Below are positions 1-64,000 of a stretch of DNA of 64,000 bases, one piece after another; positions within the stretch are counted from its first letter, which is position 1; every line of letters starts with the position of its first letter. The stretch is from assembly GCA_902519465.1 (NCBI GenBank), contig CABYJW010000003.1, forward strand, positions 857-64,856. The letters run 5' to 3'. Source of the stretch: an uncultured Pelagibacteraceae bacterium. GTDB taxonomy: Bacteria > Pseudomonadota > Alphaproteobacteria > Pelagibacterales > Pelagibacteraceae. Under the pieces are notes generated by a model. It was not told the origin of the DNA. It searched no databases and saw only the letters and a list, made by a program, of their open reading frames with translations. Both the position numbers and the translations under genes were made by a program.

Positions 1-93
1 CACAATTTATTGAAGTATCAAAGAAATTACCAACTTTAAAGGGTTTTTATATGGCATTGATATAAGTTAAAATAGAATGTAATTAGTCAATTC

Positions 94-1278
94 ATGTCTG
101 AAAAAAAATCAGTTGTAATTACATCGGCAGTCAGAACGGCTATTGGTTCTTTAGGGGGAACTCTAAAGAATATACCGGCTTATAAATTAGGCTCTTCGGT
201 AATCTCTAGTGCAATTAAAAAATCTAATTTAAAACCTTCGGAAATTGATGAAGTTATAATGGGGCATGTATTAACTGGTGGAGCTGGACAGAATCCGGCT
301 CGTCAAGCTGCGATAGAGTCAAGATTACCAAAAGAGATTCCTTCATATGTTGTAAATCAAGTTTGCGGATCAGGATTAAGATCTATAGCTTCTGGTTATC
401 ACTCAATTCTTTCTGATAACTCAAATATTGTTATTGCAGGCGGTCAAGAAAGTATGTCACAAGCTCCTCACGTCGTTCATCTAAGAAATGGAAAAAAATT
501 AGGAGATACGGAGCTGGTCGACTCTATGATTAAAGATGGCCTTTGGGATGCATTTAATGGTTATCACATGGGGATCACAGCAGAAAATGTTGCTGAACAA
601 TTTCAAGTAACAAGAAAAGATCAGGATAAATTTGCTTTTGACTCTCAGTCAAAAGCTTTAAAAGCACAAAAGGAAAATAAATTTGATGATGAAATAGTTC
701 CTTATGAAATTGAACTAAAAAAAGGTAATACTATTTTTAATAAAGACGAGCACCCAAGAGTTACTACATCGTTAGATACTTTAAGTAGATTACGTGGAGC
801 ATTTAAAAAAGATGGAACTGTTACTGCTGGGAATGCATCGGGTATTAATGATGGTGCGGCAGCTATTATTTTAATGTCAAAGGAAGAGGCAGAGAAAAGA
901 GGACTAAAACCTCTAGCAGAAATTAAATCATGGGCATCATGTGGCGTTGACCCATCGATTATGGGGACTGGACCTATACCATCTTCAAAAAAAGCTTTGG
1001 AAATTGCTGGATGGTCTTCAAAAGACTTGGACCTAATAGAAGCAAATGAAGCTTTTGCTGCACAAAGCTGTGCTGTTGTAAAAGAACTTTCGCTTCCAAT
1101 GGAAAAGGTAAATGTAAACGGTGGTTCAATTGCCCTTGGCCATCCAATTGGTGCTTCGGGCACGAGAATTTTTGTCACACTAATTCATGAAATGTTAAAA
1201 AGAGATTCCAAAAAGGGTCTGGCTACGCTATGTATTGGAGGAGGCATGGGCGTTGCTATGTGTATTGAACGAAAATGA
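94..1278 (+). CDS. acetyl-CoA C-acetyltransferase (thiolase II)
   Basis: 394-aa ORF with thiolase signatures VNQVCGSGLRS (active-site Cys), NGGSIALGHPIGASG and CIGGGMG near the C-terminus. Confidence 0.93.
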   Translation: MSEKKSVVITSAVRTAIGSLGGTLKNIPAYKLGSSVISSAIKKSNLKPSEIDEVIMGHVLTGGAGQNPARQAAIESRLPKEIPSYVVNQVCGSGLRSIASGYHSILSDNSNIVIAGGQESMSQAPHVVHLRNGKKLGDTELVDSMIKDGLWDAFNGYHMGITAENVAEQFQVTRKDQDKFAFDSQSKALKAQKENKFDDEIVPYEIELKKGNTIFNKDEHPRVTTSLDTLSRLRGAFKKDGTVTAGNASGINDGAAAIILMSKEEAEKRGLKPLAEIKSWASCGVDPSIMGTGPIPSSKKALEIAGWSSKDLDLIEANEAFAAQSCAVVKELSLPMEKVNVNGGSIALGHPIGASGTRIFVTLIHEMLKRDSKKGLATLCIGGGMGVAMCIERK

Positions 1279-1415
1279 AATTATCTAAACCAAGAAAAAA
1301 ACTAAAAAATAGAGCAATCAGTAAAGTACCATTTACTGTAAGAGGATATCAGTATTACTATGGAGCAATAATTTTAGTAGTTTTATTAATTGGTTTTAGC
1401 CAAGTATTTTCTTAA
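1275..1415 (+). CDS. candidate 46-aa tail-anchored small membrane protein (below ORF-track length cutoff)
   Basis: Hand-translated. ATG overlaps the thiolase TGA as ATGA. MKLSKPRKKLKNRAISKVPFTVRGYQYYYGAIILVVLLIGFSQVFS has a basic N-half and one C-terminal hydrophobic helix. Confidence 0.4.
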   Translation: MKLSKPRKKLKNRAISKVPFTVRGYQYYYGAIILVVLLIGFSQVFS

Positions 1416-1510
1416 TAAAATTTTCTGAATTAATACCTGTGAGTTTATATCGGGTCTTTTCTTTTTAAATATAAGTCTTAAAAGTTGCATAAAACATATT
1501 GCAAAATCGA

Positions 1511-1554
1511 AGTGTCAAAAAAGCGGATAAATTGTGTCAAAAATTGTGTATAAT
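1511..1554 (+). promoter_or_regulatory. candidate aceE promoter -10 (TATAAT 1549-1554) inside a direct-repeat, operator-like array
   Basis: AAATTGTGT occurs at 1529-1537 and 1541-1549 (12-nt period). GTGTCAAAAA occurs at 1512-1521 and 1534-1543 (22-nt period). TATAAT ends 6 nt before the aceE ATG. No good -35. Confidence 0.3.
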
Positions 1555-1560
1555 AAATGA

Positions 1561-4500
1561 ATGACTAAGAATATATCTGTTCCTGATATAGGTGATTTTA
1601 AGGATGTTGAGATAATCGAAGTACTTGTAAAACCTGGTGACCAAGTAAAAAAAAACGATCCAATTGTTACTTTGGAGAGCGACAAATCAAGTGTCGAGGT
1701 GCCTTCCCCAACTGAAGGTAAAATTTCTGAATTAAAAGTAAAAATTGGAGATAAGGTTTCTGAAGGAAGTGTTCTTGCCACCTTGGAAGGTGAAAATGAC
1801 AAGAAAGAGGAAGTTGCTTCTCCAAAAAAAGAAATTGAAGAGCCTAAAAAAGAAATAGTTCAACACACAGAAAAAACAAATGGGCTCAAGAATGGTAGAG
1901 AAACAATTTATGCTCAACCAATTTCTAAAGATGATATAGATCCTGCGGAAACACAAGAATGGTTGGACTCACTTAGAGCTGTAGTAAAATCAGACGGGTC
2001 CTCTAGAGCAGGTTATCTGCTTAAGAAAGTAATTGACGAAGCATATACTCAAGGATTAACTTTACCTGATACAAGAACTACACCTTATATTAACACTATA
2101 CCATCAACAGCTGACGTCAGATCCCCGGGTGATCAAAACTTAGAAAGAAAAATTAGAGCTTACATAAGATGGAATGCGGCTGCCATGGTTGTTAAAGCTA
2201 ACAAAAAAAATCCAGAGTTAGGTGGTCACATTGGTACTTTTGCATCTGCAGCAACGTTGTATGACGTCGGTATGAACCATTTTTGGAGAGCAAAAAATAA
2301 TAAGTTTGGAGGAGATTTAGTTTATTTTCAAGGTCACAGTGCGCCAGGTATGTATGCAAGAGCTTTTTTAGAGGGAAGAATATCAGAAAAACAATTGGAT
2401 AAATTTAGACAAGAAGTTGAAAAAGGTGGATTGTCCTCTTACCCGCATCCATGGTTGATGCCAAAATTTTGGCAGTTCCCAACTGTATCTATGGGACTTG
2501 GACCAATGATGGCAATTTATCAAGCAAGGTTTACTAAGTATTTAATTAACAGAGGTCTTTTAAAAAATCAGGATAGAAAAATTTGGTGTCACTTGGGTGA
2601 TGGTGAAATGGACGAACCTGAAAGTTTTGGTGCAGTGGGACTAGCAGCACGAGAGAAACTAGATAATTTAATTTTTGTTATAAATTGTAACCTTCAAAGA
2701 TTGGACGGGCCTGTGAGAGGTAATGGAAAAATTATTCAAGAACTTGAAGGTAGATTTAGAGGATCAGGATGGAATGTAATCAAAGTTATTTGGGGTTCTT
2801 ACTGGGATCAACTTTTATTTAAAGATAAAACTGGTTTACTAGTTAAAAGAATGACTGAGGCAGTCGATGGTGAATATCAGGCATTCAAAGCCAAAGGTGG
2901 AGCTTACGTAAGAGAGAAATTTTTTGGTAAATATCCTGAATTAAAAGACTTGGTAGCAAATATGACTGATGCTGATATTTGGAAATTAAATAGAGGAGGA
3001 CACGATCCTCATAAAGTTTACTCAGCTTATCATGCTGCTGTTCAATGCAAAGGTAAGCCAACAGTAATAATAGCTAAAACAATTAAAGGCTACGGGATGG
3101 GTAAATCTGGTGAGAGTATAAATACGACACACCAACAAAAGAAATTAGACGAGGAAGATTTATTATTTTACAGAGATAGATTTAATGTACCACTTACTGA
3201 TAAACAGGTTAAAAATATTGAATATTACAAGCCAGCAGAAAATTCCCCAGAAATAAAGTATTTAAAAAATTGCAGAGTTAAGCTTGGTGGACACATTCCT
3301 GAGAGAACCACTTTTGCAAAACCAGTTAAAACACCTCCTCAAGACATCTTTGAAAGTTTTATGAAGTCCACGGGTGATAAGGAAATGTCAACTACCATGG
3401 CCCTTGTAAGAATGCTTGCGAATTTACTTAGAGATAAAAATGTTGCTCCAAGACTAGTACCAATCATTGCAGATGAAGCAAGAACTTTTGGTATGGAAGG
3501 TTTTTTTCAAAAAATTGGTATCTATGCGCATGAAGGTCAAAAATATGAACCTGTGGACTCTGAGCAATTAAGTTCTTACAGAGAAGATAAAAGTGGCCAA
3601 GTTTTACAAGAAGGTATTACAGAGGCAGGAGCAATGTCATCATGGATTGCAGCTGGAACTTCTTACACAAATCATGATTTAGAAATGGTTCCCATTTATT
3701 TATTTTATTCAATGTTTGGTTTTCAAAGAATTGGAGATTTAGCATGGGCTGCTGCAGATTCTCAGACCAGAGGTTTTTTGATTGGAGCAACATCCGGAAA
3801 AACAACTTTAGCAGGAGAAGGTTTGCAGCACCAAGATGGACATAGTCTTCTCATGGCATCTGCAATACCTAACTGCGTAAGTTATGACCCTACTTTTTCA
3901 TATGAGATGGCGGTCATTTTTAGAGATGGACTTAAGAGGATGCATGAAAAAAAAGAAAATATTTATTACTACATAACTGCAATGAACGAAAATTATACTC
4001 ATCCTGAAAAACCTGCCGGTTCAGATCAGGGGATACTAAAAGGAATGTATTTATTTAAAAATTATAAAGGAAAAGGTAAAGCTAAAGTTCAAATGCTAGG
4101 TTCAGGGTCAATTTTAAGAGAGGTAATAAAAGCTGCTGAGACTTTATCAAAAGATTATGGGATTGATTGTAATGTTTGGAGTGTAACTAGTTTCAATGAA
4201 TTAAAGAAAGACGGCATGGAGATTGAAAGAGGGAATTTACTAAATCCAAAAGATAAGCCAAAGAAAAGCTATGTGCAAAAATGTTTAAACTCACAAGAAG
4301 GTATTATATTTGCAGCATCAGATTATATAAGATCACATGCAGATCAAATAAGACCATATATTAATAAGCCATTCTATACTTTGGGTACCGATGGTTTTGG
4401 AAGAAGTGATACAAGAAAAGAATTAAGAAAGTTTTTTGAAGTTGATAAAAAACACATTGTTACATACACTTTAAGCGCTTTAGCAAAAGAGCAATTACTG

Positions 4501-4575
4501 GCAACAGAACATGCAGAAAAAGCTATTAAAAAATACGATATTGATCAAAAAAAGGTTTTTCCAACAAAGTTATAA
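1561..4575 (+). CDS. aceE: pyruvate dehydrogenase E1 component, homodimeric AceE type, with N-terminal lipoyl domain fusion
   Basis: 1004 aa. Residues from about 115 match AceE (DPAETQEWLDSL, GHIGTFASAATLY, GDGEMDEPES ThDP motif). Residues 1-77 are a lipoyl-attachment domain (LESDKSSVEVPS) joined by a K/E/P-rich linker. Confidence 0.93.
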   Translation: MTKNISVPDIGDFKDVEIIEVLVKPGDQVKKNDPIVTLESDKSSVEVPSPTEGKISELKVKIGDKVSEGSVLATLEGENDKKEEVASPKKEIEEPKKEIVQHTEKTNGLKNGRETIYAQPISKDDIDPAETQEWLDSLRAVVKSDGSSRAGYLLKKVIDEAYTQGLTLPDTRTTPYINTIPSTADVRSPGDQNLERKIRAYIRWNAAAMVVKANKKNPELGGHIGTFASAATLYDVGMNHFWRAKNNKFGGDLVYFQGHSAPGMYARAFLEGRISEKQLDKFRQEVEKGGLSSYPHPWLMPKFWQFPTVSMGLGPMMAIYQARFTKYLINRGLLKNQDRKIWCHLGDGEMDEPESFGAVGLAAREKLDNLIFVINCNLQRLDGPVRGNGKIIQELEGRFRGSGWNVIKVIWGSYWDQLLFKDKTGLLVKRMTEAVDGEYQAFKAKGGAYVREKFFGKYPELKDLVANMTDADIWKLNRGGHDPHKVYSAYHAAVQCKGKPTVIIAKTIKGYGMGKSGESINTTHQQKKLDEEDLLFYRDRFNVPLTDKQVKNIEYYKPAENSPEIKYLKNCRVKLGGHIPERTTFAKPVKTPPQDIFESFMKSTGDKEMSTTMALVRMLANLLRDKNVAPRLVPIIADEARTFGMEGFFQKIGIYAHEGQKYEPVDSEQLSSYREDKSGQVLQEGITEAGAMSSWIAAGTSYTNHDLEMVPIYLFYSMFGFQRIGDLAWAAADSQTRGFLIGATSGKTTLAGEGLQHQDGHSLLMASAIPNCVSYDPTFSYEMAVIFRDGLKRMHEKKENIYYYITAMNENYTHPEKPAGSDQGILKGMYLFKNYKGKGKAKVQMLGSGSILREVIKAAETLSKDYGIDCNVWSVTSFNELKKDGMEIERGNLLNPKDKPKKSYVQKCLNSQEGIIFAASDYIRSHADQIRPYINKPFYTLGTDGFGRSDTRKELRKFFEVDKKHIVTYTLSALAKEQLLATEHAEKAIKKYDIDQKKVFPTKL

Positions 4576-4581
4576 AGTTTA

Positions 4582-5835
4582 ATGTCTGAAAAAAAAATAT
4601 TAGTCCCAAACATCGGAGATTTTAAAAATGTTGAAGTGATTGAAGTATTGGTTAAGTCAGGACAACAGATCAAAAAAAATGATCCTTTAATTACTTTAGA
4701 AAGTGATAAATCAAGTGTCGAAGTACCTGCTACAGATGAAGGAAAAATCAATAAAATAAGTGTTAAAGTTGGTGACAAAGTTTCTGAGGGAAATGAGATT
4801 CTATCATTGGAAACTATTAGTAAAAATGACGAAAGTAAAAAGATAACAAAAGTAAAAGAGAATATTGCTCCAAAAGAAATAGTGGAAGAAACTCTAAAAG
4901 AAATAGTTCCGGCAGTTAAAAAAGTAACTGGTGAAGGTATTTCGTCTGCAAGTCCAAAGGTGAGAAAATTTGCAAGGGAACTAGGTGCTGATATTGTTCA
5001 GATACCTGGATCAAAAAGAGCTGGAAGAGTAACTGAGGATGATGTGAAAAAATTTGTAAGATCACAAGTATCAGTTAATGAAGGAAAGGTTGAGAAAAAA
5101 ATCTATAAGGATGAATATCCTCATGAAGCATTTGGTGAAATAGAAAAAAAAGATCTTCCAAGAGTAAAAAAGCTTTCTGGTCCTCAACTTGTAAGATCTT
5201 GGACTGAAATTCCCCATGTAACCCAGCACGATGAAATAGATATTACTGAAATGGAACAGTTTAGAACAACTTTAATTGATAACTATACTGGTGAAAGGAT
5301 CAGAATAAGTCCTTTAGCATTTATAACTAGAGCTGTAGTTAATGCATTAAAAGAATATCCTAATTTTAATTCATCTATAGATACTGCAACTAACAAATTA
5401 ATATTTAAAAAATATTATCATGTTGGTTTTGCCGTAGATACACCACATGGTTTGATGGTTCCAAAAATGAGAAATGTTGATCAAATGGGTTTAAAAGAAA
5501 TTTATGAAGAACTTAAAAGAGTAAGTAAATTATGTAAGGAGCTAAAAATTGATAAAAAAGAATTCTTTGGTGGTTCTATGACAATATCAAGCCTTGGCGG
5601 TATCGGAGGAAATTTTTTTACACCAATTATAAATCCTCCTGAAGTAGCAATTCTAGGAGTGGGAAAAACATTTGAAAAAGTGAAGAAAGTAAATGGTCAG
5701 TTTATCGAAAGAAAAATATTACCAATCTCTTTGTCATATGACCACAGAGTTATAGATGGTGCTGAAGGTGCAAGATTTTGTGTCCACTTATCTAAAAGCT
5801 TAGGTAAAGATTTTGCATTCAAGCTAGCTGTCTAA
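4582..5835 (+). CDS. aceF: dihydrolipoamide acetyltransferase (PDH E2), single lipoyl domain
   Basis: 417 aa with a lipoyl domain (LESDKSSVEVPA), a subunit-binding domain (ASPKVRKFARELGADI) and a catalytic domain with SYDHRVIDGA. Confidence 0.92.
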   Translation: MSEKKILVPNIGDFKNVEVIEVLVKSGQQIKKNDPLITLESDKSSVEVPATDEGKINKISVKVGDKVSEGNEILSLETISKNDESKKITKVKENIAPKEIVEETLKEIVPAVKKVTGEGISSASPKVRKFARELGADIVQIPGSKRAGRVTEDDVKKFVRSQVSVNEGKVEKKIYKDEYPHEAFGEIEKKDLPRVKKLSGPQLVRSWTEIPHVTQHDEIDITEMEQFRTTLIDNYTGERIRISPLAFITRAVVNALKEYPNFNSSIDTATNKLIFKKYYHVGFAVDTPHGLMVPKMRNVDQMGLKEIYEELKRVSKLCKELKIDKKEFFGGSMTISSLGGIGGNFFTPIINPPEVAILGVGKTFEKVKKVNGQFIERKILPISLSYDHRVIDGAEGARFCVHLSKSLGKDFAFKLAV

Positions 5836-6732
5836 ATGAATAAAAAAATATTTTCGCTAATTTGCGCGGTCTCTTGTTCATTAATTTGGGGAACAGCATT
5901 TGTTGCTCAGGATATGGGTATGGACTACATAGGACCTTACACATTTTCTGCTGTCAGGTTGTTGCTAGGATTTTTCACCCTATTACCTTTTTTTTTTATT
6001 TTTGAATTTAAAAAAGTCAAAGAGACAAAATTAAGTTTTGAAAAAATATTTATTTACCTTTTTTTTCTTGGTTTTTTCTTAGCAGGTGGAAATATTTTTC
6101 AACAAGTTTCTCTTTTGTATACTGATGTTGCTAATTCAGCAGTTTTTACAGTTTTGTATGTAGTGATCGTTCCTATAATAGCCTACTTTCTTTTCTCAAA
6201 AAAAATTCATAATTCCGTTTGGCCTTCGGTTTTGATGTGTTTAGTCGGAGGTTTATTTTTAAGTGAACTTGGAAATCTACGTGTGAGGTTTGGTGACTCT
6301 TTAGTTGTAGTAGGTGCTTTTTTTTGGGCTTTCCACATAGTATTTATATCGAAATTTCTAAAGATTTTTAATTACCCAATCACAATTGCAACTTTTCAAT
6401 GTTTAAGTGCCTCTCTAATTTCTTTTATACCGGCTTTCTCCTTTGAATTTATTTCACTAAAACTTATATCAATGGAGACTGCCGAATTAATTTATGCGGG
6501 AGTTTTATCGAGTGGAATAGCTTTTATGCTGCAGGTTTTTGGACAGCAAAATCTTTCCCCTGCACCTGTCGCTATTATTTTTTCTCTAGAGGGTGTTTTT
6601 GGATCCATTGCAGCCTGGATAGTATTAGATCAATATTTAAATGAATTTAAAATATTTGGAATAATAATAATTTTATCAGCAGTTATTTTCTCACAACTAG
6701 CTCCAATGTATGGTAAAAGAAAATATGGATGA
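5836..6732 (+). CDS. EamA/DMT-family transporter
   Basis: 298 aa, about 10 hydrophobic helices in two EamA-like halves. ATG directly abuts the aceF stop. Confidence 0.8.
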   Translation: MNKKIFSLICAVSCSLIWGTAFVAQDMGMDYIGPYTFSAVRLLLGFFTLLPFFFIFEFKKVKETKLSFEKIFIYLFFLGFFLAGGNIFQQVSLLYTDVANSAVFTVLYVVIVPIIAYFLFSKKIHNSVWPSVLMCLVGGLFLSELGNLRVRFGDSLVVVGAFFWAFHIVFISKFLKIFNYPITIATFQCLSASLISFIPAFSFEFISLKLISMETAELIYAGVLSSGIAFMLQVFGQQNLSPAPVAIIFSLEGVFGSIAAWIVLDQYLNEFKIFGIIIILSAVIFSQLAPMYGKRKYG

Positions 6733-7111
6733 AACTAATTCAGGTTATGCAAAACATGTTGGCGGACTTAAGGGTAAAAAAATTGATAGTGCTCTTTTTG
6801 AATACGAAACTGAAGTAAAGGAAATGCATCTTAATACTGCTGGTATGGCACATGGTGGGTTCCTTACTTTTATAGCTGACACTGGTATGGGTAATGCTGC
6901 GCATCAAGTTGCTGGCAACAAAAGATGTGTAACAATTTCCTTAGAAATGAAATTTATATCTGCGGGTAAATTAGGCGACAAACTTATTGCTAAAGTAAAA
7001 GTTCAAAAGAAAACTAATACTTTAGTATTCTTAACCTGTGAGATTATTAACTCGCAAGGTGTAGTGGCTGTTACCTCGGGTGTATGGAAAATTTTGAAAG
7101 TTGATAAATAA
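6710..7111 (+). CDS. PaaI-family hotdog-fold thioesterase
   Basis: 133 aa. HGGFLTFIADTGMG is typical of PaaI/YdiI thioesterases. Start at 6710 or 6725, and both overlap the upstream gene. Confidence 0.7.
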   Translation: MVKENMDETNSGYAKHVGGLKGKKIDSALFEYETEVKEMHLNTAGMAHGGFLTFIADTGMGNAAHQVAGNKRCVTISLEMKFISAGKLGDKLIAKVKVQKKTNTLVFLTCEIINSQGVVAVTSGVWKILKVDK

Positions 7112-7112
7112 A

Positions 7113-9473
7113 TCAATTCGCTTTGGTTCTTCTATAATTAAAATATCCAAAAATGAAAAGAGTTATTAATGAAAATGGATAAATAATTGCTTTATTAGGT
7201 CTATCTAAGTTTTCGATTTTAAATTCACTTATTACATCTCCTGTTTCCATTCCCATTTTTTTTGCTATTCCATTCCACTTCAAATTATCAACTGTAATTC
7301 TACCATCGATATTTTTTAAAGTTATACCTGCATCTTCTAAGGAATACTGATTTTCAAAACTTTTTTTATCTATCACAAAAAGTCTATACCGATCCCCGTA
7401 CTCTGTTCTTCTTGTTACTTTAATATGCACATCCCTATTCGATTCAAACTCAATCAAACTAATTTTTTTAGCATTGAGTTGTTTATTTTCAAATTTTGGA
7501 GAAAATTTATCTAAAATATATCCTGGTCTGAATAATGACATAGCTATTACAATAAAAATAATAATTTCATACCATCTAAGTTTATTTATAAACCAACCCT
7601 GTGTTGCTGAGGTGAATACCAAAATTGCTATCAGAGAGGTTGTAACAACTAAAAATCCATGCCACAAACTTTCTATACCAATCAATAACAATTCATTATT
7701 AAAAATAAATACTATCGGAAGTATTCCAGTTCTTAAACTATACCAAAAAGCTTGTATTCCTGTTTTGATTGGATCTGCTCTTGAAATTGCTGCTGCTGCA
7801 TAAGATGCCAAACCAACAGGAGGTGTGACATCCGCCATTAATCCATAATAAAAAACATATAAATGAATTGCAATTAGTGGAAAAATATAACCAGAAGCAT
7901 TTCCTACTTCTACAACTACCTGTGCCATCAAAGCGGCAACAACTAAATAGTTTGCAGTTGTTGGCAAACCCATTCCCAAGATAATACAAAGTAAGGCAGT
8001 AAGTACTAATAAAGTTATTATATTCCCACCAGATATTGCCTCTACAATAACTATTAAGTTGTTGCTTAACCCGGTAGAAGCTACTGCACCGACTATTATT
8101 CCTGCGGTTGCTATTGCGATTGCAACGCTGATCATATTGATTGCTCCTTTTTCAAGACCTCCAATAACTTTGTTAAAGCCCAATTTAAGTGCATTGGACA
8201 AAGTAAGATTATTTTTTTTTGCGTCTAATAATTCTTTTACAAAAATTATTACCATTAATGATAATATTGAATAAAACACAGATGAAGCAGCTGTCCATCT
8301 TTCAACTAAAAGCAAATAAATAAGAATAAAAATTGGGATAAGAAAGTGAATTCCTCCTAAAAATGTTTTTCCTAATTTGGGAATTTCACTTTCAGGTAAT
8401 CCTTTAATATTTAATTTCACGGATTCTAAATGTGAAATATAAAATAAAGCAATATAAGAAATAACCGCTGGTAAAAACGCATGAGTAATAACAGTAAAAT
8501 ATGATATGCCTAAAAGTTCTGCCATAACAAAAGCTGCGGCCCCCATAATTGGTGGCATAATCTGTCCGTTTACAGAAGCAGCTACTTCAACAGCTCCCGC
8601 CTTAACTGACGGTAAGCCAGTTTTTTTCATAATTGGTATTGTAAATGTCCCAGTAGTTACAGTATTTGCAACAGACGAACCAGAAATCAAACCGGTTAAT
8701 CCTGAGGCTAAAATTGCTGCTTTAGCCGGACCGCCTCTCATTTTTCCAACTAAAGCAAATGCAAGATTTAAAAAATATTTTCCTCCTCCGGCAACATCTA
8801 AAATTGCGCCAAATAATACAAATAGAAATATAAAACTGACTGAGACACTTATTGGTATCCCAAATATTGCCTCTCCACCAAACCAATGATAACCCACTAA
8901 TCTTGTCAAAGATAATCCTTGATGCGAAATTAGATCTGGCATTGATTGTCCAAATACTGAAAAAAGTAAAAAAATTAATGCAATAACTACTAATGGAATT
9001 CCAATGGCTCTTCGTGTGGCCTCTAACAAAAGAATAATTCCTAAAGATCCTAGTATAACTTCATAAGGTATAGCAAAACCAAATAAATTTGTTTTAGCCA
9101 TTATTCCTTGGCGATAAACTAAGCCTTCGTAATCAAAGAATATATATAATGTTGCCACCAAACCTATAATTACTAAGAAAATATCAAATATAGATATTGG
9201 TTTGTCTCTACTTTTTTTTAGACCTGGATACGCTAAAAAACATAGTGCCAATCCAAATGCAAGATGGACTGAACGTGCTGGTACATCAATTATTTTTCCG
9301 AAATCTAATATGAATGGTAACGGAGATGCATACCAAAGCTGAAATAATGACCACGAAATAGCAATCGTGGCAACAAGTTTTAAATTCCAATTTTTTAATT
9401 TTCTTCTTGAGCCACCTTCTTCGTCAAATCTTTCAAAAAAATTTGGTTTGTCTGGATCTGGTGCTGAACTCAT
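7113..9473 (-). CDS. TRAP transporter fused permease (TAXI-associated 4TM/12TM type) with C-terminal extra domain
   Basis: 786 aa, polytopic, glycine-rich DctM-like helices. The C-terminal roughly 130 aa look soluble and are followed by a final TM helix, as in DUF3394-type fusions. Lies downstream of a TAXI receptor gene. Confidence 0.85.
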   Translation of the reverse strand: MSSAPDPDKPNFFERFDEEGGSRRKLKNWNLKLVATIAISWSLFQLWYASPLPFILDFGKIIDVPARSVHLAFGLALCFLAYPGLKKSRDKPISIFDIFLVIIGLVATLYIFFDYEGLVYRQGIMAKTNLFGFAIPYEVILGSLGIILLLEATRRAIGIPLVVIALIFLLFSVFGQSMPDLISHQGLSLTRLVGYHWFGGEAIFGIPISVSVSFIFLFVLFGAILDVAGGGKYFLNLAFALVGKMRGGPAKAAILASGLTGLISGSSVANTVTTGTFTIPIMKKTGLPSVKAGAVEVAASVNGQIMPPIMGAAAFVMAELLGISYFTVITHAFLPAVISYIALFYISHLESVKLNIKGLPESEIPKLGKTFLGGIHFLIPIFILIYLLLVERWTAASSVFYSILSLMVIIFVKELLDAKKNNLTLSNALKLGFNKVIGGLEKGAINMISVAIAIATAGIIVGAVASTGLSNNLIVIVEAISGGNIITLLVLTALLCIILGMGLPTTANYLVVAALMAQVVVEVGNASGYIFPLIAIHLYVFYYGLMADVTPPVGLASYAAAAISRADPIKTGIQAFWYSLRTGILPIVFIFNNELLLIGIESLWHGFLVVTTSLIAILVFTSATQGWFINKLRWYEIIIFIVIAMSLFRPGYILDKFSPKFENKQLNAKKISLIEFESNRDVHIKVTRRTEYGDRYRLFVIDKKSFENQYSLEDAGITLKNIDGRITVDNLKWNGIAKKMGMETGDVISEFKIENLDRPNKAIIYPFSLITLFIFGYFNYRRTKAN

Positions 9474-9484
9474 TGTGAGACAAT

Positions 9485-9518
9485 AAAAAAAAAGGCCCAG
9501 TTAATCAACTGGGCCTTT
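9485..9518 (-). terminator. intrinsic terminator/attenuator between the TAXI receptor and permease genes
   Basis: Minus strand has a 12-bp stem AAAGGCCCAGUU/AACUGGGCCUUU, a 4-nt loop, then a U-run. It ends 11 nt before the permease ATG. Confidence 0.7.
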
Positions 9519-9530
9519 TAGATAAATAGC

Positions 9531-10529
9531 TTACATTAAGCCTTTTTCTTTGTAATATTTAACTGCTCCTGGGTGTAATGGTGCAGATAAACCATCTACG
9601 ATCATTTTCTTTGGATCTAGATTAGCAAATGCAGGGTGTTGTTTTTTGAAGTCATCAAGATTTTCAAAAACAGCTTTTACAACTGCATATACTAAGTCTT
9701 CTGGCACTGCTTCGCTTGTTACAACTGAAGCCATAACACCGAAAGTAGTTACATCTTTTTTAGAAGTTTTGTAAGTACCTTTTGGAATTGTTGCAAATGC
9801 ATAAAATGGGTTGTCAGCAACTAATTTTTTTACAGGGTCTGTATCTAAATTAATGATACTCGCGCCACATCCATCAGTTGATTGAGCAACACCTGCGTTC
9901 GGAACACCAACAGTATATCCAAATGCGTCGATTTTTTTATCACAAAGTGCACCTGATTGTTCTGAAGAAGTAAGTTCAGATGTTGATCCAAAATAACCTG
10001 TATCAACTCCATGAGCCTCCATTAAAACTTCAAAAGTTCCTCTTTGACCAGATCCAGGGTTTCCTATGTTTACTTTTTTTCCTTTCAAACTGTTCCAGTC
10101 TTTTATTTTAGAACCTTTTCTAGTTATTATTTGGAATGGTTCAGGGTGAGCTGAAAAAACAGCTCTTAAACCATTAAAAGGTTTTACTTTATCAGGTCGA
10201 GTTCCGTTATAAGCATGATACTGCCAGTCTGATTGTGCAACACCAAACTGAAGTTCACCTTGCATGATTTGGCCTATATTATAAGTCGAACCACCTGTGG
10301 AAGGAGCTGAACAACGTAATGCTTTATCTGTCCCCTTTTTTCTTCCGTGTTCTGCAGATTGAATTTTTGCTACCATTTTGCATATAGCATTACCAACCTG
10401 GAAATAAACTCCAGTCGGTCCACCTGTTCCTATTGAAAAGAATTCAGCAGATTTTGCTATAGTTGTTAGAGGCAAACTGATCGCAAATAAAAACAACGCT
10501 CCAGAGATTGTTGAGATTACTTTTTTCAT
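9531..10529 (-). CDS. TRAP transporter solute receptor, TAXI family
   Basis: 332 aa with a signal peptide and motifs GTGGPTGVYFQVG and GGSTYNIGQ. Strong SD AAGGAGG at 10536-10542. Confidence 0.85.
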   Translation of the reverse strand: MKKVISTISGALFLFAISLPLTTIAKSAEFFSIGTGGPTGVYFQVGNAICKMVAKIQSAEHGRKKGTDKALRCSAPSTGGSTYNIGQIMQGELQFGVAQSDWQYHAYNGTRPDKVKPFNGLRAVFSAHPEPFQIITRKGSKIKDWNSLKGKKVNIGNPGSGQRGTFEVLMEAHGVDTGYFGSTSELTSSEQSGALCDKKIDAFGYTVGVPNAGVAQSTDGCGASIINLDTDPVKKLVADNPFYAFATIPKGTYKTSKKDVTTFGVMASVVTSEAVPEDLVYAVVKAVFENLDDFKKQHPAFANLDPKKMIVDGLSAPLHPGAVKYYKEKGLM

Positions 10530-10632
10530 AATCTTCCTCCTTAATTATAATTAAATTAAGAAAATGTTATCAATTCAAAAAGAAATATGTAAGAGTAAAA
10601 GCTTATATTGGACAGATTATACAATCAAATTG

Positions 10633-11868
10633 TCAAAGGTTTTTATGCCACTCAGCTAGTTTTTTTGTTCCCTCAACAACATTTGGAGCATACTTTTTTA
10701 TTATATCATCATCTAGTTCTTTACTACCACTGATATTTTTTAAAAATAAATCCCCATCAAAATCAGTAAAGCTTAATCTTGTAAGCATTTTATCATTTTT
10801 AAATCCAAAATCTGATCCAGGTAATAAAGCCACTCCGGATTTTGAAAGAATATCATCACACATTTCACTTGATGTCTTAAACTTTGAATTCAAAAATTCA
10901 GGCATTAAATAAAATCCACCTTGAGGTGGATTAATTAGTACTTTGTTTGATTTTAAATTATTATAAACATAGTTACCTACACTTTTTAAAATATGTGTAG
11001 TTTTCGCTTTGTAGTCATCATAGTTACCTTGATATGCTTCTACTGCAGCATATTGCACAGGACTATTAACAGTAGAGTAAGATTCGCTTGCTAGAGTTTT
11101 TAAAGCATTAATAAATTCTTTATTGCCGTCTGGTGAAGCAAAAAAACCTAACCTCCAACCACCAGCCCCACACCACTTACTTAGTCCACCACTTATAAAT
11201 GTTCCTTCTGGATAAAACTTAGATATTGATAAATAATTTTGGTCAAAAGTTAAATCTGTATAAATTTCATCTGATAGAATTTTAATTTTGTATTCTTTTG
11301 CCACCTTTGCGATTTCCTTTAAGTTATTACAAACAGTGCCCGAGGGGTTATTTGGAGAATTAATAATTAAAATTATATTTTTGTTTCCAATAGATTTAAT
11401 TTTTTTTTCTATATCTTCTGCAGTTGGAAACCAATTGTTATCTCTTGAAGTCTGAAGCCAATGTACTTTGTTCTCGGCTATTTGTGCTTGAGGCTCATAA
11501 GATACCCAGCTAGGAGCTGGTAAAATTATTTCACCGTTAAATGCCACATGCATTAGCAACATTGCTTCTTTGGATCCTGGTGTTATAATAATGTTGTCTT
11601 TATCGTACTCTATACCAGTCTTGCTTAATAATGATTTTGATATTGCCACTCTAAGTTCTTTTAGTCCTTGCATAGGCAAATAATCTTTTTTACCAGCATT
11701 CTCTTTTAATGTTGATACTATTTTTTCTGGAATTGGAAATGGTGATTGACCAAAACCAAAATTATAAATTTTATTTCCCTGTTTTAATAATTTTTTTGCT
11801 TTTTCGTTTATAGCTAATGTAGCGGAGGGTTTAAGTCCTCTAATATTTTTTTTTATAAAATCGTCCAC
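10633..11868 (-). CDS. PLP-dependent aminotransferase, class I/II
   Basis: 411 aa with NSPNNPSG and SGGLSKWCGAGGWRLG (PLP lysine). First codon is GTG, and an in-frame stop lies 8 codons upstream. Confidence 0.8.
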   Translation of the reverse strand: MDDFIKKNIRGLKPSATLAINEKAKKLLKQGNKIYNFGFGQSPFPIPEKIVSTLKENAGKKDYLPMQGLKELRVAISKSLLSKTGIEYDKDNIIITPGSKEAMLLMHVAFNGEIILPAPSWVSYEPQAQIAENKVHWLQTSRDNNWFPTAEDIEKKIKSIGNKNIILIINSPNNPSGTVCNNLKEIAKVAKEYKIKILSDEIYTDLTFDQNYLSISKFYPEGTFISGGLSKWCGAGGWRLGFFASPDGNKEFINALKTLASESYSTVNSPVQYAAVEAYQGNYDDYKAKTTHILKSVGNYVYNNLKSNKVLINPPQGGFYLMPEFLNSKFKTSSEMCDDILSKSGVALLPGSDFGFKNDKMLTRLSFTDFDGDLFLKNISGSKELDDDIIKKYAPNVVEGTKKLAEWHKNL

Positions 11869-12002
11869 AATTAAATAACTTACTACAGATTAAATTTATT
11901 AAAATAGAACGTTTGACAAAGTGATTCGGTCATGATTTAATCATCTTTTGTTCTCAGTGCTGACCTATATATAGTATTTAAAAAAAAATATAACACTAAA
12001 AA

Positions 12003-14468
12003 ATGAAATCTCAGCTAAATGAAATAATTGCAGTTTTGGGACCTACAAACACAGGCAAAACTCATATGGCGATAGAAAAAATGCTTGAATTCAATTCTGG
12101 AATTTTTGGTTTTCCATTAAGACTTCTTGCAAGAGAAGTGTATGACAAGTGTACAAAGAAAATAGATTCAAAAAAAGTAGCATTAATTACGGGTGAAGAA
12201 AAAATTATACCAAATACAGCACAGTATTTTATTTGCACAGTTGAGGCTATGCCCAAAGATAAAGTGGTTGATTTTATTGCGGTTGATGAAATTCAAATGT
12301 GTGGTGATAGAGAAAGAGGACATATCTTTACTGATAGGCTTTTAAATTTTAGGGGAGAAGTTTTAACAATGTTTCTTGGTTCACAAGTTATGAAAAATAT
12401 TATTTCTAGTATCATACCTGAAACACGATTTGTTGAACAAAAACGTTTTTCAAAACTTTCTTATAATGGACATAAAAAAATCTCAAGATTAGATAGAAAA
12501 TCTGCGCTTATAGCTTTTTCAGTAGAGGAAGTTTATGCGATCGCTGAATTAGTCAGGAGACAAAAAGGTGGAGCTGCAGTAATAATGGGTTCTTTGAGTC
12601 CTAAAACAAGAAATTCACAAGTTGATATTTACCAAGCTGGCGATGTTGACTATTTGGTTGCCACAGATGCCATTGGAATGGGACTTAACATGGATATTGA
12701 ACAAGTAAGCTTTTCTAGTTTAAAGAAATTTGATGGAAAAAAAACAAGACGTTTGCGAACAACAGAAATTTCTCAAATAGCTGGAAGAGCCGGAAGATAC
12801 AAAGTTGATGGATCATTTGGAGTAACTGGGGGATGCGAAAATCTTCAGTCTGATGAAATTGAAAGAATAGAAAATCATATACTTGATGAAATTAAGTTTT
12901 TATTTTGGAGAAATTCTGATTTAAATTTTAATACTGCAGAAGATTTGATTCAATCTCTTGAAAAAAAACCATCGAGTAAGAACTTTTTGAAAATTTCAGA
13001 GTCACTAGATGAAAATGTTTTGAAATACCTGGTAAGAGATAAAAAAATAAAATTTTCAAATGATAAACTTGAGTTACTATGGGATTGTTGTCAAATTCCA
13101 GACTTTCAAAAAAAAGCTTTCACTCATATTGACGTAGTCAGTAAAGTTTTTAATTTTTTAAATTCTGGTAGAAACAAAATTCCAAATGAATATATGAAAA
13201 ACCAATTGAAAGGCCTCGAAAACTACCGGGGTAATATAGATATGATTTCCAATAAAATTTCTAACGTCAGAACCTGGTCTTACGTAGCAAATAAAAAACA
13301 CTGGGTAGAAAATGCTGATTACTGGATACAAATGAGTAAAAATATTGAAGATAGTTTATCAGATAAATTACACAATGAAATTACCAAAAGTTTTATTGAT
13401 AAGAGAATAAGTGTTTTATCTAGAGGTTTGAAACAAGACATTAAGCTAAATACAGAAATTAACACCAGAGATGAATTAATAATAGACGGTCAATTAATTG
13501 GAAAATTAAAAGGTTTAAAATTAAATTTAGAGTTTACCTCGGGTACACTGGATACAGATGTAAAGTCTTTAAAGAAAGCTGCAAGACAGGGTGTTACCGA
13601 GGAGCTGGTCAAAAGAGTAAAAGAAATTATTAAAGATAAAGAAATACACTTTGGGCTTAATTATAAAATAGTATGGAAGGACCATCCAATTGCTAAAATT
13701 AGAAAAGGAAAAAATTATTTACATCCTCAAATAGATATAATTGCAGACGAAAATTTAGCAATTAACTCGAAAGATGAATTGTTATTTTTTTTAAATACCT
13801 GGTTAAAAAAATATGTTGAAGAGGAACTCGAAGATTTAATAAATTTGACAAAAAGTGAAAATAAAAACAAGTATTTAAGAGCGTTATCTTTTCAGCTGTA
13901 TGAAAGCAATGGGGTGCTAAAAAGAAGGGATGTTGAAGATGTTGTTAAAGCTATTTCAAAAGAGGATAGGAAGCAGTTTAGAAAAATCGGAATAAAAATT
14001 GGTAGATATCATATTTTTTTACCAAAAATGCTCAAACCAAAAGCTGTGGCTTTAAGAATTTTGCTATGGAAATTTTATAATAATATTAACGAAAATAATG
14101 AAATTCCAAAATCTGGATTAAATTTTTTAACTGATAACCAAAATAAATTAGATAAAAATTTTCTACTTTTATGCGGATTTGAAAATTTTGGTAATTACTA
14201 TATAAGAGTCGATATTTTGGAAAAATTATTTCTGAAGATTATAGATAGTACGAAAAATGGTAAATTTAAAATTAGTTCTGAAATGATGAACCTTTTGGGA
14301 TGTTCAAAAGAAAATTTTTATAAAGTTATGGAATTAATGAATTATAAACGCGAAAAAAAAGATGAAGATATATTTTGTTATAAGGGATCAAGAAAAATTA
14401 ATAAAATTAAATTTTTTAAAAGGAAAAATAACCCATTTCAAAAACTGTCATCTCTTAATTTAAAATAA
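12003..14468 (+). CDS. Suv3/SUPV3L1-like superfamily-2 helicase
   Basis: 821 aa with GPTNTGKT (Walker A), VDEIQM, ATDAIGMGLN and QIAGRAGR motifs, plus a long C-terminal region. Confidence 0.75.
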   Translation: MKSQLNEIIAVLGPTNTGKTHMAIEKMLEFNSGIFGFPLRLLAREVYDKCTKKIDSKKVALITGEEKIIPNTAQYFICTVEAMPKDKVVDFIAVDEIQMCGDRERGHIFTDRLLNFRGEVLTMFLGSQVMKNIISSIIPETRFVEQKRFSKLSYNGHKKISRLDRKSALIAFSVEEVYAIAELVRRQKGGAAVIMGSLSPKTRNSQVDIYQAGDVDYLVATDAIGMGLNMDIEQVSFSSLKKFDGKKTRRLRTTEISQIAGRAGRYKVDGSFGVTGGCENLQSDEIERIENHILDEIKFLFWRNSDLNFNTAEDLIQSLEKKPSSKNFLKISESLDENVLKYLVRDKKIKFSNDKLELLWDCCQIPDFQKKAFTHIDVVSKVFNFLNSGRNKIPNEYMKNQLKGLENYRGNIDMISNKISNVRTWSYVANKKHWVENADYWIQMSKNIEDSLSDKLHNEITKSFIDKRISVLSRGLKQDIKLNTEINTRDELIIDGQLIGKLKGLKLNLEFTSGTLDTDVKSLKKAARQGVTEELVKRVKEIIKDKEIHFGLNYKIVWKDHPIAKIRKGKNYLHPQIDIIADENLAINSKDELLFFLNTWLKKYVEEELEDLINLTKSENKNKYLRALSFQLYESNGVLKRRDVEDVVKAISKEDRKQFRKIGIKIGRYHIFLPKMLKPKAVALRILLWKFYNNINENNEIPKSGLNFLTDNQNKLDKNFLLLCGFENFGNYYIRVDILEKLFLKIIDSTKNGKFKISSEMMNLLGCSKENFYKVMELMNYKREKKDEDIFCYKGSRKINKIKFFKRKNNPFQKLSSLNLK

Positions 14469-14890
14469 TGATTAAATTATCAAATAATAAAGACAAACAA
14501 AATATAGAATTAACAAAAATAGTTTCGCTGTTAATACATGCTGCAAAAATAGATGAAAATTACACTGATAAAGAAAAAGATTTAATAAATAATTTTATTA
14601 ATAAGTTCTCAGAAGAAAATTCTCAAAATAAAACTTCTAGTGAAATTCTTGAAGCAGCTGAAAATCAAGAGAAAGACTCAAATCATATTTTGGAATTTAC
14701 AAGAGAAATAAAAAAAATGGATATGAAAATTAGAATTCTTGTTTTAGAGACTCTTTGGGAAATTGTTTTGTCTGATGAAAAATCTGGAATATATGAGAGT
14801 AATTTAATTAGAAGAATTTGTGGTTTGCTTTACATCTCAGATAAAATAAGTGGTGAAGTAAAATTGAGTATTATAGAAAAAAATAAATAA
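14468..14890 (+). CDS. TerB-like (tellurite-resistance TerB / DjlA N-terminal fold) small protein
   Basis: 140 aa with two TerB-like helical repeats ([20 protein letters not shown] and [25 protein letters not shown]). TAATG overlaps on both sides. Confidence 0.5.
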
Positions 14891-15231
14891 TGACATATTT
14901 TGTAAAAGATGAATGTATTAAGTGTAAGCTAATGGATTGCGTTGAAGTTTGTCCTGTAGATTGTTTTTATGAGGGAGAAAATATGTTAGTAATTGATCCT
15001 GACGAGTGTATAGATTGCGGAGTATGTGAACCTGAATGCCCTGTAGAAGCAATTGTTCCAGATACAACATATGAAAAAGATGATAAGACTATGTGGTTAG
15101 ATTTAAATAAAAAATATTCGAAAGAATGGCCAAATATTACTAAGAAAAAAGAACCACCTAAAGACTGGAAAAAATATGAGACTGAAAAAGATAAATATAA
15201 AAAATACTTTTCTAAAAAACCGGGAGAATAA
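14890..15231 (+). CDS. fdxA: 7Fe ferredoxin (3Fe-4S + 4Fe-4S)
   Basis: 113 aa with cluster motifs [14 protein letters not shown] and [12 protein letters not shown]. Confidence 0.9.
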
Positions 15232-15233
15232 AA

Positions 15234-15875
15234 ATGGGTAGAAAAAAGAAGAAAAAAAAGATTAAAGCTGTAAAAAAGAAAATTGAGAAAAAAGTAAGTT
15301 TGACAGTTAAGTCTTCTTCCGCAGACCAAAAGGTAGAAATAAAAAAAATCAAAAAGCAGCCTACAGAAAAGAAAATTTACAATATTAATGATTTTGTGGT
15401 TTATCCTAAAGACGGTGTGGGTAAAATTGTTAGCGTTGAAAAGGCGCTAATAGGTGGAATAGAAACTCAGAATTACAAAATTGAAATATTAAAAGATAAA
15501 CTAACTCTACAATTACCAATAAATAAACAATCCCTTTTGAGACCAATTTGTTCAACGCATCAAATAAATAAATGTATTTCTATTCTTAAAACTAAACCAA
15601 AAGTAAAAAGAACAATGTGGAGCAGAAGAGCACAAGAATATGAGCAAAAAATAAATTCAGGTAAAATTTATGAATTAGCTGAAGTAGTACGAGATCTTAA
15701 CAAAAATTCAAACACTATTGCAGATCAATCTTATAGTGAGAGACTATTGTTTGAAAAAGCATATGACAGACTTGAAAGTGAATTTGAAGTAGTTTTAAAA
15801 ATTTCACAGGAGGATGTCAAAAAAAAGATGGACAAAGCCTTAGGTAGAGAAGAAAAAACACAGGAAATGCAGTAA
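15234..15875 (+). CDS. carD: CarD/CdnL-family RNA-polymerase-binding regulator with Lys-rich N-terminal tail
   Basis: 213 aa. The CarD N-terminal domain begins around FVVYPKDGVGKIVSVE and is preceded by a roughly 50-aa tail MGRKKKKKKIKAVKKKIEKK... Confidence 0.85.
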   Translation: MGRKKKKKKIKAVKKKIEKKVSLTVKSSSADQKVEIKKIKKQPTEKKIYNINDFVVYPKDGVGKIVSVEKALIGGIETQNYKIEILKDKLTLQLPINKQSLLRPICSTHQINKCISILKTKPKVKRTMWSRRAQEYEQKINSGKIYELAEVVRDLNKNSNTIADQSYSERLLFEKAYDRLESEFEVVLKISQEDVKKKMDKALGREEKTQEMQ

Positions 15876-15916
15876 AAAAAACGCTCTTTCCGTGAGATTT
15901 GGAAAGAGCGTTTTTT
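15874..15916. terminator. bidirectional intrinsic terminator
   Basis: An A-run (15874-15881) is followed by the 12-bp stem AACGCTCTTTCC / GGAAAGAGCGTT (15880-15891 / 15901-15912) and a T-run (15911-15916). Confidence 0.8.
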
Positions 15917-15927
15917 GAGAAAACTAT

Positions 15928-15996
15928 TTATCTTCTTCTTCTTCTTTTTTTAGCTTTCTTTTTAGCTTTTTTCTTTTTTTTACGTCTTTTAGCCAT
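15928..15996 (-). CDS. candidate micro-ORF encoding the 22-aa polybasic peptide MAKRRKKKKKAKKKAKKRRRRR
   Basis: Hand-translated. SD GGGAG lies 6 nt upstream of the ATG and the TAA lies 15 nt before the bidirectional terminator. Its own promoter-like element is upstream. Alternative reading: a non-coding homopyrimidine tract. Confidence 0.35.
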   Translation of the reverse strand: MAKRRKKKKKAKKKAKKRRRRR

Positions 15997-16047
15997 CGTT
16001 ATCTCCCTTTTTTTTAAACAAATCGAAGTGATTCGTTAATTGATTTA

Positions 16048-16075
16048 ACTTTAAGTTTTTTTGAATAGATGTCAA
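16048..16075 (-). promoter_or_regulatory. candidate sigma70-type promoter for the micro-ORF
   Basis: Minus strand has TTGACA (16075-16070), a 16-nt spacer and TAAAGT (16053-16048). Confidence 0.3.
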
Positions 16076-16205
16076 ACATAAACTAATCAATAGTTTTTTT
16101 TGAAAATTAAAATAAAATATTTTTATTTTGTTATTTTAAATAGCTTAATAAAAGCCAGCAAAATCAACGGTTATTTAATTATTTTTAATATTTAAAAAAT
16201 AAAAA

Positions 16206-17888
16206 TTAAGAATAAAGATTTTCTAAATCTTGTTTATACTTTTCAATTATTTTTTTTCTTTTTAACTTTAGAGTTGGAGTCATTAAACCATTTTCAATTG
16301 TAAATTCTTCTTCAATTAACTTAAACTTTTTAATTTTTTCTATAATTGATAACTTTTTATTATTATTTTCAATAATACTTCTTATAGTTGAATCATTTTT
16401 ATCTTTTTTGTCTACAACAATTAAAGCAACAAGATAATTTTTTTTATCTCCATAAACTAAACATTGTTTTATTTTTTCTTCATTACAAATAGCATTTTCT
16501 ATTTTACTAGGAGAAATATTATCTCCACCGTGACTTACAATTATATCTTTTTTTCTGTCAGTAATTTTCAGGTATCCATTGGGATCAATCTCTCCAATAT
16601 CGCCAGTATGTAACCAGCCATTTTTTAATATTTTATTTGTTTCGTTTTCTTTTTTCCAGTATCCTAGCATTACATTTTCACCCTTAACTAAGATTTCACC
16701 GTCATCAGCTATCTTAACTTGGTTTGTTTTAAAAGGGGGTCCTACTGTGTCTACTTTTATATGGCCAGGTAAGTTACAACTTACTACTGGGGAGGTTTCT
16801 GTTAAACCATAACCTTGCAATGTTGGTAAACCTACGGCATTTAGGAATTCTCCAACATTTTTATCTAATGCACCTCCACCTGAAACAAATGCTTGAAGAT
16901 TTCCTCCAAATTGTTTTTGAATTTTCTTTCTTACCAAAGTCTGACATATAAAATTTATTATTTTTTCATTAATTTTAAGTGTCTCTTTGTTTAATGATTT
17001 TTTCCCTAATTCAATTGTTTTATTAATTAGTATTTTTTTAAGTCCAGATTGTTTGTTTAAATTTGAGGAAATTTTATTATACAAATTCTGGTAAAATCTT
17101 GGAACTGCTGTCATTATAGTTGGTTTAGCGATAGCCATATTTGATAAAAGTTTCTCTAGACTTTCAGCATAAAAAACTTTTGCCCCAAGTAATATTTGTA
17201 TAAATTGAACAGCATGTTCATAAGAGTGCGAGAGCGGTAGCCATGTTAAAAAAATTGGATCTTTTTTTTTGATTAATGGTTTGAGAAGTTCATAAGCTCC
17301 TTCACAATTAGCTAAAATACCTCCATGACTTAAAATTACTCCCTTTGGATTGCCTGAAGTACCGGATGTATAGATTATACAGGCTGGTGTATTTCGTTTT
17401 AAATTTTTATTTATTTTTTTTTGGAAGTCCTTTTCATTTAGTATATCTGATATTAATAAGCTTTGGGTATCAATTTTTTCAAAAGAAATAATTTTTTTCA
17501 CTTCGGGATTAATAAAATTTTTTATTTTTTTAAATTGATTTTGATTTGAAACAATAATTAAAGAAGGCTTACAATCGTTTAAAATATATTCATAATCGTT
17601 TTCAGAATAAGTTGTGAATATTGGAACCGATATTCCCCCGGCATTCATTACAGCAATATCTGAAACTAGCCAGTAAGGTCTATTCTCTGAAAGTATTAGA
17701 CATCTGTCTCCATCATTTATTAAAGACTTTATTTTGTGAGAAAGTTTAAAAATTCTATTTGTAATATCTTGCCAATTGTAGGTTTGCTTCTCAGGTTTCA
17801 GCCATTTTAAGAATGGTTTTTTTCCTTCAATTTCTTCTGATTTTTTAAAGTATAACTCAACTAGGCTATTTATTTCTGATAATTTCAT
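16206..17888 (-). CDS. long-chain acyl-CoA synthetase (AMP-forming)
   Basis: 560 aa with AMP-binding motif IIYTSGTSGNPKGV, GYGLTETS and GWLHTGDIG. Confidence 0.85.
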   Translation of the reverse strand: MKLSEINSLVELYFKKSEEIEGKKPFLKWLKPEKQTYNWQDITNRIFKLSHKIKSLINDGDRCLILSENRPYWLVSDIAVMNAGGISVPIFTTYSENDYEYILNDCKPSLIIVSNQNQFKKIKNFINPEVKKIISFEKIDTQSLLISDILNEKDFQKKINKNLKRNTPACIIYTSGTSGNPKGVILSHGGILANCEGAYELLKPLIKKKDPIFLTWLPLSHSYEHAVQFIQILLGAKVFYAESLEKLLSNMAIAKPTIMTAVPRFYQNLYNKISSNLNKQSGLKKILINKTIELGKKSLNKETLKINEKIINFICQTLVRKKIQKQFGGNLQAFVSGGGALDKNVGEFLNAVGLPTLQGYGLTETSPVVSCNLPGHIKVDTVGPPFKTNQVKIADDGEILVKGENVMLGYWKKENETNKILKNGWLHTGDIGEIDPNGYLKITDRKKDIIVSHGGDNISPSKIENAICNEEKIKQCLVYGDKKNYLVALIVVDKKDKNDSTIRSIIENNNKKLSIIEKIKKFKLIEEEFTIENGLMTPTLKLKRKKIIEKYKQDLENLYS

Positions 17889-17892
17889 TATT

Positions 17893-17979
17893 TGGTGGGC
17901 GAAGAGAGACTCGAACTCTCAAGGTATTGCTACCATTGGATTTTGAGTCCAACGCGTCTACCAGTTCCACCATTCGCCC
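17893..17979 (-). tRNA. tRNA-Leu (anticodon CAA), CCA encoded
   Basis: 87 nt and hand-folded. Acceptor GGGCGAA/UUCGCCC, anticodon arm UUGGA-CUCAAAA-UCCAA, long variable arm GGUA-GCAA-UACC, T arm GAGAG-UUCGAGU-CUCUC, 3' ACCA. Confidence 0.9.
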
Positions 17980-18044
17980 ACACCCCCTAATTTATCTTTG
18001 TACAAACATTATCTTTTGAATTAATTTACTTAGCAACATAAAAA

Positions 18045-18641
18045 ATGATAAAAAAAATATACGATAAATGTGTGGCCTGGGCTGGACACAGATATGCAAA
18101 GCCTCTTTTAGCTTTTGAATCTTTTATTGAAAGTTCATTTTTCCCAATACCGCCAGATGTAATGATAATTCCAATGGTGGTTGCAAAAAAAAATGAATTT
18201 CTTCGTATAGCATTAATAGCTACAATTTTTTCTGTATTAGGTGCACTTTTTGGATATTTAATTGGTTATGTTTTTTTTAATGAGATAGGTGTTAAAATAT
18301 TTGAACTCTATGGATATGAAGATCCTAATTTCTTAAAAGATAAATTTTCAACAAAAGGTGGTTTTTTTTCTTGGTTAGGAATTCTTGTGACTGCTGGTTT
18401 TACTCCATTGCCCTTTAAACTTTTAACTATTTCGAGCGGCTTTATTCATTTTAATTTAATTTTTTTTATAGTAATTTGTGTTCTAACAAGAGGGTCGAGG
18501 TTTTTTTTAGTAGCATTTTTAACTTATAGATTTGGTCAAAAATTTGGGCCTTTCCTAGAAAAGGAAGGTACTAAATGGTCAGTTATTATAACTATTTTTG
18601 TTTTGTTTATAGCAGGTGGATTTTATTTCTTATTAAAGTAA
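18045..18641 (+). CDS. YqaA/DedA-type (SNARE-associated domain) membrane protein
   Basis: 198 aa. LAFESFIESSFFPIPPDVMIIP is typical of the YqaA family. Multiple TM helices. Confidence 0.7.
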   Translation: MIKKIYDKCVAWAGHRYAKPLLAFESFIESSFFPIPPDVMIIPMVVAKKNEFLRIALIATIFSVLGALFGYLIGYVFFNEIGVKIFELYGYEDPNFLKDKFSTKGGFFSWLGILVTAGFTPLPFKLLTISSGFIHFNLIFFIVICVLTRGSRFFLVAFLTYRFGQKFGPFLEKEGTKWSVIITIFVLFIAGGFYFLLK

Positions 18642-18644
18642 AGA

Positions 18645-19127
18645 ATGGAAAAAAATTTTAACAAAATTTTACTATCTATTTTAGCATTTTCAATACTATC
18701 AATTTTTTCTGCTTATTTTATTGAATATGTTTTAGGTCATAAACCTTGCAAACTTTGTTTATATCAAAGATATCCTTATTTTGTGTCAGTTTTTTTAATT
18801 CTTAATATTCTCGTTTTAAAAAAATATGTAAAATTAACTTTGTTAACTCTCGCTTTGGTGTCTTTTTTTGGATCAGCAATTGCCTTTTATCATTTTGGTA
18901 TTGAACAAGGTTTTTTCAATGAGTCGCTGATTTGCGAAGCTAAAAATTTTGAAAATAATTTGAGTAAAGATGAATTATTAAAAAGTCTTAGCAAAAATAC
19001 TATAAGTTGTAAAACAGTCACTTTTAGAGTTTTTGGCTTATCGCTTGCTTCAATAAATACTGTTTTGTCATTTGTATTATTCGGTATATTTATGAAATTG
19101 TATAAAAATTATGAAAGAAACAAATAA
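18645..19127 (+). CDS. DsbB-family disulfide bond formation protein
   Basis: 160 aa, 4 TM helices, a CKLCLYQRYPY motif and a second Cys pair in the periplasmic loop. Confidence 0.65.
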   Translation: MEKNFNKILLSILAFSILSIFSAYFIEYVLGHKPCKLCLYQRYPYFVSVFLILNILVLKKYVKLTLLTLALVSFFGSAIAFYHFGIEQGFFNESLICEAKNFENNLSKDELLKSLSKNTISCKTVTFRVFGLSLASINTVLSFVLFGIFMKLYKNYERNK

Positions 19128-19644
19128 AAAAACTTTAGAAGAAATTATAAGAGTAGATCATGCTGGGGAAAGAGGCGCCATTAAGATTTATGAAGGGCAG
19201 TTGCTTGCTTTAAATACATTCAGAAAAGACGAAAAATTAAAAAAGTTAATTGAAGATATGAAAGAACATGAAAAAGAGCATTTTGAATATTTTGAAAAAG
19301 AAATTCAAAAAAGAAATATTAAGCCAACAATATTTTTACCTCTTTGGGATTTACTAGGTGTAACACTTGGATTTGGCACAACATTGCTTGGTCCAAAAGC
19401 TGCTATGCTATGTACTGCTTCAGTTGAAGAAGTAATTTGCGATCATTACAAAGACCAATTAGATAGACTTGGTGATGATGAAAAAGAATTAAAAAAATCT
19501 ATAAAAAAATTCAGGGAAGACGAAGATGATCATAAAAACATTGCTTACGACGAAGGAGCAACAAAGAAAGGTCTTTATTCTGTGCTAGATAAGGTAATTC
19601 AAAATACCTCTAAAATAGCTATTAAAGTTTCTGAGAAAATTTAA
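19111..19644 (+). CDS. coq7: demethoxyubiquinone hydroxylase (COQ7-type di-iron)
   Basis: 177 aa with RVDHAGERGAIKIYEGQ and repeated E..H di-iron motifs. Overlaps dsbB by 17 nt. Confidence 0.85.
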   Translation: MKETNKKTLEEIIRVDHAGERGAIKIYEGQLLALNTFRKDEKLKKLIEDMKEHEKEHFEYFEKEIQKRNIKPTIFLPLWDLLGVTLGFGTTLLGPKAAMLCTASVEEVICDHYKDQLDRLGDDEKELKKSIKKFREDEDDHKNIAYDEGATKKGLYSVLDKVIQNTSKIAIKVSEKI

Positions 19645-20214
19645 TTAAGGTTCTAACTCAATATCCCAATATAAATAGTCCATCCAACTTTCATGTAAAA
19701 AATTTGGAGGAAAATTTCTTCCATTTTTATGAAGATCGTCAACAGTTGGGATAAATGGTTTTCTTTTTAATCTTAAATCACATTTGCTATAAAGTTTCCC
19801 CCCTTTTTTAACATTACAAGTAGAACAGGCGGTAACAACATTCTGCCAGTCAGTTTTTCCACCTTTGGATTTTGGAAGTAAATGGTCAAAGGTGAGATCT
19901 TTTTTATCGCCACAATACTGACACGTAAATTTATCTCGAAGAAAAACATTGAAGCGTGTAAAATTTGGATTTTCAGATGGTTTTATAAAACTTTTTAACG
20001 CGATTACGCTTGGCAATTCCATTTCAAATGATGGGCTCCTGACTTTCCTTTTATATCTTGAAACAATACTCACTCTATTTAAAAAAACAGATTTAACCGC
20101 ATCCTGCCAACACCACAAAGAAAGTGGATAATAACTTAATGGTCTGAAATCAGCATTTAAAACCAGAGCTGGACATTTTTCCAATGGAATTTTTTCACTT
20201 GAACTAATTATCAT
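19645..20214 (-). CDS. HNH endonuclease-domain protein
   Basis: 189 aa with CQYCG...FDHLLPKSKGGKTDWQNVVTACSTCNVKKG, an HNH/zinc-finger motif. Confidence 0.75.
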   Translation of the reverse strand: MIISSSEKIPLEKCPALVLNADFRPLSYYPLSLWCWQDAVKSVFLNRVSIVSRYKRKVRSPSFEMELPSVIALKSFIKPSENPNFTRFNVFLRDKFTCQYCGDKKDLTFDHLLPKSKGGKTDWQNVVTACSTCNVKKGGKLYSKCDLRLKRKPFIPTVDDLHKNGRNFPPNFLHESWMDYLYWDIELEP

Positions 20215-20280
20215 GATTAATGCTAACTTATGGAAAAGAAATTATCAAGTTATAAATTTGTTACACTTTATCAAATAATA

Positions 20281-20925
20281 TTATAAATTTTTTTTTAAAA
20301 ATTCCAAACCAATGCTCAAGCCTTCTGTGGGTATACGATGTTCACAATTTTGAAAAATTTTTGTATTTATTTTAATATTTTTGTTAATAAAAAATTCTTT
20401 TGATGCTAAAAAATTATCCAAAGGCACAACCTGATCAATATCACCATGCATCAAATAAATTTCTGGTTTTGAAACTATATTTTTGTCTAAATGTTCTTGA
20501 TTAATAATTTTTCCAGAATAACCAATCACACAACTGATCTTATCTTTTCTTTTAAGTGATGTTTGCAATGAAATCATGCAACCTTGACTAAATCCAACTA
20601 AAGCTATTTTATTTATATCAATTTTATTTTGTTTTATTACTTCGTTTATGAATTTATTTAACTTATTTTCTGCCACCAGAGATTTTGCAAGAGTTTCTTC
20701 AGGTGTTTGGTCCATTAAGTCAAACCATTGAAACCCGGAGGGATTAACTTTACATATTTCAGGTGCATCTGGACATAGAAATAAAGTTTTGGGTAAAAAA
20801 TTTTTCCAATAATTTGCGACAATAGAAATATCGTTACCATCGCCTCCATAACCATGACACAGAATAACAGCACTTTCAGGTGAAACGATTGGATTAACAA
20901 TTTTTGTATTTAAAGAATATTTCAT
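20281..20925 (-). CDS. alpha/beta-hydrolase carboxylesterase/phospholipase family
   Basis: 214 aa with nucleophile elbow GFSQG, HGDIDQVV and C-terminal CEHRI (His). Confidence 0.75.
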   Translation of the reverse strand: MKYSLNTKIVNPIVSPESAVILCHGYGGDGNDISIVANYWKNFLPKTLFLCPDAPEICKVNPSGFQWFDLMDQTPEETLAKSLVAENKLNKFINEVIKQNKIDINKIALVGFSQGCMISLQTSLKRKDKISCVIGYSGKIINQEHLDKNIVSKPEIYLMHGDIDQVVPLDNFLASKEFFINKNIKINTKIFQNCEHRIPTEGLSIGLEFLKKNL

Positions 20926-20936
20926 TACCTGAAGAT

Positions 20937-21452
20937 CTATATGAAATTATTAATCCATTCTATAAATTTTTTGTCCTCAAAATTAATATCTCCAATAATT
21001 CTAGCAAATTCATTTCCTTCCTTATTTAATAAAATAGTTGTAGGAACCCCTCTGAGCTTAAATTGTTTAGTTAACTGGAATTCAGGATCAAAATAAATTT
21101 TAAGATTTTTTAAATTTAAATCTCGATAAAATTTTCTAGTTTTATCTTTATTGGGTTTTTCCAAATTTATCGGATAAATGAGGATATCTTTATTTAAATT
21201 GCTAAAATTATCTAATGAGGGCATTTCTTTTCTACAAGGGTCACACCAAGTTGCCCAGAAATTTATTACCTTAATCTTGCCATCATTTTTATTAACTTCG
21301 ATATCTTTAAGGTAAAAATCCTTAAATTTTACTTGAGAAACTTGTAATGGATTTTTATGAAGAACTATATTATTGAATGGTAATGGTTCAGCTGCAATTG
21401 AAAAATTGAATTTGAAAAAAACTAATAATATTAAAAACTTTAAAATATTCAT
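20937..21452 (-). CDS. TlpA-like periplasmic thiol:disulfide oxidoreductase
   Basis: 171 aa with a signal peptide and a thioredoxin motif WATWCDPCRKEMP. Confidence 0.75.
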   Translation of the reverse strand: MNILKFLILLVFFKFNFSIAAEPLPFNNIVLHKNPLQVSQVKFKDFYLKDIEVNKNDGKIKVINFWATWCDPCRKEMPSLDNFSNLNKDILIYPINLEKPNKDKTRKFYRDLNLKNLKIYFDPEFQLTKQFKLRGVPTTILLNKEGNEFARIIGDINFEDKKFIEWINNFI

Positions 21453-21476
21453 ATTTGAATAGGTTTAACATACAAA

Positions 21477-22865
21477 ATGAAAAATAAAAATAAGACTGTT
21501 TGGTCAAATAGATTTGGGAAAACTAATTCTAAAAATTTTCAAAGAATTGGTGCTTCGATAAATGTTGATAAAAGACTTTATAATGAGGATATTCAGGCAT
21601 CGATTGTTCATACGCAAATGCTAACAAAGAAAAAAATAATTCCAAGAAACGATGGGATTAGAATAATCAAAGGATTAAAAAAAATTAAAACTGAAATCGA
21701 TAAAAATAAGTTTAAATTCAAGGAGAAGTTTGAGGATATTCATCAAAATATTGAGAAGAGACTTTTTCAAATTGTTGGTGACTCTGCAGGTTATTTGCAT
21801 ACAGCGAGATCTAGAAATGATCAAGTTGTAACAGATTTTAAAATATGGGTTAAAAAGGCTTCATTAGATATAAATGAAACCATTAATTTATTGATTAAAT
21901 CTCTTTTAAAAAAAGCATCTAGAAATATTGATACTGTTATGCCTGGGTTCACCCATTTAAAGAATGCACAACCAATTTCTTTTGCTCATTATCTGCTCGC
22001 TTATATTGAAATGCTTTATAGAGACAAAAAAAGATTTAAAAATAATATAAGTTTAATTGATGAATGTCCTTTGGGATCTGCAGCTTTAGCTGGAACCTCA
22101 TTCAATATTGACAGAAATTATACTGCTAAAAAACTTGGTTTCAGAAAACCTACTGGTAATTCTATTGACTCAGTTTCTGATAGAGATTTTGCAATAGACT
22201 TTTTGTCTGCATCTGCTACTTGCGCAATGCATTTATCTAGATTAGCTGAAGATTTTATAATCTTTAATTCAGAAGCATTTAGTTTCATAGAATTCACAGA
22301 CAAAGTTCTAACAGGTTCATCAATAATGCCACAAAAGAAGAATCCAGACCCTGCAGAATTAATTAGAGGAAGAACGGCAATAAATTATGGAAACTTAAAT
22401 TCTATGCTTACAATCATGAAGGGTCTACCAATTTCTTATTATAAAGACTTACAAGACGATAAAGAGTTAGTTTTTGATAGTTTTGATACGTTAAAAGATA
22501 GTTTGTCGATGTCAATCGAGCTCATTGATAACTTAAACACTAAAAAAAATAATATGAGAAATATGGCGCAGAAAGGATATACAACTGCAACAGATTTTGC
22601 TGACTACTTAGCTCAGAAAAAAAATCTGCCTTTTAGAAAAGGTTATGCTATTTCATCAAAGTTAGTAAATTATGCTGAGAGAAAAAAAATAAGATTGGAT
22701 CAACTTTCTATGAAAGAGATAAATAAATTTATTAAAAATACAGAAATAAATATTCCAAAAATATTTGATGTTGTAAATTCAATGAATTCAAAAACTTCAT
22801 ATGGCGGCACATCAACAAAAAATATAAAAAAAATGATTAAAAAGTATAAATCTTATTTGAATTAA
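21477..22865 (+). CDS. argH: argininosuccinate lyase
   Basis: 462 aa with HTARSRNDQV and GSSIMPQKKNPD signature. Confidence 0.92.
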   Translation: MKNKNKTVWSNRFGKTNSKNFQRIGASINVDKRLYNEDIQASIVHTQMLTKKKIIPRNDGIRIIKGLKKIKTEIDKNKFKFKEKFEDIHQNIEKRLFQIVGDSAGYLHTARSRNDQVVTDFKIWVKKASLDINETINLLIKSLLKKASRNIDTVMPGFTHLKNAQPISFAHYLLAYIEMLYRDKKRFKNNISLIDECPLGSAALAGTSFNIDRNYTAKKLGFRKPTGNSIDSVSDRDFAIDFLSASATCAMHLSRLAEDFIIFNSEAFSFIEFTDKVLTGSSIMPQKKNPDPAELIRGRTAINYGNLNSMLTIMKGLPISYYKDLQDDKELVFDSFDTLKDSLSMSIELIDNLNTKKNNMRNMAQKGYTTATDFADYLAQKKNLPFRKGYAISSKLVNYAERKKIRLDQLSMKEINKFIKNTEINIPKIFDVVNSMNSKTSYGGTSTKNIKKMIKKYKSYLN

Positions 22866-22987
22866 TGCGAAAAATAGTTTTGATATTATTAATATTCTTT
22901 TTCTTACAAGGTTGTGGAAAAAAGGGTAATCCGGAATACCAGGGAATGAGAATAGAACAAAATAACATATTAAATTTAAGAACATGA
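22865..22987 (+). CDS. lptM: 40-aa LptM/YifL-like small lipoprotein (below ORF-track cutoff)
   Basis: Hand-translated as MRKIVLILLIFFFLQGCGKKGNPEYQGMRIEQNNILNLRT. It has a lipobox LQGC followed by CGKKG.P.Y, as in the YifL family. TAATG overlap with argH and ATGA overlap with lysA. Confidence 0.6.
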   Translation: MRKIVLILLIFFFLQGCGKKGNPEYQGMRIEQNNILNLRT

Positions 22988-24204
22988 GTTTAAATTATAA
23001 AAGCCAGAACCTATTAATAAATAATACATCTGTGAAAAAAGTTGTAAGAGAAAATCCAACGCCTTTTTATCTTTACTCATATGAAAAAATTAGAAATAAT
23101 TTTAACAATTTTTCTTATTACTTTAAAAAAGTAGATCCCCTAGTATGTTTTTCGGTTAAATCAAACTCGAATGTATTTATAATGTCCGAACTTGGTAAAT
23201 TAGGATCAGGTGCTGATGTGGTTTCAAAGGGTGAGCTAATGAAAGCATTAAAAGCTAAAATTAAACCAAACAAAATTGTTTTTTCTGGTGTGGGAAAGAC
23301 TGAAAACGAACTTTTACATGCAATTAAGAAAAAAGTTTTGTTAATAAATATTGAGTCTGAGAGCGAAGCAATATTGATTAACAAATTGTCAAAAAAACTT
23401 AATTGTATTACTAATATTGGTATCAGAATAAATCCTGGCGTGGACGCAAAAACTATGTCTAAAATTACGACTGGTAAATTAGATAGTAAATTTGGTCTTA
23501 TTAAATCTGATTTTTTAAAATTTTGTAAAAACTCAAAAAAATATAAAAATATAAAAATTAAAGCAATTAGTGTTCACATTGGGAGTCAAATAACTTCAAT
23601 AGGTCCCTATAAAAAAACTTTGGATTTTTTATTAAAAACTATTAAATCAAGCGGAATAAGTTTTGAATTTGTAGATCTAGGTGGTGGATTTGGAATTCCA
23701 TATAGTAAAAAGGATAAAATAATTGATATAAAAAATTATGCTAAATTAGTTGAAACATTTAAAAATAAACTAAACTGTAAAGTTATTTTTGAACCTGGAA
23801 GATTTATAATAGGAAATACAGGAACACTAATATCAAAAGTTGTTTTTGTCAAAAAAAGTGGAAAAAAATATTTTATTATTATTGATGCGGGTATGAATGA
23901 TTTTATGAGACCTGCGTTATATAATGCAAAACATGAAATTATTCCAGTGCTGAAATCTAAAAAAAGAATTAATGGAGATGTTGAATTTGTTGGACCAATT
24001 TGTGAAAGTTCAGATACTTTTCTCAAATATAAAAACTTTACATCAGTAAGTGAAGGAAGTTTGGTTGCAATTACAAACGTTGGTGCTTATGGATCTACGC
24101 TTTCTTCAAATTATAATACTCGACCTTTAGCTGCTGAAATTATTATTAAAAAAGGTCAAATAAAAGTAATTAGAAAAAGACAAAAAATTTCTGAGATCAT
24201 TTAA
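22984..24204 (+). CDS. lysA: diaminopimelate decarboxylase
   Basis: 406 aa, alanine-racemase-fold PLP decarboxylase (FSVKSN, HIGSQI, DLGGGFGIPY, CESSD). Confidence 0.9.
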   Translation: MSLNYKSQNLLINNTSVKKVVRENPTPFYLYSYEKIRNNFNNFSYYFKKVDPLVCFSVKSNSNVFIMSELGKLGSGADVVSKGELMKALKAKIKPNKIVFSGVGKTENELLHAIKKKVLLINIESESEAILINKLSKKLNCITNIGIRINPGVDAKTMSKITTGKLDSKFGLIKSDFLKFCKNSKKYKNIKIKAISVHIGSQITSIGPYKKTLDFLLKTIKSSGISFEFVDLGGGFGIPYSKKDKIIDIKNYAKLVETFKNKLNCKVIFEPGRFIIGNTGTLISKVVFVKKSGKKYFIIIDAGMNDFMRPALYNAKHEIIPVLKSKKRINGDVEFVGPICESSDTFLKYKNFTSVSEGSLVAITNVGAYGSTLSSNYNTRPLAAEIIIKKGQIKVIRKRQKISEII

Positions 24205-24207
24205 TAA

Positions 24208-24915
24208 ATGATATTTTTAAGGTCATTTTTTTTTAATATTTTCCTTTATTTTGGAATTATAAGTGCATGCATAATTGCATTACCGCTTTTAGCTATGAAA
24301 GATAAGTATATGATTTGTGCTGGAAAAATTCTCTCAGATTATATTGTATTTTTAGTCAAAGTTTTTCTCGGTGTTATAATTGAATTCAGAGGTCTAGAAA
24401 ATCTTAAGAAACATGAAAAATATTTTATTGCATCAGCACATCAATCCATGTTTGAAACTTTTGCTTTACAAACCGTTTTACCGGGCCCAATTTTTATATT
24501 AAAAAAAGAGTTAATGAGAATACCTTTGTTTGGATGGTGTTTAAAAAAAATCGGGGCAATAGATATTGTGAGGGATACAGCAACAAGAGAAAATTTAAGT
24601 TTTTTTGATAAAATTTCAGATAGAACAAATAAAAGTAAAAGGCCATTATTAATTTTTCCGCAAGGCACAAGAGTTCCTTATAAAGAACGCCCTCCATTTA
24701 AAAAAGGAGTGGGAAGAATATATAATACGATAAAATTGCCATGTATTCCGGTAGCCTTAAACTCAGGTAAGGTTTGGCCAAAAAATAAATTTAATAAATA
24801 TCCAGGCAAGATTATAATTTCTTTTCTCAATCCTATAAATTCTGGTTTAGAGAAGGAAAAATTTATAAATAAACTTGAGACAGATATCTATAATGAAATT
24901 GATTCTATAGATTAA
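24208..24915 (+). CDS. plsC: 1-acyl-sn-glycerol-3-phosphate acyltransferase
   Basis: 235 aa with an N-terminal TM helix, an AHQSMFE acyltransferase motif (HX4D variant) and FPQGTR. Confidence 0.8.
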   Translation: MIFLRSFFFNIFLYFGIISACIIALPLLAMKDKYMICAGKILSDYIVFLVKVFLGVIIEFRGLENLKKHEKYFIASAHQSMFETFALQTVLPGPIFILKKELMRIPLFGWCLKKIGAIDIVRDTATRENLSFFDKISDRTNKSKRPLLIFPQGTRVPYKERPPFKKGVGRIYNTIKLPCIPVALNSGKVWPKNKFNKYPGKIIISFLNPINSGLEKEKFINKLETDIYNEIDSID

Positions 24916-25800
24916 CTATTTTCTTCCAAAATCTGGTTTGTCAGTTTCCTGACCAGCTTTAATTATTGATTTTCTTAATTCTTTAGACCTGCTAAAAATT
25001 TCTAAAAGTTTTTCACTATTTTTGTCAGAAATTACTTTTTTAAATTCATCTAAATTCTTACTGAACTTATCTATAGCCTGAATTATTAAGTCGCTATTAG
25101 CGATAAATATATCTCTCCACATTGTTGGATCGGATGCTGCTATTCTTGTGAAATCTCTTAAACCTCCAGCGCTATATCTAATAATATCGTTTTGTATTTT
25201 TTCATCGTAACCCATAACGGTTTTTACAATATTATATGCTACTACATGTGGCAAATGACTTGTAATAGACAAAATTTTATCGTGCTCTTCTGGGGACATT
25301 ATTTTTACTTTGCTGCCCATTGTCTCCCAAAAAAGTGAGACTTTTTTAGTGTCTGACTCTTTTGCATTTTTGCCAGGAGTTATTATTGTCCATCTGTTTT
25401 CAAATAAATTTTCTTGTCCTGCTAAAGGTCCGCTTTTTTCTGTCCCAGCAACTGGGTGTGATGGTATCCAATTTATATCTTCTAATTTGGGCTTCTGTCC
25501 TCTTTTCACGGAGAGAGTATCAGTTAAAATTGATCCATTTTTAAGACTTCCCTTAATTTCATTCATCACTGAACTAAAGCTGCTTGATGGAGTAGATATT
25601 AAAACTAAATCAGAATTTTTTACAGCATCTGCTGGACTTGAAACCATTTCGTCAGATAAATTATATTTTTTTATGACTTCCATAACGGATTTATTATTAT
25701 CGAACGTAATTATTTTTTTAATTGAACTTTTTTTCTTCAAGGCTTTAAATATTGATGAGCCTATTAAACCACAGCCAATAATTGTTATTTGATCAAACAT
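24916..25800 (-). CDS. tyrC: prephenate/arogenate (cyclohexadienyl) dehydrogenase
   Basis: 294 aa with Rossmann IIGCGLIGSS and SHPVAGTE, adjacent to hisC as in alphaproteobacteria. Confidence 0.8.
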   Translation of the reverse strand: MFDQITIIGCGLIGSSIFKALKKKSSIKKIITFDNNKSVMEVIKKYNLSDEMVSSPADAVKNSDLVLISTPSSSFSSVMNEIKGSLKNGSILTDTLSVKRGQKPKLEDINWIPSHPVAGTEKSGPLAGQENLFENRWTIITPGKNAKESDTKKVSLFWETMGSKVKIMSPEEHDKILSITSHLPHVVAYNIVKTVMGYDEKIQNDIIRYSAGGLRDFTRIAASDPTMWRDIFIANSDLIIQAIDKFSKNLDEFKKVISDKNSEKLLEIFSRSKELRKSIIKAGQETDKPDFGRK

Positions 25801-26875
25801 TGAAGATTTTTTTTAAAGTTAAAATTAATTTTTTATTTTCGTAGCTGTTTCCAATCGTAACTCTTAAAGAATTTTTAATGTCATAAACGTCCATTTGCCT
25901 TACTAAAATTCCCGAATTTGCTAATTTATTAAATACTTGGGATGAGTTTAACTTCACATAATTAAAATTGAAAAGAAAAAAATTTACATTTGTTTTGTTC
26001 GTTGTAATTCCTATTTGATCAGCGACTTCAAATATTTTTTCAGCCCAAAAAGTATTGTGGTCAATTGCTTTTTTTAACCATTTGCTATCTTGCACAGCTT
26101 GTGTGGCTGCAAAAAGAGCAGGTCTACTGACATTGAATGGTGGTTTAATTTCATAAAGCTTCTTTATAATATTTTTTGAACCATAGCCCCAACCTATTCT
26201 TAATCCCGCTAAACCGTAGATTTTGGAGAAAGTTCTTGTCACTATTACGTTCTCGGATTTAGAGAATAAGTCTATTCCTGATGAATAATTAGAATCATAA
26301 ATATATTCATAGTAAGCATCGTCTATGACTAACAAAATATCACTCCTTAACTTTTTTCTTAATTTAATAATTTCAAATTTGTCTAGGTATGTTCCTGTTG
26401 GATTATTAGGATTTGCTAAAAAAACAATTTTAGTTTTTTTGTTTACACAATTTAAAATTGAATTGACAGAAGCTTTAAAATTTTCTTCTTTAGCATATCT
26501 CACTTTAGCTCCAAACATTCTACTATAAATTCTGTAAATTATAAAACTGTATTCTGGAACAATAACTTCGTCACCTTTATTTAAAAAAAGTTTACAAACT
26601 AATTCAAAAATTTGATCAGAACCAGATCCAAGTATGATTCTCTCTTTTTTAAGATTAAATTTTTTTGCAAGAACTTTTCTGAAAAAAGTTCCATCTGAGT
26701 CCGGGTATCTAACAAATCCTTTGCCTATAGAGTTATATGATTTTACAGCCTTTGGGCTTGGTCCTAAAGCTGACTCATTTGCTGAAAGCTTTATAGGGCT
26801 TCTTCTGCTTTTAAATAAACTAAGACCAGCAACATACTTCTCAGCTATGATTTTTCTTGGCTTGGGTAATTTCAT
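25793..26875 (-). CDS. hisC: histidinol-phosphate aminotransferase
   Basis: 360 aa with LSANESALGPSP, NPNNPTG and RTFSKIYGLAGLRIGW. Confidence 0.85.
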   Translation of the reverse strand: MKLPKPRKIIAEKYVAGLSLFKSRRSPIKLSANESALGPSPKAVKSYNSIGKGFVRYPDSDGTFFRKVLAKKFNLKKERIILGSGSDQIFELVCKLFLNKGDEVIVPEYSFIIYRIYSRMFGAKVRYAKEENFKASVNSILNCVNKKTKIVFLANPNNPTGTYLDKFEIIKLRKKLRSDILLVIDDAYYEYIYDSNYSSGIDLFSKSENVIVTRTFSKIYGLAGLRIGWGYGSKNIIKKLYEIKPPFNVSRPALFAATQAVQDSKWLKKAIDHNTFWAEKIFEVADQIGITTNKTNVNFFLFNFNYVKLNSSQVFNKLANSGILVRQMDVYDIKNSLRVTIGNSYENKKLILTLKKIFNV

Positions 26876-26943
26876 AATATTTTAGATGTCTTATATTAAA
26901 AGCAACTTAATTTGTATAACGTAAATCAAAATATTTGAATAAA

Positions 26944-26972
26944 TTGACATGTTTGTGGCGATTTAGTATACA
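26944..26972 (+). promoter_or_regulatory. near-consensus sigma70 promoter for the metX leader
   Basis: TTGACA (26944-26949), a 17-nt spacer and TATACA (26967-26972). Confidence 0.6.
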
Positions 26973-26977
26973 TTCGC

Positions 26978-27030
26978 GTAGCGCTGATTTAACCAAATTG
27001 CGAGCGCTGAGTAAATGCAGCTAAACAGGG
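26978..27030 (+). promoter_or_regulatory. candidate SAM-II/SAM-V-class riboswitch aptamer
   Basis: P1 is AGCGCU (26980-85) paired with AGCGCU (27003-08). The loop carries GAUUU...UUGC and the 3' tail AAAUGCAGCUAAA can pair to it (UUGC/GCAG, UUU/AAA), giving an H-type pseudoknot upstream of metX. Confidence 0.5.
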
Positions 27031-27038
27031 ATTTTTTT

Positions 27039-27062
27039 ACCCAGTCTAGCTGGGTTTTTTTT
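27039..27062 (+). terminator. leader terminator (riboswitch expression platform)
   Basis: Stem ACCCAG/CUGGGU with a 5-nt loop, followed by U8, 13 nt before the metX ATG. Its 3' arm UAGCUG can alternatively pair with CAGCUA (27018-23). Confidence 0.7.
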
Positions 27063-27074
27063 GGTGAAAACAAA

Positions 27075-28202
27075 ATGACAAATATAAAGAAACTAAATAT
27101 ATCTAAATCTCTTTTGCTTGACTGCAAGCAAACAATCAAAGATTTTCCTTTAGCATACGAAACATACGGAAAATTAAATGAAAACAAAGATAATGCAATT
27201 TTAGTTTTCCATGCTTTAACTGGAGACCAGTTTGTAACTGGATTAAACCCTATAACTAAAAAAGAGGGTTGGTGGGCAACGGCAGTGGGCCCAGGCAAAG
27301 CAATAGATACAAATAAATATTTTGTGATTTGTGCAAATGTAATTGGTGGCTGCATGGGTTCATGGGGGCCTAAAGAAATAGATAGAAAAACTGATGAACC
27401 GTATGGTTTAAATTTTCCAGTTATTACAATCAGAGATATAGTTAAGTCTCAAGAAACTCTTTTAGAATATCTGGGTATAAAAAAACTCTTATGTGTAACA
27501 GGTGGATCGATGGGAGGTATGCAATCTTTACAATTTTGTGCAACTTTTCCTAATAGGACTTTTTCTGCGATGCCCATTGCATGTAGTACAAGTCACAGCG
27601 CTCAAAATATTGCTCTAAATGAATTGGCAAGACAAGCTGTAATGGCTGATCCAGTGTGGGATAAAGGGAAATACATTAAAAAAAATACTCAGCCAAAAAA
27701 TGGTTTAGCTGTAGCTAGAATGGTTGGGCACATTAGTTATTTGTCAGAAAAAGGAATGCAAGAAAAATTTGGTAGAAAACTTCAGGAGAGAGGTGATTAT
27801 GATTTTAGTTTTAATGCAGATTTCCAAGTAGAAAGTTATTTGAGGCACCAAGGATTTGCTTTTGTAGAGAGATTTGATGCTAATTCTATCTTGTATATTA
27901 CAAGAGCAATGGATTATTTTGACCTTTCGAAACAATTTAAAGGTGGGTTGACAGAAGCATTTAAAAATCAAAAAACAAAATTTCTAGTAATATCATTCTC
28001 ATCAGACTGGCTTTATACAACTAAAGAAAATAAGGAGACTGTAATAGCTCTTAATGCAGCAGGAGCTGATGTTTCCTTTGCAGAAATTAAAACAGATAAA
28101 GGACATGACTCTTTTTTAGTAAATGAACCAGAGTTTTTAAAAACTATAAAAGGTTTTATAGATTCAATGCACATAAAATTTAAAAATGAAAAAAGAATTT
28201 AA
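27075..28202 (+). CDS. metX: homoserine O-acetyltransferase
   Basis: HALTGD and GGSMGGMQ motifs. I moved the start from the ORF-track 27015 to the in-frame ATG at 27075 because 27015-27074 covers the leader terminator. Confidence 0.9.
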   Translation: MTNIKKLNISKSLLLDCKQTIKDFPLAYETYGKLNENKDNAILVFHALTGDQFVTGLNPITKKEGWWATAVGPGKAIDTNKYFVICANVIGGCMGSWGPKEIDRKTDEPYGLNFPVITIRDIVKSQETLLEYLGIKKLLCVTGGSMGGMQSLQFCATFPNRTFSAMPIACSTSHSAQNIALNELARQAVMADPVWDKGKYIKKNTQPKNGLAVARMVGHISYLSEKGMQEKFGRKLQERGDYDFSFNADFQVESYLRHQGFAFVERFDANSILYITRAMDYFDLSKQFKGGLTEAFKNQKTKFLVISFSSDWLYTTKENKETVIALNAAGADVSFAEIKTDKGHDSFLVNEPEFLKTIKGFIDSMHIKFKNEKRI

Positions 28203-28779
28203 AGTAATAGCTGAGTTGCTCCCGAAGAATGTAAGGGTGTTAGATGTTGGTTGTGGAGATGGTTCTTTAATGGACCTTTTAATCAAAGAGAAAAATATAG
28301 AAGCTAGAGGATTAGAAATAAAAGAAGAATATGTTAAAAAATGCATTTACAAAGGTTTGTCTGTGATTGAGGGCAATGCAGAGACTGAACTTCATCAATT
28401 CCCAGATCAATCATTTGATTATGTTGTTTTGAGTCAAACACTTCAGGCTTTTTATAACCCAGAAAAAGTTTTAAAGGAATTATTAAGGGTTGGAAAATCA
28501 GCAATTGTATCTATTCCAAATTTTGGTTATTGGAAAGTGAGAACAAGCTTATTAATCTTTGGAAAGATGCCCATGACAAAAACTTTGCCTTATAATTGGC
28601 ATAACACACCTAATCTTCATATGTGCACCATAAAAGATATGTTCAATTTTTGTAATGAAAAAAATATTAAAATGGATAAAATTTTAGGAATAAATGAGGA
28701 TAAAACTTCTCAAATAAAAAGAAGCAACCTTGAGATAAAAAATTTATTTTCAAAAATAGGGATTTTTTTATTAAGTTAG
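28186..28779 (+). CDS. metW: methionine biosynthesis protein MetW
   Basis: 197 aa with VLDVGCGDGSL and VVLSQTLQA, overlapping the metX 3' end. Confidence 0.85.
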   Translation: MKKEFKVIAELLPKNVRVLDVGCGDGSLMDLLIKEKNIEARGLEIKEEYVKKCIYKGLSVIEGNAETELHQFPDQSFDYVVLSQTLQAFYNPEKVLKELLRVGKSAIVSIPNFGYWKVRTSLLIFGKMPMTKTLPYNWHNTPNLHMCTIKDMFNFCNEKNIKMDKILGINEDKTSQIKRSNLEIKNLFSKIGIFLLS

Positions 28780-29544
28780 ATGTTAGAAATTTCAATTATA
28801 AAATGCTTACAAGATAATTATAGTTATTTAGTAAGAGATAAGAAAACAAATTTAATTGCTATAGTTGATCCATCAGAATTTTTAAAGGTGGATCAAGAAA
28901 TAAATAAAAAATATAAAAAATTAGATTTTATCCTTAATACTCATCATCATTCTGATCATGTGGGTGGAAACTTAGCTTTAAAGGCAAAATATAAATCACA
29001 AATTATTTGTTCAGCATATGATCAAGACAAAGTTCCTGGAGCAGATATTAAAAAGAAAGATAATGATTACTTTATTTTTGGTGAAACAAAATTTAAAATT
29101 ATTCATGTTCCTGGTCATACACTTGACCACATTATCTTTTTTTCAGAAATAGACTCAGTTTTATTCTCGGGAGATACATTATTTTCACTAGGGTGTGGTA
29201 GAGTTTTTGAGGGATCTTATGAACAAATGTTCAACTCATTGGAAAAAATTAAAAAATTGCCAAAAAATACAAAAATTTATTGTGGACACGAGTATACAAA
29301 TAATAATGGTAAATTTTGTATCAAAGTAGATAAAGATAATTTTAATTTAAAAAAAAGGATTAGAGAGGTGAAAAGTAAAATTGATCTCAAAGAACCAACT
29401 ATTCCAACAACTTTGCAAGAAGAAATCGAGACAAATATATTTTTAAGATACGATGATAAAAAAATTAAAAAAAGCATGGGAATAGATAATGCTTCAAATA
29501 TTGAAGTTTTCAAAAAACTAAGGAATTTAAAAGATCAATTCTAA
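28780..29544 (+). CDS. gloB: hydroxyacylglutathione hydrolase (glyoxalase II)
   Basis: 254 aa with metallo-beta-lactamase motif THHHSDHVGG and C-terminal CGHEYT. Confidence 0.88.
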   Translation: MLEISIIKCLQDNYSYLVRDKKTNLIAIVDPSEFLKVDQEINKKYKKLDFILNTHHHSDHVGGNLALKAKYKSQIICSAYDQDKVPGADIKKKDNDYFIFGETKFKIIHVPGHTLDHIIFFSEIDSVLFSGDTLFSLGCGRVFEGSYEQMFNSLEKIKKLPKNTKIYCGHEYTNNNGKFCIKVDKDNFNLKKRIREVKSKIDLKEPTIPTTLQEEIETNIFLRYDDKKIKKSMGIDNASNIEVFKKLRNLKDQF

Positions 29545-29555
29545 CATCATTCAAC

Positions 29556-29583
29556 TTGACTTGATAAGTTACAGAGTTATATT
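29556..29583 (+). promoter_or_regulatory. candidate promoter of the rplU operon
   Basis: TTGACT (29556-61), a 16-nt spacer and TATATT (29578-83). SD AAGGA lies 7 nt before the rplU ATG. Confidence 0.45.
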
Positions 29584-29609
29584 GCCTTAAAATTAAAAAG
29601 GAATATTTT

Positions 29610-30035
29610 ATGTCTTTTGCAATAATAGAAACAGGTGGAAAACAATATAAAGTTTCTGCTAGGAACATTTTAAAGGTGGAAAAATTAAATATTGTAAAAG
29701 GAAACAAAGTTGAATTTAAAAAAGTTCTTTTAGTTAATGATGATAAAAACACTGAAGTTGGAAATCCAACTGTTGAAGGTGCATTAGTTGAAGGCTTGGT
29801 TTTAGACAATATTAGAGATAGAAAAATTTTAGTTTTTAAAAAGAGAAGAAGACAAAACTCAAGAAAAAAATACGGACACAGACAACAGCTTTCAAAAATC
29901 CAAATTATTAAAATTTTATCTAAAGGTGGAAAAGTAGTTTCTGAAATTAAAGAAAATCAAATGAATTTGTCAAAAGAACAAAAATCAGGTAAAAAAACTG
30001 TTAAAAAAAAAGAAGTAATTAAAAATAAGAAATAA
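29610..30035 (+). CDS. rplU: 50S ribosomal protein L21 with K-rich C-terminal extension
   Basis: 141 aa with [15 protein letters not shown]... L21 core followed by a roughly 40-aa Lys-rich tail. Confidence 0.9.
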
Positions 30036-30040
30036 AACAA

Positions 30041-30295
30041 ATGGCAACAAAAAAAGCAGGTGGATCATCGAAGAACGGCCGAGATAGTGCCGGTCGTCGT
30101 CTAGGTGTTAAAAGATATGGCGAACAATTAGTTAAGCCTGGAAATATAATTGTCAGACAAAGAGGCACGAAAATACATCCTGGAAATAACGTTGGCATGG
30201 GTAAAGATCATTCAATTTTTTCTCTTATTGCGGGAAAAGTTAAATTCAAAAAAACCAAGTCAAATAGAACTTTGGTTTCTGTAGTTCCCAAATAA
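30041..30295 (+). CDS. rpmA: 50S ribosomal protein L27
   Basis: 84 aa with [24 protein letters not shown]. Confidence 0.93.
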
Positions 30296-30312
30296 ATTCA
30301 TTAAAAAAATAA

Positions 30313-32395
<2,083 letters not shown>

Positions 32396-32396
<1 letters not shown>

Positions 32397-33637
32397 TGAA
32401 TTATATTAAAAATATTGGAGAAAAATCTTTAAAAGCATTTGAGAACTTAAAGAATGTGGAACATTCAAAAATTAAAAGAGCTTTAAAAGAATACGCGACC
32501 CTTGTGAAGAAAAATAAGTTAAAAATTTTAAAGGAAAACTCAAAGGATATAAAAAAAGCAAAAAGAAAAAAACTTATAGATAGATTAATGTTAAACAGTG
32601 AAAAGATTAATCAGATTATATCAAGTATAAAAACTATTGAAAAATTTAAGAACCCTGTTGGTCAAGTTTTGTCTAAATGGAAAAGATCAAATAAACTAAA
32701 AATTGAGAAAGTATCAATTCCAATAGGCGTTATATCTGTAATATATGAGAGTAGACCAAATGTCACTGCAGACGTCGCATCGCTATGCTTAAAATCTGGC
32801 AACTGTGTAATCTTGCGAGGTGGTTCTGAGGCTTATTATACAAATAGATTTTTAGCTAAACTATTTAGGAGAGCTTTAAAAAAAAATAAAATTGATAAAA
32901 ATTGTGTCCAATTTATTGAAAAAAAAGACAGAAAAATTGTCGACTTTATTCTTTCTAAAATGAGTAATTATATTGATTTGGTTGTTCCAAGAGGGGGTAA
33001 AAATTTAGTCAAAAAAGTTCAGAAACTATCTAAAGTAAATGTAATCGGACATCTTGAAGGATTATGTCATATTTATTTAGATAAAAACTCAAGTTTAGAA
33101 ATGGCTAAAAAGATTATAATTAATGCCAAGATGAGAAGAACAAGCATTTGTGGGGCATTAGAAACTCTTTTAATAAATGACAGGATTTTATCATCTCATG
33201 GAACCGAGATTATTAATGCTTTAATTAGAATAGGTTGTGAGGTTAGAGTAGATGATAAAATAAATAAAATATTTAATTATAGATTAAAAAAAGCAACTGA
33301 AAAGGACTGGCAAACAGAATACTTGGACTCAATAATTTCAATCAAATCAGTAAAAGGTGTGGATGAAGCTGTGTCTCATATTTTAAAATATGGCACTATG
33401 CATACAGATAGTATTATTACTAATAATAATAAAACTGCAAAAAGTTTTTTAAAAGGTGTTAACAGTTCAATTGCGATGCATAATGCTTCAACACAATTTG
33501 CTGATGGGGGAGAATTTGGATTTGGTGGTGAGATTGGAATTTCAACTAATAAAATGCCACCAAGAGGTCCTGTTGGCATAAATCAGTTAACTTCCTACAA
33601 GTACATAGTTAAAGGCAATGGTTCGATAAGATCTTAA
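32396..33637 (+). CDS. proA: gamma-glutamyl phosphate reductase
   Basis: 413 aa with IYESRPNVT, CGALETLL (active-site Cys) and NASTQFADGGEFG. Confidence 0.9.
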
Positions 33638-33640
33638 CTA

Positions 33641-34189
33641 ATGGGTGTGCCGAAGAAAAATCATAAAAAAATTGGAGTTTTGGGTGGCACTTTTGATCCG
33701 CCACATGTAGGTCATTTAGAGATTTCCAAATTTGCTATAAAAAAATTAAAGCTTAAGTTTTTGATTTGGGCAGTAACAAAGAAAAATCCTTTAAAGAATA
33801 AGTCTTATTTTTCATTACAAAAAAGAGTCAATTTTTCAAGAAACGTAATATCAAAGGTCAATAGAATTAAAATTGAAACTTATGATGATACCATAAGGTC
33901 ATCTAAAACCATTAATTTAGTAAAGTATCTTAAAAAAAAATATAAAAAGTCAGAAATATTTTTTTTAATGGGATCAGACAACCTTTTAAAATTTCATAAA
34001 TGGCATGATTGGCAAAAAATTTCAGATTTTTGTAAAATTGTTGTTTTTCCAAGAAATGGCTATTTAAAACAAATATTTAAATGTAAAGCTTACAATTATC
34101 TAGGAAAAGAAAAAATTAAATTTATTAAGTCAAAAAGGATCAATATTTCTTCTTCAAAATTAAGAAAAAATTACTTAAAATATAAATAA
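33641..34189 (+). CDS. nadD: nicotinate-nucleotide adenylyltransferase
   Basis: 182 aa with GGTFDPPHVGHL and ISSSKLR. Confidence 0.85.
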   Translation: MGVPKKNHKKIGVLGGTFDPPHVGHLEISKFAIKKLKLKFLIWAVTKKNPLKNKSYFSLQKRVNFSRNVISKVNRIKIETYDDTIRSSKTINLVKYLKKKYKKSEIFFLMGSDNLLKFHKWHDWQKISDFCKIVVFPRNGYLKQIFKCKAYNYLGKEKIKFIKSKRINISSSKLRKNYLKYK

Positions 34190-34536
34190 TGGAAGTTTTA
34201 AAACAAAAAAAAATAATAGAAAAAGCTCTAAATGATAGTAAAGCTAAAAATATTATATCAATAAATTTAAAAGGTAAGTCTTCAATTGCTGATTATATGA
34301 TTATAGCCTCCGGAACATCTTCAAGGCATATACAATCTTTGTCAGAAATAATTGTAAAAGAATTAGTTAAAAATGGTTTGGGAAAATATAATATTGAAGG
34401 AAAAACTAGTGCAGATTGGAAATTGATAGACGCAATTGATATAATCGTTCATATATTTCATCCTGAAAAAAGAAAATTTTATGATTTAGAAAAAATGTGG
34501 TGTGATCCATCTGAAATTAGTGGAGTTGTTACATGA
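34189..34536 (+). CDS. rsfS: ribosome silencing factor RsfS
   Basis: 115 aa with ADYMIIASGTSSRHIQS and WKLIDAIDIIVHIF. Confidence 0.85.
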   Translation: MEVLKQKKIIEKALNDSKAKNIISINLKGKSSIADYMIIASGTSSRHIQSLSEIIVKELVKNGLGKYNIEGKTSADWKLIDAIDIIVHIFHPEKRKFYDLEKMWCDPSEISGVVT

Positions 34537-35666
34537 TTAGAATATTTAAAATATTAATACTATTTTTCATGTTTACAGGAAATCTTCATAGTAACACGAA
34601 TGAAAAGCTTTATAAAAAAATTGATTTGTTTGGAGAAGTTTTAGAGAAAATTAAAAAAGAATATGTCGAAGACGTAGATCAATCTGAAATGCTAGATTCT
34701 GCTATTAATGGTGCGCTTCAATCTCTAGATCCCTATTCTGCTTACATGAATCCTGAACTTTTTAAAAGTATGGAAACAGATACGAGGGGGGAGTTTGGTG
34801 GACTTGGAATTGAGGTTGGTATGGAGGCTGGAGTAGTGAAAGTAATTTCCCCAATCGATGATACCCCGGCATCTAGAGCGGGGATTAAATCTGGTGATTA
34901 TATTGTAAAAATTGATGACAAGCAGGTTCAAGGTAAATCACTCATGGAGGCAGTTAAAATGATGAGGGGTCCAATTGATTCAAAAATTAAACTTACAATA
35001 AGAAGAAAAGGTGAAAAAAAAGCTTTAGAAAAGATTTTAAAGAGAGAAATAATTCAAATCAAATCAGTAGAAGCTAAAATAGTACAAAAAAATATCGCCT
35101 ATATAAAATTAAAAGCCTTTAATAGCAACAGTAGTAACCAATTAAATAAAAAAATAAGTGATTTTGAAAGAAAGAATAAACCAATCGGATATATTCTTGA
35201 TCTTAGAAATAATCCTGGAGGACTTTTAACCCAAGCAGTAAGTATTACAGATTTTTTCTTAAACGATGGAGAAATTGTTTCAACTAAAGGGAGGAAATCT
35301 ATTGAGAACAGAAGGTTTTTTGCAAGAAAGGGAGATAAAGTCAATGGAAAGCCCTTAATAATTATAATTAATAATGGCTCTGCATCAGCATCTGAAATAG
35401 TTGCAGGTGCGCTTAAAGATCATAAAAGAGCAATCATACTTGGAGAAAAAACATATGGAAAAGGCTCAGTTCAATCTATTATTCCGCTGAGTGATGGTGG
35501 TGGAATACGGTTAACAGTTTCTAAATACTATTTACCATCAGGTAAATCAATTTCAGATGTGGGTGTAGCTCCAGATATTTTTATTGAAGAGCAGGGTCAA
35601 AATTTTAAAACTGACAGTCCTTCTGATAATCAATTAAATTATGCTTTAAAACTTTTAACTCTATGA
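34533..35666 (+). CDS. ctpA: carboxy-terminal processing protease (S41)
   Basis: 377 aa with a signal peptide, a PDZ domain (GGLGIEV) and S41 motifs LDLRNNPGG and SASASEI. Confidence 0.85.
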   Translation: MIRIFKILILFFMFTGNLHSNTNEKLYKKIDLFGEVLEKIKKEYVEDVDQSEMLDSAINGALQSLDPYSAYMNPELFKSMETDTRGEFGGLGIEVGMEAGVVKVISPIDDTPASRAGIKSGDYIVKIDDKQVQGKSLMEAVKMMRGPIDSKIKLTIRRKGEKKALEKILKREIIQIKSVEAKIVQKNIAYIKLKAFNSNSSNQLNKKISDFERKNKPIGYILDLRNNPGGLLTQAVSITDFFLNDGEIVSTKGRKSIENRRFFARKGDKVNGKPLIIIINNGSASASEIVAGALKDHKRAIILGEKTYGKGSVQSIIPLSDGGGIRLTVSKYYLPSGKSISDVGVAPDIFIEEQGQNFKTDSPSDNQLNYALKLLTL

Positions 35667-36136
35667 TCTCTATAAAAAAACTACCTTTAAGGATAGGTGT
35701 TGGAGTAATAGTTTTAAATAAAAAAAATCAAGTTTTTGTAGGTAAAAGGAAAGATAATCCAGTAGATAAATGGCAGATGCCGCAAGGTGGCGTTAATAAG
35801 GGCGAAGACTTAACTGAAGCAATGAAAAGAGAGCTTCATGAAGAAACCGGAATGCAAAATATCAAAATACTCAGTGAAATTGATGGTTGGTTTGAATATG
35901 AATTGCCGAATTACCTTTTGGGAAAAATTTGGAGAGGAAAATTTAGAGGTCAAAAACAAAAGTGGTTTATTGTTAAATTTTTAGGTAATGATGAAGAAAT
36001 AAACTTAGAAATAGATAAACCAGAGTTTATTGAGTGGCAATGGTTAGATATTGAAAATTTACCAAATGTAATCGTTGATTTTAAAAAGAAAGTTTACGAG
36101 CAACTTATGCCAAAAATAAGAAATTTTATAAACTAA
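35663..36136 (+). CDS. rppH: Nudix RNA pyrophosphohydrolase
   Basis: 157 aa with Nudix box GGVNKGEDLTEAMKRELHEETG and RppH-like WQMPQGG. Confidence 0.8.
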   Translation: MISIKKLPLRIGVGVIVLNKKNQVFVGKRKDNPVDKWQMPQGGVNKGEDLTEAMKRELHEETGMQNIKILSEIDGWFEYELPNYLLGKIWRGKFRGQKQKWFIVKFLGNDEEINLEIDKPEFIEWQWLDIENLPNVIVDFKKKVYEQLMPKIRNFIN

Positions 36137-36512
36137 TTTGTGATAAACAGTCAATTTTATGAGAAATAATATACCGCTTTTTATCATCTACATTTTCTTG
36201 GTTTAATTCTTTTTTGCTGGCTTCAAGCATACTTAAAATAACATCTTTTGAGAGACTATCGAGGTCGATGATGGTTGAGGATAATATTGTTAGATTGTTT
36301 TTTGCGAACTCAACTGTTCCCTCCTCTACAAAATATTTCTTTTTATTTTCATTGATATTTATGACTCCGGGCCTTAAAAAAGTAATTATAGAAATGTGAT
36401 CGGGTAAAATGGTCATTTCACCTTCAAAAGAGGGTATGGTTACTGACTTGCCCTTTTCTGCAAATAGTTTTTTTTCAGGAGAAATAATTTCTATATTAAA
36501 ATTTTCATCCAT
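36126..36512 (-). CDS. atpC: F1 ATP synthase epsilon subunit
   Basis: 128 aa, last gene of the atpHAGDC order. 3' end overlaps the rppH 3' end by 11 nt. Confidence 0.88.
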   Translation of the reverse strand: MDENFNIEIISPEKKLFAEKGKSVTIPSFEGEMTILPDHISIITFLRPGVININENKKKYFVEEGTVEFAKNNLTILSSTIIDLDSLSKDVILSMLEASKKELNQENVDDKKRYIISHKIDCLSQISL

Positions 36513-37934
<1,422 letters not shown>

Positions 37935-38810
37935 TTATAAACTTTCTGCCCCTGATATTATTTCAATTAATTCTTTTGTGATAGCGGCTTGTCTACTTCT
38001 ATTATAATTTATTGTTAGTTTTTCCACTAAATCACCTGCATTTCTTGTCGCATTATCCATAGCTGTCATTCTGGATCCTTGTTCACTTGCAGAATTTTCC
38101 AAAAATCCTTTATAAATTTGAGTTGAGATATTTTTTGGCAGAAGATCCTCTAATATTTCATCTTCCTCTGGTTCAAAATCATAAGACGACTCTTGTTCTG
38201 TTTTGGTCTCATCCTCTTTTTTTGCAGGTATTAATTGTTGTGACTGAGGTATTTGTGTCATTACATTTTTAAATTTATTATAAAAAATTATACATTTATC
38301 AAATTCATTATTTTGAAATAATTTTACAATTTCATCTCCGACTAGTGAAGCATCTTTAAAGGTAATTTGTTTTTTATTTTTGAAGTCAATTTTTTTAACA
38401 ATATACTTGCCGTATTCTCTTTTTAATTGATCTAACCCCTTTGTTCCTACAGTAATTATTTTGAGATTTTTAGACTCTTTTAAAATTTTGTTAAAGTAAT
38501 TCTTTGCCTGCTTGACAATATTAGTATTAAAACCTCCACATAAACCCCTGTCAGCTGTCATCACAACACACAAATGCGTTTTGTCATCGCCAGAACCAAT
38601 TAAAAGTTTTGGTGCATTCGAGGGATCGTTTATAGCTTTGCTTAAATTTTGAATAATCACATTCATTTTATCACTATAAGGTCTTCCATTTTCGGCCATT
38701 TCTTGTGCTTTACGAAGCTTTGCGGCTGCAACCATCTTCATAGCTTTTGTAATTTTTTGTGTTGATTTAACACTTGAAATTCTTTTTCTTAGGTCATCTA
38801 AGCTTGGCAT
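37935..38810 (-). CDS. atpG: F1 ATP synthase gamma subunit
   Basis: 291 aa with a conserved N-terminus (ITKAMKMVAAAKL) and C-terminus (RQAAITKELIEIISGAE). Confidence 0.93.
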   Translation of the reverse strand: MPSLDDLRKRISSVKSTQKITKAMKMVAAAKLRKAQEMAENGRPYSDKMNVIIQNLSKAINDPSNAPKLLIGSGDDKTHLCVVMTADRGLCGGFNTNIVKQAKNYFNKILKESKNLKIITVGTKGLDQLKREYGKYIVKKIDFKNKKQITFKDASLVGDEIVKLFQNNEFDKCIIFYNKFKNVMTQIPQSQQLIPAKKEDETKTEQESSYDFEPEEDEILEDLLPKNISTQIYKGFLENSASEQGSRMTAMDNATRNAGDLVEKLTINYNRSRQAAITKELIEIISGAESL

Positions 38811-40351
38811 TATTTTTTCTCAAAATTTTTTTTTTTATAATTTGTGATAACTTCGGTAAGGATCTTATCTATATTTTCTTCTATTTTTCCACTCTTTTGA
38901 ATTGAGTCTATTATTTCTGGATTTTCGGTTTTAACTAAGTCTAAGAGACCTTTTTCAAATGAACGAATTTCACTTATATCGATACTGTCTAAATATCCTT
39001 TAACTCCTGCATATATAATCACTACTTGTTCAGCAACTGTCATAGGGCTGTACTGATCTTGTTTCAATAATTCAGTTAGTTTGGATCCTCTATTCAAAAG
39101 TTTCTGCGTTGACGCGTCTAAATCTGAACCAAATTGAGCAAACGCTGCCATTTCACGATATTGAGCCAGTTCTAATTTAATTGATCCTGCAACTTTTTTC
39201 ATAGCTTTTGTTTGGGCAGCTGATCCGACCCTTGAAACAGAAAGTCCGACATTTACAGCTGGTCTGATACCTTGGTTAAATAACTCGGTGCCTAAAAAGA
39301 TTTGACCATCAGTAATCGAGATTACATTTGTAGGAATATATGCTGAAACATCTCCTGCTTGGGTTTCAATAATTGGTAATGCTGTAAGTGAACCACCTCC
39401 ATTATCGTCGTTTAGTTTAGCAGCTCTTTCTAATAATCTACTATGCAGGTAGAATACATCACCAGGATATGCTTCTCGTCCTGGAGGTCTTCTCAATAAT
39501 AGTGACATTTGTCTATATGCAACAGCTTGTTTTGATAAATCATCATATATAATTAAAGCGTGCATCCCGTTATCTCTAAAAAATTCTCCAAAAGTACAAC
39601 CGGTATATGGTGCCAAAAACTGCAAAGGCGCAGGGTCTGATGCTGTTGCAGATACAATTATTGTATAATCCATTGCTCCAGCGTCTTGAAGTGTTTTAAG
39701 AATTTGAGCTACGGTTGATCTTTTTTGGCCAATTGCAACATAAATACAATATAGCTTTTTTTTTTCATCAGATGACTCGTTTATTTTTTTTTGATTTATT
39801 ATTGTATCTATTGCAACTGCTGTTTTTCCAGTTTGTCTGTCACCAATTATTAATTCTCTTTGACCTCTTCCAATTGGTATTAAACTGTCAATTGCCTTTA
39901 AACCTGTTTGCATTGGTTCGTTTACTGACTTTCTTGGAATTATACCTGGTGCTTTAACCTCAACTCTTTTTCTTTTAATTCCTTTTTTAAGAACTTCCTT
40001 GCCGTCAATTGGGTTACCTAAAGCATCTACTACTCTTCCTAATAATTCTTTTCCAACAGGAACATCAACTATGGTTCCAGTTCTTTTGACGGTATCACCC
40101 TCTTTAATTGATTTATCATCACCAAAAATCACGATTCCAACGTTATCGCTTTCTAAATTTAATGCCATCCCTTTAGAGCCATCTTTAAACTCAACCATTT
40201 CCCCAGCCTGCACATTATCAAGGCCATATACCCTTGCAATACCATCTCCAACAGAAAGTACTTTGCCTATCTCAGAAACTTCAGTTTTCTCTCCAAGGTT
40301 TTTTATCTGTTCTTTTAAAATTTTAGTTATTTCAGAAGGATTAATGTCCAC
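38810..40351 (-). CDS. atpA: F1 ATP synthase alpha subunit
   Basis: 513 aa with GDRQTGKT and [41 protein letters not shown]. Confidence 0.97.
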
Positions 40352-40352
40352 T

Positions 40353-40901
40353 TTAGTTTTCCATCATTGATTTTTTATACTTATTTAATTTGTTTTTCAA
40401 AGAGGTGTCTATCATCAAACTTCCAATTTGCAAAACTAAACCGCCAATTAATGAAGGGTCAGTTTTGCAATTTAGTTTAAGTTTATTTTTAAGATTTAAT
40501 GAAATTTCTTTTTCTAAATCCAAAATTTCTTTTTCTTCAAGTTTGTTTGCAGATACAATATTTAAAGATAATTCCCCTTTTTTAATAGAAATTATATTCA
40601 AAAATTTTTTAGCAATTTTGTCTACAAAGAAAATTCTTTTTTTAATTATTAATAGTGAAAAGAAATTTTTTATCATTTTGTTCATTTTCATTTGTGCTAA
40701 AATTTTATTAAATACAGATTTTTGATCCTCAACAGAATATGTGGGATTTTTTATAAAAAATCGCAAGCTTTCATTAGAATTAAAAACTTTCATAAATTCT
40801 TTAATATTCCCTACAAACTCTTCTGTTTGATTATTTTCCTTTGAAAGATCATATAGCGCTAATGCATACCTACGGGATATTTCTGATGAAAAAGAGTTCA
40901 T
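40353..40901 (-). CDS. atpH: F1 ATP synthase delta (OSCP) subunit
   Basis: 182 aa with RYALALYDL at the N-terminus, positioned ahead of atpA. Confidence 0.85.
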
Positions 40902-41001
40902 TTTACTTTAATTTTTTAAATTTTTTGATGATTTTCTTCATGAATTTAGAGGTTTTCGTATCACAGGAAAATGCACTGTTCAAGTGCATACAAAAGGCAT
41001 T

Positions 41002-42957
41002 TTAGCTAAAGTTTAGTGGATCAACATCAACTGTAAGTTTTATTTTTTTCGAAACTTTAAGTAATTTTAAAATTTGGCTAATTTGTTTTTGGGGAAATAA
41101 GTTTATTGGTGATCTTAACAACAATCTTGTTCGGTAATTATTTTTAATTTTAAATATTGGTGAAGTTACAGGGCCCATTACATCAATATTTTGTATTGAT
41201 GACAAAATTTTTTTAATTTTTTTTGCTTCAATTAAACCATCTCTCTCATTTTTTGATGAGACGATAAAAGCGATCAATCTTGCAAATGGTGGAAGGTTTT
41301 TTTTCTTTCTTAATAAAAATTCTTCTTCGAGAAATTCATCTTGTTTATTTTGAAGTATATTTTTTAACGTTTCATCTCTGGGATTGAATGTTTGATAAAT
41401 TATAATTGAATCTTTACTAAACCTTCCTGCTCTTCCGCTAAGTTGGTTATAAAGTTGTATATTTTTTTCCGTGGATCTTAAATCAAATCCCATTCCTGAA
41501 AAATCTGCATCTACGACCACTATGCAATTCAAATTTGGAAAGTTAAAACCTTTTGAAATCAACTGAGTGCCCACCAAAATATTTACTTTATTTTTTTCAA
41601 TATCATTCAATAATTCGTAAGTTTCTTTTTTTTTAGTTAGAAAATCACTAGATAAAATCTTAATTTTTTTTTGAGGGAAAATTTGTTTTAACTCAGAAAA
41701 AATCTTTTCTACTCCAGGCCCATACATTTGAAAATCACAAGCTGTATCAAAATTTTTACATTTATTTTTAATTTGAGTTTTATGACCACAATGATGGCAC
41801 AATGCCTTATTTAAATATTTATGAAATGTTAAAAATATTGAGCAGTTGGGACATTCAAGTTTATAACCGCAAACTTTACAAATCATGAATGGTGCATATC
41901 CTCTTCTGTTTAGGAAAAATAGAACTTGATCTCCTTTATCTAAATATTTTTTCACTAAATTTAATGTTTTGATATCTAACCAAATATTCTTACTTTTTTT
42001 TGTTAAGTTGAGATTTATAATTTCTGCATTAGGAAGAGAAAAATCTTTATATCTTTTATTCAATTTAGTTATATTATATTTTTTGCTTTTAACATTTTTG
42101 TAAGTTTCTAGAGATGGAATTGAAGTAGAAAGAATTACTGGAACATTCTCGAAGGATCCACGTGAAATAGCCATGTCTCTGGCATTGTATCTTATACCTT
42201 CGTCTTGCTTATATGAGTTGTCATGTTCTTCATCTACAACTATCAAATCAAGATTTTTAAAAGGTAAAAATAAAGATGATCTTGCTCCAACTACTAATCC
42301 TATTTTCCCATTATTTATATTTTGCCAAATAATTCTTTTATTTTTTTTTGTAATTTTAGAATGCCAAATAGAGGGTTTAAAACCAAAATAATCTTCAAAT
42401 CTTTTGTTAAATTGATTCGTTAAGAAAATTTCTGGTAACAAAACTAAAACTTGTTTATTTTTTTTTAAACTTTCTTTTATTCTTTCAAAATAAACTAAAG
42501 TTTTTCCAGATCCAGTAATACCTTGCAACAAAGTAACACTAAAGTTATTTCCAAAATTTTGAATGTCTTTTAAACATTTTTTTTGGTCGTCATTTAATTC
42601 AAATCTAATTTTTTCGTTACTAATATATTGAAGTTTGAAATCAGATTTCTTAGATGACAACAAGTCATTTCCTAAAAACATTTTTAAAACCATTCCTTTT
42701 GGAACTAAATTGTAAATAGAAAACCAGTTAATAAAGTTAATTAATTTATCACTAAATGAAAATGGTTTAATTTCTAAAATAGTTTTTAGCTGAAAATTTT
42801 TTTTAGTTTCCTCTGCTTTATCCCATACAACTCCTATTTCCTTTTCCCTGCCAAAGGGAACTTGAACAATAGAACCCGCTTTCAATTTTCCAAACTTTCC
42901 AGATAAATAAGTATGGGGATGGTCAAATATTCTTGGAATTAGAACTGGTACTTTCAT
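41002..42957 (-). CDS. priA: primosomal replication restart helicase PriA
   Basis: 651 aa with GITGSGKT, VDEEHD and a Cys-rich zinc-binding insertion CKVCGYKLECPNC...CHHCG. Confidence 0.88.
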   Translation of the reverse strand: MKVPVLIPRIFDHPHTYLSGKFGKLKAGSIVQVPFGREKEIGVVWDKAEETKKNFQLKTILEIKPFSFSDKLINFINWFSIYNLVPKGMVLKMFLGNDLLSSKKSDFKLQYISNEKIRFELNDDQKKCLKDIQNFGNNFSVTLLQGITGSGKTLVYFERIKESLKKNKQVLVLLPEIFLTNQFNKRFEDYFGFKPSIWHSKITKKNKRIIWQNINNGKIGLVVGARSSLFLPFKNLDLIVVDEEHDNSYKQDEGIRYNARDMAISRGSFENVPVILSTSIPSLETYKNVKSKKYNITKLNKRYKDFSLPNAEIINLNLTKKSKNIWLDIKTLNLVKKYLDKGDQVLFFLNRRGYAPFMICKVCGYKLECPNCSIFLTFHKYLNKALCHHCGHKTQIKNKCKNFDTACDFQMYGPGVEKIFSELKQIFPQKKIKILSSDFLTKKKETYELLNDIEKNKVNILVGTQLISKGFNFPNLNCIVVVDADFSGMGFDLRSTEKNIQLYNQLSGRAGRFSKDSIIIYQTFNPRDETLKNILQNKQDEFLEEEFLLRKKKNLPPFARLIAFIVSSKNERDGLIEAKKIKKILSSIQNIDVMGPVTSPIFKIKNNYRTRLLLRSPINLFPQKQISQILKLLKVSKKIKLTVDVDPLNFS

Positions 42958-42968
42958 GAATTAGTTAC

Positions 42969-44372
42969 TTAAAAATGAATAGGTCTCTTATCAACTGCCA
43001 GAGCTGCTTCTTTAATTGCTTCAGTATGAGTTGGATGAGCATGACAAGTTCTAGCTATATCCTCTGAACTTGCACCAAATTCCATAGCTAAAGCCATTTC
43101 AGCAATCATATCACCACAATGAGGTCCAATTATATGAACACCTAAAACCTTATCTGTTTTTGCATCGGCCAAAATTTTTACGAATCCTTCCGACTCATTG
43201 TTAACTTTGGCTCTTGAATTAGCAAGAAATGGGAATTTGCCAACTTTGTAATTTATATTTAAATCTTTGAGATCTTCCTCAGTTTTTCCTACAGTTGCAA
43301 CTTCAGGAGAGGTATATATTACACCTGGAACAACGTCGTAATTCACATGACCAGATTGCCCAGCTAAAATTTCAGCGACTGCTATTCCTTCTTCCTCTGC
43401 TTTGTGAGCTAGCATCGGTCCTTTAATAACATCGCCTATTGCAAAAATATTTTCTAATGAAGTTTGAAAATTTTTATTTACTTCTATTCTTCCTGCCTGG
43501 TCTTTTTTTATACCTAATTTTGTTAAATTTAAGCCCTCTGTGTAGGGTTTTCTCCCAACTGAAACTAAAACCTTATCACATTCTAAACTAGATTTTTTAT
43601 TTGTTTTATTATCAATAAAATCAACTAGGACTTTGTCATTTTTATTTTTTACAGATGTAACTTTGTTTTCTAATAAAAATTTAATTCCTTGCTTTGTTAA
43701 AATTTTCTGAAATTCCTTAGAAATTTCTTTATCCATCCCAGGTGTTATATGATCTAAATATTCGATTACGGTAACCTTTGAACCGAGTCTCGACCAAACT
43801 GAACCCATTTCCAGACCAATATAACCACCGCCAATTATCACTAAATTTGTTGGTACTTTCTCCAATGAAAGTGCACCAGTAGATGATATTATATTTTTTT
43901 CATCTATATTTATACCAGAAAGAGAAACGGAAGATGAGCCGGTAGCAATAACAATATTTTGAGATTTGTAAGATGTTTTTTTTCCGTCTTGATAAACTAC
44001 TACATCATTTTTTGAAAACAGGACTCCTTTCCCCTTTATATAGGTTACTTTATTTTTTTTGAATAAGAATTCAACGCCCTTAGTTAAAATTTGGACGGAT
44101 TTACTTTTATTTATCATCATTTTATTAAGATTTAATTTAACATCTCCTGTTTCTATACCAATGTTATTAAAATGATTTTTTGCTTTTGAAAAAAGCTCTG
44201 AAGAATTAAGTAAACTCTTGGAGGGAATACATCCAACATTCAAACAAGTTCCACCTAATGTTCCCCTAGACTCGACACACGCAGTTTTTAGACCTAACTG
44301 AGCAGCCCTGATTGCACACACATATCCGCCGGGCCCACCACCTATTACTATTAAATCAAAATTTTTTTCCAT
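42969..44372 (-). CDS. lpdA: dihydrolipoyl dehydrogenase (E3)
   Basis: 467 aa with GGGPGGY, the redox-active disulfide GGTCLNVGCIPSK and C-terminal HAHPT. Confidence 0.93.
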   Translation of the reverse strand: MEKNFDLIVIGGGPGGYVCAIRAAQLGLKTACVESRGTLGGTCLNVGCIPSKSLLNSSELFSKAKNHFNNIGIETGDVKLNLNKMMINKSKSVQILTKGVEFLFKKNKVTYIKGKGVLFSKNDVVVYQDGKKTSYKSQNIVIATGSSSVSLSGINIDEKNIISSTGALSLEKVPTNLVIIGGGYIGLEMGSVWSRLGSKVTVIEYLDHITPGMDKEISKEFQKILTKQGIKFLLENKVTSVKNKNDKVLVDFIDNKTNKKSSLECDKVLVSVGRKPYTEGLNLTKLGIKKDQAGRIEVNKNFQTSLENIFAIGDVIKGPMLAHKAEEEGIAVAEILAGQSGHVNYDVVPGVIYTSPEVATVGKTEEDLKDLNINYKVGKFPFLANSRAKVNNESEGFVKILADAKTDKVLGVHIIGPHCGDMIAEMALAMEFGASSEDIARTCHAHPTHTEAIKEAALAVDKRPIHF

Positions 44373-44375
44373 TTC

Positions 44376-45701
44376 TTAAACGTTTAAAAAAAGTCTTTTT
44401 GGTTCTTCTAAAAAGTCCTTGATATTTTTTAAAAATGATACTGCCTCTTTGCCATCAACAATTCTATGGTCATAGGATAATGCTAAATACATCATTGGGC
44501 GAATTTTTATTTCACCATTTATCACAACTGCTCGATCAATTATATTATGCATACCTAATACTCCTGACTGAGGTGGATTGAGTATTGGAGTAGAAAGCAT
44601 TGATCCGTAAATACCTCCGTTAGTTATTGTAAAAGTGCCTCCTTGTAAATCATTTATTGTTAATTTGCCATTTCTGGCTTTCTCACCAATATTAGCAATA
44701 TTTTTTTCAATATCAGCAAAAGACATTTCATCAGGATTTCTTAAAACTGGAACAACTAGACCTTTTTCAGTACCAACTGCAAAACTTATATTATAATAAT
44801 TTTTATAAACAATTTCCTCATTCTGAATTTCAGCATTTATAGCTGGGTAATTTTTTAAGGCAGCAATACTAGCTTTAACGAAAAATGACATGAAACCTAA
44901 TTTTACTGAATATTTTTTTTTAAACTCTTCTTGATAATTTTTTCTTATTTCCATTATATTATGCATATCAACTTCGTTAAAAGTTGTAAGCATTGCAGCA
45001 TTATTTTGGGCTTCTTTTAATCTTTTTGCTATTGTTAATCTTAATCTTGTCATTTTAATTCTTTCCTCTGGGCCATCTTTTGTCTTTTTTAAATTTGGAG
45101 CAGGCTTAGTGCCCATTAGATTAATCAAATCTTCTTTTAAAACCATGCCTCTTCTTCCAGAGCCTTCGACTTGGTCTAAGCTAATATTTTTGTCTTGGGC
45201 TATTTTTCTGGCAGATGGTGAGGCTGTTTTTACTTTTGTTTTTTTTATTTTTTCAGTTTTATGTTCTTGATCTAAAATTAATGGAGCTTCCTCTTTTTCT
45301 GCCTCGTTTAAAATAAGTGTTTCCTTGCCATTAGAGATTGGTTTATTTATTTCGAATACTTCCTCATTTTTTTTCGGTTCTTCATCATAAATAGGAGTAC
45401 TTTTTTCTTTTTTTGGAGGTGGTGTATATTTTTTTTCTTTTTTATCTGTAACTGGTTTTGTGTCATTAGCTCCCACACTTCCTAAAAGGGTACCGACTTC
45501 AACGGTTGTTCCCTCTTTTACTGAGATTTTTTCTAAAATTCCATCAGAGGGTGATGGAACTTCAACATTAACCTTGTCAGTTTCTAGTTCTACTAATGGC
45601 TCATCTGAATTTACCTCTTCTCCAACAGTTTTAAGCCACTTTGATACTGTGGCCTCTGTAACTGATTCTCCTAAAGCTGGAACTATTATTTTTTCTGACA
45701 T
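44376..45701 (-). CDS. sucB: dihydrolipoamide succinyltransferase (OGDH E2)
   Basis: 441 aa with a single lipoyl domain ([12 protein letters not shown]) and a catalytic domain with SYDHRIVDG. Confidence 0.93.
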
Positions 45702-48599
45702 CTAGTTGTTTATTACCTTTTCTAATATTTCTTTTTGTTCTGCAAGATGTTTATTTAAATTTCCTGTGGCAGGTGATGCTGCAGCATTTCGTCCAACATA
45801 TTTGACCTTTTCTCCTTTTACTTGAATGATATCTAAAGTTCTATCAATATAGTGTCGCGCTGTATTCCATGCACCCATATTTTTTGGCTCTTCTTGACAC
45901 CAAAAAAATTTTGCATTTTTATATCTTTTAAGCTGCTTTCCAACCTGTTTTACAGGAAAAGGGTATAGCTGTTCAATTCTTAAGAACGCTACGCTATCAT
46001 TTTTTATCTTTTCTCTTTGCTCTATAAGATCATAATAAATTTTGCCTGAACACATAACGACTTTTTTTATTTTTTTATCTTTTTTTAGAGAAACAAGTTT
46101 GCTTCCTTTTAAATAAGCACTATCTTCTAAAATTCTATGAAATGTATTCTTTTTTGTAAAATCTTCTAGATTTGATAAACATCTTTTGTGCCTTAAGAGT
46201 GACTTAGGTGTCATGACTATAAGTGGTTTTCTAAAGTCTCTATGCATTTGTCTTCTAAGAACATGAAAATAGTTTGCTGGTGTTGTACAATTTACTACTT
46301 GTAAATTATCCTGGGCACATAACTGCAAAAACCTTTCTAATCTGCCTGAAGAATGTTCAGGACCTTGGCCTTCGTATCCATGGGGTAATAGCATCACAAG
46401 TCCACTTGCTCTTGACCACTTTGACTCTCCCGATGAAATAAATTGATCAATAACGACTTGTGCACCATTAACAAAATCTCCAAATTGTGCTTCCCAGAGC
46501 ACAAGCGTCTCAGGTTCAGATAGAGAGTAACCAAATTCAAAACCAAGAACACCTAATTCAGAAAGAAGACTGTCTATTACTTCAAAGTTTTTTTGTTTCT
46601 CCGACACATGTTGCAAGGGGATATATCTCTCATGACTATCCTGATTTCTTAGAACTGAATGTCTTTGACTAAAAGTTCCTCTTCCTGAGTCTTGCCCTGA
46701 TAATCTTACAGAGAATCCATCATTTAAAAGTGTTGCAAAGGCAAGTAATTCAGCTGTGGACCAATCAATCTGGTGATTTTGTGTGAACATTTTTTGCTTA
46801 TTTTCAAAAATTTTTATTAAAGTTTTATGAATATTAAAATTTTTTGGTAATTGTGTAATTTTTTTTCCAATTTCTATGAGGTTTTCTTTTTTTACTCCGG
46901 TCACACCTCTTCTGTCTTTGCCTATTTCTGGTTTAAAGCGTGACCATACTCCATCAAACCATTTCATTTTAACCTTGTAATCTTTTGCTCCAACAAATTC
47001 ATTATTTAAAAACTCTCTAAATTTTTTCTTGCTACTTTCAATTTCTGCTTTTGTAACTAACCCTTCTTTAATAAGTTTTTGACCATATATTTCTAAGGTA
47101 GAAGGATGATTTTTTATTTTTTTATACATCAATGGCTGAGTAAATGATGGTTCATCGCCTTCGTTATGGCCAAATCTTCTGTAGCAAACCATGTCAATAA
47201 CTACATCTCTATTAAATTTTTGTCTAAACTCAGTTGCAATTTTTGCGCAGTGCACAACCGCCTCTGGATCATCCCCGTTCACATGAAATATTGGTGCTTG
47301 AACCATTTTTGCTAAATCTGAGGGATAAGGAGATGATCTCGCGAACCGTGGTGCCGTTGTAAATCCAATTTGATTATTAACTATAATATGAATTGTTCCA
47401 CCGGTATTATGTCCTGGTAACCCGGACATAGCGAAACATTCTGCAACAACTCCTTGTCCGGCAAATGCCGCATCTCCGTGAATTAAAACTGGTATTACTT
47501 TTTTTCTTTCCTTATCTTTATGAAAAAATTGTTTTGCTCTAACTTGTCCAAGAACAACTGGATTTACAGCTTCTAAATGCGATGGGTTATCTGTTAAACT
47601 TATATGAACTAAGTTTCCATCAAATTCCCTATTTGCTGATGCTCCTAAATGATATTTTACATCTCCTTCAAAATCTTTTTTTGAGGTAATTTTTTCACCA
47701 AAAAATTCTTTAAAAATAGCTTTAAAAGGTTTTTGCATCATGTTGGCAAGCACGTTTAGTCTGCCTCTATGAGGCATTCCAATTTTGACTTCTTTAACTC
47801 CTAAATTACCTCCTCTTTTAATAATTTGTTCCAAGGCCGGAATTAATGACTCTGCGCCATCTAAGCCAAATCTTTTTGTACCAACAAATTTTACGTGTAA
47901 AAATTTTTCAAAACCCTCTGACTCGACTAATTTATTTAAAATTGCTTTCTTTCCATTTAATGTGAATTTGATTGACTTTTCTTTACCCTCAATTCTATCT
48001 CTTATCCATGTTCTTTCTTCAGGATCTGACATATGCATAAATTCGAATCCTATACTTCTACAGTAGGTTTCTTTTGCAATTGATAAAATTTCTTGTAAAG
48101 TTGCTGATTGTATACCAAGAACTCCATCTAAAAATATTTTTTTACTTAAATCTTTTTCTGAAAAACCATAACTTTCAGGTTTTAACTCCGAGTGTTTTTC
48201 TCTTTTTTGAAGACCAAGCGGGTCAAGGTTTGAGATTAAGTGTCCTCTAATTCTAAAAGCTCTCACAAGCATATTTGCTCTTACAGAATTTTTTGCTGCT
48301 TCTAATACATTGTCTTTATCAGGAAAAATTTCTAAATTTCCATTTTTATCCTTATTGACATCAAAATTATTTTCTAAATTATTTTTTATCTTTTTTTTTC
48401 TTGCCCAACTTGGACCATTTGCATTTTTTATAATTCCATCTTTTTCATCGTTCAGCCCTTCGAAAAATATCTTCCACTCGTTTGGTACTTTCTGAGGGTT
48501 ATTAAGATACTCTGCGTATAATTCTTGAATAAACTGGGAGCTGTTTGCTCCTAGAAATGATGTTTTTTCAAAAATGTTATTATTTTTTCCGTTGGCCAT
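45702..48599 (-). CDS. sucA: 2-oxoglutarate dehydrogenase E1
   Basis: 965 aa with typical SucA motifs (MPHRGRLNVL, HGDAAFAGQGVV, LLPHGYEGQGPEHSS). Confidence 0.95.
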   Translation of the reverse strand: MANGKNNNIFEKTSFLGANSSQFIQELYAEYLNNPQKVPNEWKIFFEGLNDEKDGIIKNANGPSWARKKKIKNNLENNFDVNKDKNGNLEIFPDKDNVLEAAKNSVRANMLVRAFRIRGHLISNLDPLGLQKREKHSELKPESYGFSEKDLSKKIFLDGVLGIQSATLQEILSIAKETYCRSIGFEFMHMSDPEERTWIRDRIEGKEKSIKFTLNGKKAILNKLVESEGFEKFLHVKFVGTKRFGLDGAESLIPALEQIIKRGGNLGVKEVKIGMPHRGRLNVLANMMQKPFKAIFKEFFGEKITSKKDFEGDVKYHLGASANREFDGNLVHISLTDNPSHLEAVNPVVLGQVRAKQFFHKDKERKKVIPVLIHGDAAFAGQGVVAECFAMSGLPGHNTGGTIHIIVNNQIGFTTAPRFARSSPYPSDLAKMVQAPIFHVNGDDPEAVVHCAKIATEFRQKFNRDVVIDMVCYRRFGHNEGDEPSFTQPLMYKKIKNHPSTLEIYGQKLIKEGLVTKAEIESSKKKFREFLNNEFVGAKDYKVKMKWFDGVWSRFKPEIGKDRRGVTGVKKENLIEIGKKITQLPKNFNIHKTLIKIFENKQKMFTQNHQIDWSTAELLAFATLLNDGFSVRLSGQDSGRGTFSQRHSVLRNQDSHERYIPLQHVSEKQKNFEVIDSLLSELGVLGFEFGYSLSEPETLVLWEAQFGDFVNGAQVVIDQFISSGESKWSRASGLVMLLPHGYEGQGPEHSSGRLERFLQLCAQDNLQVVNCTTPANYFHVLRRQMHRDFRKPLIVMTPKSLLRHKRCLSNLEDFTKKNTFHRILEDSAYLKGSKLVSLKKDKKIKKVVMCSGKIYYDLIEQREKIKNDSVAFLRIEQLYPFPVKQVGKQLKRYKNAKFFWCQEEPKNMGAWNTARHYIDRTLDIIQVKGEKVKYVGRNAAASPATGNLNKHLAEQKEILEKVINN

Positions 48600-48635
48600 A
48601 TTTATTAATAATTATAATAACACAAAAAAAGAATT

Positions 48636-49511
48636 TTAATTATTAAGTTTTTCGTAAATAGTTTTTCCGATATCAGCTGGAGATTTTGATATCGTAATAT
48701 CTGCTGATTTCATAACCTCTATTTTGTCCTCTGCGCCCCCTTTACCACCTGATATTATTGCGCCAGCATGTCCCATTCTTCTGCCTGGAGGGGCTGTCAA
48801 TCCAGCTATAAAACCAACTGTAGGTTTTTTTAACTTTGACTTTTTAAGAAATTCCGCAGCTTCTTCCTCTGCTGAACCGCCAATTTCTCCAATCATAACA
48901 ATTGAGTGAGTATCTTTATCCTTTAAAAAAAGATCTAGACAGTCAATAAAGTTTGTTCCATTGATAGGATCTCCTCCAATACCAATACAGGTTGATTGCC
49001 CCAAACCGTTTTCAGTTGTTTGAGCTACCGCCTCATAAGTTAATGTGCCTGATCTTGAAACAATACCTACAGAACCTTTCTTATGAATCGAGCCTGGCAT
49101 TATTCCAATCTTACATTCTTCTGGTGTAATTATACCTGGGCAGTTTGGCCCAATAAGTCTACTTTTGCTATTTATAATTTTTTTTTTTACTTTCATCATA
49201 TCAAAAATTGGTATTCCCTCGGTTATACAAACAATTAAATCTATTTCTGCATCAATTGCTTCAATAATTGCTGCAGCCGCAAACTTTGGAGGTACATAAA
49301 TCATTGTGGCATTTGCTGATGTATATTCTTTTGCCTCAGCTACAGTATTAAAGACTGGAAGCCCAAGATGCTTGGTCCCACCTTTTTTAGGTGTAACACC
49401 ACCAACCAGTTCGGTCCCATATTTTAAAGCCTGTTCCGAGTGAAAGGTGCCGTGCTTTCCAGTGAAACCCTGGCAAATAACTTTTGTGTTTTTATCAACT
49501 AAAACTGACAT
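48636..49511 (-). CDS. sucD: succinyl-CoA synthetase alpha subunit
   Basis: 291 aa with [19 protein letters not shown] and GHAGAII (phosphohistidine loop). Confidence 0.96.
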
Positions 49512-50669
49512 TTATTTTATTGCGTTTACAATTTTTTTCGCTGCATCATTTAAATCTGATGCAGATAAAATTTTAAGTTCTGATTTATCTAAAATTTCTT
49601 TACCTTTTTCAAAATTTGTCCCTGCTAACCTAACAACTAGTGGCACTTTAATATTGATCTCCTTTGCGGCTTCTACAACACCTTGAGCGAGTACATCGCA
49701 TTGCATTATACCTCCAAAAATATTTATTAAAATTCCTTTAACTTTTTTGTCAGATAGAATTAATTTGAAAGCAGCGGAAACTTGTTCCTTAGTAGCACCT
49801 CCACCTACATCAAGAAAATTTGCAGGTTCCTCGCCATATAATTTTATTATGTCCATAGTTGACATTGCGAGACCGGCCCCATTAACCATACATCCGATAG
49901 ACCCGTTTAATTTTATATATGCCAAACCAAATTTACTTGCTTCTATTTCTGCTGGCTCTTCCTCATTGAGATCTCTTAGTTTTAAAATTTCAGCTCTGCG
50001 ATACATTGCATTGTCATCAAAATTCATTTTAGCATCTAAACAGATTAGTTTTTTTTGTTTTGTAATAACAAGTGGATTGATTTCAATTAGTGAAGCATCT
50101 TTTGAAATTAAGATATTAAATAATGCATTAACTAAATTTTCAGCATCTTTTTTTTGATGTTTATCGAAAGAAAATATTTTAATAATTTTTTGAATATCTT
50201 CATCACTTAAATTATCTTTTAAATCTACTTTTGTAGTTAAAATTTTTTTAGGATTATTTTTTGCTACAGATTCAATATCTACACCACCTTCAGTACTACT
50301 GATAAAAGCTATTTTTGAACTTTCTCTATCAACTAGGCATGATAAATAAAATTCTTTTTCAATATCGTATGCTTCTTGTATATAGATTCTTTTAACTTTC
50401 TTTCCTTCGGGCCCAGTTTGGTGGGTAACAAGAACTTTTCCGAACATTTTTTGAACTACGGAATTAACTTCTGATCTATCAACCAATTTTACACCTCCGG
50501 CTTTACCCCTTCCACCTGCATGGATTTGAGCTTTTACCACTAGCTTGTTAGATTTTAATTTATTTATTTTTTCATTTACCTCTTGAGGTTTAAAAATAAC
50601 AAAACCATTTGTAACAGGTGCCCCAAATTTTGATAATATTTCTTTTGCCTGATGTTCGTGAATATTCAT
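49512..50669 (-). CDS. sucC: succinyl-CoA synthetase beta subunit
   Basis: 385 aa with MNIHEHQAKEIL and an ATP-grasp fold, CMVNGAGLAM. Confidence 0.96.
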   Translation of the reverse strand: MNIHEHQAKEILSKFGAPVTNGFVIFKPQEVNEKINKLKSNKLVVKAQIHAGGRGKAGGVKLVDRSEVNSVVQKMFGKVLVTHQTGPEGKKVKRIYIQEAYDIEKEFYLSCLVDRESSKIAFISSTEGGVDIESVAKNNPKKILTTKVDLKDNLSDEDIQKIIKIFSFDKHQKKDAENLVNALFNILISKDASLIEINPLVITKQKKLICLDAKMNFDDNAMYRRAEILKLRDLNEEEPAEIEASKFGLAYIKLNGSIGCMVNGAGLAMSTMDIIKLYGEEPANFLDVGGGATKEQVSAAFKLILSDKKVKGILINIFGGIMQCDVLAQGVVEAAKEINIKVPLVVRLAGTNFEKGKEILDKSELKILSASDLNDAAKKIVNAIK

Positions 50670-50670
50670 A

Positions 50671-52248
50671 TTATTTTTTACATTTTATAATTTCATGTGA
50701 GGAAAATCTATTCTCTACAATTATTTTATTTTTAAAACACTTCTCAGTAAAGTAATTTTTAATATTATCAAAAGGTATTTCGTCTTTTTGACTAAGTAAG
50801 TAAATTACTTGGACCTCATTATCATCAATATTTTTATTTACCATATTTTGATAAAATTGAAAGTACTTGTGCGTCTCTGTTGGGTGGGTATCATTACCAA
50901 ACAAATACCATCTATTTAAAATGTTTAAATCTTCATCTAAAAGTGTTGAGATAAAATGATAATGAGTTATCAATGTTTTTCTTCTTTTGTCTTTTTTTAA
51001 ATAATCAATTGAGTTTTTTAAAAATAATAATTCCTCTTTTGGTTCATGATATGGAGTAATCCACTTAAGATTATTCATTTTACTATCTAAAATTCCAGCA
51101 TTTTGAATTTCTTTTTTATTAATTTTCTCTAAATCTAAAAATTTTCTTTCGATATTATATCTTAGGTGATATTTTGTGGTCACAAAACAAACTAATATAA
51201 TAATTAAAACTTTAAGGTATTTACTAAATTTCATCTTTTCAATATTGCAATGAAGAACAGATGATAAAATTGGTATTAAACTAAAAATATAAATTTGATT
51301 GGCTGTCACTAGTTGACTAAATAAAAATGCAAATGATGATAAAATAATAATTAGATTGTAAATACTAAGTTTATTTTGATTTTGGGTATAAAATTGCTTA
51401 ATTGTCAAACCTACAATTGAAAATAAAAATATATGTACGAATTTGAAATCGAGTACAAGCCCTTTGAATGAAATTTTATCTTTTAAACTAACATATGCTG
51501 TTGGGTCATTTAAAATTCTTTCGCTTCCAAGTGAAATAGGGAATAAAAAATATTGCAAAATGAAATTTTCTAGTGGAGTTTTAGATAAGAACAAATAAAA
51601 AAATAGAAAAAAAATACATCCAATACAACTTAAAATAAAATACTTTAAAGATTTATAATCTTTTTTACTAAAAAAATGGTAAAAAGAAAAAAAGCTTAAA
51701 ATCAGAATAATGTAGACGCTAGGTGTTTGCATTGAAAAAAACGCAAGAAAAAATAAGACAGGTAAAAAACACCACATTACTGGATTGTTTTTTTTTAATA
51801 AAATACAAATTAAAAAAATTGATATGAGTGAAAAAATATAAGAATGAAGATATGCAAAGGGCGTTCCTGAAACTGGGTAGCATAAAGTGGCAAAGCTTAT
51901 TACATAAAAAAAAGAATAAATTTTATTTAATTTTAATTCCTGCAAAAAAAAGTAAAAGGTTAAAGAGACAATAATATTTAAAATACAAGCGTGAAATACA
52001 TAACTTTTCCAAGTTTCGCCAAACAACCAAAAAAATAGTGCTTGGAAGTAATCAACGATAATACCGGTGAATATCCAGAAATCCCTAATAGGAAGTTTGT
52101 TTTTTAAAATATTAAAGCCTGTATCAAAAAAACCGAATGTATCTATTGGCATGACACCGAGATTTGCACTTATCCAGTTTACAAAAAATGCGTATATGAT
52201 TATTGACGGAATTATTATGTAATTGCCTTTGAATTTAACAAATTTCAT
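50671..52248 (-). CDS. polytopic membrane protein, possibly a GT-C-fold (ArnT/PMT-like) glycosyltransferase, with a C-terminal soluble domain
   Basis: 525 aa with about 11-13 hydrophobic helices over the first 370 aa. There is an acidic first-loop motif PIDTFGFFDTG and a hydrophilic 150-aa C-terminus. The function call is weak. The stop codon lies 1 nt from the sucC ATG. Confidence 0.5.
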   Translation of the reverse strand: MKFVKFKGNYIIIPSIIIYAFFVNWISANLGVMPIDTFGFFDTGFNILKNKLPIRDFWIFTGIIVDYFQALFFWLFGETWKSYVFHACILNIIVSLTFYFFLQELKLNKIYSFFYVISFATLCYPVSGTPFAYLHSYIFSLISIFLICILLKKNNPVMWCFLPVLFFLAFFSMQTPSVYIILILSFFSFYHFFSKKDYKSLKYFILSCIGCIFFLFFYLFLSKTPLENFILQYFLFPISLGSERILNDPTAYVSLKDKISFKGLVLDFKFVHIFLFSIVGLTIKQFYTQNQNKLSIYNLIIILSSFAFLFSQLVTANQIYIFSLIPILSSVLHCNIEKMKFSKYLKVLIIILVCFVTTKYHLRYNIERKFLDLEKINKKEIQNAGILDSKMNNLKWITPYHEPKEELLFLKNSIDYLKKDKRRKTLITHYHFISTLLDEDLNILNRWYLFGNDTHPTETHKYFQFYQNMVNKNIDDNEVQVIYLLSQKDEIPFDNIKNYFTEKCFKNKIIVENRFSSHEIIKCKK

Positions 52249-52322
52249 CTTTTTTTAATTTAATTTGATATTTCTTTTCTTGTAACATTAATTATTTTCC
52301 ATTTATATATTATTTATATCTA

Positions 52323-53129
52323 ATGTTTAAATTATTTAAAAAAATCGAATTTACCCAACAATCTAATAGAATGAAAACTCATGCTAATACAAAAATAGCT
52401 AGGGAATTTTATAATTCAACAAAATCAGGTAATTTAAAATTTTTACTAAATCAAAGATTCAATTGGATGAACAAATTTATAAGTACAAATGATATTGGAA
52501 TTGAAGTTGGATCAGGAGCAGGTTTTTTGAAAGATTTTATTAAAAATAAAAATTTAAAGTTAACAGATATGAGTAATGATAATCATCTTGATTATAAAAA
52601 TATAGATGCACAAAAAACAAACTTTAAAGATGAAGGTTTTGACTTTGTAATTTCATCCAATATGATTCATCATTTGCCTTACCCGATAAAATTTTTTAAC
52701 GAGATGAATAGAATCTTAAAGAAAAATGGAAAGCTAATTATTTTCGAAGCTTATTGTTCAGTATCTTTTCAATTAGCTACATTGCTTATGAAACATGAAG
52801 GTTTTGATTTTACAGTAAATGTTTGGGATGAAAAAAACCCAAAAAGTGATGAAAAAAATCTTTGGGCAGGAAATATAGCTATACCAAATTTAATTTTTGA
52901 CGATAAAAAAAAATTCAATGAAAAATTAGGAAATTTATTTACCATAGAATATGAAAAATTTGTCGAATGCTTAATTTTCTTAAATTCTGGGGGTGTAACA
53001 TCCAAAACTTTTAATATTCCAATGAACAATTTTTTTCTAAATATATTGAATTTAATAGACAAATTATTAGTTAAAATATCAAAAAATATTTTTTGTATGG
53101 GTCGAAGAATTGTTTTAATTAAAAAATAA
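52323..53129 (+). CDS. class I SAM-dependent methyltransferase
   Basis: 268 aa with motif I IEVGSGAGF, FDFVISSNMIHHL and LKKNGKLIIFE. Confidence 0.7.
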   Translation: MFKLFKKIEFTQQSNRMKTHANTKIAREFYNSTKSGNLKFLLNQRFNWMNKFISTNDIGIEVGSGAGFLKDFIKNKNLKLTDMSNDNHLDYKNIDAQKTNFKDEGFDFVISSNMIHHLPYPIKFFNEMNRILKKNGKLIIFEAYCSVSFQLATLLMKHEGFDFTVNVWDEKNPKSDEKNLWAGNIAIPNLIFDDKKKFNEKLGNLFTIEYEKFVECLIFLNSGGVTSKTFNIPMNNFFLNILNLIDKLLVKISKNIFCMGRRIVLIKK

Positions 53130-53131
53130 TT

Positions 53132-54088
53132 TTATAATTTTGGGTCAATTTTTTTAGCTAAATTAAATAATTCATCAACTGCTTTAACAGATTTTTTGAA
53201 GTTATCTATTTCTTGATCATTTAATTCTAGTTCCAATATTTTTTCCACCCCGTTTTTACCAATTACAACTGGAACACCAACATATAGCCCTTTAACATTA
53301 TATTCTCCATTTAGATGTGCTGCACATGGTAATGTTTTTTTTAAATCTTTAATATACGACTCGGCCATATCAACTCCTGAGGCAGCTGGGGCATAAAATG
53401 CCGATCCTTTTTCCAATAATTTAACTATTTCTGCTCCACCTTTTCTAGTTCTGTCTATTATGGAGTCCAATTTTTCTTGTGATATTTTTTTGTCTTTAAC
53501 ATATTGTGTTAAAGATTTTCCATCAATAATAGTATGGTTGAGTGATGGCACCATTGTATCTCCATGACCACCTAGTACTAGAGAATTAATTTTATTTATT
53601 GAAATTTTCAATTCTTGTGAAAGAAAATATTTAAATCTAGATGTGTCTAATATTCCAGCCATACCAACTATCATAGATGTTGGTAAATTCGAGTATTTCT
53701 GAAGTGCCATAACAATTACGTCAAGCGGATTGGTTATACAAATAATAAAAGAATTAGGAGAATTTTTTTTTATTCCTTCTGCTACTTGTTTAATAATTTT
53801 AAGATTAATTTCTAATAGGTCATCTCTGTTCATACCTGGTTTTCTGGGGACCCCAGCCGTAATAATAATTACATCGGAGTTTTTAATATCCTCATAATTA
53901 TTTGTACCAATTATGCTTGAATTGAAACCGCTTACCCCTGATGACTGTGCTATATCTAAAGCTTTTCCTTTTGCAAGTCCTTCTGCAACATCAAATAAAA
54001 CAACATCAGCTAATTCTTTTAAAGCAATTAGATGGGCTAATGTTCCACCAATTTGACCTGCTCCTATTAAAGAAATTTTTTTTCTCAT
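53132..54088 (-). CDS. mdh: malate dehydrogenase (LDH-like type)
   Basis: 318 aa with [19 protein letters not shown] and GGHGDTMVP. Confidence 0.93.
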
Positions 54089-54090
54089 CT

Positions 54091-55584
54091 TTATTTCATT
54101 GTTGGCATTGTAAATTCTGGATCAGACTTTATGCCTGATGGCCACCTAGAAGTTATAGTTTTTAATTTAGTATAAAATCTAACACCTTCAGGCCCATGCA
54201 TGTGTTGATCACCAAAGAGAGATCTTTTCCATCCTCCAAAGCTATGAAATGCCATTGGTACAGGTATGGGGATATTTATTCCAACCATTCCAATTTGAAC
54301 ATTGCTGGCAAATGATCGTCCTGTATCACCATCTCTAGTAAATATACTCACACCATTTCCAAATTCGTGATCATTCACTAACATTAAAGCTTCTTCATAA
54401 TTTTTAGCTCTAACAACTGATAAAACTGGTCCGAATATTTCCTCTTTATAAATACGCATATTCTTTGTAACTTGATCAAATAAACATCCGCCCATATAAA
54501 AACCTTTTTCATATCCTTGTAATTTTAGATTTCTACCATCTACTACCAGTTTAGCCCCTTCTTTAACTCCTATATCTACGTAACCTTTAACTTTTTCTAG
54601 ATGGGCTTTGGTAACTAATGGTCCCATTTCAGATTTTTTATCTAATCCAGGTCCAACTTTAAGTGCTTCAACTTTTTTAGATAAGTTTTTGACTAATGGG
54701 TCTGCAATTTTTCCAACAGCGACAGCAACTGACTGTGCCATGCATCTTTCTCCTGCTGAGCCATACGCAGCTCCCATTAAACCGTTTACTGCTTGATCTA
54801 GATCAGCATCTGGCATTACAACACAATGGTTTTTAGCACCTCCAAGTGCTTGAACTCTTTTTTCATTTTTTGCACAGTTTTCATAAATATATTTTGCTAT
54901 TGGAGTAGATCCCACAAAACTTACTGCTGAAATATCTTTATTATTTATTATTGCATCTACTGCTTCTTTGTCCCCATTGACTACATTAAAAACTCCTTTG
55001 GGTAATCCTGCTTCCATAAATAATTCTGCTAATCTCATTGAGCACGATGGATCTTTTTCGGAAGGTTTTAAAATAAATGTATTTCCGCATGCAATTGAAA
55101 TAGGGAACATCCACATTGGAACCATAGCTGGAAAGTTAAAAGGTGTAATACCTGCACATATACCAAGAGGTTGTCGAGTTGACCAACTATCTACATTTGT
55201 TCCAACATTTTCTGTAAATTCTCCTTTTAAAAGTTGGGGGATACCACAAGCAAATTCAACGACCTCTAAACCTCTAATTAAAGATCCTTTTGCATCTTCA
55301 TAAACTTTTCCATGCTCCAAAACTATTAGTTTTGTTAATTCATCTGAATTTTTTTCGATTAATTCTTTAAATTTAAAAAGTATTCTTGCTCTAGATAAAG
55401 GTGTCTTTTGTGACCAAGTTACAAATGCTTTTTTTGCTGCATCAACAGCAATATTAACATCATTAGTTGTTGCAAGATTTACTTCTGAATTTTGATCACC
55501 TGTAGCAGGGTTAAAAACTTTACCTTTTCTTTTTGAGTTTCCGTCAAACAGTTGGCCATTAACAAAATGCTTTATTACGTTCAT
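54091..55584 (-). CDS. mmsA: CoA-acylating methylmalonate/malonate-semialdehyde dehydrogenase
   Basis: 497 aa, aldehyde dehydrogenase fold with the MMSDH-type active site AGERCMA. Confidence 0.88.
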
Positions 55585-55607
55585 TGCAATAATGCTTAAT
55601 TAAGGTT

Positions 55608-56384
55608 TTAACTTGTTGCAAGCATTTTTTTTATAGATGCTATTGCTTTGGCTGGGTTTAAACCTTTGGGACATGAATTAGTACAATTCATTATTGTATG
55701 GCACCTATATAATTTTAACTCATCTGCAACTTTTTTAAGTCTAGCTTTTCTTTCTTCATCCCTGCTATCTGTAATCCATCTATAAGCTTGTAATAAAACA
55801 GCTGGTCCTAAATATTTGTCACCATTCCACCAATAACTTGGACATGAAGTCGAACAACAAGCACAAAGTATGCATTCATAGTAGCCGTCTAATTTTGCTC
55901 TATCTTCTTGCGACTGTTGAATTTCAACTGATGTTTTTTCCCCAGCTGTTGTTTTAAGCCATGGTTCGACAGACTCATATTGTTTATATAAAGTACTTAG
56001 ATCACCAACTAGATCCTTAACTACCTTTAAGTGAGGTAAAGGGTAAATATTTAAATCTCCTTTAATATCAGAATGAGATTTTATACAAGATAAAGTATTA
56101 ACTCCATCAACATTCATTGCACAAGAACCGCAAACACCATGAGCACAAGACCTTCTAAAGGTCAAGCTAGGATCTATTTCATTTTTAATTTTGAAAAGTA
56201 TATCTAGAACTTTTGGTCCACATTCTTTAATATTTATTTCGAAGGTATCAATTCTTGGATTTTCCTTGCTAGATGGGCTCCATCTATAAACATTAACTTT
56301 TTTGATATTTGATGATCCTGATTTGTCTTTATAATATTTGCCTTTTAAAATTTTTGAATTTTGAGGAAGGCTAAATTGAACCAT
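55608..56384 (-). CDS. sdhB: succinate dehydrogenase iron-sulfur subunit
   Basis: 258 aa with [24 protein letters not shown] and [13 protein letters not shown] clusters. Confidence 0.95.
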
Positions 56385-58159
56385 TAATAAACTCTTTCTC
56401 TTGGTGGAAAATATTGTACATCATTTGTTAAAGTTTTTGAATGCACTGGTCTATAATCTACTTTTACATTATTTCCCTGTTGCCAGGCTAAAGTATGGGT
56501 CATATATTTTTTGTCATCTCTTTTTTTATAATCTTCTCTTGCATGAGCTCCTCTGCTCTCTTTTCTATGATAAGCTGAGTCTATTGTGGTCATTGCTTGC
56601 CTTATTAAGTTATCAAACTCCAAAGTCTCAACTAGATCTGTATTGAATAACAATGATTTATCTGTAACTGAAATATCTTCCATGCCCTCGAAAGGTTTTC
56701 TTATTTGATCCATTCCCTCTTTTAAAGTTTTTTCTGTTCTAAAAACAGCGCATTTAGATTGCATAGTTTTCTGCATAGCTAATCTTAGCTCAGATGTTTT
56801 TGTAGAGCCATTTGAATTACGAAGCTTATCAAAACGATCTAGACACTTATCTGTTTCACTTTGTGATAACTCCTCATGAGGAGTTCCGGGCTTTACGAGC
56901 TCAGCAGCTCTATTTGCGGCAGATTTTCCAAAAACTACTAGATCGATTAAAGAGTTTGATCCTAATCTATTTGCACCATGAACTGACACACACGCTGCCT
57001 CTCCTATCGCCATCAACCCAGGGACTGTGGACTCTTTGCCATTTAATGTCAAAACTTCTGCTTTGTAATTTGTTGGTATTCCTCCCATATTATAATGTAC
57101 TGTTGGAACTACTGGAATTGGATCTTTTCTTACGTCAACCTCGCAAAAAGTTTTGGCAGACTCTGCTATTCCAGGTAATCTTTCTTCAATAACTTTTGGG
57201 TCTAAATGATCTAGATGAAGATTCACATAGTCTTTATTTTTTCCTACCCCTCTACCTTCGTTGATCTCAACTGCTATTGATCTACTAACTACGTCCCTCG
57301 AGGCTAAATCTTTTGCCTTTGGAGCATACTTCTCCATGAACCTTTCTCCTTTTGAATTTAAAAGAAAGCCACCTTCACCTCTAACACCTTCAGATATCAA
57401 TGTTCCAACTCCGTAAATCCCTGTAGGATGAAATTGAACAAACTCCATATCTTGTAATGGGAGACCTGCTCTTAAAGCCATAGCATTTCCGTCACCAGTA
57501 CAAGTATGAGCAGATGTTGCGGTATAATAAACTTTACCGTACCCACCAGTTGCGAGAATAGTTATGTGTGATCTAAATCTGTGAATAGTTCCATCATTCA
57601 AATTCCAAGCTATTAATCCTTTGCACTCTCCGTTTTTCATTAAAAGATCTAATGCGAAATACTCTATAAAAAATTCAGTATTATGTTTTAAAGCTTGTCC
57701 ATATAAAGTATGTAAAATCGCATGTCCCGTTCTATCAGCAGCAGCACATGTTCTTTGTACTGAGTCATTTCCATAATTTTTGGTCATACCTCCAAAAGCA
57801 CGTTGATAAATTTTTCCTTCCTTTGTTCTACTAAACGGTACACCATATTTTTCTAATTCGATAACAGCTTTGGGTGCCTCTTTACAAAGGTGTTCGATTG
57901 CATCTTGATCCCCTAGCCAATCAGATCCTTTGACTGTATCGTACATGTGCCATCTCCAATCATCTTCTCCCATATTTCCTAGGGCAGCAGATATACCTCC
58001 TTGCGCTGCTGAAGTATGACTTCTTGTTGGAAACACTTTTGATATACATGCAGTTTTTAAACCTGCCTCTGAAAGTCCAACAGCAGCTCTTAAACCTGAT
58101 CCTCCGGCTCCGAGAACTACAACGTCGTATTCATGATCTATAATTTTGTATTTGCTCAT
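56384..58159 (-). CDS. sdhA: succinate dehydrogenase flavoprotein subunit
   Basis: 591 aa with [23 protein letters not shown] (FAD His) and HGANRLG. Confidence 0.96.
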
Positions 58160-58164
58160 AAAAA

Positions 58165-58488
58165 TTAAATCTTAATTAAAAAAAATAATAATATTAATGT
58201 GATTATTATACTAAATAAAACAAGTAATCTATTTGCGGCATTTTTGAGTTTTAAGTTGTTAATATAGTCTTCAAAAACCTCACTTATTGTAAGTGTGTAA
58301 AAAGTAAAGGCTAATATTATGAATATAGACATCAGAATTTTAGTTGAAGTGCTTGAAGCAAAATCCATTAATTGAGAATTATTAGCATCAAATACAGGCA
58401 CAAGGTTTATTATAAACCAGGCCATAAAAGGAATTAGTAACCCTGAGGAAATTTTAATTGTTAACCATTTACGAGTTGCTTTGATCAT
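58165..58488 (-). CDS. sdhD: succinate dehydrogenase membrane anchor subunit
   Basis: 107 aa with 3 hydrophobic helices, positioned between sdhC and sdhA. Confidence 0.7.
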
Positions 58489-58489
58489 T

Positions 58490-58867
58490 TCAGATTATAT
58501 TCTTTCCAATTAAATAAAATAAAATTGCTAAAACAAAAGATCCAAAGATAGTTGCTATTCCTGTTATTCTAGATACTTTTAGATCAAATCCAAAACCCAT
58601 ATCCCATGCTAGATGTCTTATTTCATTTAAAATTTGAAAACTAAAAGACCAACATAATGAAATAATAATAAATTTTCCTATAAAAGTTTCAGAAATAATT
58701 TCAAAAAAATTTTTATTAGGACCAATCAGAATTAATAAAAATAGAATAATAATGATGCTTAAAAAATTTATAATACCGACTATTCTATGTGTAATAGAAA
58801 GTAAGGATGATATATGCCATCTATAAACCTGAAGATGAGGTGATAGAGGGTTGTTATTATTTTCCAT
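58490..58867 (-). CDS. sdhC: succinate dehydrogenase cytochrome b556 subunit
   Basis: 125 aa with LSPHLQVYRW and SITHRIVG motifs and 3 TM helices. Confidence 0.78.
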   Translation of the reverse strand: MENNNNPLSPHLQVYRWHISSLLSITHRIVGIINFLSIIIILFLLILIGPNKNFFEIISETFIGKFIIISLCWSFSFQILNEIRHLAWDMGFGFDLKVSRITGIATIFGSFVLAILFYLIGKNII

Positions 58868-59864
58868 AAAAATCTTTAATTAATCTTTCAGCAATTTGTA
58901 CTGTATTCAATGCAGCACCTTTAAGTAAATTGTCAGAAACGACCCACATATTTAGAGCGTTGTCTCTCGAGTTATCTTTTCTTATTCTAGAAATAAAGGT
59001 TAAGTTTTTATTTTCTGCCTCTACTGGTGTTGTATATCCACCGTTTTTCCTTTCATCAACAACTTTGCATCCATCTGCTTTATCTAAAATATCTCTAACC
59101 TTTTTAATGTCAAAAGACTTTTCAAATTCGACATTAAGCGACTCTGCGTGGGATACCATAACAGGAACTCTTACGCAGGTTGCTGTTAAATTTATTTTTG
59201 GATCAAGAATTTTTTTAGTTTCAGAAATCATCTTCCATTCTTCACGGGTATAGCCCTCCTCCTTAAATTCATCGATATGGGGTATTAAGTTAAAAGCTAT
59301 TTGTTTTGTAAAATTTTTAGAATTAATTTTTTTTTCTTCTAAATATTCTTTTGTTTGACTAATAAGTTCATCCATAGGGGCTTTTCCTGCACCAGATACG
59401 GATTGGTAAGTGGAGACTATAACTCTTTTTATATTAAAGTTTTCATGTAGTGGCTTTAGAGCAACTACCATTTGTATCGTTGAACAATTTGGATTGGCAA
59501 TAATATTTTTATTTTTAAACATTGATAATTTGTCTGAATTGACCTCAGGTACGATTAATGGAACATCTTTGTCCATTCTAAATACTTTAGAATTATCTAT
59601 AACAACAGTTTTTTTACTAGCTTTTGGAACCCATTCTTCTGCTATTTTTCCTCCAGCAGCAAAGAAAGTTATTTGTGCTTTAGAAAAATCATATGTTTTG
59701 AGACTTTCTATTTGTATTTCTTTGCCTTTAAATTTGATTTTTTTTCCTTCGCTCTTTTCCGAAGCGACTAAAAAAAGGGTTGAGATTTTAATTTTAGATT
59801 TTTCTAAAATTTCAATAGTTTTTCTTCCAACGTTGCCGGTGGCACCAATTATCGCAAAATTCAT
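58857..59864 (-). CDS. asd: aspartate-semialdehyde dehydrogenase
   Basis: 335 aa with IIGATGNVG and the active site NPNCSTIQM. Overlaps the sdhC start by 11 nt. Confidence 0.9.
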   Translation of the reverse strand: MNFAIIGATGNVGRKTIEILEKSKIKISTLFLVASEKSEGKKIKFKGKEIQIESLKTYDFSKAQITFFAAGGKIAEEWVPKASKKTVVIDNSKVFRMDKDVPLIVPEVNSDKLSMFKNKNIIANPNCSTIQMVVALKPLHENFNIKRVIVSTYQSVSGAGKAPMDELISQTKEYLEEKKINSKNFTKQIAFNLIPHIDEFKEEGYTREEWKMISETKKILDPKINLTATCVRVPVMVSHAESLNVEFEKSFDIKKVRDILDKADGCKVVDERKNGGYTTPVEAENKNLTFISRIRKDNSRDNALNMWVVSDNLLKGAALNTVQIAERLIKDFYGK

Positions 59865-59876
59865 TTTAGAGCTATT

Positions 59877-60980
59877 TTAATTTAAATTTGATATAATTGC
59901 ATCACCCATATCAGAGGTTGATACCTTTTTCTTTCCTTTTGACATTATATCAGGAGTTCTTAAACCGTCTTCTAAGGTCTTTTCAACAGCTTTGTCGAGA
60001 TGTGCAGATTCTTTTTCCAATCCTAATGAGTATTTTAAAGCCATTGAAAAACTTAGTATTGTTGCGATAGGATTTGAAATATTTTTTCCTTCAATGTCAG
60101 GGGCTGATCCATGCACTGGTTCGTATAGAGATCTAGTTCGTCCATTTTTATCCTTAACACCTAAAGATGCCGATGGTAGAAGACCAAGAGAACCTGTTAG
60201 CATAGCTGCTTCGTCAGATAACATATCTCCAAACAAATTGTCTGCAAGTATAACATCAAATTGTTTTGGGTTTCTTAAAAGCTGCATTGCACAGTTGTCA
60301 GCTAACATATGATTAAGATTAATTTTTTTATACTCGTTATCTTTTAAATTTTGAACTTCTTCTCTCCAAAGTACTCCGGCCTCCATAACATTAGATTTTT
60401 CACAAGAAGTAACTTTATTATTTCTTTTCGCAGCTAGTTCGAATGCCACTTTTGCAATTCTTTTTATTTCTTTGGTAGTATATACATGGGTATTAACTCC
60501 TCTTCTTTCCCCATTTTCAATAGGCTGGACTCCTCTTGGTTCTCCAAAATAAATTCCACCTGTAAGCTCCCTGACAATAAGTATGTCAAGGCCTGAAACA
60601 ATTTCTGGCTTTAAGCTTGAAGCATCTACCAATTGTTTAAAACAAATTGCTGGTCTCAAATTTGCGAATAATTTAAGTTCTTTTCTTAATTTTAATAAAG
60701 CTCTCTCAGGTTTTTTTGAAAATTCTAATTTGTCATATTTTGGACCACCACAAGCTCCAAATATTACTGCATCACTTTCTAGCGCTTTATAAAATACTTC
60801 ATCTGTTATTGGTACACCATGTTCATCAATAGCAGCTCCACCTATTAAACCTTGGTCAAGTTTGAAATCCAAAGATTTTTTTTTATTAAACCAGTCAATT
60901 ACTTTTTTAGTTTCACGAACAACTTCTGGTCCGATACCGTCACCCGGTAATAGTAATATTTTTCTTTGATTTGAAGGCAT
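59877..60980 (-). CDS. leuB: 3-isopropylmalate dehydrogenase
   Basis: 367 aa with [11 protein letters not shown] and [19 protein letters not shown]. Confidence 0.93.
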
Positions 60981-61580
60981 TTATAATATCCAGGGTTTAT
61001 CTTGGGTCATTTTGTTTTCAAAACTTTTGATGCTCTCAGCTTTATTAAGAGATAATGCAATATCATCTAAACCTTCTAGTAAACACTTTTTTTTAAATGG
61101 ATCTAATTCGAACTTAAAAGATTTATTTCCATATAGAATTTCTTGCTCTGTTAACCTAACTTCAATATTCTCTTTTCTGGAAGAATATTCTGACAATTCA
61201 TTTATAATATTTTGATTTGCAACTATTGGCAAAATACCATTTTTGAAACAATTATTGTAAAAAATATCAGCAAAACTTTCACTAATGATTACTCTAATAC
61301 CAAAATCTAGTAATGCCCACGGGGCATGCTCTCTCGAAGATCCGCATCCAAAATTTTTTCCTGTTATTAAGATTTTAGATTTATTGTAAGGATCATTATC
61401 TAAAATAAATCCTGAAATTGGTTTTCCTTTCTCATCAAATCTCATTTCATAGAATAAACTTTTACCTAAACCTGATCTTTTAATAGTTTTTAAAAATTGT
61501 TTAGGTATTATCTTGTCTGTATCAATATTCATTAACGAAATATAAGCAGGTATGCTTTTAACATTTTTAAATTTATCCAT
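60981..61580 (-). CDS. leuD: 3-isopropylmalate dehydratase small subunit
   Basis: NIDTDKIIPKQFLK and GKNFGCGSSREHAPWAL. I use the ATG at 61580 (MDKFKNV) rather than the ORF-track TTG at 61592. This leaves 1 nt after the leuC stop. Confidence 0.9.
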   Translation of the reverse strand: MDKFKNVKSIPAYISLMNIDTDKIIPKQFLKTIKRSGLGKSLFYEMRFDEKGKPISGFILDNDPYNKSKILITGKNFGCGSSREHAPWALLDFGIRVIISESFADIFYNNCFKNGILPIVANQNIINELSEYSSRKENIEVRLTEQEILYGNKSFKFELDPFKKKCLLEGLDDIALSLNKAESIKSFENKMTQDKPWIL

Positions 61581-61581
61581 T

Positions 61582-62985
61582 TTAATTACCAAATTTCCTT
61601 ACATCTGAAAGGCGGCCATCCAAAGCAGCGGCAGCTGCCATAGCTGGACTAACAAGATGAGTTCTTCCTCCTCTTCCTTGTCTACCTTCGAAATTTCTAT
61701 TTGATGTAGACGCACATCTTTCTTTTGGTTTTAACTGGTCTTCATTCATTCCTAAGCACATTGAGCAACCAGGCTCTCGCCATTCAAAACCTGAGTTTTT
61801 AAAAATTTTATCTAAACCTTCCTGCTCAGCTTGATTTTTAACTAAACCAGAACCTGGGACAACCATAGCATTAACATGTTTTGCAATTTTTTTATCTTTG
61901 AGCAACTTTGCAGCCTCCCTTAAATCTTGAATTCTACCATTCGTACAGCTTCCTATAAAAACTTTGTCAATTTTAATTTCTGTCATTTTTGTGTTTGGTT
62001 TTAGTCCCATGTAGTCTAAAGATCTTTCCATTGCGACTCTTCTATCTTGATTTTTTTCATTTTTTGGATCTGGAACAGAACCATTAACAGGGACTACGTC
62101 TTGAGGTGATGTTCCCCACGTAACTTGGGGTGCTACTTCCTCGCCTTTTATTATAACTTCCTTGTCAAAATTACATCCATCATCAGATTTTAGTCTGCTC
62201 CAATACTCTAAAGCTTTTGTCCATTTTTCATTTTTTGGTGACATTGGTCTGTTTTGTAAATAGTTAAATGTTTTTTCGTCAGGTTGAATTAATCCAGCCC
62301 TTGCTCCACCTTCGATTGTCATGTTGCAAATAGTCATTCTTTCTTCCATACTAAAATTTTTAATAACTTCTCCTGAGTATTCGATGACAAATCCTGTGCC
62401 GCCAGCGGTTCCTATTGTTCCTATAATTTTTAAAATTATGTCTTTGGCAGTGACCCCAATCGGTAATTTACCATCAACTTTAAGAAGAAGATTTTTAGAT
62501 TTTTTTTGGATTAACGTTTGTGTTGCAAGAACGTGTTCAACTTCTGAAGTTCCAATTCCAAAAGCAAGCGCACCAAATGCACCGTGAGTGGCTGTATGAC
62601 TATCTCCACAAACAATTACAGATCCAGGCTGAGTAAAGCCTTGTTCTGGACCAATGATATGGACGATACCTTGCCTTTTGTCATTCATGTCAAATAGTGG
62701 AACTCCAAATTCTTTACAATTATTTCTCAAAGTATCAACCTGTACTTTAGATTCTTCGTCATTAATTCCTTTGGATCTATCGGTAGTTGGTACATTATGA
62801 TCTGCGACTGCTAAAGTAAGTTTTGGTTGTCTAACTTTTCTTTTATTTAGTCTTAAGCCTTCAAAAGCTTGGGGGCTTGTTACTTCATGAATTAAGTGTC
62901 TATCTACATAAAGTAAAGATGTGCCATCTTCTTGTTGATGTACAAGATGATCTTCCCAAATTTTATCGTATAAAGTTTTTGGCAT
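61582..62985 (-). CDS. leuC: 3-isopropylmalate dehydratase large subunit
   Basis: 467 aa with VCGDSHT, GSCTNGR and an aconitase-family fold. Confidence 0.95.
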
Positions 62986-62992
62986 TAATATA

Positions 62993-63505
62993 TTACTTAG
63001 TTTTATCTGATTTTTTTATTTCTTTTTTTTCTTCAACTTTTGGTTCGGGAGAATTTTTTGTTAATTCAACTTTTTTTTCCATAGTAATTTCTGTTGCTGG
63101 ATCCTCATTTGTGGAGGCTTTAACATCAACTTCTATTCCAATATTTTTTTTAATTTTTTCAGCAATTCTCGCAGATTTTCCTTTTCTATCTCTTAAATAG
63201 TAAAGTTTTGCTCTTCTTACTTTACCAGATCGAATGACTTTAATTGATCCAATAACCGGGCTGTATAATGCGAAAGTCCTTTCAACTCCTTCTCCAAAAG
63301 AAATTTTTCTAACTTTAAATGAAGAGTTAATATCTCTATTTTTTTTAGCTATACAAACGCCCTCAAAATTTTGGATTCTCTCTCTTTTTCCTTCTACAAT
63401 TCTCACACCAACACGAATTGTGTCCCCAGGAAAAAATTCAGGTATTTTTCTCTTCTGAATTATTTTTTGAACGTTTTCTTTATTTATTTCTTCTATATTT
63501 TTCAT
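62993..63505 (-). CDS. rplS: 50S ribosomal protein L19 with K/E-rich C-terminal extension
   Basis: L19 core [29 protein letters not shown]. The ATG at 63505 forms an ATGA overlap with the trmD stop, whereas the ORF-track start at 63535 is a GTG inside trmD. Confidence 0.88.
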
Positions 63506-64000
63506 TTTTTTTCTTTTTCTAAAAATTTTTTCCACATATCTGGTCTTTGGCGTCGTGTTATATCCTTTGATTGTGATAAACGCCAGTCTTTAATTTTAGA
63601 ATGATTACCAGATAAAAGCACATCAGGAACGCTTTTTTTTTCCCATATTTGTGGTTTTGTATATTGAGGGTACTCTAATAAATCGTGTTCAAAACTTTCA
63701 TCATCTTTTGAGTTATTATTTCCAAGCACCTCCGGTAATAATCTTAAAACTGTATCAATCACCACAAACGATGCTGACTCACCTCCTGATAAAATATAAT
63801 CTCCAATACTTAGCTGTTCAATGTTTCTTGTGCTTAGTATTCGTTCATCTACTCCTTCAAAATGTCCACATATTAAATTTATCACTTTTTCCTTAGAAAA
63901 TTCTTTCGCTTTCTTTTGATTAAAGTTTTTTCCTTTAGGTGTTAGATAAAATATTTTTTCACTTTTTTTTACATTTGCATCAATAGATTTTCCTAATACA
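63502..64000 (-). CDS. trmD: tRNA (guanine37-N1)-methyltransferase, N-terminus outside window
   Basis: [36 protein letters not shown] and [16 protein letters not shown]. The frame stays open to the window edge (hand-checked). Confidence 0.88.

What the first reader, a model, noticed from the sequence alone, without database searches (positions are those of the whole stretch)
1561..1905. Lipoyl domain fused to the N-terminus of an AceE-type pyruvate dehydrogenase E1, paralogous to the single lipoyl domain of the adjacent E2
The 1004-aa AceE ORF begins with a complete lipoyl-attachment domain (aa 1-77, lipoyl-lysine motif LESDKSSVEVPS). A K/E/P-rich linker follows before the normal AceE N-terminus (DPAETQEWLDSL). 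The domain is clearly a copy of the aceF lipoyl domain at 4582-4815. Compare MTKNISVPDIGDFKDVEIIEVLVKPGDQVKKNDPIVTLESDKSSVEVP with MSEKKILVPNIGDFKNVEVIEVLVKSGQQIKKNDPLITLESDKSSVEVP; the two also share a 14-nt identical DNA run, AAATCAAGTGTCGA. Lipoyl domains normally sit on E2. Known exceptions are E3 in some beta-proteobacteria and Neisseria, and E1-beta in Zymomonas. I do not know of a described fusion to the homodimeric AceE type. E2 here carries only one lipoyl domain (E. coli has three), so one swinging arm seems to have moved onto E1. No E3 gene follows aceF. The only lpdA in the window sits behind sucB (42969-44372), which suggests a shared E3.
Basis: partly seen in the sequence, partly recalled or inferred. 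Interest (0 to 1): 0.6.

Follow-up and report, generated by a model that had tools for sequence, protein, structure and literature searches.

The report
Lipoyl swinging arm fused to SAR11 AceE
In SAR11 marine bacteria the pyruvate dehydrogenase E1 enzyme (AceE) carries its own lipoyl "swinging arm", which normally sits on E2. Relatives that lost the E2 arm altogether show that the E1 arm is a working part of this central enzyme, a layout I found in no paper.

Summary
ORF 1561-4575 (1004 aa) is one uninterrupted protein. It has a lipoyl domain (aa 4-75, Pfam 72 bits against a cut-off of 22), a roughly 45-aa disordered K/E/P-rich linker, and a full homodimeric AceE (TIGR00759, 1432 bits). The window comes from a Pelagibacteraceae (SAR11) single-cell or metagenome genome.

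- **Spread of the fusion.** It is in 60 of 60 family genomes searched and in at least 557 species-level SAR11 loci. About 138 other Pseudomonadota AceE genes lack it.
- **Layouts within SAR11.** E1 always carries one or two lipoyl domains. E2 carries one (this window), two, or none.
- **E2 without a lipoyl domain.** This holds in 32 of 76 species loci and 16 of 145 near-complete genomes. The loss happened at least four times independently, and each time the E1 linker is longer. In those genomes the E1 domain is the only PDH lipoyl domain.

The E1 domain is therefore a working acetyl-carrying arm, not decoration. Each genome has one lpdA, next to sucB, so E3 is shared. The 14-nt identical run is real but is not evidence of recent copying.

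I found no paper describing this. It is a new variant of a known kind; lipoyl domains are already known on Zymomonas E1-beta, on Neisseria E3 and on Mycoplasma E3. This scan has flagged the same fusion on other SAR11 DNA before.

The parts
1561..4575 (+). aceE: one 1004-aa polypeptide made of a lipoyl domain, a linker and a homodimeric-type pyruvate dehydrogenase E1
   Evidence: ORF; Pfam and NCBIfam; a full-length 1-1004 match in 60 of 60 family genomes
1561..1791 (+). Lipoyl domain of E1 (aa 1-77; Pfam match aa 4-75 = 1570-1785)
   Evidence: PF00364 at 72 bits; aligned to E. coli E2p lipoyl domains; model and fold match; 39 invariant residues across 20 SAR11 species
1684..1686 (+). Codon of K42, the predicted lipoyl-lysine in the motif ESDKSSVEVP
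   Evidence: Aligns with the lipoylated Lys of E. coli E2p domains 1-3; invariant in alignment A1
1792..1923 (+). K/E/P-rich flexible linker (aa 78-121)
   Evidence: pLDDT 28 with no secondary structure; hypervariable in sequence and length among relatives
1924..4575 (+). AceE core (aa 122-1004). It begins with the DIDPAETQEWL segment, which corresponds to the E2-binding N-terminus of E. coli E1p.
   Evidence: TIGR00759 aa 122-1002; other Pseudomonadota AceE align from about residue 120 onward; the E. coli E1p N-terminus binds the PSBD (PMC6270654)
4582..5835 (+). aceF (E2p, 417 aa): one lipoyl domain (4594-4806), the PSBD/E3_binding domain (4948-5049) and the catalytic domain (5140-5802)
   Evidence: Pfam; NCBIfam; DHRVIDG catalytic motif present
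42969..44372 (-). lpdA (E3, 467 aa), the only dihydrolipoyl dehydrogenase found; presumably shared by PDH and OGDH
   Evidence: TIGR01350 at 588 bits; one above-cut-off copy per genome in G000 and four relatives
44376..48599 (-). sucB (44376-45701) and sucA (45702-48599), the OGDH E2 and E1 upstream of lpdA
   Evidence: NCBIfam

Best explanation
This is the SAR11 form of the pyruvate dehydrogenase complex. Its AceE-type E1 carries a lipoyl domain on a flexible 45-90-residue tether, joined directly to the E1 N-terminal segment. In E. coli that segment docks on the peripheral-subunit-binding domain (PSBD) of E2. The tether therefore starts at almost the same place in the assembled complex as the tether of a normal E2 lipoyl domain. 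Inferred steps: LipB and LipA lipoylate K42. The arm is then reductively acetylated at an E1 active site, hands the acetyl group to CoA at the E2 core, and is reoxidised by the single shared E3 (LpdA). In this window the E1 arm works beside one E2 arm. In many relatives it is the only arm. The domain arose by an old duplication of the SAR11 E2 lipoyl domain. The closest non-SAR11 operons carry the extra arm on E3 instead.
For: Shown directly:
- The domain passes the profile, motif and fold tests.
- The fusion is intact in 60 of 60 family genomes and in at least 557 species-level loci.
- The domain is under strong constraint: 39 invariant residues including K42, next to a hypervariable linker.
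- E1 never lacks the domain, whereas E2 lacks its own in 32 of 76 species loci and 16 of 145 genomes that are at least 90% complete.
- The E2 genes without a lipoyl domain start 1-7 nt after the aceE stop and keep the PSBD and the catalytic His.
- In four such genomes (97-99% complete) PF00364 hits only AceE, SucB and AccB.
- On the AceE tree the loss of the E2 domain needs at least 6 changes, at least 4 of them on well-supported branches.
- The E1 linker is longer wherever E2 lost its domain: median 64 aa against 48 aa, and in the same direction in every sister contrast.
- There is one lpdA per genome, and lipA and lipB are present.

From the literature:
- The E. coli E1p N-terminal residues 1-55 bind the PSBD of E2 (PMC6270654).
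- A PDH whose only lipoyl domain sits on a non-E2 subunit works in Mycoplasma hyopneumoniae (PMC7873978).
Against: There is no biochemical evidence. Lipoylation of K42, acetylation by E1 and transfer at E2 are all inferred. In genomes whose E2 has no lipoyl domain, borrowing of the SucB lipoyl domain is not formally excluded. The lipoyl-domain tree rests on 78 columns and is poorly resolved. The linker-length contrasts are few and the genomes are related. lipB was not found in the window's own genome, which is only 63% complete. In this window E2 keeps its own arm, so the E1 arm could be partly redundant here.
Confidence: 0.8

Rival explanations
1. The E1 domain is a redundant, nearly neutral duplicate. 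The E2 arm, or another lipoyl protein, does the real work.
For: In this window E2 keeps an intact lipoyl domain. From my own knowledge, an E. coli E2p cut down to one lipoyl domain still works, so extra arms need not be essential.
Against: The E1 domain is never lost in 60 of 60 genomes and in 80 of 80 loci, while the E2 domain was lost at least 4 times. It has 39 invariant residues, and it is slightly more conserved than the E2 domain (77% against 73% mean pairwise identity). Genomes whose E2 lacks the domain have no other PDH lipoyl domain.
Confidence: 0.1
2. The domain has a non-carrier role. For example it might dock E1 to E2 or E3, or regulate E1, without shuttling acetyl groups.
For: It sits beside the E2-binding N-terminus of E1. 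Lipoyl domains do make specific contacts with E1, E2 and E3.
Against: The lipoyl-lysine motif and the PDIG loop are invariant. A PDH with no carrier at all in genomes whose E2 lacks the domain would be inactive. The linker lengthens when E2 loses its arm, which fits a need for reach.
Confidence: 0.06
3. In lineages whose E2 lacks a lipoyl domain, the OGDH E2 (SucB) lipoyl domain serves PDH in trans, and the E1 domain is accessory.
For: SucB is the only other lipoyl-bearing E2 in those genomes, and E3 is already shared.
Against: From my own knowledge of the E. coli and A. vinelandii work, E1p enzymes recognise their cognate lipoyl domain specifically. The SucB domain matches the AceE N-terminus at only 38% identity over query residues 1-126. 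The E1 domain is strictly retained.
Confidence: 0.03
4. The fusion is an assembly or gene-calling artefact that joins a small lipoyl ORF to aceE.
For: The window genome is a fragmented assembly that is 63% complete.
Against: The same open frame occurs in many closed single-contig genomes and in hundreds of independent assemblies from several sources.
Confidence: 0.01

Closest known systems
E. coli / Azotobacter vinelandii PDH complex (AceE homodimer plus AceF with 3 lipoyl domains)
   Same: The same E1 family (TIGR00759) and the same long-type E2, with lipoyl domains 47-49% identical to the E. coli and A. vinelandii ones. The aceE-aceF gene order is the same, and the E1 N-terminal segment that binds the PSBD is present.
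   Different: One lipoyl domain sits on E1. E2 has one domain here and none or two in relatives. There is no operon lpdA, and one E3 is shared with OGDH.
Zymomonas mobilis PdhB (lipoyl domain on E1-beta of the heterotetrameric E1; NCBIfam NF008854 type)
   Same: A lipoyl domain and a flexible linker sit at the N-terminus of an E1 subunit, in addition to the E2 domain (cited in PMC7873978).
   Different: The E1 class differs (alpha2-beta2 against homodimeric AceE). The window protein scores 25 bits against a cut-off of 454 for NF008854, so it is not a member. This is an independent origin.
Neisseria meningitidis P64K and Cupriavidus necator (Alcaligenes eutrophus) PdhL: E3 with an N-terminal lipoyl domain
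   Same: An extra lipoyl arm is carried on a peripheral subunit of an AceE-type PDH. The nearest non-SAR11 AceE genes (60-62% identical) lie in aceE-aceF-lpd operons whose E3 has 1-2 such domains. P64K domain 1GJX matches the model at 2.0 A rmsd and 42% identity.
   Different: The host subunit is E3, not E1. SAR11 has no PDH-specific E3.
Mycoplasma hyopneumoniae PDH (the lipoyl domain is on PdhD/E3; E2 PdhC has none)
   Same: It is a precedent for a PDH whose only lipoyl domain is on a non-E2 subunit (PMC7873978). This matches the SAR11 lineages whose E2 starts at the PSBD.
   Different: The carrier subunit is E3, and the E1 is heterotetrameric.
Lipoyl-AceE fusion in marine group II archaea
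   Same: Reported as the same architecture, arisen independently.

Membership tests
Lipoyl-attachment domain (Pfam PF00364, Biotin_lipoyl) | Profile score above the gathering threshold | tested here: met
   72 bits (76.5 bits for aa 1-130 alone) against 22.1
Lipoyl-attachment domain (Pfam PF00364, Biotin_lipoyl) | Modifiable Lys in the D-K-(A/S) hairpin motif, aligned with known lipoyl-lysines | tested here: met
   K42 in ESDKSSVE aligns with the Lys of GDKASMEVP in all three E. coli E2p domains. It is invariant in 20 SAR11 species.
Lipoyl-attachment domain (Pfam PF00364, Biotin_lipoyl) | Flattened beta-barrel fold | tested here: met
   The model has pLDDT 75-84 for aa 1-77 and six strands. 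It matches 1QJO at 1.5 A over 76 columns, and also 1IYU and 1GJX.
Lipoyl-attachment domain (Pfam PF00364, Biotin_lipoyl) | The Lys is actually lipoylated (rather than biotinylated or unmodified) | not testable with these tools
   Only indirect evidence: the best matches are PDH E2p lipoyl domains rather than biotin carriers, and lipA and lipB are present in relatives.
Homodimeric pyruvate dehydrogenase E1 (AceE, NCBIfam TIGR00759) | Equivalog score above the cut-off over the full length | tested here: met
   1432 bits against 859.9, profile positions 2-883 of 885. The rival model TIGR03186 (AKGDH_not_PDH) scores 1278, below its cut-off of 1408.
Homodimeric pyruvate dehydrogenase E1 (AceE, NCBIfam TIGR00759) | ThDP-binding GDG...NCN motif, and the PDH_E1_M and transketolase-like C-terminal domains | tested here: met
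   GDGEMDEPE...NCNLQRLDG can be read in the translation. PF17831 scores 346 bits and PF22613 83 bits.
Homodimeric pyruvate dehydrogenase E1 (AceE, NCBIfam TIGR00759) | Adjacent cognate long-type E2 (aceF) | tested here: met
   aceF starts 6 nt after the aceE stop.
E1-beta with lipoyl domain (Zymomonas type, NCBIfam NF008854) | Profile score above the cut-off; E1-beta (transketolase pyrimidine-binding and C-terminal) body | tested here: not met
   25.2 bits against a cut-off of 454, and only over the lipoyl part.
PDH complexes with the lipoyl arm on a non-E2 subunit (functional class) | A complete lipoyl domain and flexible linker on a peripheral subunit that docks on E2 | tested here: met
   The docking region is inferred by homology to E. 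coli E1p residues 1-55.
PDH complexes with the lipoyl arm on a non-E2 subunit (functional class) | The arm is catalytically competent | not testable with these tools
   Supported indirectly by lineages whose E2 has no lipoyl domain and whose genomes hold no other PDH lipoyl domain.

The most novel reading that the evidence does not exclude
In SAR11, the most abundant heterotrophic bacteria in the ocean, the E1-borne arm is the principal and obligatory acetyl carrier of pyruvate dehydrogenase. The classical E2 arm is dispensable: it was lost at least four times, each time with a longer E1 tether. This would be the first PDH complex of the AceE type whose swinging arm hangs on the decarboxylase rather than on the core. 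The number of arms would then scale with bound E1, and each E1 dimer would bring its own substrate.
Probability: 0.6. Interest if true: 0.7.

Novelty: new variant of a known kind. Interest (0 to 1): 0.6.

Why it matters
The textbook rule is that E2 is both the core and the carrier of 2-oxoacid dehydrogenase complexes. Known exceptions put an arm on E3 or on E1-beta. Here an AceE-type E1 carries it, in a lineage that dominates ocean surface waters and depends on pyruvate metabolism.

SAR11 also offers a natural series of layouts: E1 with one or two arms, and E2 with none, one or two. That series makes long-standing questions directly testable:
- how many arms a complex needs;
- where the arms must be anchored;
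- how long the tether must be.

It also matters for annotation and for metabolic models of streamlined genomes. Complete SAR11 genomes can hold an E2 that looks truncated but is probably functional.

Tried and rejected
- **Representative-library search.** I searched with aa 1-200 to find fusions outside SAR11. The top 150 hits were mostly multi-lipoyl E2 fragments. The 8 hits that had both a lipoyl domain and an AceE N-terminus were all SAR11-like (62-97% identical to SAR11 loci). P0251 and P0124 looked like candidates but are ordinary E2s.
- **Long open frames in other Pseudomonadota.** Frames of 1005-1148 aa upstream of AceE looked like possible fusions. Six were fetched and have no lipoyl domain; they are just stop-free upstream DNA.
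- **Recent gene conversion between the two lipoyl-coding segments.** Rejected for this window: 67% nucleotide identity, and identical codons at 23 of 51 shared residues against 25.2 expected.
- **Descent of the E1 domain from the E3-borne domain of the nearest operons.** Not supported. SAR11 E1 and E2 domains share the DKSS motif and separate from the outgroup E2 and E3 domains, though support is modest.
- **Other phyla.** They could not be surveyed. No handle outside Pseudomonadota was available, and the one genome-contig scan returned only SAR11.
- **Literature.** Six completed searches found no description of a lipoyl-AceE fusion. A seventh failed on a term that was too short.
- **Promoter and terminator scan.** It added nothing.
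- **Complex prediction.** Not run. E1 N-terminus with PSBD is a textbook pair, and a pass would not have changed my odds.
Full report
**Observation**

The window's first large operon holds an uninterrupted 1004-aa ORF at 1561-4575 on the + strand. An in-frame TGA at 1558-1560 means ATG 1561 is the first possible start. Met1 is invariant in 20 related species.

Pfam places a Biotin_lipoyl domain at aa 4-75, at 72 bits against a gathering score of 22.1. The remainder matches PDH_E1_M, the transketolase-like domains and NCBIfam TIGR00759 (aceE, homodimeric type) at aa 122-1002, at 1432 bits against a cut-off of 860.

K42, in the motif ESDKSSVEVP, aligns with the lipoyl-lysine of each of the three E. 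coli E2p lipoyl domains. An AlphaFold model built on a 20-species alignment gives three parts:
- a confident all-beta domain for aa 1-77 (pLDDT 75-84);
- a disordered stretch at aa 78-116 (pLDDT 28);
- helices from aa 128 onward.

The domain superposes on the E. coli innermost lipoyl domain 1QJO at 1.5 A rmsd and 49% identity, and on the Neisseria P64K domain 1GJX at 2.0 A.

The next gene, aceF (4582-5835, 417 aa), has one lipoyl domain, one E3_binding domain and the catalytic domain. The two N-termini are 55% identical over 114 aa. The genes after aceF are an EamA-like transporter and a PaaI-type thioesterase. The only lpdA lies behind sucA-sucB at 42969-44372 on the - strand.

**Origin of the window and reality of the fusion**

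The window lies in a 770-kb assembly that is 63% complete. Its nearest public relatives are Pelagibacteraceae (SAR11) single-cell genomes such as AG-430-F10.

The same fused protein, mostly 1004 aa long, fills the protein-database hit list from ENA, NCBI and JGI assemblies. Whole-genome search gave these results:
- A match to query residues 1-1004 was found in 60 of 60 genomes of the window's family. Many of these are closed single-contig genomes of 1.2-1.5 Mb.
- The other family of the order has no AceE at all.
- The species-level genome scan found at least 557 relatives, and all 80 that were kept are Pelagibacterales.

An assembly or gene-calling artefact is therefore excluded. The tallies include two genomes flagged as unpublished (G111, G811). 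No specific claim here rests on them.

**Spread outside SAR11**

In 300 genomes sampled across the class, only family f1 gave a match spanning both the lipoyl domain and the AceE start.

In 400 genomes sampled across the phylum, 138 genomes other than the window's own carry AceE. Every listed match starts at about query residue 76-129. Six genes with suspiciously long open frames were fetched, and none has a lipoyl domain upstream.

I could not survey other phyla. I did not test that.

**The key result: the layout varies within SAR11**

E1 always carries a lipoyl domain. What E2 carries varies.

| Type | E1 | E2 | Where seen |
|---|---|---|---|
| A | lipoyl-AceE | lipoyl-PSBD-catalytic | this window |
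| B | lipoyl-AceE | PSBD-catalytic, no lipoyl domain | G071; G795, same genus as the window |
| C | lipoyl-lipoyl-AceE | lipoyl-PSBD-catalytic (G001) | G001, G113 |
| D | lipoyl-AceE | lipoyl-lipoyl-PSBD-catalytic | G023 |

Type B is common. It accounts for 32 of the 76 species loci in which the 5' end of aceF is visible. It also accounts for 16 of 145 genomes that are at least 90% complete.

Three further observations show that type B is real and that its E2 is intact:
- In type B, aceF starts 1-7 nt after the aceE stop and opens directly on the PSBD (SASPKVRKFARELG), so there is no room for a hidden exon or frameshift.
- The catalytic DHR motif is kept.
- In four type-B genomes that are 97-99% complete, PF00364 finds only three carriers: AceE, SucB and the biotin carrier AccB. 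A type-A control has four.

On a tree of the AceE core, presence or absence of the E2 domain needs at least 6 changes, at least 4 of them forced by well-supported branches. The window's own four-member type-A clade is sister to a type-B clade.

The E1 linker is longer in type B. The median is 64 aa (range 51-86) against 48 aa (range 45-53). The difference goes the same way in every sister contrast: 51-54 against 47, 57-59 against 45-50, and 64 against 49-53. These contrasts are few and the genomes are related, so I treat the pattern as suggestive.

**How it most likely works**

The linker joins directly to the DIDPAETQEWL segment, which corresponds to the start of E. coli E1p. NMR work on E. 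coli showed that E1p residues 1-55 bind the PSBD of E2 (review PMC6270654).

In a normal E2 the order is lipoyl domain, linker, PSBD. In SAR11 it is lipoyl domain, linker, then the E1 segment that sits on the PSBD. The anchor point of the arm has therefore moved by only one non-covalent interface. From there the arm should reach the same E1, E2-core and E3 sites.

The rest is inferred. K42 is lipoylated by LipB and LipA. Both genes are present in relatives. lipA is present in the window's genome, but lipB was not found in that 63%-complete assembly. The arm is then acetylated at E1, discharged to CoA at E2, and reoxidised by the single LpdA shared with OGDH.

Three facts argue that the E1 arm is a working and probably the principal carrier:
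- E1 never loses its domain, while E2 loses its own repeatedly.
- The E1 domain has 39 invariant residues beside a hypervariable linker.
- The E1 domain is at least as conserved as the E2 domain, at 77% against 73% mean pairwise identity.

In this window both arms are present, so their relative contributions are unknown.

**Origin of the E1 domain**

The nearest non-SAR11 AceE genes (60-62% identical, from other classes of the phylum) lie in aceE-aceF-lpd operons. In those operons E3 carries one or two N-terminal lipoyl domains. That is the Neisseria and Cupriavidus arrangement.

SAR11 lacks the operon E3 and has the peripheral arm on E1 instead. The 78-column tree of lipoyl domains is weakly resolved, but it shows three things:
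- SAR11 E1 and E2 domains separate from the outgroup E2 and E3 domains.
- Most SAR11 E2 domains group together, so they cluster by gene rather than by genome.
- The second E1 domain of G001 pairs with that genome's own E2 domain.

This points to an old duplication of a SAR11 E2 domain onto E1, followed by later lineage-specific duplications. In this window codon identity at shared residues is at the chance level (23 observed, 25.2 expected). The 14-nt identity therefore reflects the conserved DKSSVE motif plus codon bias, not recent conversion.

**Comparison with what is known**

Lipoyl domains on non-E2 subunits are documented in four cases (PMC7873978):
- Zymomonas E1-beta;
- Neisseria E3;
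- Alcaligenes E3;
- Mycoplasma hyopneumoniae, where E3 holds the only PDH lipoyl domain.

The SAR11 protein is not a member of the Zymomonas-type family. It scores 25 bits against a cut-off of 454 for NF008854. It is a full member of AceE, and its N-terminal domain is a full member of the lipoyl-domain family.

Six literature searches found no description of a lipoyl domain on an AceE-type E1. SAR11 genomics papers mention aceEF only as present (PMC10030771). The architecture is of course visible in public sequence databases.

This scan has flagged the same fusion on several other SAR11 windows. One of those notes reports an E2 without a lipoyl domain (e1-3866843), which I confirmed independently here.

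**Verdict**

The observation and the reading are both sound. The feature is a family-wide, selected redesign of a central enzyme. It is a new variant of a known kind. It has a clear mechanistic hypothesis, and SAR11 supplies a ready-made natural series of layouts for testing it.

Noticed in passing
window 1545-1563: TGTGTATAAT, an extended -10-like element, ends 6 nt before ATG 1561. An in-frame TGA lies at 1558-1560 and there is no Shine-Dalgarno sequence. This suggests a leaderless or near-leaderless aceE mRNA.
   Followed up: partly
alignment A1, columns about 118-133 (for example L075, L086, L102, L068): A subset of SAR11 E1 linkers shares a conserved motif, L/I-P-x-x-T-E-x-I-I-x-x-A-E, inside the otherwise hypervariable tether. 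It could be a short helix or a docking element. It is not evident in this window's linker.
   Followed up: no
G001:C1:10942-13545, G085:C7:12995-15604, G095:C4:48374-50983: Some family genomes carry a second, unfused AceE (51-52% identical, aligning from residue 124 onward). In G095 I found only this copy, and no aceF at E<=1e-60. A SAR11 IIIa paper also notes multiple aceE copies (PMC10030771).
   Followed up: partly
L117 (G530:C13:7900-12200), - strand: The E3 of one of the closest non-SAR11 PDH operons carries two N-terminal lipoyl domains (704-aa frame). Several neighbouring operons have one.
   Followed up: partly
G000:C26:773-1643: In the window's own genome lipA matches in two overlapping pieces, with one TGA inside the shorter (first) piece. 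This is either a frameshift or an assembly error. lipB was not found in this 63%-complete assembly.
   Followed up: no
G119:C1:27929-28852: In one closed genome aceF aligns only to residues 1-304 (316-aa frame), so the E2 catalytic domain may be truncated.
   Followed up: no
L111 (G071 E2, C-terminal region): This E2, which has no lipoyl domain, reads DHRVVNG instead of DHRVIDG at the catalytic motif. The His is kept and the Asp is replaced by Asn.
   Followed up: no
window 94-1278, 5836-7111: aceEF is flanked by an acetyl-CoA C-acetyltransferase (thiolase) upstream. Downstream lie an EamA-like transporter and a PaaI-type hotdog thioesterase. All are acetyl- or acyl-CoA-related neighbours.
   Followed up: no

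What the first reader, a model, noticed from the sequence alone, without database searches (positions are those of the whole stretch)
15876..16205. Stand-alone micro-gene for a 22-aa, 18/22 Lys/Arg peptide in the only large non-coding gap of the window
Genes in this window are usually 0-30 nt apart, yet 15876-16205 is a 330-nt gap with nothing in the ORF track. Read on the minus strand, it contains every part of a self-contained gene. The promoter-like element is TTGACA (16075-16070), a 16-nt spacer and TAAAGT (16053-16048). A strong Shine-Dalgarno GGGAG lies 6 nt upstream of the ATG at 15996; comparably strong SD sites appear here only at the TAXI receptor gene and rplU. The ORF is ATG GCT AAA AGA CGT AAA AAA AAG AAA AAA GCT AAA AAG AAA GCT AAA AAA (AGA)x5 TAA, which encodes MAKRRKKKKKAKKKAKKRRRRR. 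Fifteen nt after the stop is the 12-bp hairpin 15880-15912, flanked by an A-run and a T-run, so it can terminate both this gene and the convergent carD. The composition resembles ultra-short polybasic ribosomal proteins (eL41, Thermus bTHX, actinobacterial bS22/bL37) or a protamine-like nucleic-acid binder. I know of no such protein described for SAR11-type bacteria. The competing explanation is a non-coding homopyrimidine tract ((TCT)x5, TTTTTAGCTTT x2) that happens to be open.
Basis: partly seen in the sequence, partly recalled or inferred. Interest (0 to 1): 0.75.

Follow-up and report, generated by a model that had tools for sequence, protein, structure and literature searches.

The report
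Unannotated polycationic micro-protein gene in SAR11
The 330-base "empty" gap holds a real, complete and previously unannotated mini-gene, conserved across SAR11 marine bacteria, that encodes a 22-33-residue peptide made almost entirely of lysine and arginine. It most likely acts as a nucleic-acid-binding polycation, but its target is not known.

Summary
On the minus strand, 15872-16075 carries TTGACA-16 nt-TAAAGT, a 5'-leader stem-loop, GGGAG 6 nt before the ATG, a 22-codon ORF (MAKRRKKKKKAKKKAKKRRRRR) and a 12-bp terminator.

The same gene sits convergent to carD in 41 of 43 informative Pelagibacteraceae loci. CarD identity to the window in these loci falls to 57%. One further locus is cut by a contig end, and one has a 1-nt homopolymer frameshift. 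The gene is also intact in 11 further contigs.

- All length changes (22-33 codons) are in frame.
- Of 530 purine-only codons, only one has G at position 1. No AAY or AGY codons occur.
- Arg codons swap between AGA and CGT/CGA.
- AAG codons break every A-run at 7-8 nt (0 of 2000 shuffles do as well).
- TTGACA, GGGAG and the leader stem are invariant.
- Six of 12 terminator pairs show compensatory changes.

The gene is absent from Pfam, NCBIfam, PHROGs, PDB, a 15-billion-protein collection and all gene calls inspected. It is not detectably eL41 or bS22; positive controls for both families worked.

The variable-length (A/T)KKK repeats argue for a generic polycation of the H1-tail or protamine type rather than a fixed-pocket ribosomal protein, but this is inference.

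The parts
16070..16075 (-). -35 promoter hexamer TTGACA
   Evidence: Found by the scan. It is present in all 42 loci compared.
16048..16053 (-). -10 hexamer TAAAGT, 16 nt after the -35. The transcription start inferred from it is near 16041.
   Evidence: A -10-like hexamer with A at position 2 and T at position 6 lies 16-18 nt from TTGACA in 39 of 42 loci. The start site is inferred, not measured.
16018..16036 (-). 5'-leader stem-loop ACGAAUC-acuuc-GAUUUGU, about 5 nt from the inferred 5' end. It contains a GANTC site (GAATC, 16034-16030).
   Evidence: CGAATCA is invariant and GATTYG nearly so in 40 distinct leaders. 94% of cells pair. The changes seen are G-C to G.U in the window's clade and AU/GU/GC at the outer pair. 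It is the only match to this motif in the 64-kb window. It forms in the MFE fold of the predicted mRNA.
16003..16007 (-). Shine-Dalgarno GGGAG, 6 nt before the ATG
   Evidence: Present in all 42 loci, with spacing of 6 nt in 33 and 5 nt in 9. Motifs this strong are rare at real starts in the window. The region is single-stranded in the predicted fold.
15928..15996 (-). Micro-ORF of 22 codons plus TAA: MAKRRKKKKKAKKKAKKRRRRR. Net charge is about +18 and mass about 2.87 kDa, or 2.73 kDa without Met (mass is my calculation).
   Evidence: Orthologues of 22-33 aa occur in 41 of 43 informative genome loci and 11 further contigs. Codon-position and A-run statistics support translation.
15913..15927 (-). 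Short pyrimidine-rich 3' UTR (AUAGUUUUCUCAAAA) between the stop codon and the terminator
   Evidence: TAGTTTTCT or TTAGTATTCTTT is conserved within clades. It pairs with AGAAAGCUA of the coding region in the MFE fold. Its role is unknown.
15874..15912 (.). Bidirectional intrinsic terminator shared with convergent carD. The stem-loop is 15912-15880 (12 bp), followed by U8 on the minus strand (15881-15874, the first two U pairing at the stem's base). A shorter T-run (15911-15916) follows it on the plus strand.
   Evidence: The consensus fold has 12 pairs, 6 of them with compensatory double changes across 25 loci. The predicted mRNA folds with z = -4.5.

Best explanation
This is a genuine monocistronic micro-gene of roughly 170 nt. 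An invariant TTGACA promoter element drives a short mRNA. A stem-loop next to the 5' end probably stabilises that mRNA or is bound by a regulator. An unstructured, A-rich ribosome-binding region with a strong GGGAG gives efficient initiation, and a strong terminator ends the transcript 15 nt after the stop codon.

The product is a peptide of 22 aa here and 22-33 aa in relatives. It is built only of Lys, Arg, Ala and Thr (plus Pro at position 2 in one clade), with about +18 to +24 net charge. The ends are conserved (M[A/P]KRRKK... and ...KKRRRR). The middle holds a variable number of (A/T)KKK units.

I propose that it works electrostatically, as an abundant and sequence-unspecific counter-ion for nucleic acids. 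In this view it resembles a bacterial protamine or a free-standing histone-H1 tail that neutralises and compacts the AT-rich nucleoid, or RNA and ribosomes, in these very small cells.

Shown: the gene's anatomy, its conservation, and selection acting at the protein level. Inferred: high expression, nucleic-acid binding, and the choice of target.
For: **The gene is real.**
- It lies in the same position and orientation in 41 of 43 informative Pelagibacteraceae loci whose CarD is 57-81% identical to the window's.
- It is also intact in 7 close relatives and 4 metagenome contigs.
- There are 28 distinct ORF DNAs in 9 lengths, all multiples of 3.
- Strains with identical CarD differ by exactly one AGA codon.

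**The variation follows the genetic code.**
- Of 530 purine-only codons, G is at position 1 in 1, at position 2 in 158 and at position 3 in 102 (chi-square p = 2e-32).
- There are no Glu, Asn or Ser codons.
- Ala codons vary freely at position 3 (GCT, GCA, GCG).
- Arg codons swap between AGA and CGT/CGA.

**Frame maintenance is under selection.**
- AAG makes up 27% of Lys codons here against 14% in the window's long genes.
- AAG is placed so that no A-run exceeds 7-8 nt. None of 2000 synonymous shuffles does as well.

**The expression signals are conserved.**
- TTGACA 42/42, GGGAG 42/42, leader stem invariant, and terminator covariation in 6 of 12 pairs.
- The SD and AUG are unpaired in the predicted fold.

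**A generic polycation fits better than a fixed-site protein.**
- The peptide has only four or five residue types and no hydrophobic or aromatic anchor.
- Length varies from 22 to 33 aa through repeat-unit gain and loss.
- Repeat-number polymorphism of Lys-rich units is documented for the chlamydial H1-like DNA condenser Hc2 (PMC2848022).
- By contrast, Borrelia bS22 shows one substitution across the whole genus (10.1101/2023.04.16.537070).
- A very small basic DNA-binding peptide has a bacterial precedent in Coxiella ScvA (PMC4766238).
Against: - There is no direct evidence of a transcript, of translation or of any binding partner. The one in-situ TSS data set for a SAR11 genome could not be read because the supplement was truncated.
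- Most characterised stand-alone bacterial genes for polybasic peptides under 35 aa encode ribosomal proteins (bS22, bL37, bTHX; Coxiella CLaSP, PMC13392368). The prior therefore favours the ribosome.
- Low-complexity sequences can hide real homology.
- One complete genome (L020, nBUS_28) carries a 1-nt frameshift.
- A Lys/Arg-only peptide is nitrogen-expensive for an organism that economises on nitrogen (my background knowledge). That argues for a specific, essential role but does not say which one.
Confidence: 0.5

Rival explanations
1. It is a dedicated, lineage-specific ribosomal protein. In this view a single basic helix is buried in an rRNA pocket, in the manner of eL41/bS22/mS38 (h44-h45-h27/H68 pocket) or of bL37/CLaSP (23S-5S cleft). 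The leader hairpin would then serve autogenous translational control, as it does in ribosomal-protein operons.
For: - Size and charge match known ultra-short ribosomal proteins. eL41 is 25 aa and bS22 is 33 aa; both sequences were verified against PDB.
- Such proteins have repeatedly been missed by annotation and found only by cryo-EM, as with Borrelia bS22 (10.1101/2023.04.16.537070) and Coxiella CLaSP (PMC13392368).
- The strong, conserved promoter and SD fit ribosomal-protein-level expression.
- It is a single-copy core gene across the family.
- A sequence-invariant leader stem could be a binding site for its own product.
Against: - There is no profile match to PF05162 (eL41) or PF08213 (bS22/mS38), or to any Pfam or NCBIfam family, at E <= 10. 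Genuine eL41 and bS22 score 46 bits in the same search.
- A profile of 19 variants finds nothing in PDB at E <= 10. The same tool links eL41 across eukaryotes and archaea, and links bS22 to mS38.
- Length varies by 50% and repeat units come and go, even between strains with identical CarD. That is hard to reconcile with a fixed pocket.
- No hydrophobic or aromatic anchor residues are present.
Confidence: 0.27
2. The peptide is made, but its target is neither DNA nor RNA. Possible targets are polyphosphate granules, acidic membrane lipids or an acidic protein partner. Alternatively, the act of translating it is the function, for example as a sensor of Lys/Arg-tRNA supply that controls read-through antisense to carD.
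For: - Polycations bind any polyanion, and polyP-chromatin links are known in bacteria (PMC11894788, listed).
- The stop codon lies only 15 nt from the terminator stem, so a terminating ribosome would touch it.
- The gene is always convergent with carD and shares its terminator.
Against: - No co-oriented gene lies downstream.
- No alternative antiterminator structure appears in the predicted fold, and the terminator is strong with U8.
- There is no signal peptide, hydrophobic segment or neighbouring transporter.
- Synteny with carD may simply reflect the general gene-order conservation of SAR11 genomes.
Confidence: 0.12
3. The functional product is the RNA. In this view it is a small regulatory RNA or Hfq-type (ARN)n sponge with its own promoter and terminator, and the ORF is incidental or secondary (a dual-function RNA).
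For: - It is a short transcript with a 5' hairpin, a long unstructured purine-rich middle and an intrinsic terminator, which is sRNA-like architecture.
- AAA, AAG and AGA triplets fit the A-R-N pattern that binds the distal face of Hfq (my background knowledge).
Against: - An ARN element would tolerate any third base, yet none of about 530 A-R-x codons ends in C or T.
- Arg positions switch between AGA and CGT/CGA, which breaks the ARN pattern but keeps Arg.
- The ATG, the in-frame stop, and GGGAG at 5-6 nt are invariant.
- No Rfam family reaches threshold. The best hit is atoC at 26 bits against a gathering score of 50.
Confidence: 0.06
4. It is a non-coding homopurine/homopyrimidine tract that merely happens to be open, or the antisense 46-aa ORF (15899-16039, plus strand) is the real gene.
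For: - Purine-only DNA cannot contain stop codons in the sense frames, so openness alone proves nothing.
- An antisense ORF does exist in the window.
Against: - All the conservation and codon evidence above argues against it.
- The antisense ORF is absent from many loci, changes frame and start codon between the loci that have one, starts inside the terminator and has no SD.
Confidence: 0.02

Closest known systems
eL41 (eS32) and bS22/mS38: ultra-short polybasic ribosomal proteins
   Same: They are stand-alone genes for peptides of 25-33 aa with 55-70% Lys+Arg that bind rRNA as a single helix. bS22 was long unannotated in Borrelia.
   Different: - There is no detectable sequence relationship (with positive controls).
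- Those proteins have fixed length and conserved W, M, L, H and Q residues.
- The SAR11 peptide is 65-83% K+R (82% in the window), has only K, R, A, T and P, and varies from 22 to 33 aa.
Protamines and histone-H1-like bacterial DNA condensers (Chlamydia Hc1/Hc2, H1-like tails of HupB and AlgP)
   Same: - Extreme basic charge.
- (A/T)KKK-type repeats.
- Repeat-number polymorphism between strains (Hc2: PMC2848022).
- No need for a fixed fold.
   Different: - The bacterial examples are 100-240 aa, or are tails of folded proteins. This is a free peptide of 22-33 aa.
- Protamines are Arg-rich and eukaryotic.
- DNA binding has not been shown here.
Coxiella burnetii ScvA
   Same: It is a very small basic DNA-binding peptide encoded by its own gene and enriched in the condensed-nucleoid small-cell variant (PMC4766238). 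Its length of about 30 aa is from my memory.
   Different: - It belongs to a different phylum.
- Its composition is Arg/Gln-rich (from memory, not checked here).
- It is developmentally regulated.
- Homology was not tested because the sequence was not at hand.
Coxiella CLaSP and mycobacterial bL37
   Same: They are lineage-specific small peptides found on ribosomes by cryo-EM. They are unannotated or recently named, and the paper suggests the two may have converged (PMC13392368).
   Different: They occupy a defined 23S-5S cleft. Nothing places the SAR11 peptide there.

Membership tests
Protein-coding gene under purifying selection | Start codon, SD and in-frame stop are conserved, and indels occur only in multiples of 3 | tested here: met
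   All 42 complete ORFs have ATG and GGGAG at 5-6 nt. The 9 lengths (69-102 nt) are all multiples of 3. The single exception is L020, which has one A missing from an A7 run while everything downstream remains intact in the original frame.
Protein-coding gene under purifying selection | Substitution pattern follows the genetic code (synonymous and conservative changes) | tested here: met
   G is at codon position 1 in 1 of 530 purine-only codons, against 158 at position 2 and 102 at position 3. No AAY or AGY codons occur. GCT/GCA/GCG and AGA/CGT/CGA swaps are seen.
Sigma-70-type promoter | -35 and -10 hexamers at 16-18 nt spacing | tested here: met
   The window has TTGACA-16-TAAAGT, a 10/12 match. 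TTGACA is present in 42/42 loci, and a -10 with A2/T6 in 39/42. The single-sequence match is not above shuffles. Promoter activity was not measured.
Intrinsic (Rho-independent) terminator | G+C-rich stem-loop followed by a U-run, with pairing conserved | tested here: met
   A 12-bp stem followed by U8. Six of 12 pairs show compensatory changes in 25 loci.
eL41 / eS32 (Pfam PF05162) | Match to the family profile | tested here: not met
   No Pfam hit at E <= 10 for three variants. Human eL41 scores 46.3 bits in the same run. No PDB hit with a 19-sequence profile, whereas eL41 finds 30 chains.
bS22 / mS38 (Pfam PF08213, COX24_C) | Match to the family profile | tested here: not met
   No hit at E <= 10. 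M. smegmatis bS22 scores 46.2 bits in the same run and finds mS38 in PDB.
Any ribosomal protein | Stoichiometric presence at a defined site in purified ribosomes | not testable with these tools
   This needs cryo-EM or top-down mass spectrometry of SAR11 ribosomes.
bL37 / bTHX and other named small ribosomal proteins | Match to an NCBIfam or Pfam model | tested here: not met
   No families matched in NCBIfam or Pfam at E <= 10. No positive control was run for these two families.
Protamine / H1-like polycationic DNA condensers | Very high basic content, low complexity, and repeat-unit copy-number variation | tested here: met
   65-83% K+R across variants (82% in the window), with (A/T)KKK units varying so that length runs from 22 to 33 aa. 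These are shared compositional traits, not evidence of homology.
Protamine / H1-like polycationic DNA condensers | Binds and condenses DNA in vivo | not testable with these tools
   This needs EMSA or condensation assays with synthetic peptide, or localisation studies.
Leader peptide / transcription attenuator | A co-oriented downstream gene and mutually exclusive terminator and antiterminator structures | tested here: not met
   The next genes downstream are all on the opposite strand. No alternative structure competes with the terminator in the predicted fold.
Known RNA families (Rfam 15) | Score at or above the gathering threshold | tested here: not met
   The best hit is atoC at 26.4 bits against a gathering score of 50. 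All others are weaker.

The most novel reading that the evidence does not exclude
SAR11 cells, the most abundant free-living bacteria and among the smallest, carry a core gene that two decades of annotation have missed. It would encode one of two things. One is a bacterial 'protamine', a free peptide of about 2.7-4 kDa that compacts the nucleoid. The other is a new lineage-specific ribosomal protein. Its expression may be tied to the cell cycle through the invariant CcrM (GANTC) site or sites in its 5' leader.
Probability: 0.35. Interest if true: 0.85.

Novelty: new variant of a known kind. Interest (0 to 1): 0.68.

Why it matters
SAR11 genomes are the textbook case of streamlining, with about 1.3 Mb, very short spacers and few regulators. 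A conserved, strongly signalled gene hidden in one of the few long spacers would therefore be a real addition to a very small core gene set.

If the peptide is abundant, it bears on how the smallest free-living cells neutralise and pack their DNA and RNA, and on their nitrogen budget. It may also bear on ribosome composition in Alphaproteobacteria.

Trypsin would destroy the peptide, and standard gene callers missed it in every record inspected. It is therefore also a concrete example of what current proteomic and annotation pipelines miss. The hypotheses can be tested directly with a synthetic peptide and existing SAR11 cultures.

Tried and rejected
1. **Large protein-database search with the peptide profile.** An exact look-up of 10 variants found none.
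2. **CarD search to reach distant lineages.** It listed only relatives at 78% identity or more, so deep SAR11 clades such as LD12, and sister orders, were not sampled. The window's own CarD is not on record.
3. **Metagenome scan with the leader motif.** The pattern was too permissive. About 116 of the 120 stretches are chance hits in unrelated GC-rich DNA. The 4 SAR11 hits all carry the polybasic ORF.
4. **Viral contigs.** There were two unrelated matches and no micro-gene.
5. **Syntenic equivalents outside SAR11.** None was found within 3 kb of carD in 36 loci, mostly Rhodobacterales with some other alphaproteobacteria and unclassified Pseudomonadota MAGs, even at relaxed thresholds.
6. **Direct expression evidence.** The Red Sea mdRNA-seq study of HTCC7211 was consulted. 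The text lists only annotated genes, and the stored supplement is cut before the SAR11 table.
7. **Earlier descriptions.** The 2009 survey of P. ubique structured RNAs has no occurrence of carD, fadD, lysine or short ORF, and five further literature searches found no description.
8. **Antisense ORF.** Rejected.
9. **Hfq (ARN)n sponge.** Rejected on third-position evidence.
10. **Leader inverted repeat as a pure DNA operator.** This is less likely because the window clade's change (GATTCG to GATTTG) keeps RNA pairing as G.U but breaks DNA symmetry. It is not excluded.
11. **Structure prediction.** It was not possible because the peptide is under 30 aa.
Full report
**1. The observation**

- TTGACA lies at 16075-16070, followed by 16 nt and TAAAGT at 16053-16048. 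The promoter scan found this too, as a 10/12 match.
- GGGAG lies at 16007-16003, 6 nt before the ATG at 15996.
- The ORF is ATG GCT AAA AGA CGT AAA AAA AAG AAA AAA GCT AAA AAG AAA GCT AAA AAA (AGA)x5 TAA, ending at 15928. It encodes MAKRRKKKKKAKKKAKKRRRRR.
- A 12-bp hairpin spans 15912-15880 with a 9-nt loop and is followed by eight U. The carD stop codon (15873-15875) lies inside that run.
- The terminator scan returned nothing only because its loop limit is 8 nt.

The gap 15876-16205 is the longest stretch without an ORF of 90 aa or more. The other long gaps are explained by rpmA, by a tRNA, or by a 46-aa ORF.

Two caveats apply.
- GGGAG also precedes carD.
- In this 31% G+C DNA a promoter-like match is not unusual by itself: 4 were found against 5.1 expected.

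The ORF is the only one of 10-60 aa in the window with at least 60% Lys+Arg.

**2. Comparative evidence that it is a gene**

I used the neighbouring CarD protein to fetch loci from one genome per species. That gave 44 Pelagibacteraceae loci with 57-81% CarD identity, and 36 loci from Rhodobacterales and other alphaproteobacteria with 43-48% identity.

Among the 44 Pelagibacteraceae loci:
- 41 have an intact polybasic micro-ORF of 22-33 aa, convergent to carD and 60-170 nt beyond the end of the CarD match.
- L044 ends inside carD and is uninformative.
- L008 ends inside the micro-ORF but shows its 3' part and the terminator.
- L020, a complete genome, has one A missing from an A7 run. Restoring it gives a 35-aa Lys/Arg peptide ending at the original stop, so this looks like a homopolymer error or a very recent mutation.

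Further intact copies came from other sources.
- Seven contigs carry CarD variants 90% and 97% identical to the window's. Gene callers left the spacer empty in every one of them.
- Four SAR11 contigs were recovered from metagenomes by a search for the leader motif alone, without reference to the ORF.
- None of the non-SAR11 loci has an equivalent.

**3. Selection acts on the protein**

The 42 complete ORFs comprise 28 distinct DNA sequences in nine lengths (69-102 nt), all multiples of three. Contigs with identical CarD differ by exactly one AGA codon.

A purine tract cannot contain stop codons, so openness alone is not evidence. The informative signal is the codon-position pattern.
- Among 530 purine-only codons, G occurs at position 1 once, at position 2 158 times and at position 3 102 times (p = 2e-32). 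Glu and Gly codons are therefore avoided, while Lys-Arg and AAA-AAG changes are free.
- No AAY (Asn) or AGY (Ser) codon occurs, although T-ending codons are common in this genome.
- Ala codons vary at the third base (GCT 93, GCA 17, GCG 7).
- Arg positions 4-5 switch among AGA, CGT and CGA.

This is the signature of the genetic code. It is not the signature of an RNA-binding (ARN)n element, which would allow any third base.

A-run lengths give a second signal.
- AAG makes up 27% of Lys codons here, against 14% in the window's long genes.
- AAG is placed so that the longest A-run is 7 or 8 nt in every sequence.
- Shuffling AAA and AAG among the Lys positions gives a mean longest run of 9.0. None of 2000 shuffles matches the observed total.
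- This is as expected if slippage-prone poly(A) is selected against in order to keep the frame.

These sequences are related, so the p-values overstate independence. The direction of the evidence is nonetheless unambiguous.

The antisense 46-aa ORF of the window is not conserved.

**4. Anatomy of the transcription unit**

- **Promoter.** TTGACA is present in 42/42 loci. A -10-like hexamer with A2 and T6 follows at 16-18 nt in 39/42.
- **Leader stem-loop.** About 5 nt after the inferred start lies (A/G)CGAAUCA-N4-5-(U)GAUUYG(U/C). CGAATCA is invariant and 94% of cells pair. The few changes keep RNA pairing: G-C to G.U throughout the window's clade, and AU/GU/GC at the closing pair. Because the G.U change breaks DNA symmetry, I favour an RNA-level role, either 5'-end protection or a protein-binding site. 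Covariation is too sparse to prove this.
- **GANTC sites.** The stem contains GAATC, and in most lineages also GATTC. These are CcrM-type GANTC sites. GANTC methylation is documented in Pelagibacter (PMC9516812), and GANTC is nearly two-fold depleted in the window (97 against 176 +/- 13). Cell-cycle-linked control is therefore a testable idea and nothing more.
- **Ribosome-binding site.** GGGAG is invariant, 5-6 nt from the ATG.
- **Terminator.** Six of its 12 pairs show compensatory double changes.
- **Whole-transcript fold.** The predicted 170-nt mRNA folds into a 5' hairpin, an open SD/AUG and coding region, and the terminator (z = -4.5). The 130 nt upstream of the promoter show no significant structure (z = -1.0).
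- **Leader motif.** It occurs once in the 64 kb.

**5. What it is not**

- **Rfam.** No family reaches threshold.
- **Pfam, NCBIfam, PHROGs.** No family matches at E <= 10.
- **Positive controls.** In the same Pfam run, eL41 and M. smegmatis bS22 hit PF05162 and PF08213 at 46 bits.
- **PDB.** A profile of 19 variants finds nothing at E <= 10. With the same tool, eL41 finds 30 distinct sequences from eukaryotes and archaea, and bS22 finds mS38.
- **Protein collection.** Ten variants are absent from a 15-billion-sequence collection. Two of them come from RefSeq-accessioned (NZ_) assemblies, the cultured strain HIMB1709 and the MAG labelled HIMB1838. The gene is therefore unannotated in the public records sampled.
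- **Literature.** Searches found no description.
- **Phages.** The gene is not phage-borne.

**6. How it most likely works**

Shown: a conserved gene whose product is constrained to be an extremely cationic peptide free of acidic and hydrophobic residues. Its ends are conserved (M[A/P]KRRKK... and ...KKRRRR), and a variable number of (A/T)KKK units lies between them.

Inferred: high expression, from the invariant -35, the strong SD, the open initiation region, the 5' hairpin and the efficient terminator. Also inferred is binding to polyanions.

The choice between a generic polycation and a dedicated ribosomal protein rests on one argument. Proteins that fit an rRNA pocket keep their length and their anchor residues.
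- eL41 is recognisable by sequence from eukaryotes to archaea.
- Borrelia bS22 shows one substitution across the genus.
- This peptide changes length by 50% through repeat turnover, even between near-identical strains.
- Such repeat turnover is typical of H1-like bacterial DNA condensers such as Hc2 (PMC2848022).
- Small basic DNA-binding peptides exist in bacteria (ScvA and Hq1, PMC4766238).

I therefore put the generic nucleic-acid counter-ion or condenser first (0.5) and a ribosomal protein second (0.27). Precedent still favours ribosomes for stand-alone polybasic micro-genes. Other targets or a translation-sensing role get 0.12, an RNA-only function 0.06, and chance 0.02.

**7. Novelty and verdict**

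The kind of molecule, a tiny polycationic nucleic-acid-binding protein, is known. This family is not. It has no detectable homologue, a more extreme and simpler composition than eL41 or bS22, variable length, and a distribution that so far covers only Pelagibacteraceae.

It is a new variant of a known kind, found in an organism where a missed core gene is noteworthy. The functional assignment remains open and can be tested directly.

Noticed in passing
window 15234-15360 (+): CarD itself begins with a Lys-rich extension (MGRKKKKKKIKAVKKKIEKK...) that precedes the region matched in Rhodobacterales CarD (matches there start at query residues 28-49). It is a second polycationic element at this locus, on the convergent gene.
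   Followed up: no
window 29610-30035 (+): The rplU (bL21) ORF carries a Lys-rich C-terminal tail (...[21 protein letters not shown]). Lys-rich extensions may be a general feature of nucleic-acid-binding proteins in this AT-rich genome.
   Followed up: no
whole window; leader site at 16030-16034: GANTC, the CcrM methylation motif, is nearly two-fold under-represented: 97 sites against 176 +/- 13 in shuffles. Yet one GANTC is invariant in the micro-gene's leader stem, and a second is present in most lineages. GANTC methylation in Pelagibacter is documented (PMC9516812).
   Followed up: partly
window about 16140-16178 (-): A second conserved block lies 30-65 nt after the acyl-CoA synthetase stop codon (AAAAAA..TTGAT..ACT..CTTTTTT in the window's clade; GTTTAT-N7-ATAAAC + T-run in the other clade). 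It may be that gene's weak A/T-rich terminator. The window's version has no significant predicted structure.
   Followed up: partly
window 35357-35482 (-): An Rfam match to Rickettsia sRNA47 (RF02800) scores 62 bits, just above the gathering score of 60, and covers only model positions 33-158 of 316.
   Followed up: no
window 1275-1415 (+): A 46-aa ORF with a basic N-terminus and a hydrophobic C-terminal segment (MKLSKPRKKLKNRAISKVPFTVRGYQYYYGAIILVVLLIGFSQVFS) overlaps the stop codon of the upstream thiolase-like gene, in a 236-nt gap. It may be another unannotated small membrane protein.
   Followed up: no
L020 (NZ_CP172844.1, Ca. Pelagibacter nBUS_28), about 3700-3810: This is the only frameshifted copy. 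One A is missing from the AGA AAA AAA GCT run, and the rest of the gene is intact in the original frame. It is a likely homopolymer error in a complete genome. L083, a pilon-polished long-read contig with several split genes, has the only Glu codon seen.
   Followed up: partly
window 15913-15927 and 15950-15960 (-): The conserved pyrimidine-rich 3' UTR (UAGUUUUCU) is complementary to AGAAAGCUA inside the ORF and pairs with it in the MFE fold. In the other clade, CUUAGU could pair with ACUAAG or GCUAAG codon pairs. This may affect mRNA compaction or may be coincidence.
   Followed up: no
P0001 (324 aa), P0103 (339 aa), P0114 (280 aa): Some database 'CarD' proteins on short contigs are 70-125 aa longer than the 213-aa norm. 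These may be mis-called starts or read-through fusions near this spacer.
   Followed up: no

What the first reader, a model, noticed from the sequence alone, without database searches (positions are those of the whole stretch)
26944..27074. metX leader: near-consensus promoter, SAM-II/V-like pseudoknot aptamer and a terminator/antiterminator switch
The leader starts with TTGACA-17 nt-TATACA (26944-26972). It then has P1 AGCGCU/AGCGCU (26980-85 / 27003-08) enclosing a loop GAUUUAACCAAAUUGCG. The 3' tail AAAUGCAGCUAAA can pair back to that loop (UUGC with GCAG, UUU with AAA), giving an H-type pseudoknot with a U/A triple-helix-like tract as in SAM-II/SAM-V riboswitches. SAM-II is known upstream of metX in alphaproteobacteria and marine metagenomes. 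Downstream lies the hairpin ACCCAG-UCUAG-CUGGGU plus U8 (27039-27062). The tail segment CAGCUA (27018-23) is exactly complementary to UAGCUG (27047-52), the 3' arm of that terminator. Ligand-driven sequestration of the tail would therefore free the terminator, which is OFF-switch logic. The ORF track starts metX at 27015, inside this RNA; the real start is probably 27075.
Basis: partly seen in the sequence, partly recalled or inferred. Interest (0 to 1): 0.55.

Follow-up and report, generated by a model that had tools for sequence, protein, structure and literature searches.

The report
Known SAM-II riboswitch before metX

Summary
The window comes from a Pelagibacteraceae (SAR11) genome. Bases 26979-27030 are a 52-nt SAM-II aptamer. 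With one offset, it matches all 20 nucleotides that the literature names for the SAM-II crystal structure (2QWY, a metX leader from the Sargasso Sea). The next-best site in the window matches 14 of 20.

- **Conservation:** the same leader precedes metX in all 80 related species fetched.
- **Structure support:** P1 covaries, and the ligand-binding pseudoknot strands are invariant.
- **Switch:** a terminator (27039-27055, then a run of eight U, 27055-27062) follows the aptamer. Its loop and 3' arm are complementary to the ligand-binding tail. This gives a terminator/antiterminator OFF switch.
- **Rfam score:** RF00521 gives only 13.3 bits against a gathering score of 36. That shortfall is systematic: 0 of 47 genomes of this family reach the cut-off, while 12 of 13 genomes of the sister family do, at the same locus.
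- **Class:** it is SAM-II, not SAM-V.
- **Start codon:** metX starts at 27075, not 27015.

A SAM-II riboswitch before SAR11 metX, and the promoter-aptamer-terminator layout, were published in 2005-2009. SAM binding and termination were not tested here. Already known; low interest.

The parts
26944..26949 (+). -35 hexamer TTGACA
   Evidence: Read. TTGACA is present in the window and in all 80 orthologous leaders, at 40-44 nt from the G of GAUUU.
26967..26972 (+). Probable -10 hexamer TATACA, 17 nt after the -35. It matches 4 of 6 and has no final T.
   Evidence: At this spacing the orthologues read TA[A/T/C]A[C/T/A]A, with T1 and A2 invariant. The adjacent TAGTA is also invariant. The promoter scan did not list the site. 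Function as a promoter is inferred.
26979..27030 (+). SAM-II aptamer, 52 nt, collinear with 2QWY numbering (n = position - 26978)
   Evidence: 20 of 20 literature-named positions match (positions). RF00521 aligns globally at 13.3 bits. The custom model R1 scores 76.7 bits.
26979..26985 (+). P1 5' strand (UAGCGCU)
   Evidence: Pairs with 27003-27009. Four of 7 pairs show compensatory changes across Pelagibacterales: A-U 11 against U-A 11; U-A 12, U-G 10, C-G 9; one C-G to U-A.
26986..26992 (+). L1 (GAUUUAA). G8 and U10-U12 form the major-groove triplex that makes the SAM pocket.
   Evidence: [A/G]AUUUAA occurs in all 81 metX leaders (G in 79, A in L026 and L041) and in the metY paralogue of this genome. 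The role comes from 2QWY descriptions.
26993..27001 (+). 5' strands of P2a (CC 26993-94) and P2b (UUGC 26998-27001)
   Evidence: P2b pairs are standard in 63 of 63 leaders and 31 of 31 wider homologues. The P2a C-G pairs hold in 62 of 63.
27003..27009 (+). P1 3' strand (AGCGCUG)
27010..27019 (+). L3. It includes the invariant AAA at 27013-15 (A36 and A37 make A-minor contacts with P1) and the ATG at 27015 that is not a start codon.
   Evidence: Invariant columns. Roles. Start-codon analysis.
27020..27030 (+). 3' strand of P2: G42, C43, U44 (27022, pairs with the adenine of SAM), A45-A47, then GG 27028-29 (P2a). This is the segment the switch competes for.
   Evidence: GCUAAA is invariant. Roles.
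27017..27052 (+). Antiterminator hairpin: 27018-23 pairs with 27047-52, and GGG 27028-30 pairs with CCC 27040-42
   Evidence: This is the minimum-free-energy fold of the leader. It is 5.3 kcal/mol more stable than the terminator state when the U-run is left out. The same holds in 49 of 57 unique leaders and in independent SAM-II copies before metY and metF.
27039..27062 (+). Intrinsic terminator: stem ACCCAGU/GCUGGGU, loop CUA, then a run of eight U (27055-27062, sharing U27055 with the stem)
   Evidence: It is conserved in 80 of 80 orthologues. The basal pair covaries: G-C 55, A-U 4, G-U 2. It forms when the P2 strands are blocked from pairing.
27075..28202 (+). metX (homoserine O-acetyltransferase), true start at 27075
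   Evidence: NF001209 scores 503.6 bits against a cut-off of 331. The first ATG follows the U-run by 2 nt in 72 of 81 loci and by 12 nt in the window's subclade (4 loci). The ATG at 27015 is in frame only in the window.
28186..28779 (+). metW, overlapping the end of metX. Presumably the same transcript.
   Evidence: TIGR02081 scores 245.5 bits; PF07021 also matches.

Best explanation
The leader of the metX-metW operon in this SAR11 genome is a SAM-II riboswitch that acts as a transcriptional OFF switch.

1. Transcription starts at about 26979, just after a TTGACA-17-TATACA promoter.
2. The first 52 nt (26979-27030) form the SAM-II aptamer. This is the P1 hairpin, plus an H-type pseudoknot in which UUGC and CC of the loop pair with the GC(U)AA...GG tail. 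The loop's UUU tract lies in the major groove of that helix.
3. When SAM is bound, its adenine pairs with U27022 and its sulfonium sits between the carbonyls of U26989 and U26999. The tail is then held in the pseudoknot, the downstream hairpin 27039-27055 forms, and RNA polymerase terminates in the run of eight U (27055-27062).
4. When SAM is scarce, the free tail (27018-27030) pairs with the loop and both arms of that hairpin (27040-27052). This antiterminator lets polymerase read through into metX-metW.

Shown here: sequence identity at all named contact positions, P1 covariation, conservation, and the two mutually exclusive folds.
Inferred from the family and the literature: SAM binding, the transcription start site, and actual termination.
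For: - **Organism and genes:** Pelagibacteraceae. metX scores 503.6 bits and metW 245.5 bits.
- **Match to the crystal structure:** 20 of 20 named positions of 2QWY match at one offset. The positions are U1, G8, U10-12, U20, U21, G22, C23, C27, G28, A36, A37, G42-A47 and G52, taken.
- **Rfam alignment:** RF00521 aligns end to end, with P1, GAUUU, UUGC and GCUAAA in register.
- **Link to Rfam-positive members:** metX leaders of the sister family score up to 45.6 bits on RF00521, above the gathering score. The same sites match my SAR11 model R1.
- **Covariation:** P1 has compensatory changes in 4 of 7 pairs. No shuffle of 500 reaches the observed covariation score, and versions with the partner slid by 1-3 columns score much lower.
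- **Invariant binding helix:** P2b is paired in 100% of cells.
- **Terminator:** found by the scan and present in 80 of 80 orthologues.
- **Antiterminator:** it is the minimum-free-energy fold in the window and in 49 of 57 unique leaders. The terminator forms when the P2 strands are blocked. The same logic recurs with different stem sequences in the metY and metF copies.
- **Literature:** SAM-II precedes metX (SAR11_0217) in Ca. P. ubique. SAM-II in SAR11 is described as acting on transcription. The founding paper already notes a promoter next to P1 and terminators, read as an OFF switch.
Against: - The RF00521 score is 13.3 bits, E = 0.37 on 86 nt, well under the gathering score of 36.
- P2a and P2b show no covariation because they do not vary, so the pseudoknot rests on conservation and homology to 2QWY.
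- The 2QWY sequence itself could not be fetched. Collinearity was checked only against the 20 positions quoted in papers.
- The -10 hexamer is weak (4 of 6).
- In 8 of 57 unique orthologous leaders the antiterminator is not the minimum-free-energy fold, and the median energy gap is only 2.3 kcal/mol.
- In the published sulfur-limitation study, the four most upregulated transcripts were osmC, bhmT, metY and mmuM, not metX.
- Several biophysical papers treat the 2QWY RNA as a translational switch.
Confidence: 0.88

Rival explanations
1. The same SAM-II aptamer controls translation instead. On SAM binding, the purine-rich 3' strand of P2 (AAACAGGG) would be a Shine-Dalgarno sequence that becomes hidden. 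Several biophysical studies of the 2QWY RNA assume this.
For:: papers on 2QWY call the 3' end a putative Shine-Dalgarno sequence and place the AUG immediately downstream. In about 36 orthologous loci (none from the window's subclade), an in-frame ATG sits right after the aptamer, 30 nt before the conserved start.
Against: In the window the start codon is 44 nt beyond the aptamer end, and a full terminator lies between them. The ATG next to the aptamer is absent from the window and is replaced by ATA, ACG or other triplets in other clades. The terminator and U-run are present in 80 of 80 loci.
Confidence: 0.06
2. It is a decayed or non-binding relative of SAM-II, and the terminator is a constitutive attenuator. 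This would explain the low Rfam score.
For: RF00521 gives 13.3 bits, far below the gathering score. That is also the lowest among the SAR11 metX leaders scored (13.3-34.1 bits).
Against: All 20 named structural and contact positions are intact. The leader is conserved across 80 species with compensatory changes in P1. No genome of this family reaches the Rfam gathering score, including leaders that look like the crystallised RNA.
Confidence: 0.03
3. [quoted passage not shown]
For: SAM-V shares the pseudoknot fold and the contact nucleotides with SAM-II, and it is common in SAR11.
Against: RF01826 finds nothing at this site, yet scores 68.9 bits on the metY leader of the same genome. The element has the 3' P2a pairing and the P1 and loop lengths of SAM-II. 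No start codon adjoins it.
Confidence: 0.02

Closest known systems
SAM-II riboswitch (Rfam RF00521, 'metA element'; Corbino et al. 2005, PMC1273637), in particular the metX SAM-II of the Sargasso Sea metagenome (PDB 2QWY) and of Ca. Pelagibacter ubique SAR11_0217 (Meyer et al. 2009, PMC2704228)
   Same: Same gene (metX) and same clade (SAR11). Same 52-nt length, and the same nucleotide at all 20 positions named in the literature. It has P1, an H-type pseudoknot, a U-tract triplex, a promoter just before P1 and an intrinsic terminator after P2.
   Different: Only sequence details differ. P1 is UAGCGCU/AGCGCUG. Positions 17-19 are AAA and position 48 is C. The spacer before the terminator is U-rich. 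The start codon lies 12 nt after the U-run rather than 2 nt. The Rfam score is unusually low at 13.3 bits.
[quoted passage not shown] P. ubique (Poiata et al. 2009; PMC11508383)
   Same: A paralogue in this same genome (G000:C5:29204-29279, minus strand) has a near-identical P1 and loop. It also has a terminator that contains the complement of its GCUAAAGCG tail.
   Different: In the paralogue, a SAM-V aptamer follows the terminator, and the regulated gene here is metY (bhmT in the literature). The metX leader has no second aptamer.
SAM-V riboswitch (RF01826)
   Same: Related pseudoknot fold, the same ligand, and a presence in SAR11.
   Different: SAM-V lacks the 3' P2a element and hides a ribosome-binding site next to the start codon. 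There is no RF01826 match at this site.

Membership tests
SAM-II riboswitch (RF00521) | P1 hairpin stem supported by covariation | tested here: met
   Seven pairs, 26979-85 with 27003-09. Four of 7 show compensatory changes in A3 and 3 of 7 in A1. No shuffle of 500 reaches the observed covariation score.
SAM-II riboswitch (RF00521) | H-type pseudoknot P2b: loop UUGC pairs with tail GC/AA, with an unpaired U (U44) between them | tested here: met
   26998-27001 pairs with 27020-21 and 27023-24; U27022 is unpaired. The pairs are standard in 63 of 63 and 31 of 31 sequences. They are invariant, so there is no covariation.
SAM-II riboswitch (RF00521) | Nucleotides reported as completely conserved and forming the SAM pocket: U10-12, U20, U21, G22, C23, G42, C43, U44, A45-47 | tested here: met
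   All are present at collinear positions. The list comes from PMC3764141 and PMC3303485.
SAM-II riboswitch (RF00521) | L3 adenines that dock in the P1 minor groove (A36, A37 with C27-G28) | tested here: met
   A27014 and A27015 with C27005 and G27006 are present. The AAA is invariant in the alignment. Docking itself was not tested.
SAM-II riboswitch (RF00521) | 3' pairing element P2a, which SAM-V lacks | tested here: met
   CC 26993-94 pairs with GG 27028-29. The C-G pairs hold in 62 of 63 leaders. It is only 2 bp, shorter than the Rfam consensus.
SAM-II riboswitch (RF00521) | Score at or above Rfam's gathering threshold of 36 bits | tested here: not met
   13.3 bits. This is an operational cut-off, not a structural feature. 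None of 47 genomes of the same family reach it. In the sister family, 12 of 13 do, at the same metX locus.
SAM-II riboswitch (RF00521) | Location upstream of methionine or SAM metabolism genes | tested here: met
   metX and metW lie directly downstream.
SAM-II riboswitch (RF00521) | Selective binding of SAM over SAH | not testable with these tools
   This needs in-line probing or calorimetry.
SAM-V riboswitch (RF01826) | Match to the SAM-V covariance model, and a ribosome-binding site inside the pseudoknot next to the start codon | tested here: not met
   There is no RF01826 match at E up to 10 in 26850-27150 or at this site in the whole genome. The ATG lies 44 nt downstream.
Riboswitch with an intrinsic-terminator expression platform | A G+C-rich hairpin followed by a U-run, plus a mutually exclusive antiterminator that uses an aptamer strand | tested here: met
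   SAM-dependent termination itself was not tested.

The most novel reading that the evidence does not exclude
The short (about 84 nt) terminated SAM-II leader might accumulate when SAM is plentiful and act in trans. Its GCUAAA-containing tail is complementary to the terminator regions of the paralogous SAM-II leaders (metY here; metF and bhmT in relatives). That would couple the methionine operons to each other, in the way the terminated SAM riboswitch RNAs SreA and SreB act in trans in Listeria. Nothing found here supports this. It is simply not excluded.
Probability: 0.03. Interest if true: 0.5.

Novelty: already known. Interest (0 to 1): 0.1.

Why it matters
There is little new biology here. 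A SAM-II riboswitch before metX in SAR11 was reported by 2009, and the promoter-aptamer-terminator layout was described in 2005.

Two practical points are worth recording:
1. Rfam's RF00521 gathering score misses this riboswitch in every genome of the window's family that I sampled (0 of 47). Automated annotation of SAR11 genomes will therefore leave it out and may call metX from a start codon inside the RNA, as the ORF track did here.
2. The natural context of the crystallised metX SAM-II is a conserved transcription terminator. Many biophysical papers assume instead a Shine-Dalgarno sequence next to a start codon.

Tried and rejected
- **Rfam at gathering threshold:** nothing at this site. 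At a permissive E-value, only RF00521 gave a sensible match. The other hits (mir-737, SNORD27, RyhB and others) just match the terminator or U-rich stretch.
- **SAM-V model:** no match here.
counted and found weaker than the canonical register, so rejected.
- **Promoter by statistics alone:** not significant within the window.
- **Third weak R1 hit in the genome (C18:3272-3327, 17.3 bits):** by eye it lacks the conserved SAM-II blocks (no GCGC P1, no UUGC, no GCUAAA). I treated it as noise and did not check ORFs there.
- **Leader-peptide attenuation from the ATG at 27015:** rejected. That frame is not conserved, and in most orthologues the ATG is followed at once by TAG.
- **Poiata et al. 2009 (PMC2764483):** not held in the library.
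- **Text search for the 2QWY sequence:** found nothing, so identity to 2QWY rests on the 20 positions quoted in other papers.

Full report
**What is in the sequence.**
- TTGACA is at 26944-49. After a 17-nt spacer, TATACA is at 26967-72.
- AGCGCU at 26980-85 pairs with AGCGCU at 27003-08. The pair U26979-G27009 can extend this stem.
- The stem encloses a 17-nt loop, GAUUUAACCAAAUUGCG.
- The tail contains GCUAAA at 27020-25.
- A hairpin lies at 27039-27055. The terminator scan gives it 7 pairs and a 3-nt loop. A run of eight U (27055-27062) begins with the last base of the stem.
- CAGCUA at 27018-23 is the exact complement of UAGCUG at 27047-52.

Single-sequence statistics are unimpressive. The fold z-score is -2.37. 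One terminator-like site was found against 0.6 expected. A loosened promoter pattern is expected 1.46 times per shuffled window. The -10 hexamer matches only 4 of 6 and lacks the final T, so the promoter scan did not list it.

**Genes and organism.** The gene downstream is metX: NF001209 scores 503.6 bits against a cut-off of 331. It is followed by an overlapping metW (TIGR02081) and a gloB-like gene. A divergent hisC-like aminotransferase lies upstream. A search with the MetX protein returned 80 loci. All are from Pelagibacteraceae/Pelagibacterales (SAR11) genomes, at 83-94% identity. The window's assembly is a 770-kb genome estimated at 63% complete.

**Rfam result and why it does not refute the finding.** At gathering thresholds Rfam reports nothing at this site. 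With permissive settings, RF00521 (SAM-II) aligns end to end over 26971-27045 at 13.3 bits, against a gathering score of 36. P1, GAUUU, UUGC and GCUAAA are all in register. RF01826 (SAM-V) does not match here.

The low score is systematic:
- metX leaders of five other SAR11 genomes score 13.5-34.1 bits.
- In a sample of 61 genomes of the order, none of 47 from the window's family reaches the cut-off; their best hits are 21.6-30.8 bits.
- In the sister family, 12 of 13 do reach it (up to 45.6 bits), at the same metX locus.
- A model built from the SAR11 leaders (R1, P1 only as structure) scores the window at 76.7 bits and matches those Rfam-positive sites at 44-52 bits.

This gives a continuous chain of homology from accepted SAM-II members to the window. 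R1 matches 137 of 151 genomes of the order, and 102 of 103 genomes that are at least 90% complete.

**Match to the solved structure.** Papers on the SAM-II crystal structure (PDB 2QWY, a metX leader from the Sargasso Sea metagenome) name these features:
- base triples G8-C23-G42, U11-U21-A45 and U12-U20-A46, and the contact U10-U44;
- the adenine of SAM stacked between U21 and G22 and paired to the unpaired U44;
- A47 contacting the methionine part of SAM;
- A36 and A37 docked on C27-G28;
- wild-type U1 and G52.

With the single offset n = position - 26978, all 20 named nucleotides are present in the window. The best other site in 64 kb, on either strand, matches 14 of 20. The aptamer is therefore 26979-27030, the same 52-nt length as the crystallised RNA.

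This fixes the pseudoknot register. UUGC 26998-27001 pairs with G27020, C27021 and A27023, A27024. U27022 is left free for the ligand. CC 26993-94 pairs with GG 27028-29 (P2a). UUU 26988-90 lies in the major groove. Across 63 leaders its C-G pair is kept in only 45, and its G-C pair is a G-U wobble in 40. The canonical four pairs are standard in 63 of 63.

**Comparative support.** All 80 orthologous loci carry the same leader.
- P1 covaries. Among the metX leaders the loop-proximal pair is U-A 50, C-G 8, U-G 5. In a wider set of 31 SAM-II copies from both families of the order, 4 of 7 pairs show compensatory changes: A-U 11 against U-A 11; U-A 12, U-G 10, C-G 9; one C-G to U-A. No shuffle of 500 reaches the observed covariation score, and versions with the partner slid by 1-3 columns score much lower.
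- P2a and P2b do not vary. Their support is conservation and homology, not covariation.
- TTGACA is present in the window and in all 80 orthologues, 40-44 nt before the G of GAUUU. TAGTA just before the -10 is also invariant.
- This puts the predicted transcription start at about 26979, which is position 1 of the crystallised RNA.

**Expression platform.** The free minimum-free-energy fold of the leader keeps P1 and pairs the tail (27018-30) with 27040-52. This destroys the terminator. When the P2 strands are barred from pairing, as they would be in the SAM-bound pseudoknot, the terminator hairpin forms.
- Without the U-run, the antiterminator is favoured by 5.3 kcal/mol in the window.
- It is the minimum-free-energy fold in 49 of 57 unique leaders, with a median gap of 2.3 kcal/mol.
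- The terminator's loop and 3' arm (UUUAGCUG, or UCUAGCUG in the window) are conserved. That is unusual for a terminator loop, and it is explained by the need to pair with the invariant GCUAAA.
- The basal pair of the stem covaries: G-C 55, A-U 4, G-U 2.
- The same design recurs with a different stem. In the paralogous copy of this genome, the tail GCUAAAGCG faces CGCUUUAGU inside an ACCACCG/CGGUGGU terminator. Copies before metF and metY in other genomes show the same.

**Start codon.** The first ATG after the U-run starts the conserved MetX N-terminus. It lies 2 nt after the U-run in 72 of 81 loci and 12 nt after it in the window's subclade (4 loci). The ATG at 27015 lies in L3 of the aptamer and is in frame only in the window. 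In most orthologues it is followed immediately by TAG. The true start is 27075.

**Comparison with what is known.**
- The founding SAM-II paper already states that a near-consensus promoter usually lies a few nucleotides before P1. It also says many representatives have an intrinsic terminator between P2 and the ORF, implying an OFF switch.
- Meyer et al. [quoted passage not shown] P. ubique.
- Smith et al. 2016 repeat this and describe SAM-II as acting on transcription.

This finding is therefore another orthologue of a published element. It is a correct reading, not a discovery.

**Limits.**
- SAM binding, the start site and termination are inferred, not shown.
- The 2QWY sequence could not be fetched and was checked only through positions quoted in papers.
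- In the published sulfur-limitation study, the four most upregulated transcripts were osmC, bhmT, metY and mmuM, not metX.

**Earlier notes of this scan.** The notes returned for this genome concern other parts of the window and did not bear on this finding.

Noticed in passing
G000:C5:29103-29279, minus strand (L001:1400-1576, minus strand): A second SAM-II copy in the same genome (R1 46.7 bits; RF00521 22.4 bits) is followed by its own terminator and then a SAM-V aptamer (RF01826, 68.9 bits). The gene after it is metY (TIGR01326, 563.7 bits). [quoted passage not shown] A relative (L139) shows the same tandem before metY.
   Followed up: partly
Pelagibacterales genomes: The RF00521 gathering score (36 bits) is reached in none of 47 sampled genomes of the window's family. 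Best hits there are 21.6-30.8 bits. It is reached in 12 of 13 genomes of the sister family. Rfam-based annotation therefore misses SAM-II in this SAR11 family as a rule.
   Followed up: yes
L046-L090 (e.g. L072:1455-1500), outside the window: In about 36 orthologous loci an in-frame ATG sits directly after the aptamer (GGGGAUG), 30 nt before the conserved start. It overlaps the terminator stem. This may be why biophysical papers on 2QWY treat the 3' end as a Shine-Dalgarno sequence next to a start codon. The ATG is not conserved in other clades and is absent from the window.
   Followed up: partly
L134, L135, L137, L138, L140-L145 (other Pelagibacterales genomes): SAM-II copies also precede other genes. 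By N-terminal sequence read by eye, these are metF-like genes (L140, L142, L145), metW (L135, L141) and bhmT/mmuM-like genes (L138, L143). Some have A/U-rich terminators, and two have no terminator at all (L137 before metX, L143). In L134 and L144 the first ATG after the U-run runs into early stop codons, so the downstream gene was not confirmed.
   Followed up: partly
window 26961-26969: TAGTA between the -35 hexamer and P1 is invariant across 65 unique orthologous promoters, and the flanking T's are nearly so. This is more conserved than the -10 hexamer at 17-nt spacing. It may be part of an alphaproteobacterial-type -10 region or a protein-binding site.
   Followed up: no
window 35357-35482, minus strand: Rfam match to Rp_sR47 (Rickettsia sRNA47) at 62.0 bits, just over its gathering score of 60. 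It covers only model positions 33-158 of 316. I did not check whether it lies inside a coding region.
   Followed up: no
window 26986-26999: In the window's subclade, GAUUU (26986-90) can pair with AAAUU (26995-99) and so extend P1 in the ligand-free fold. The main clade reads AUAUU there and does not form this extension in the computed folds.
   Followed up: no
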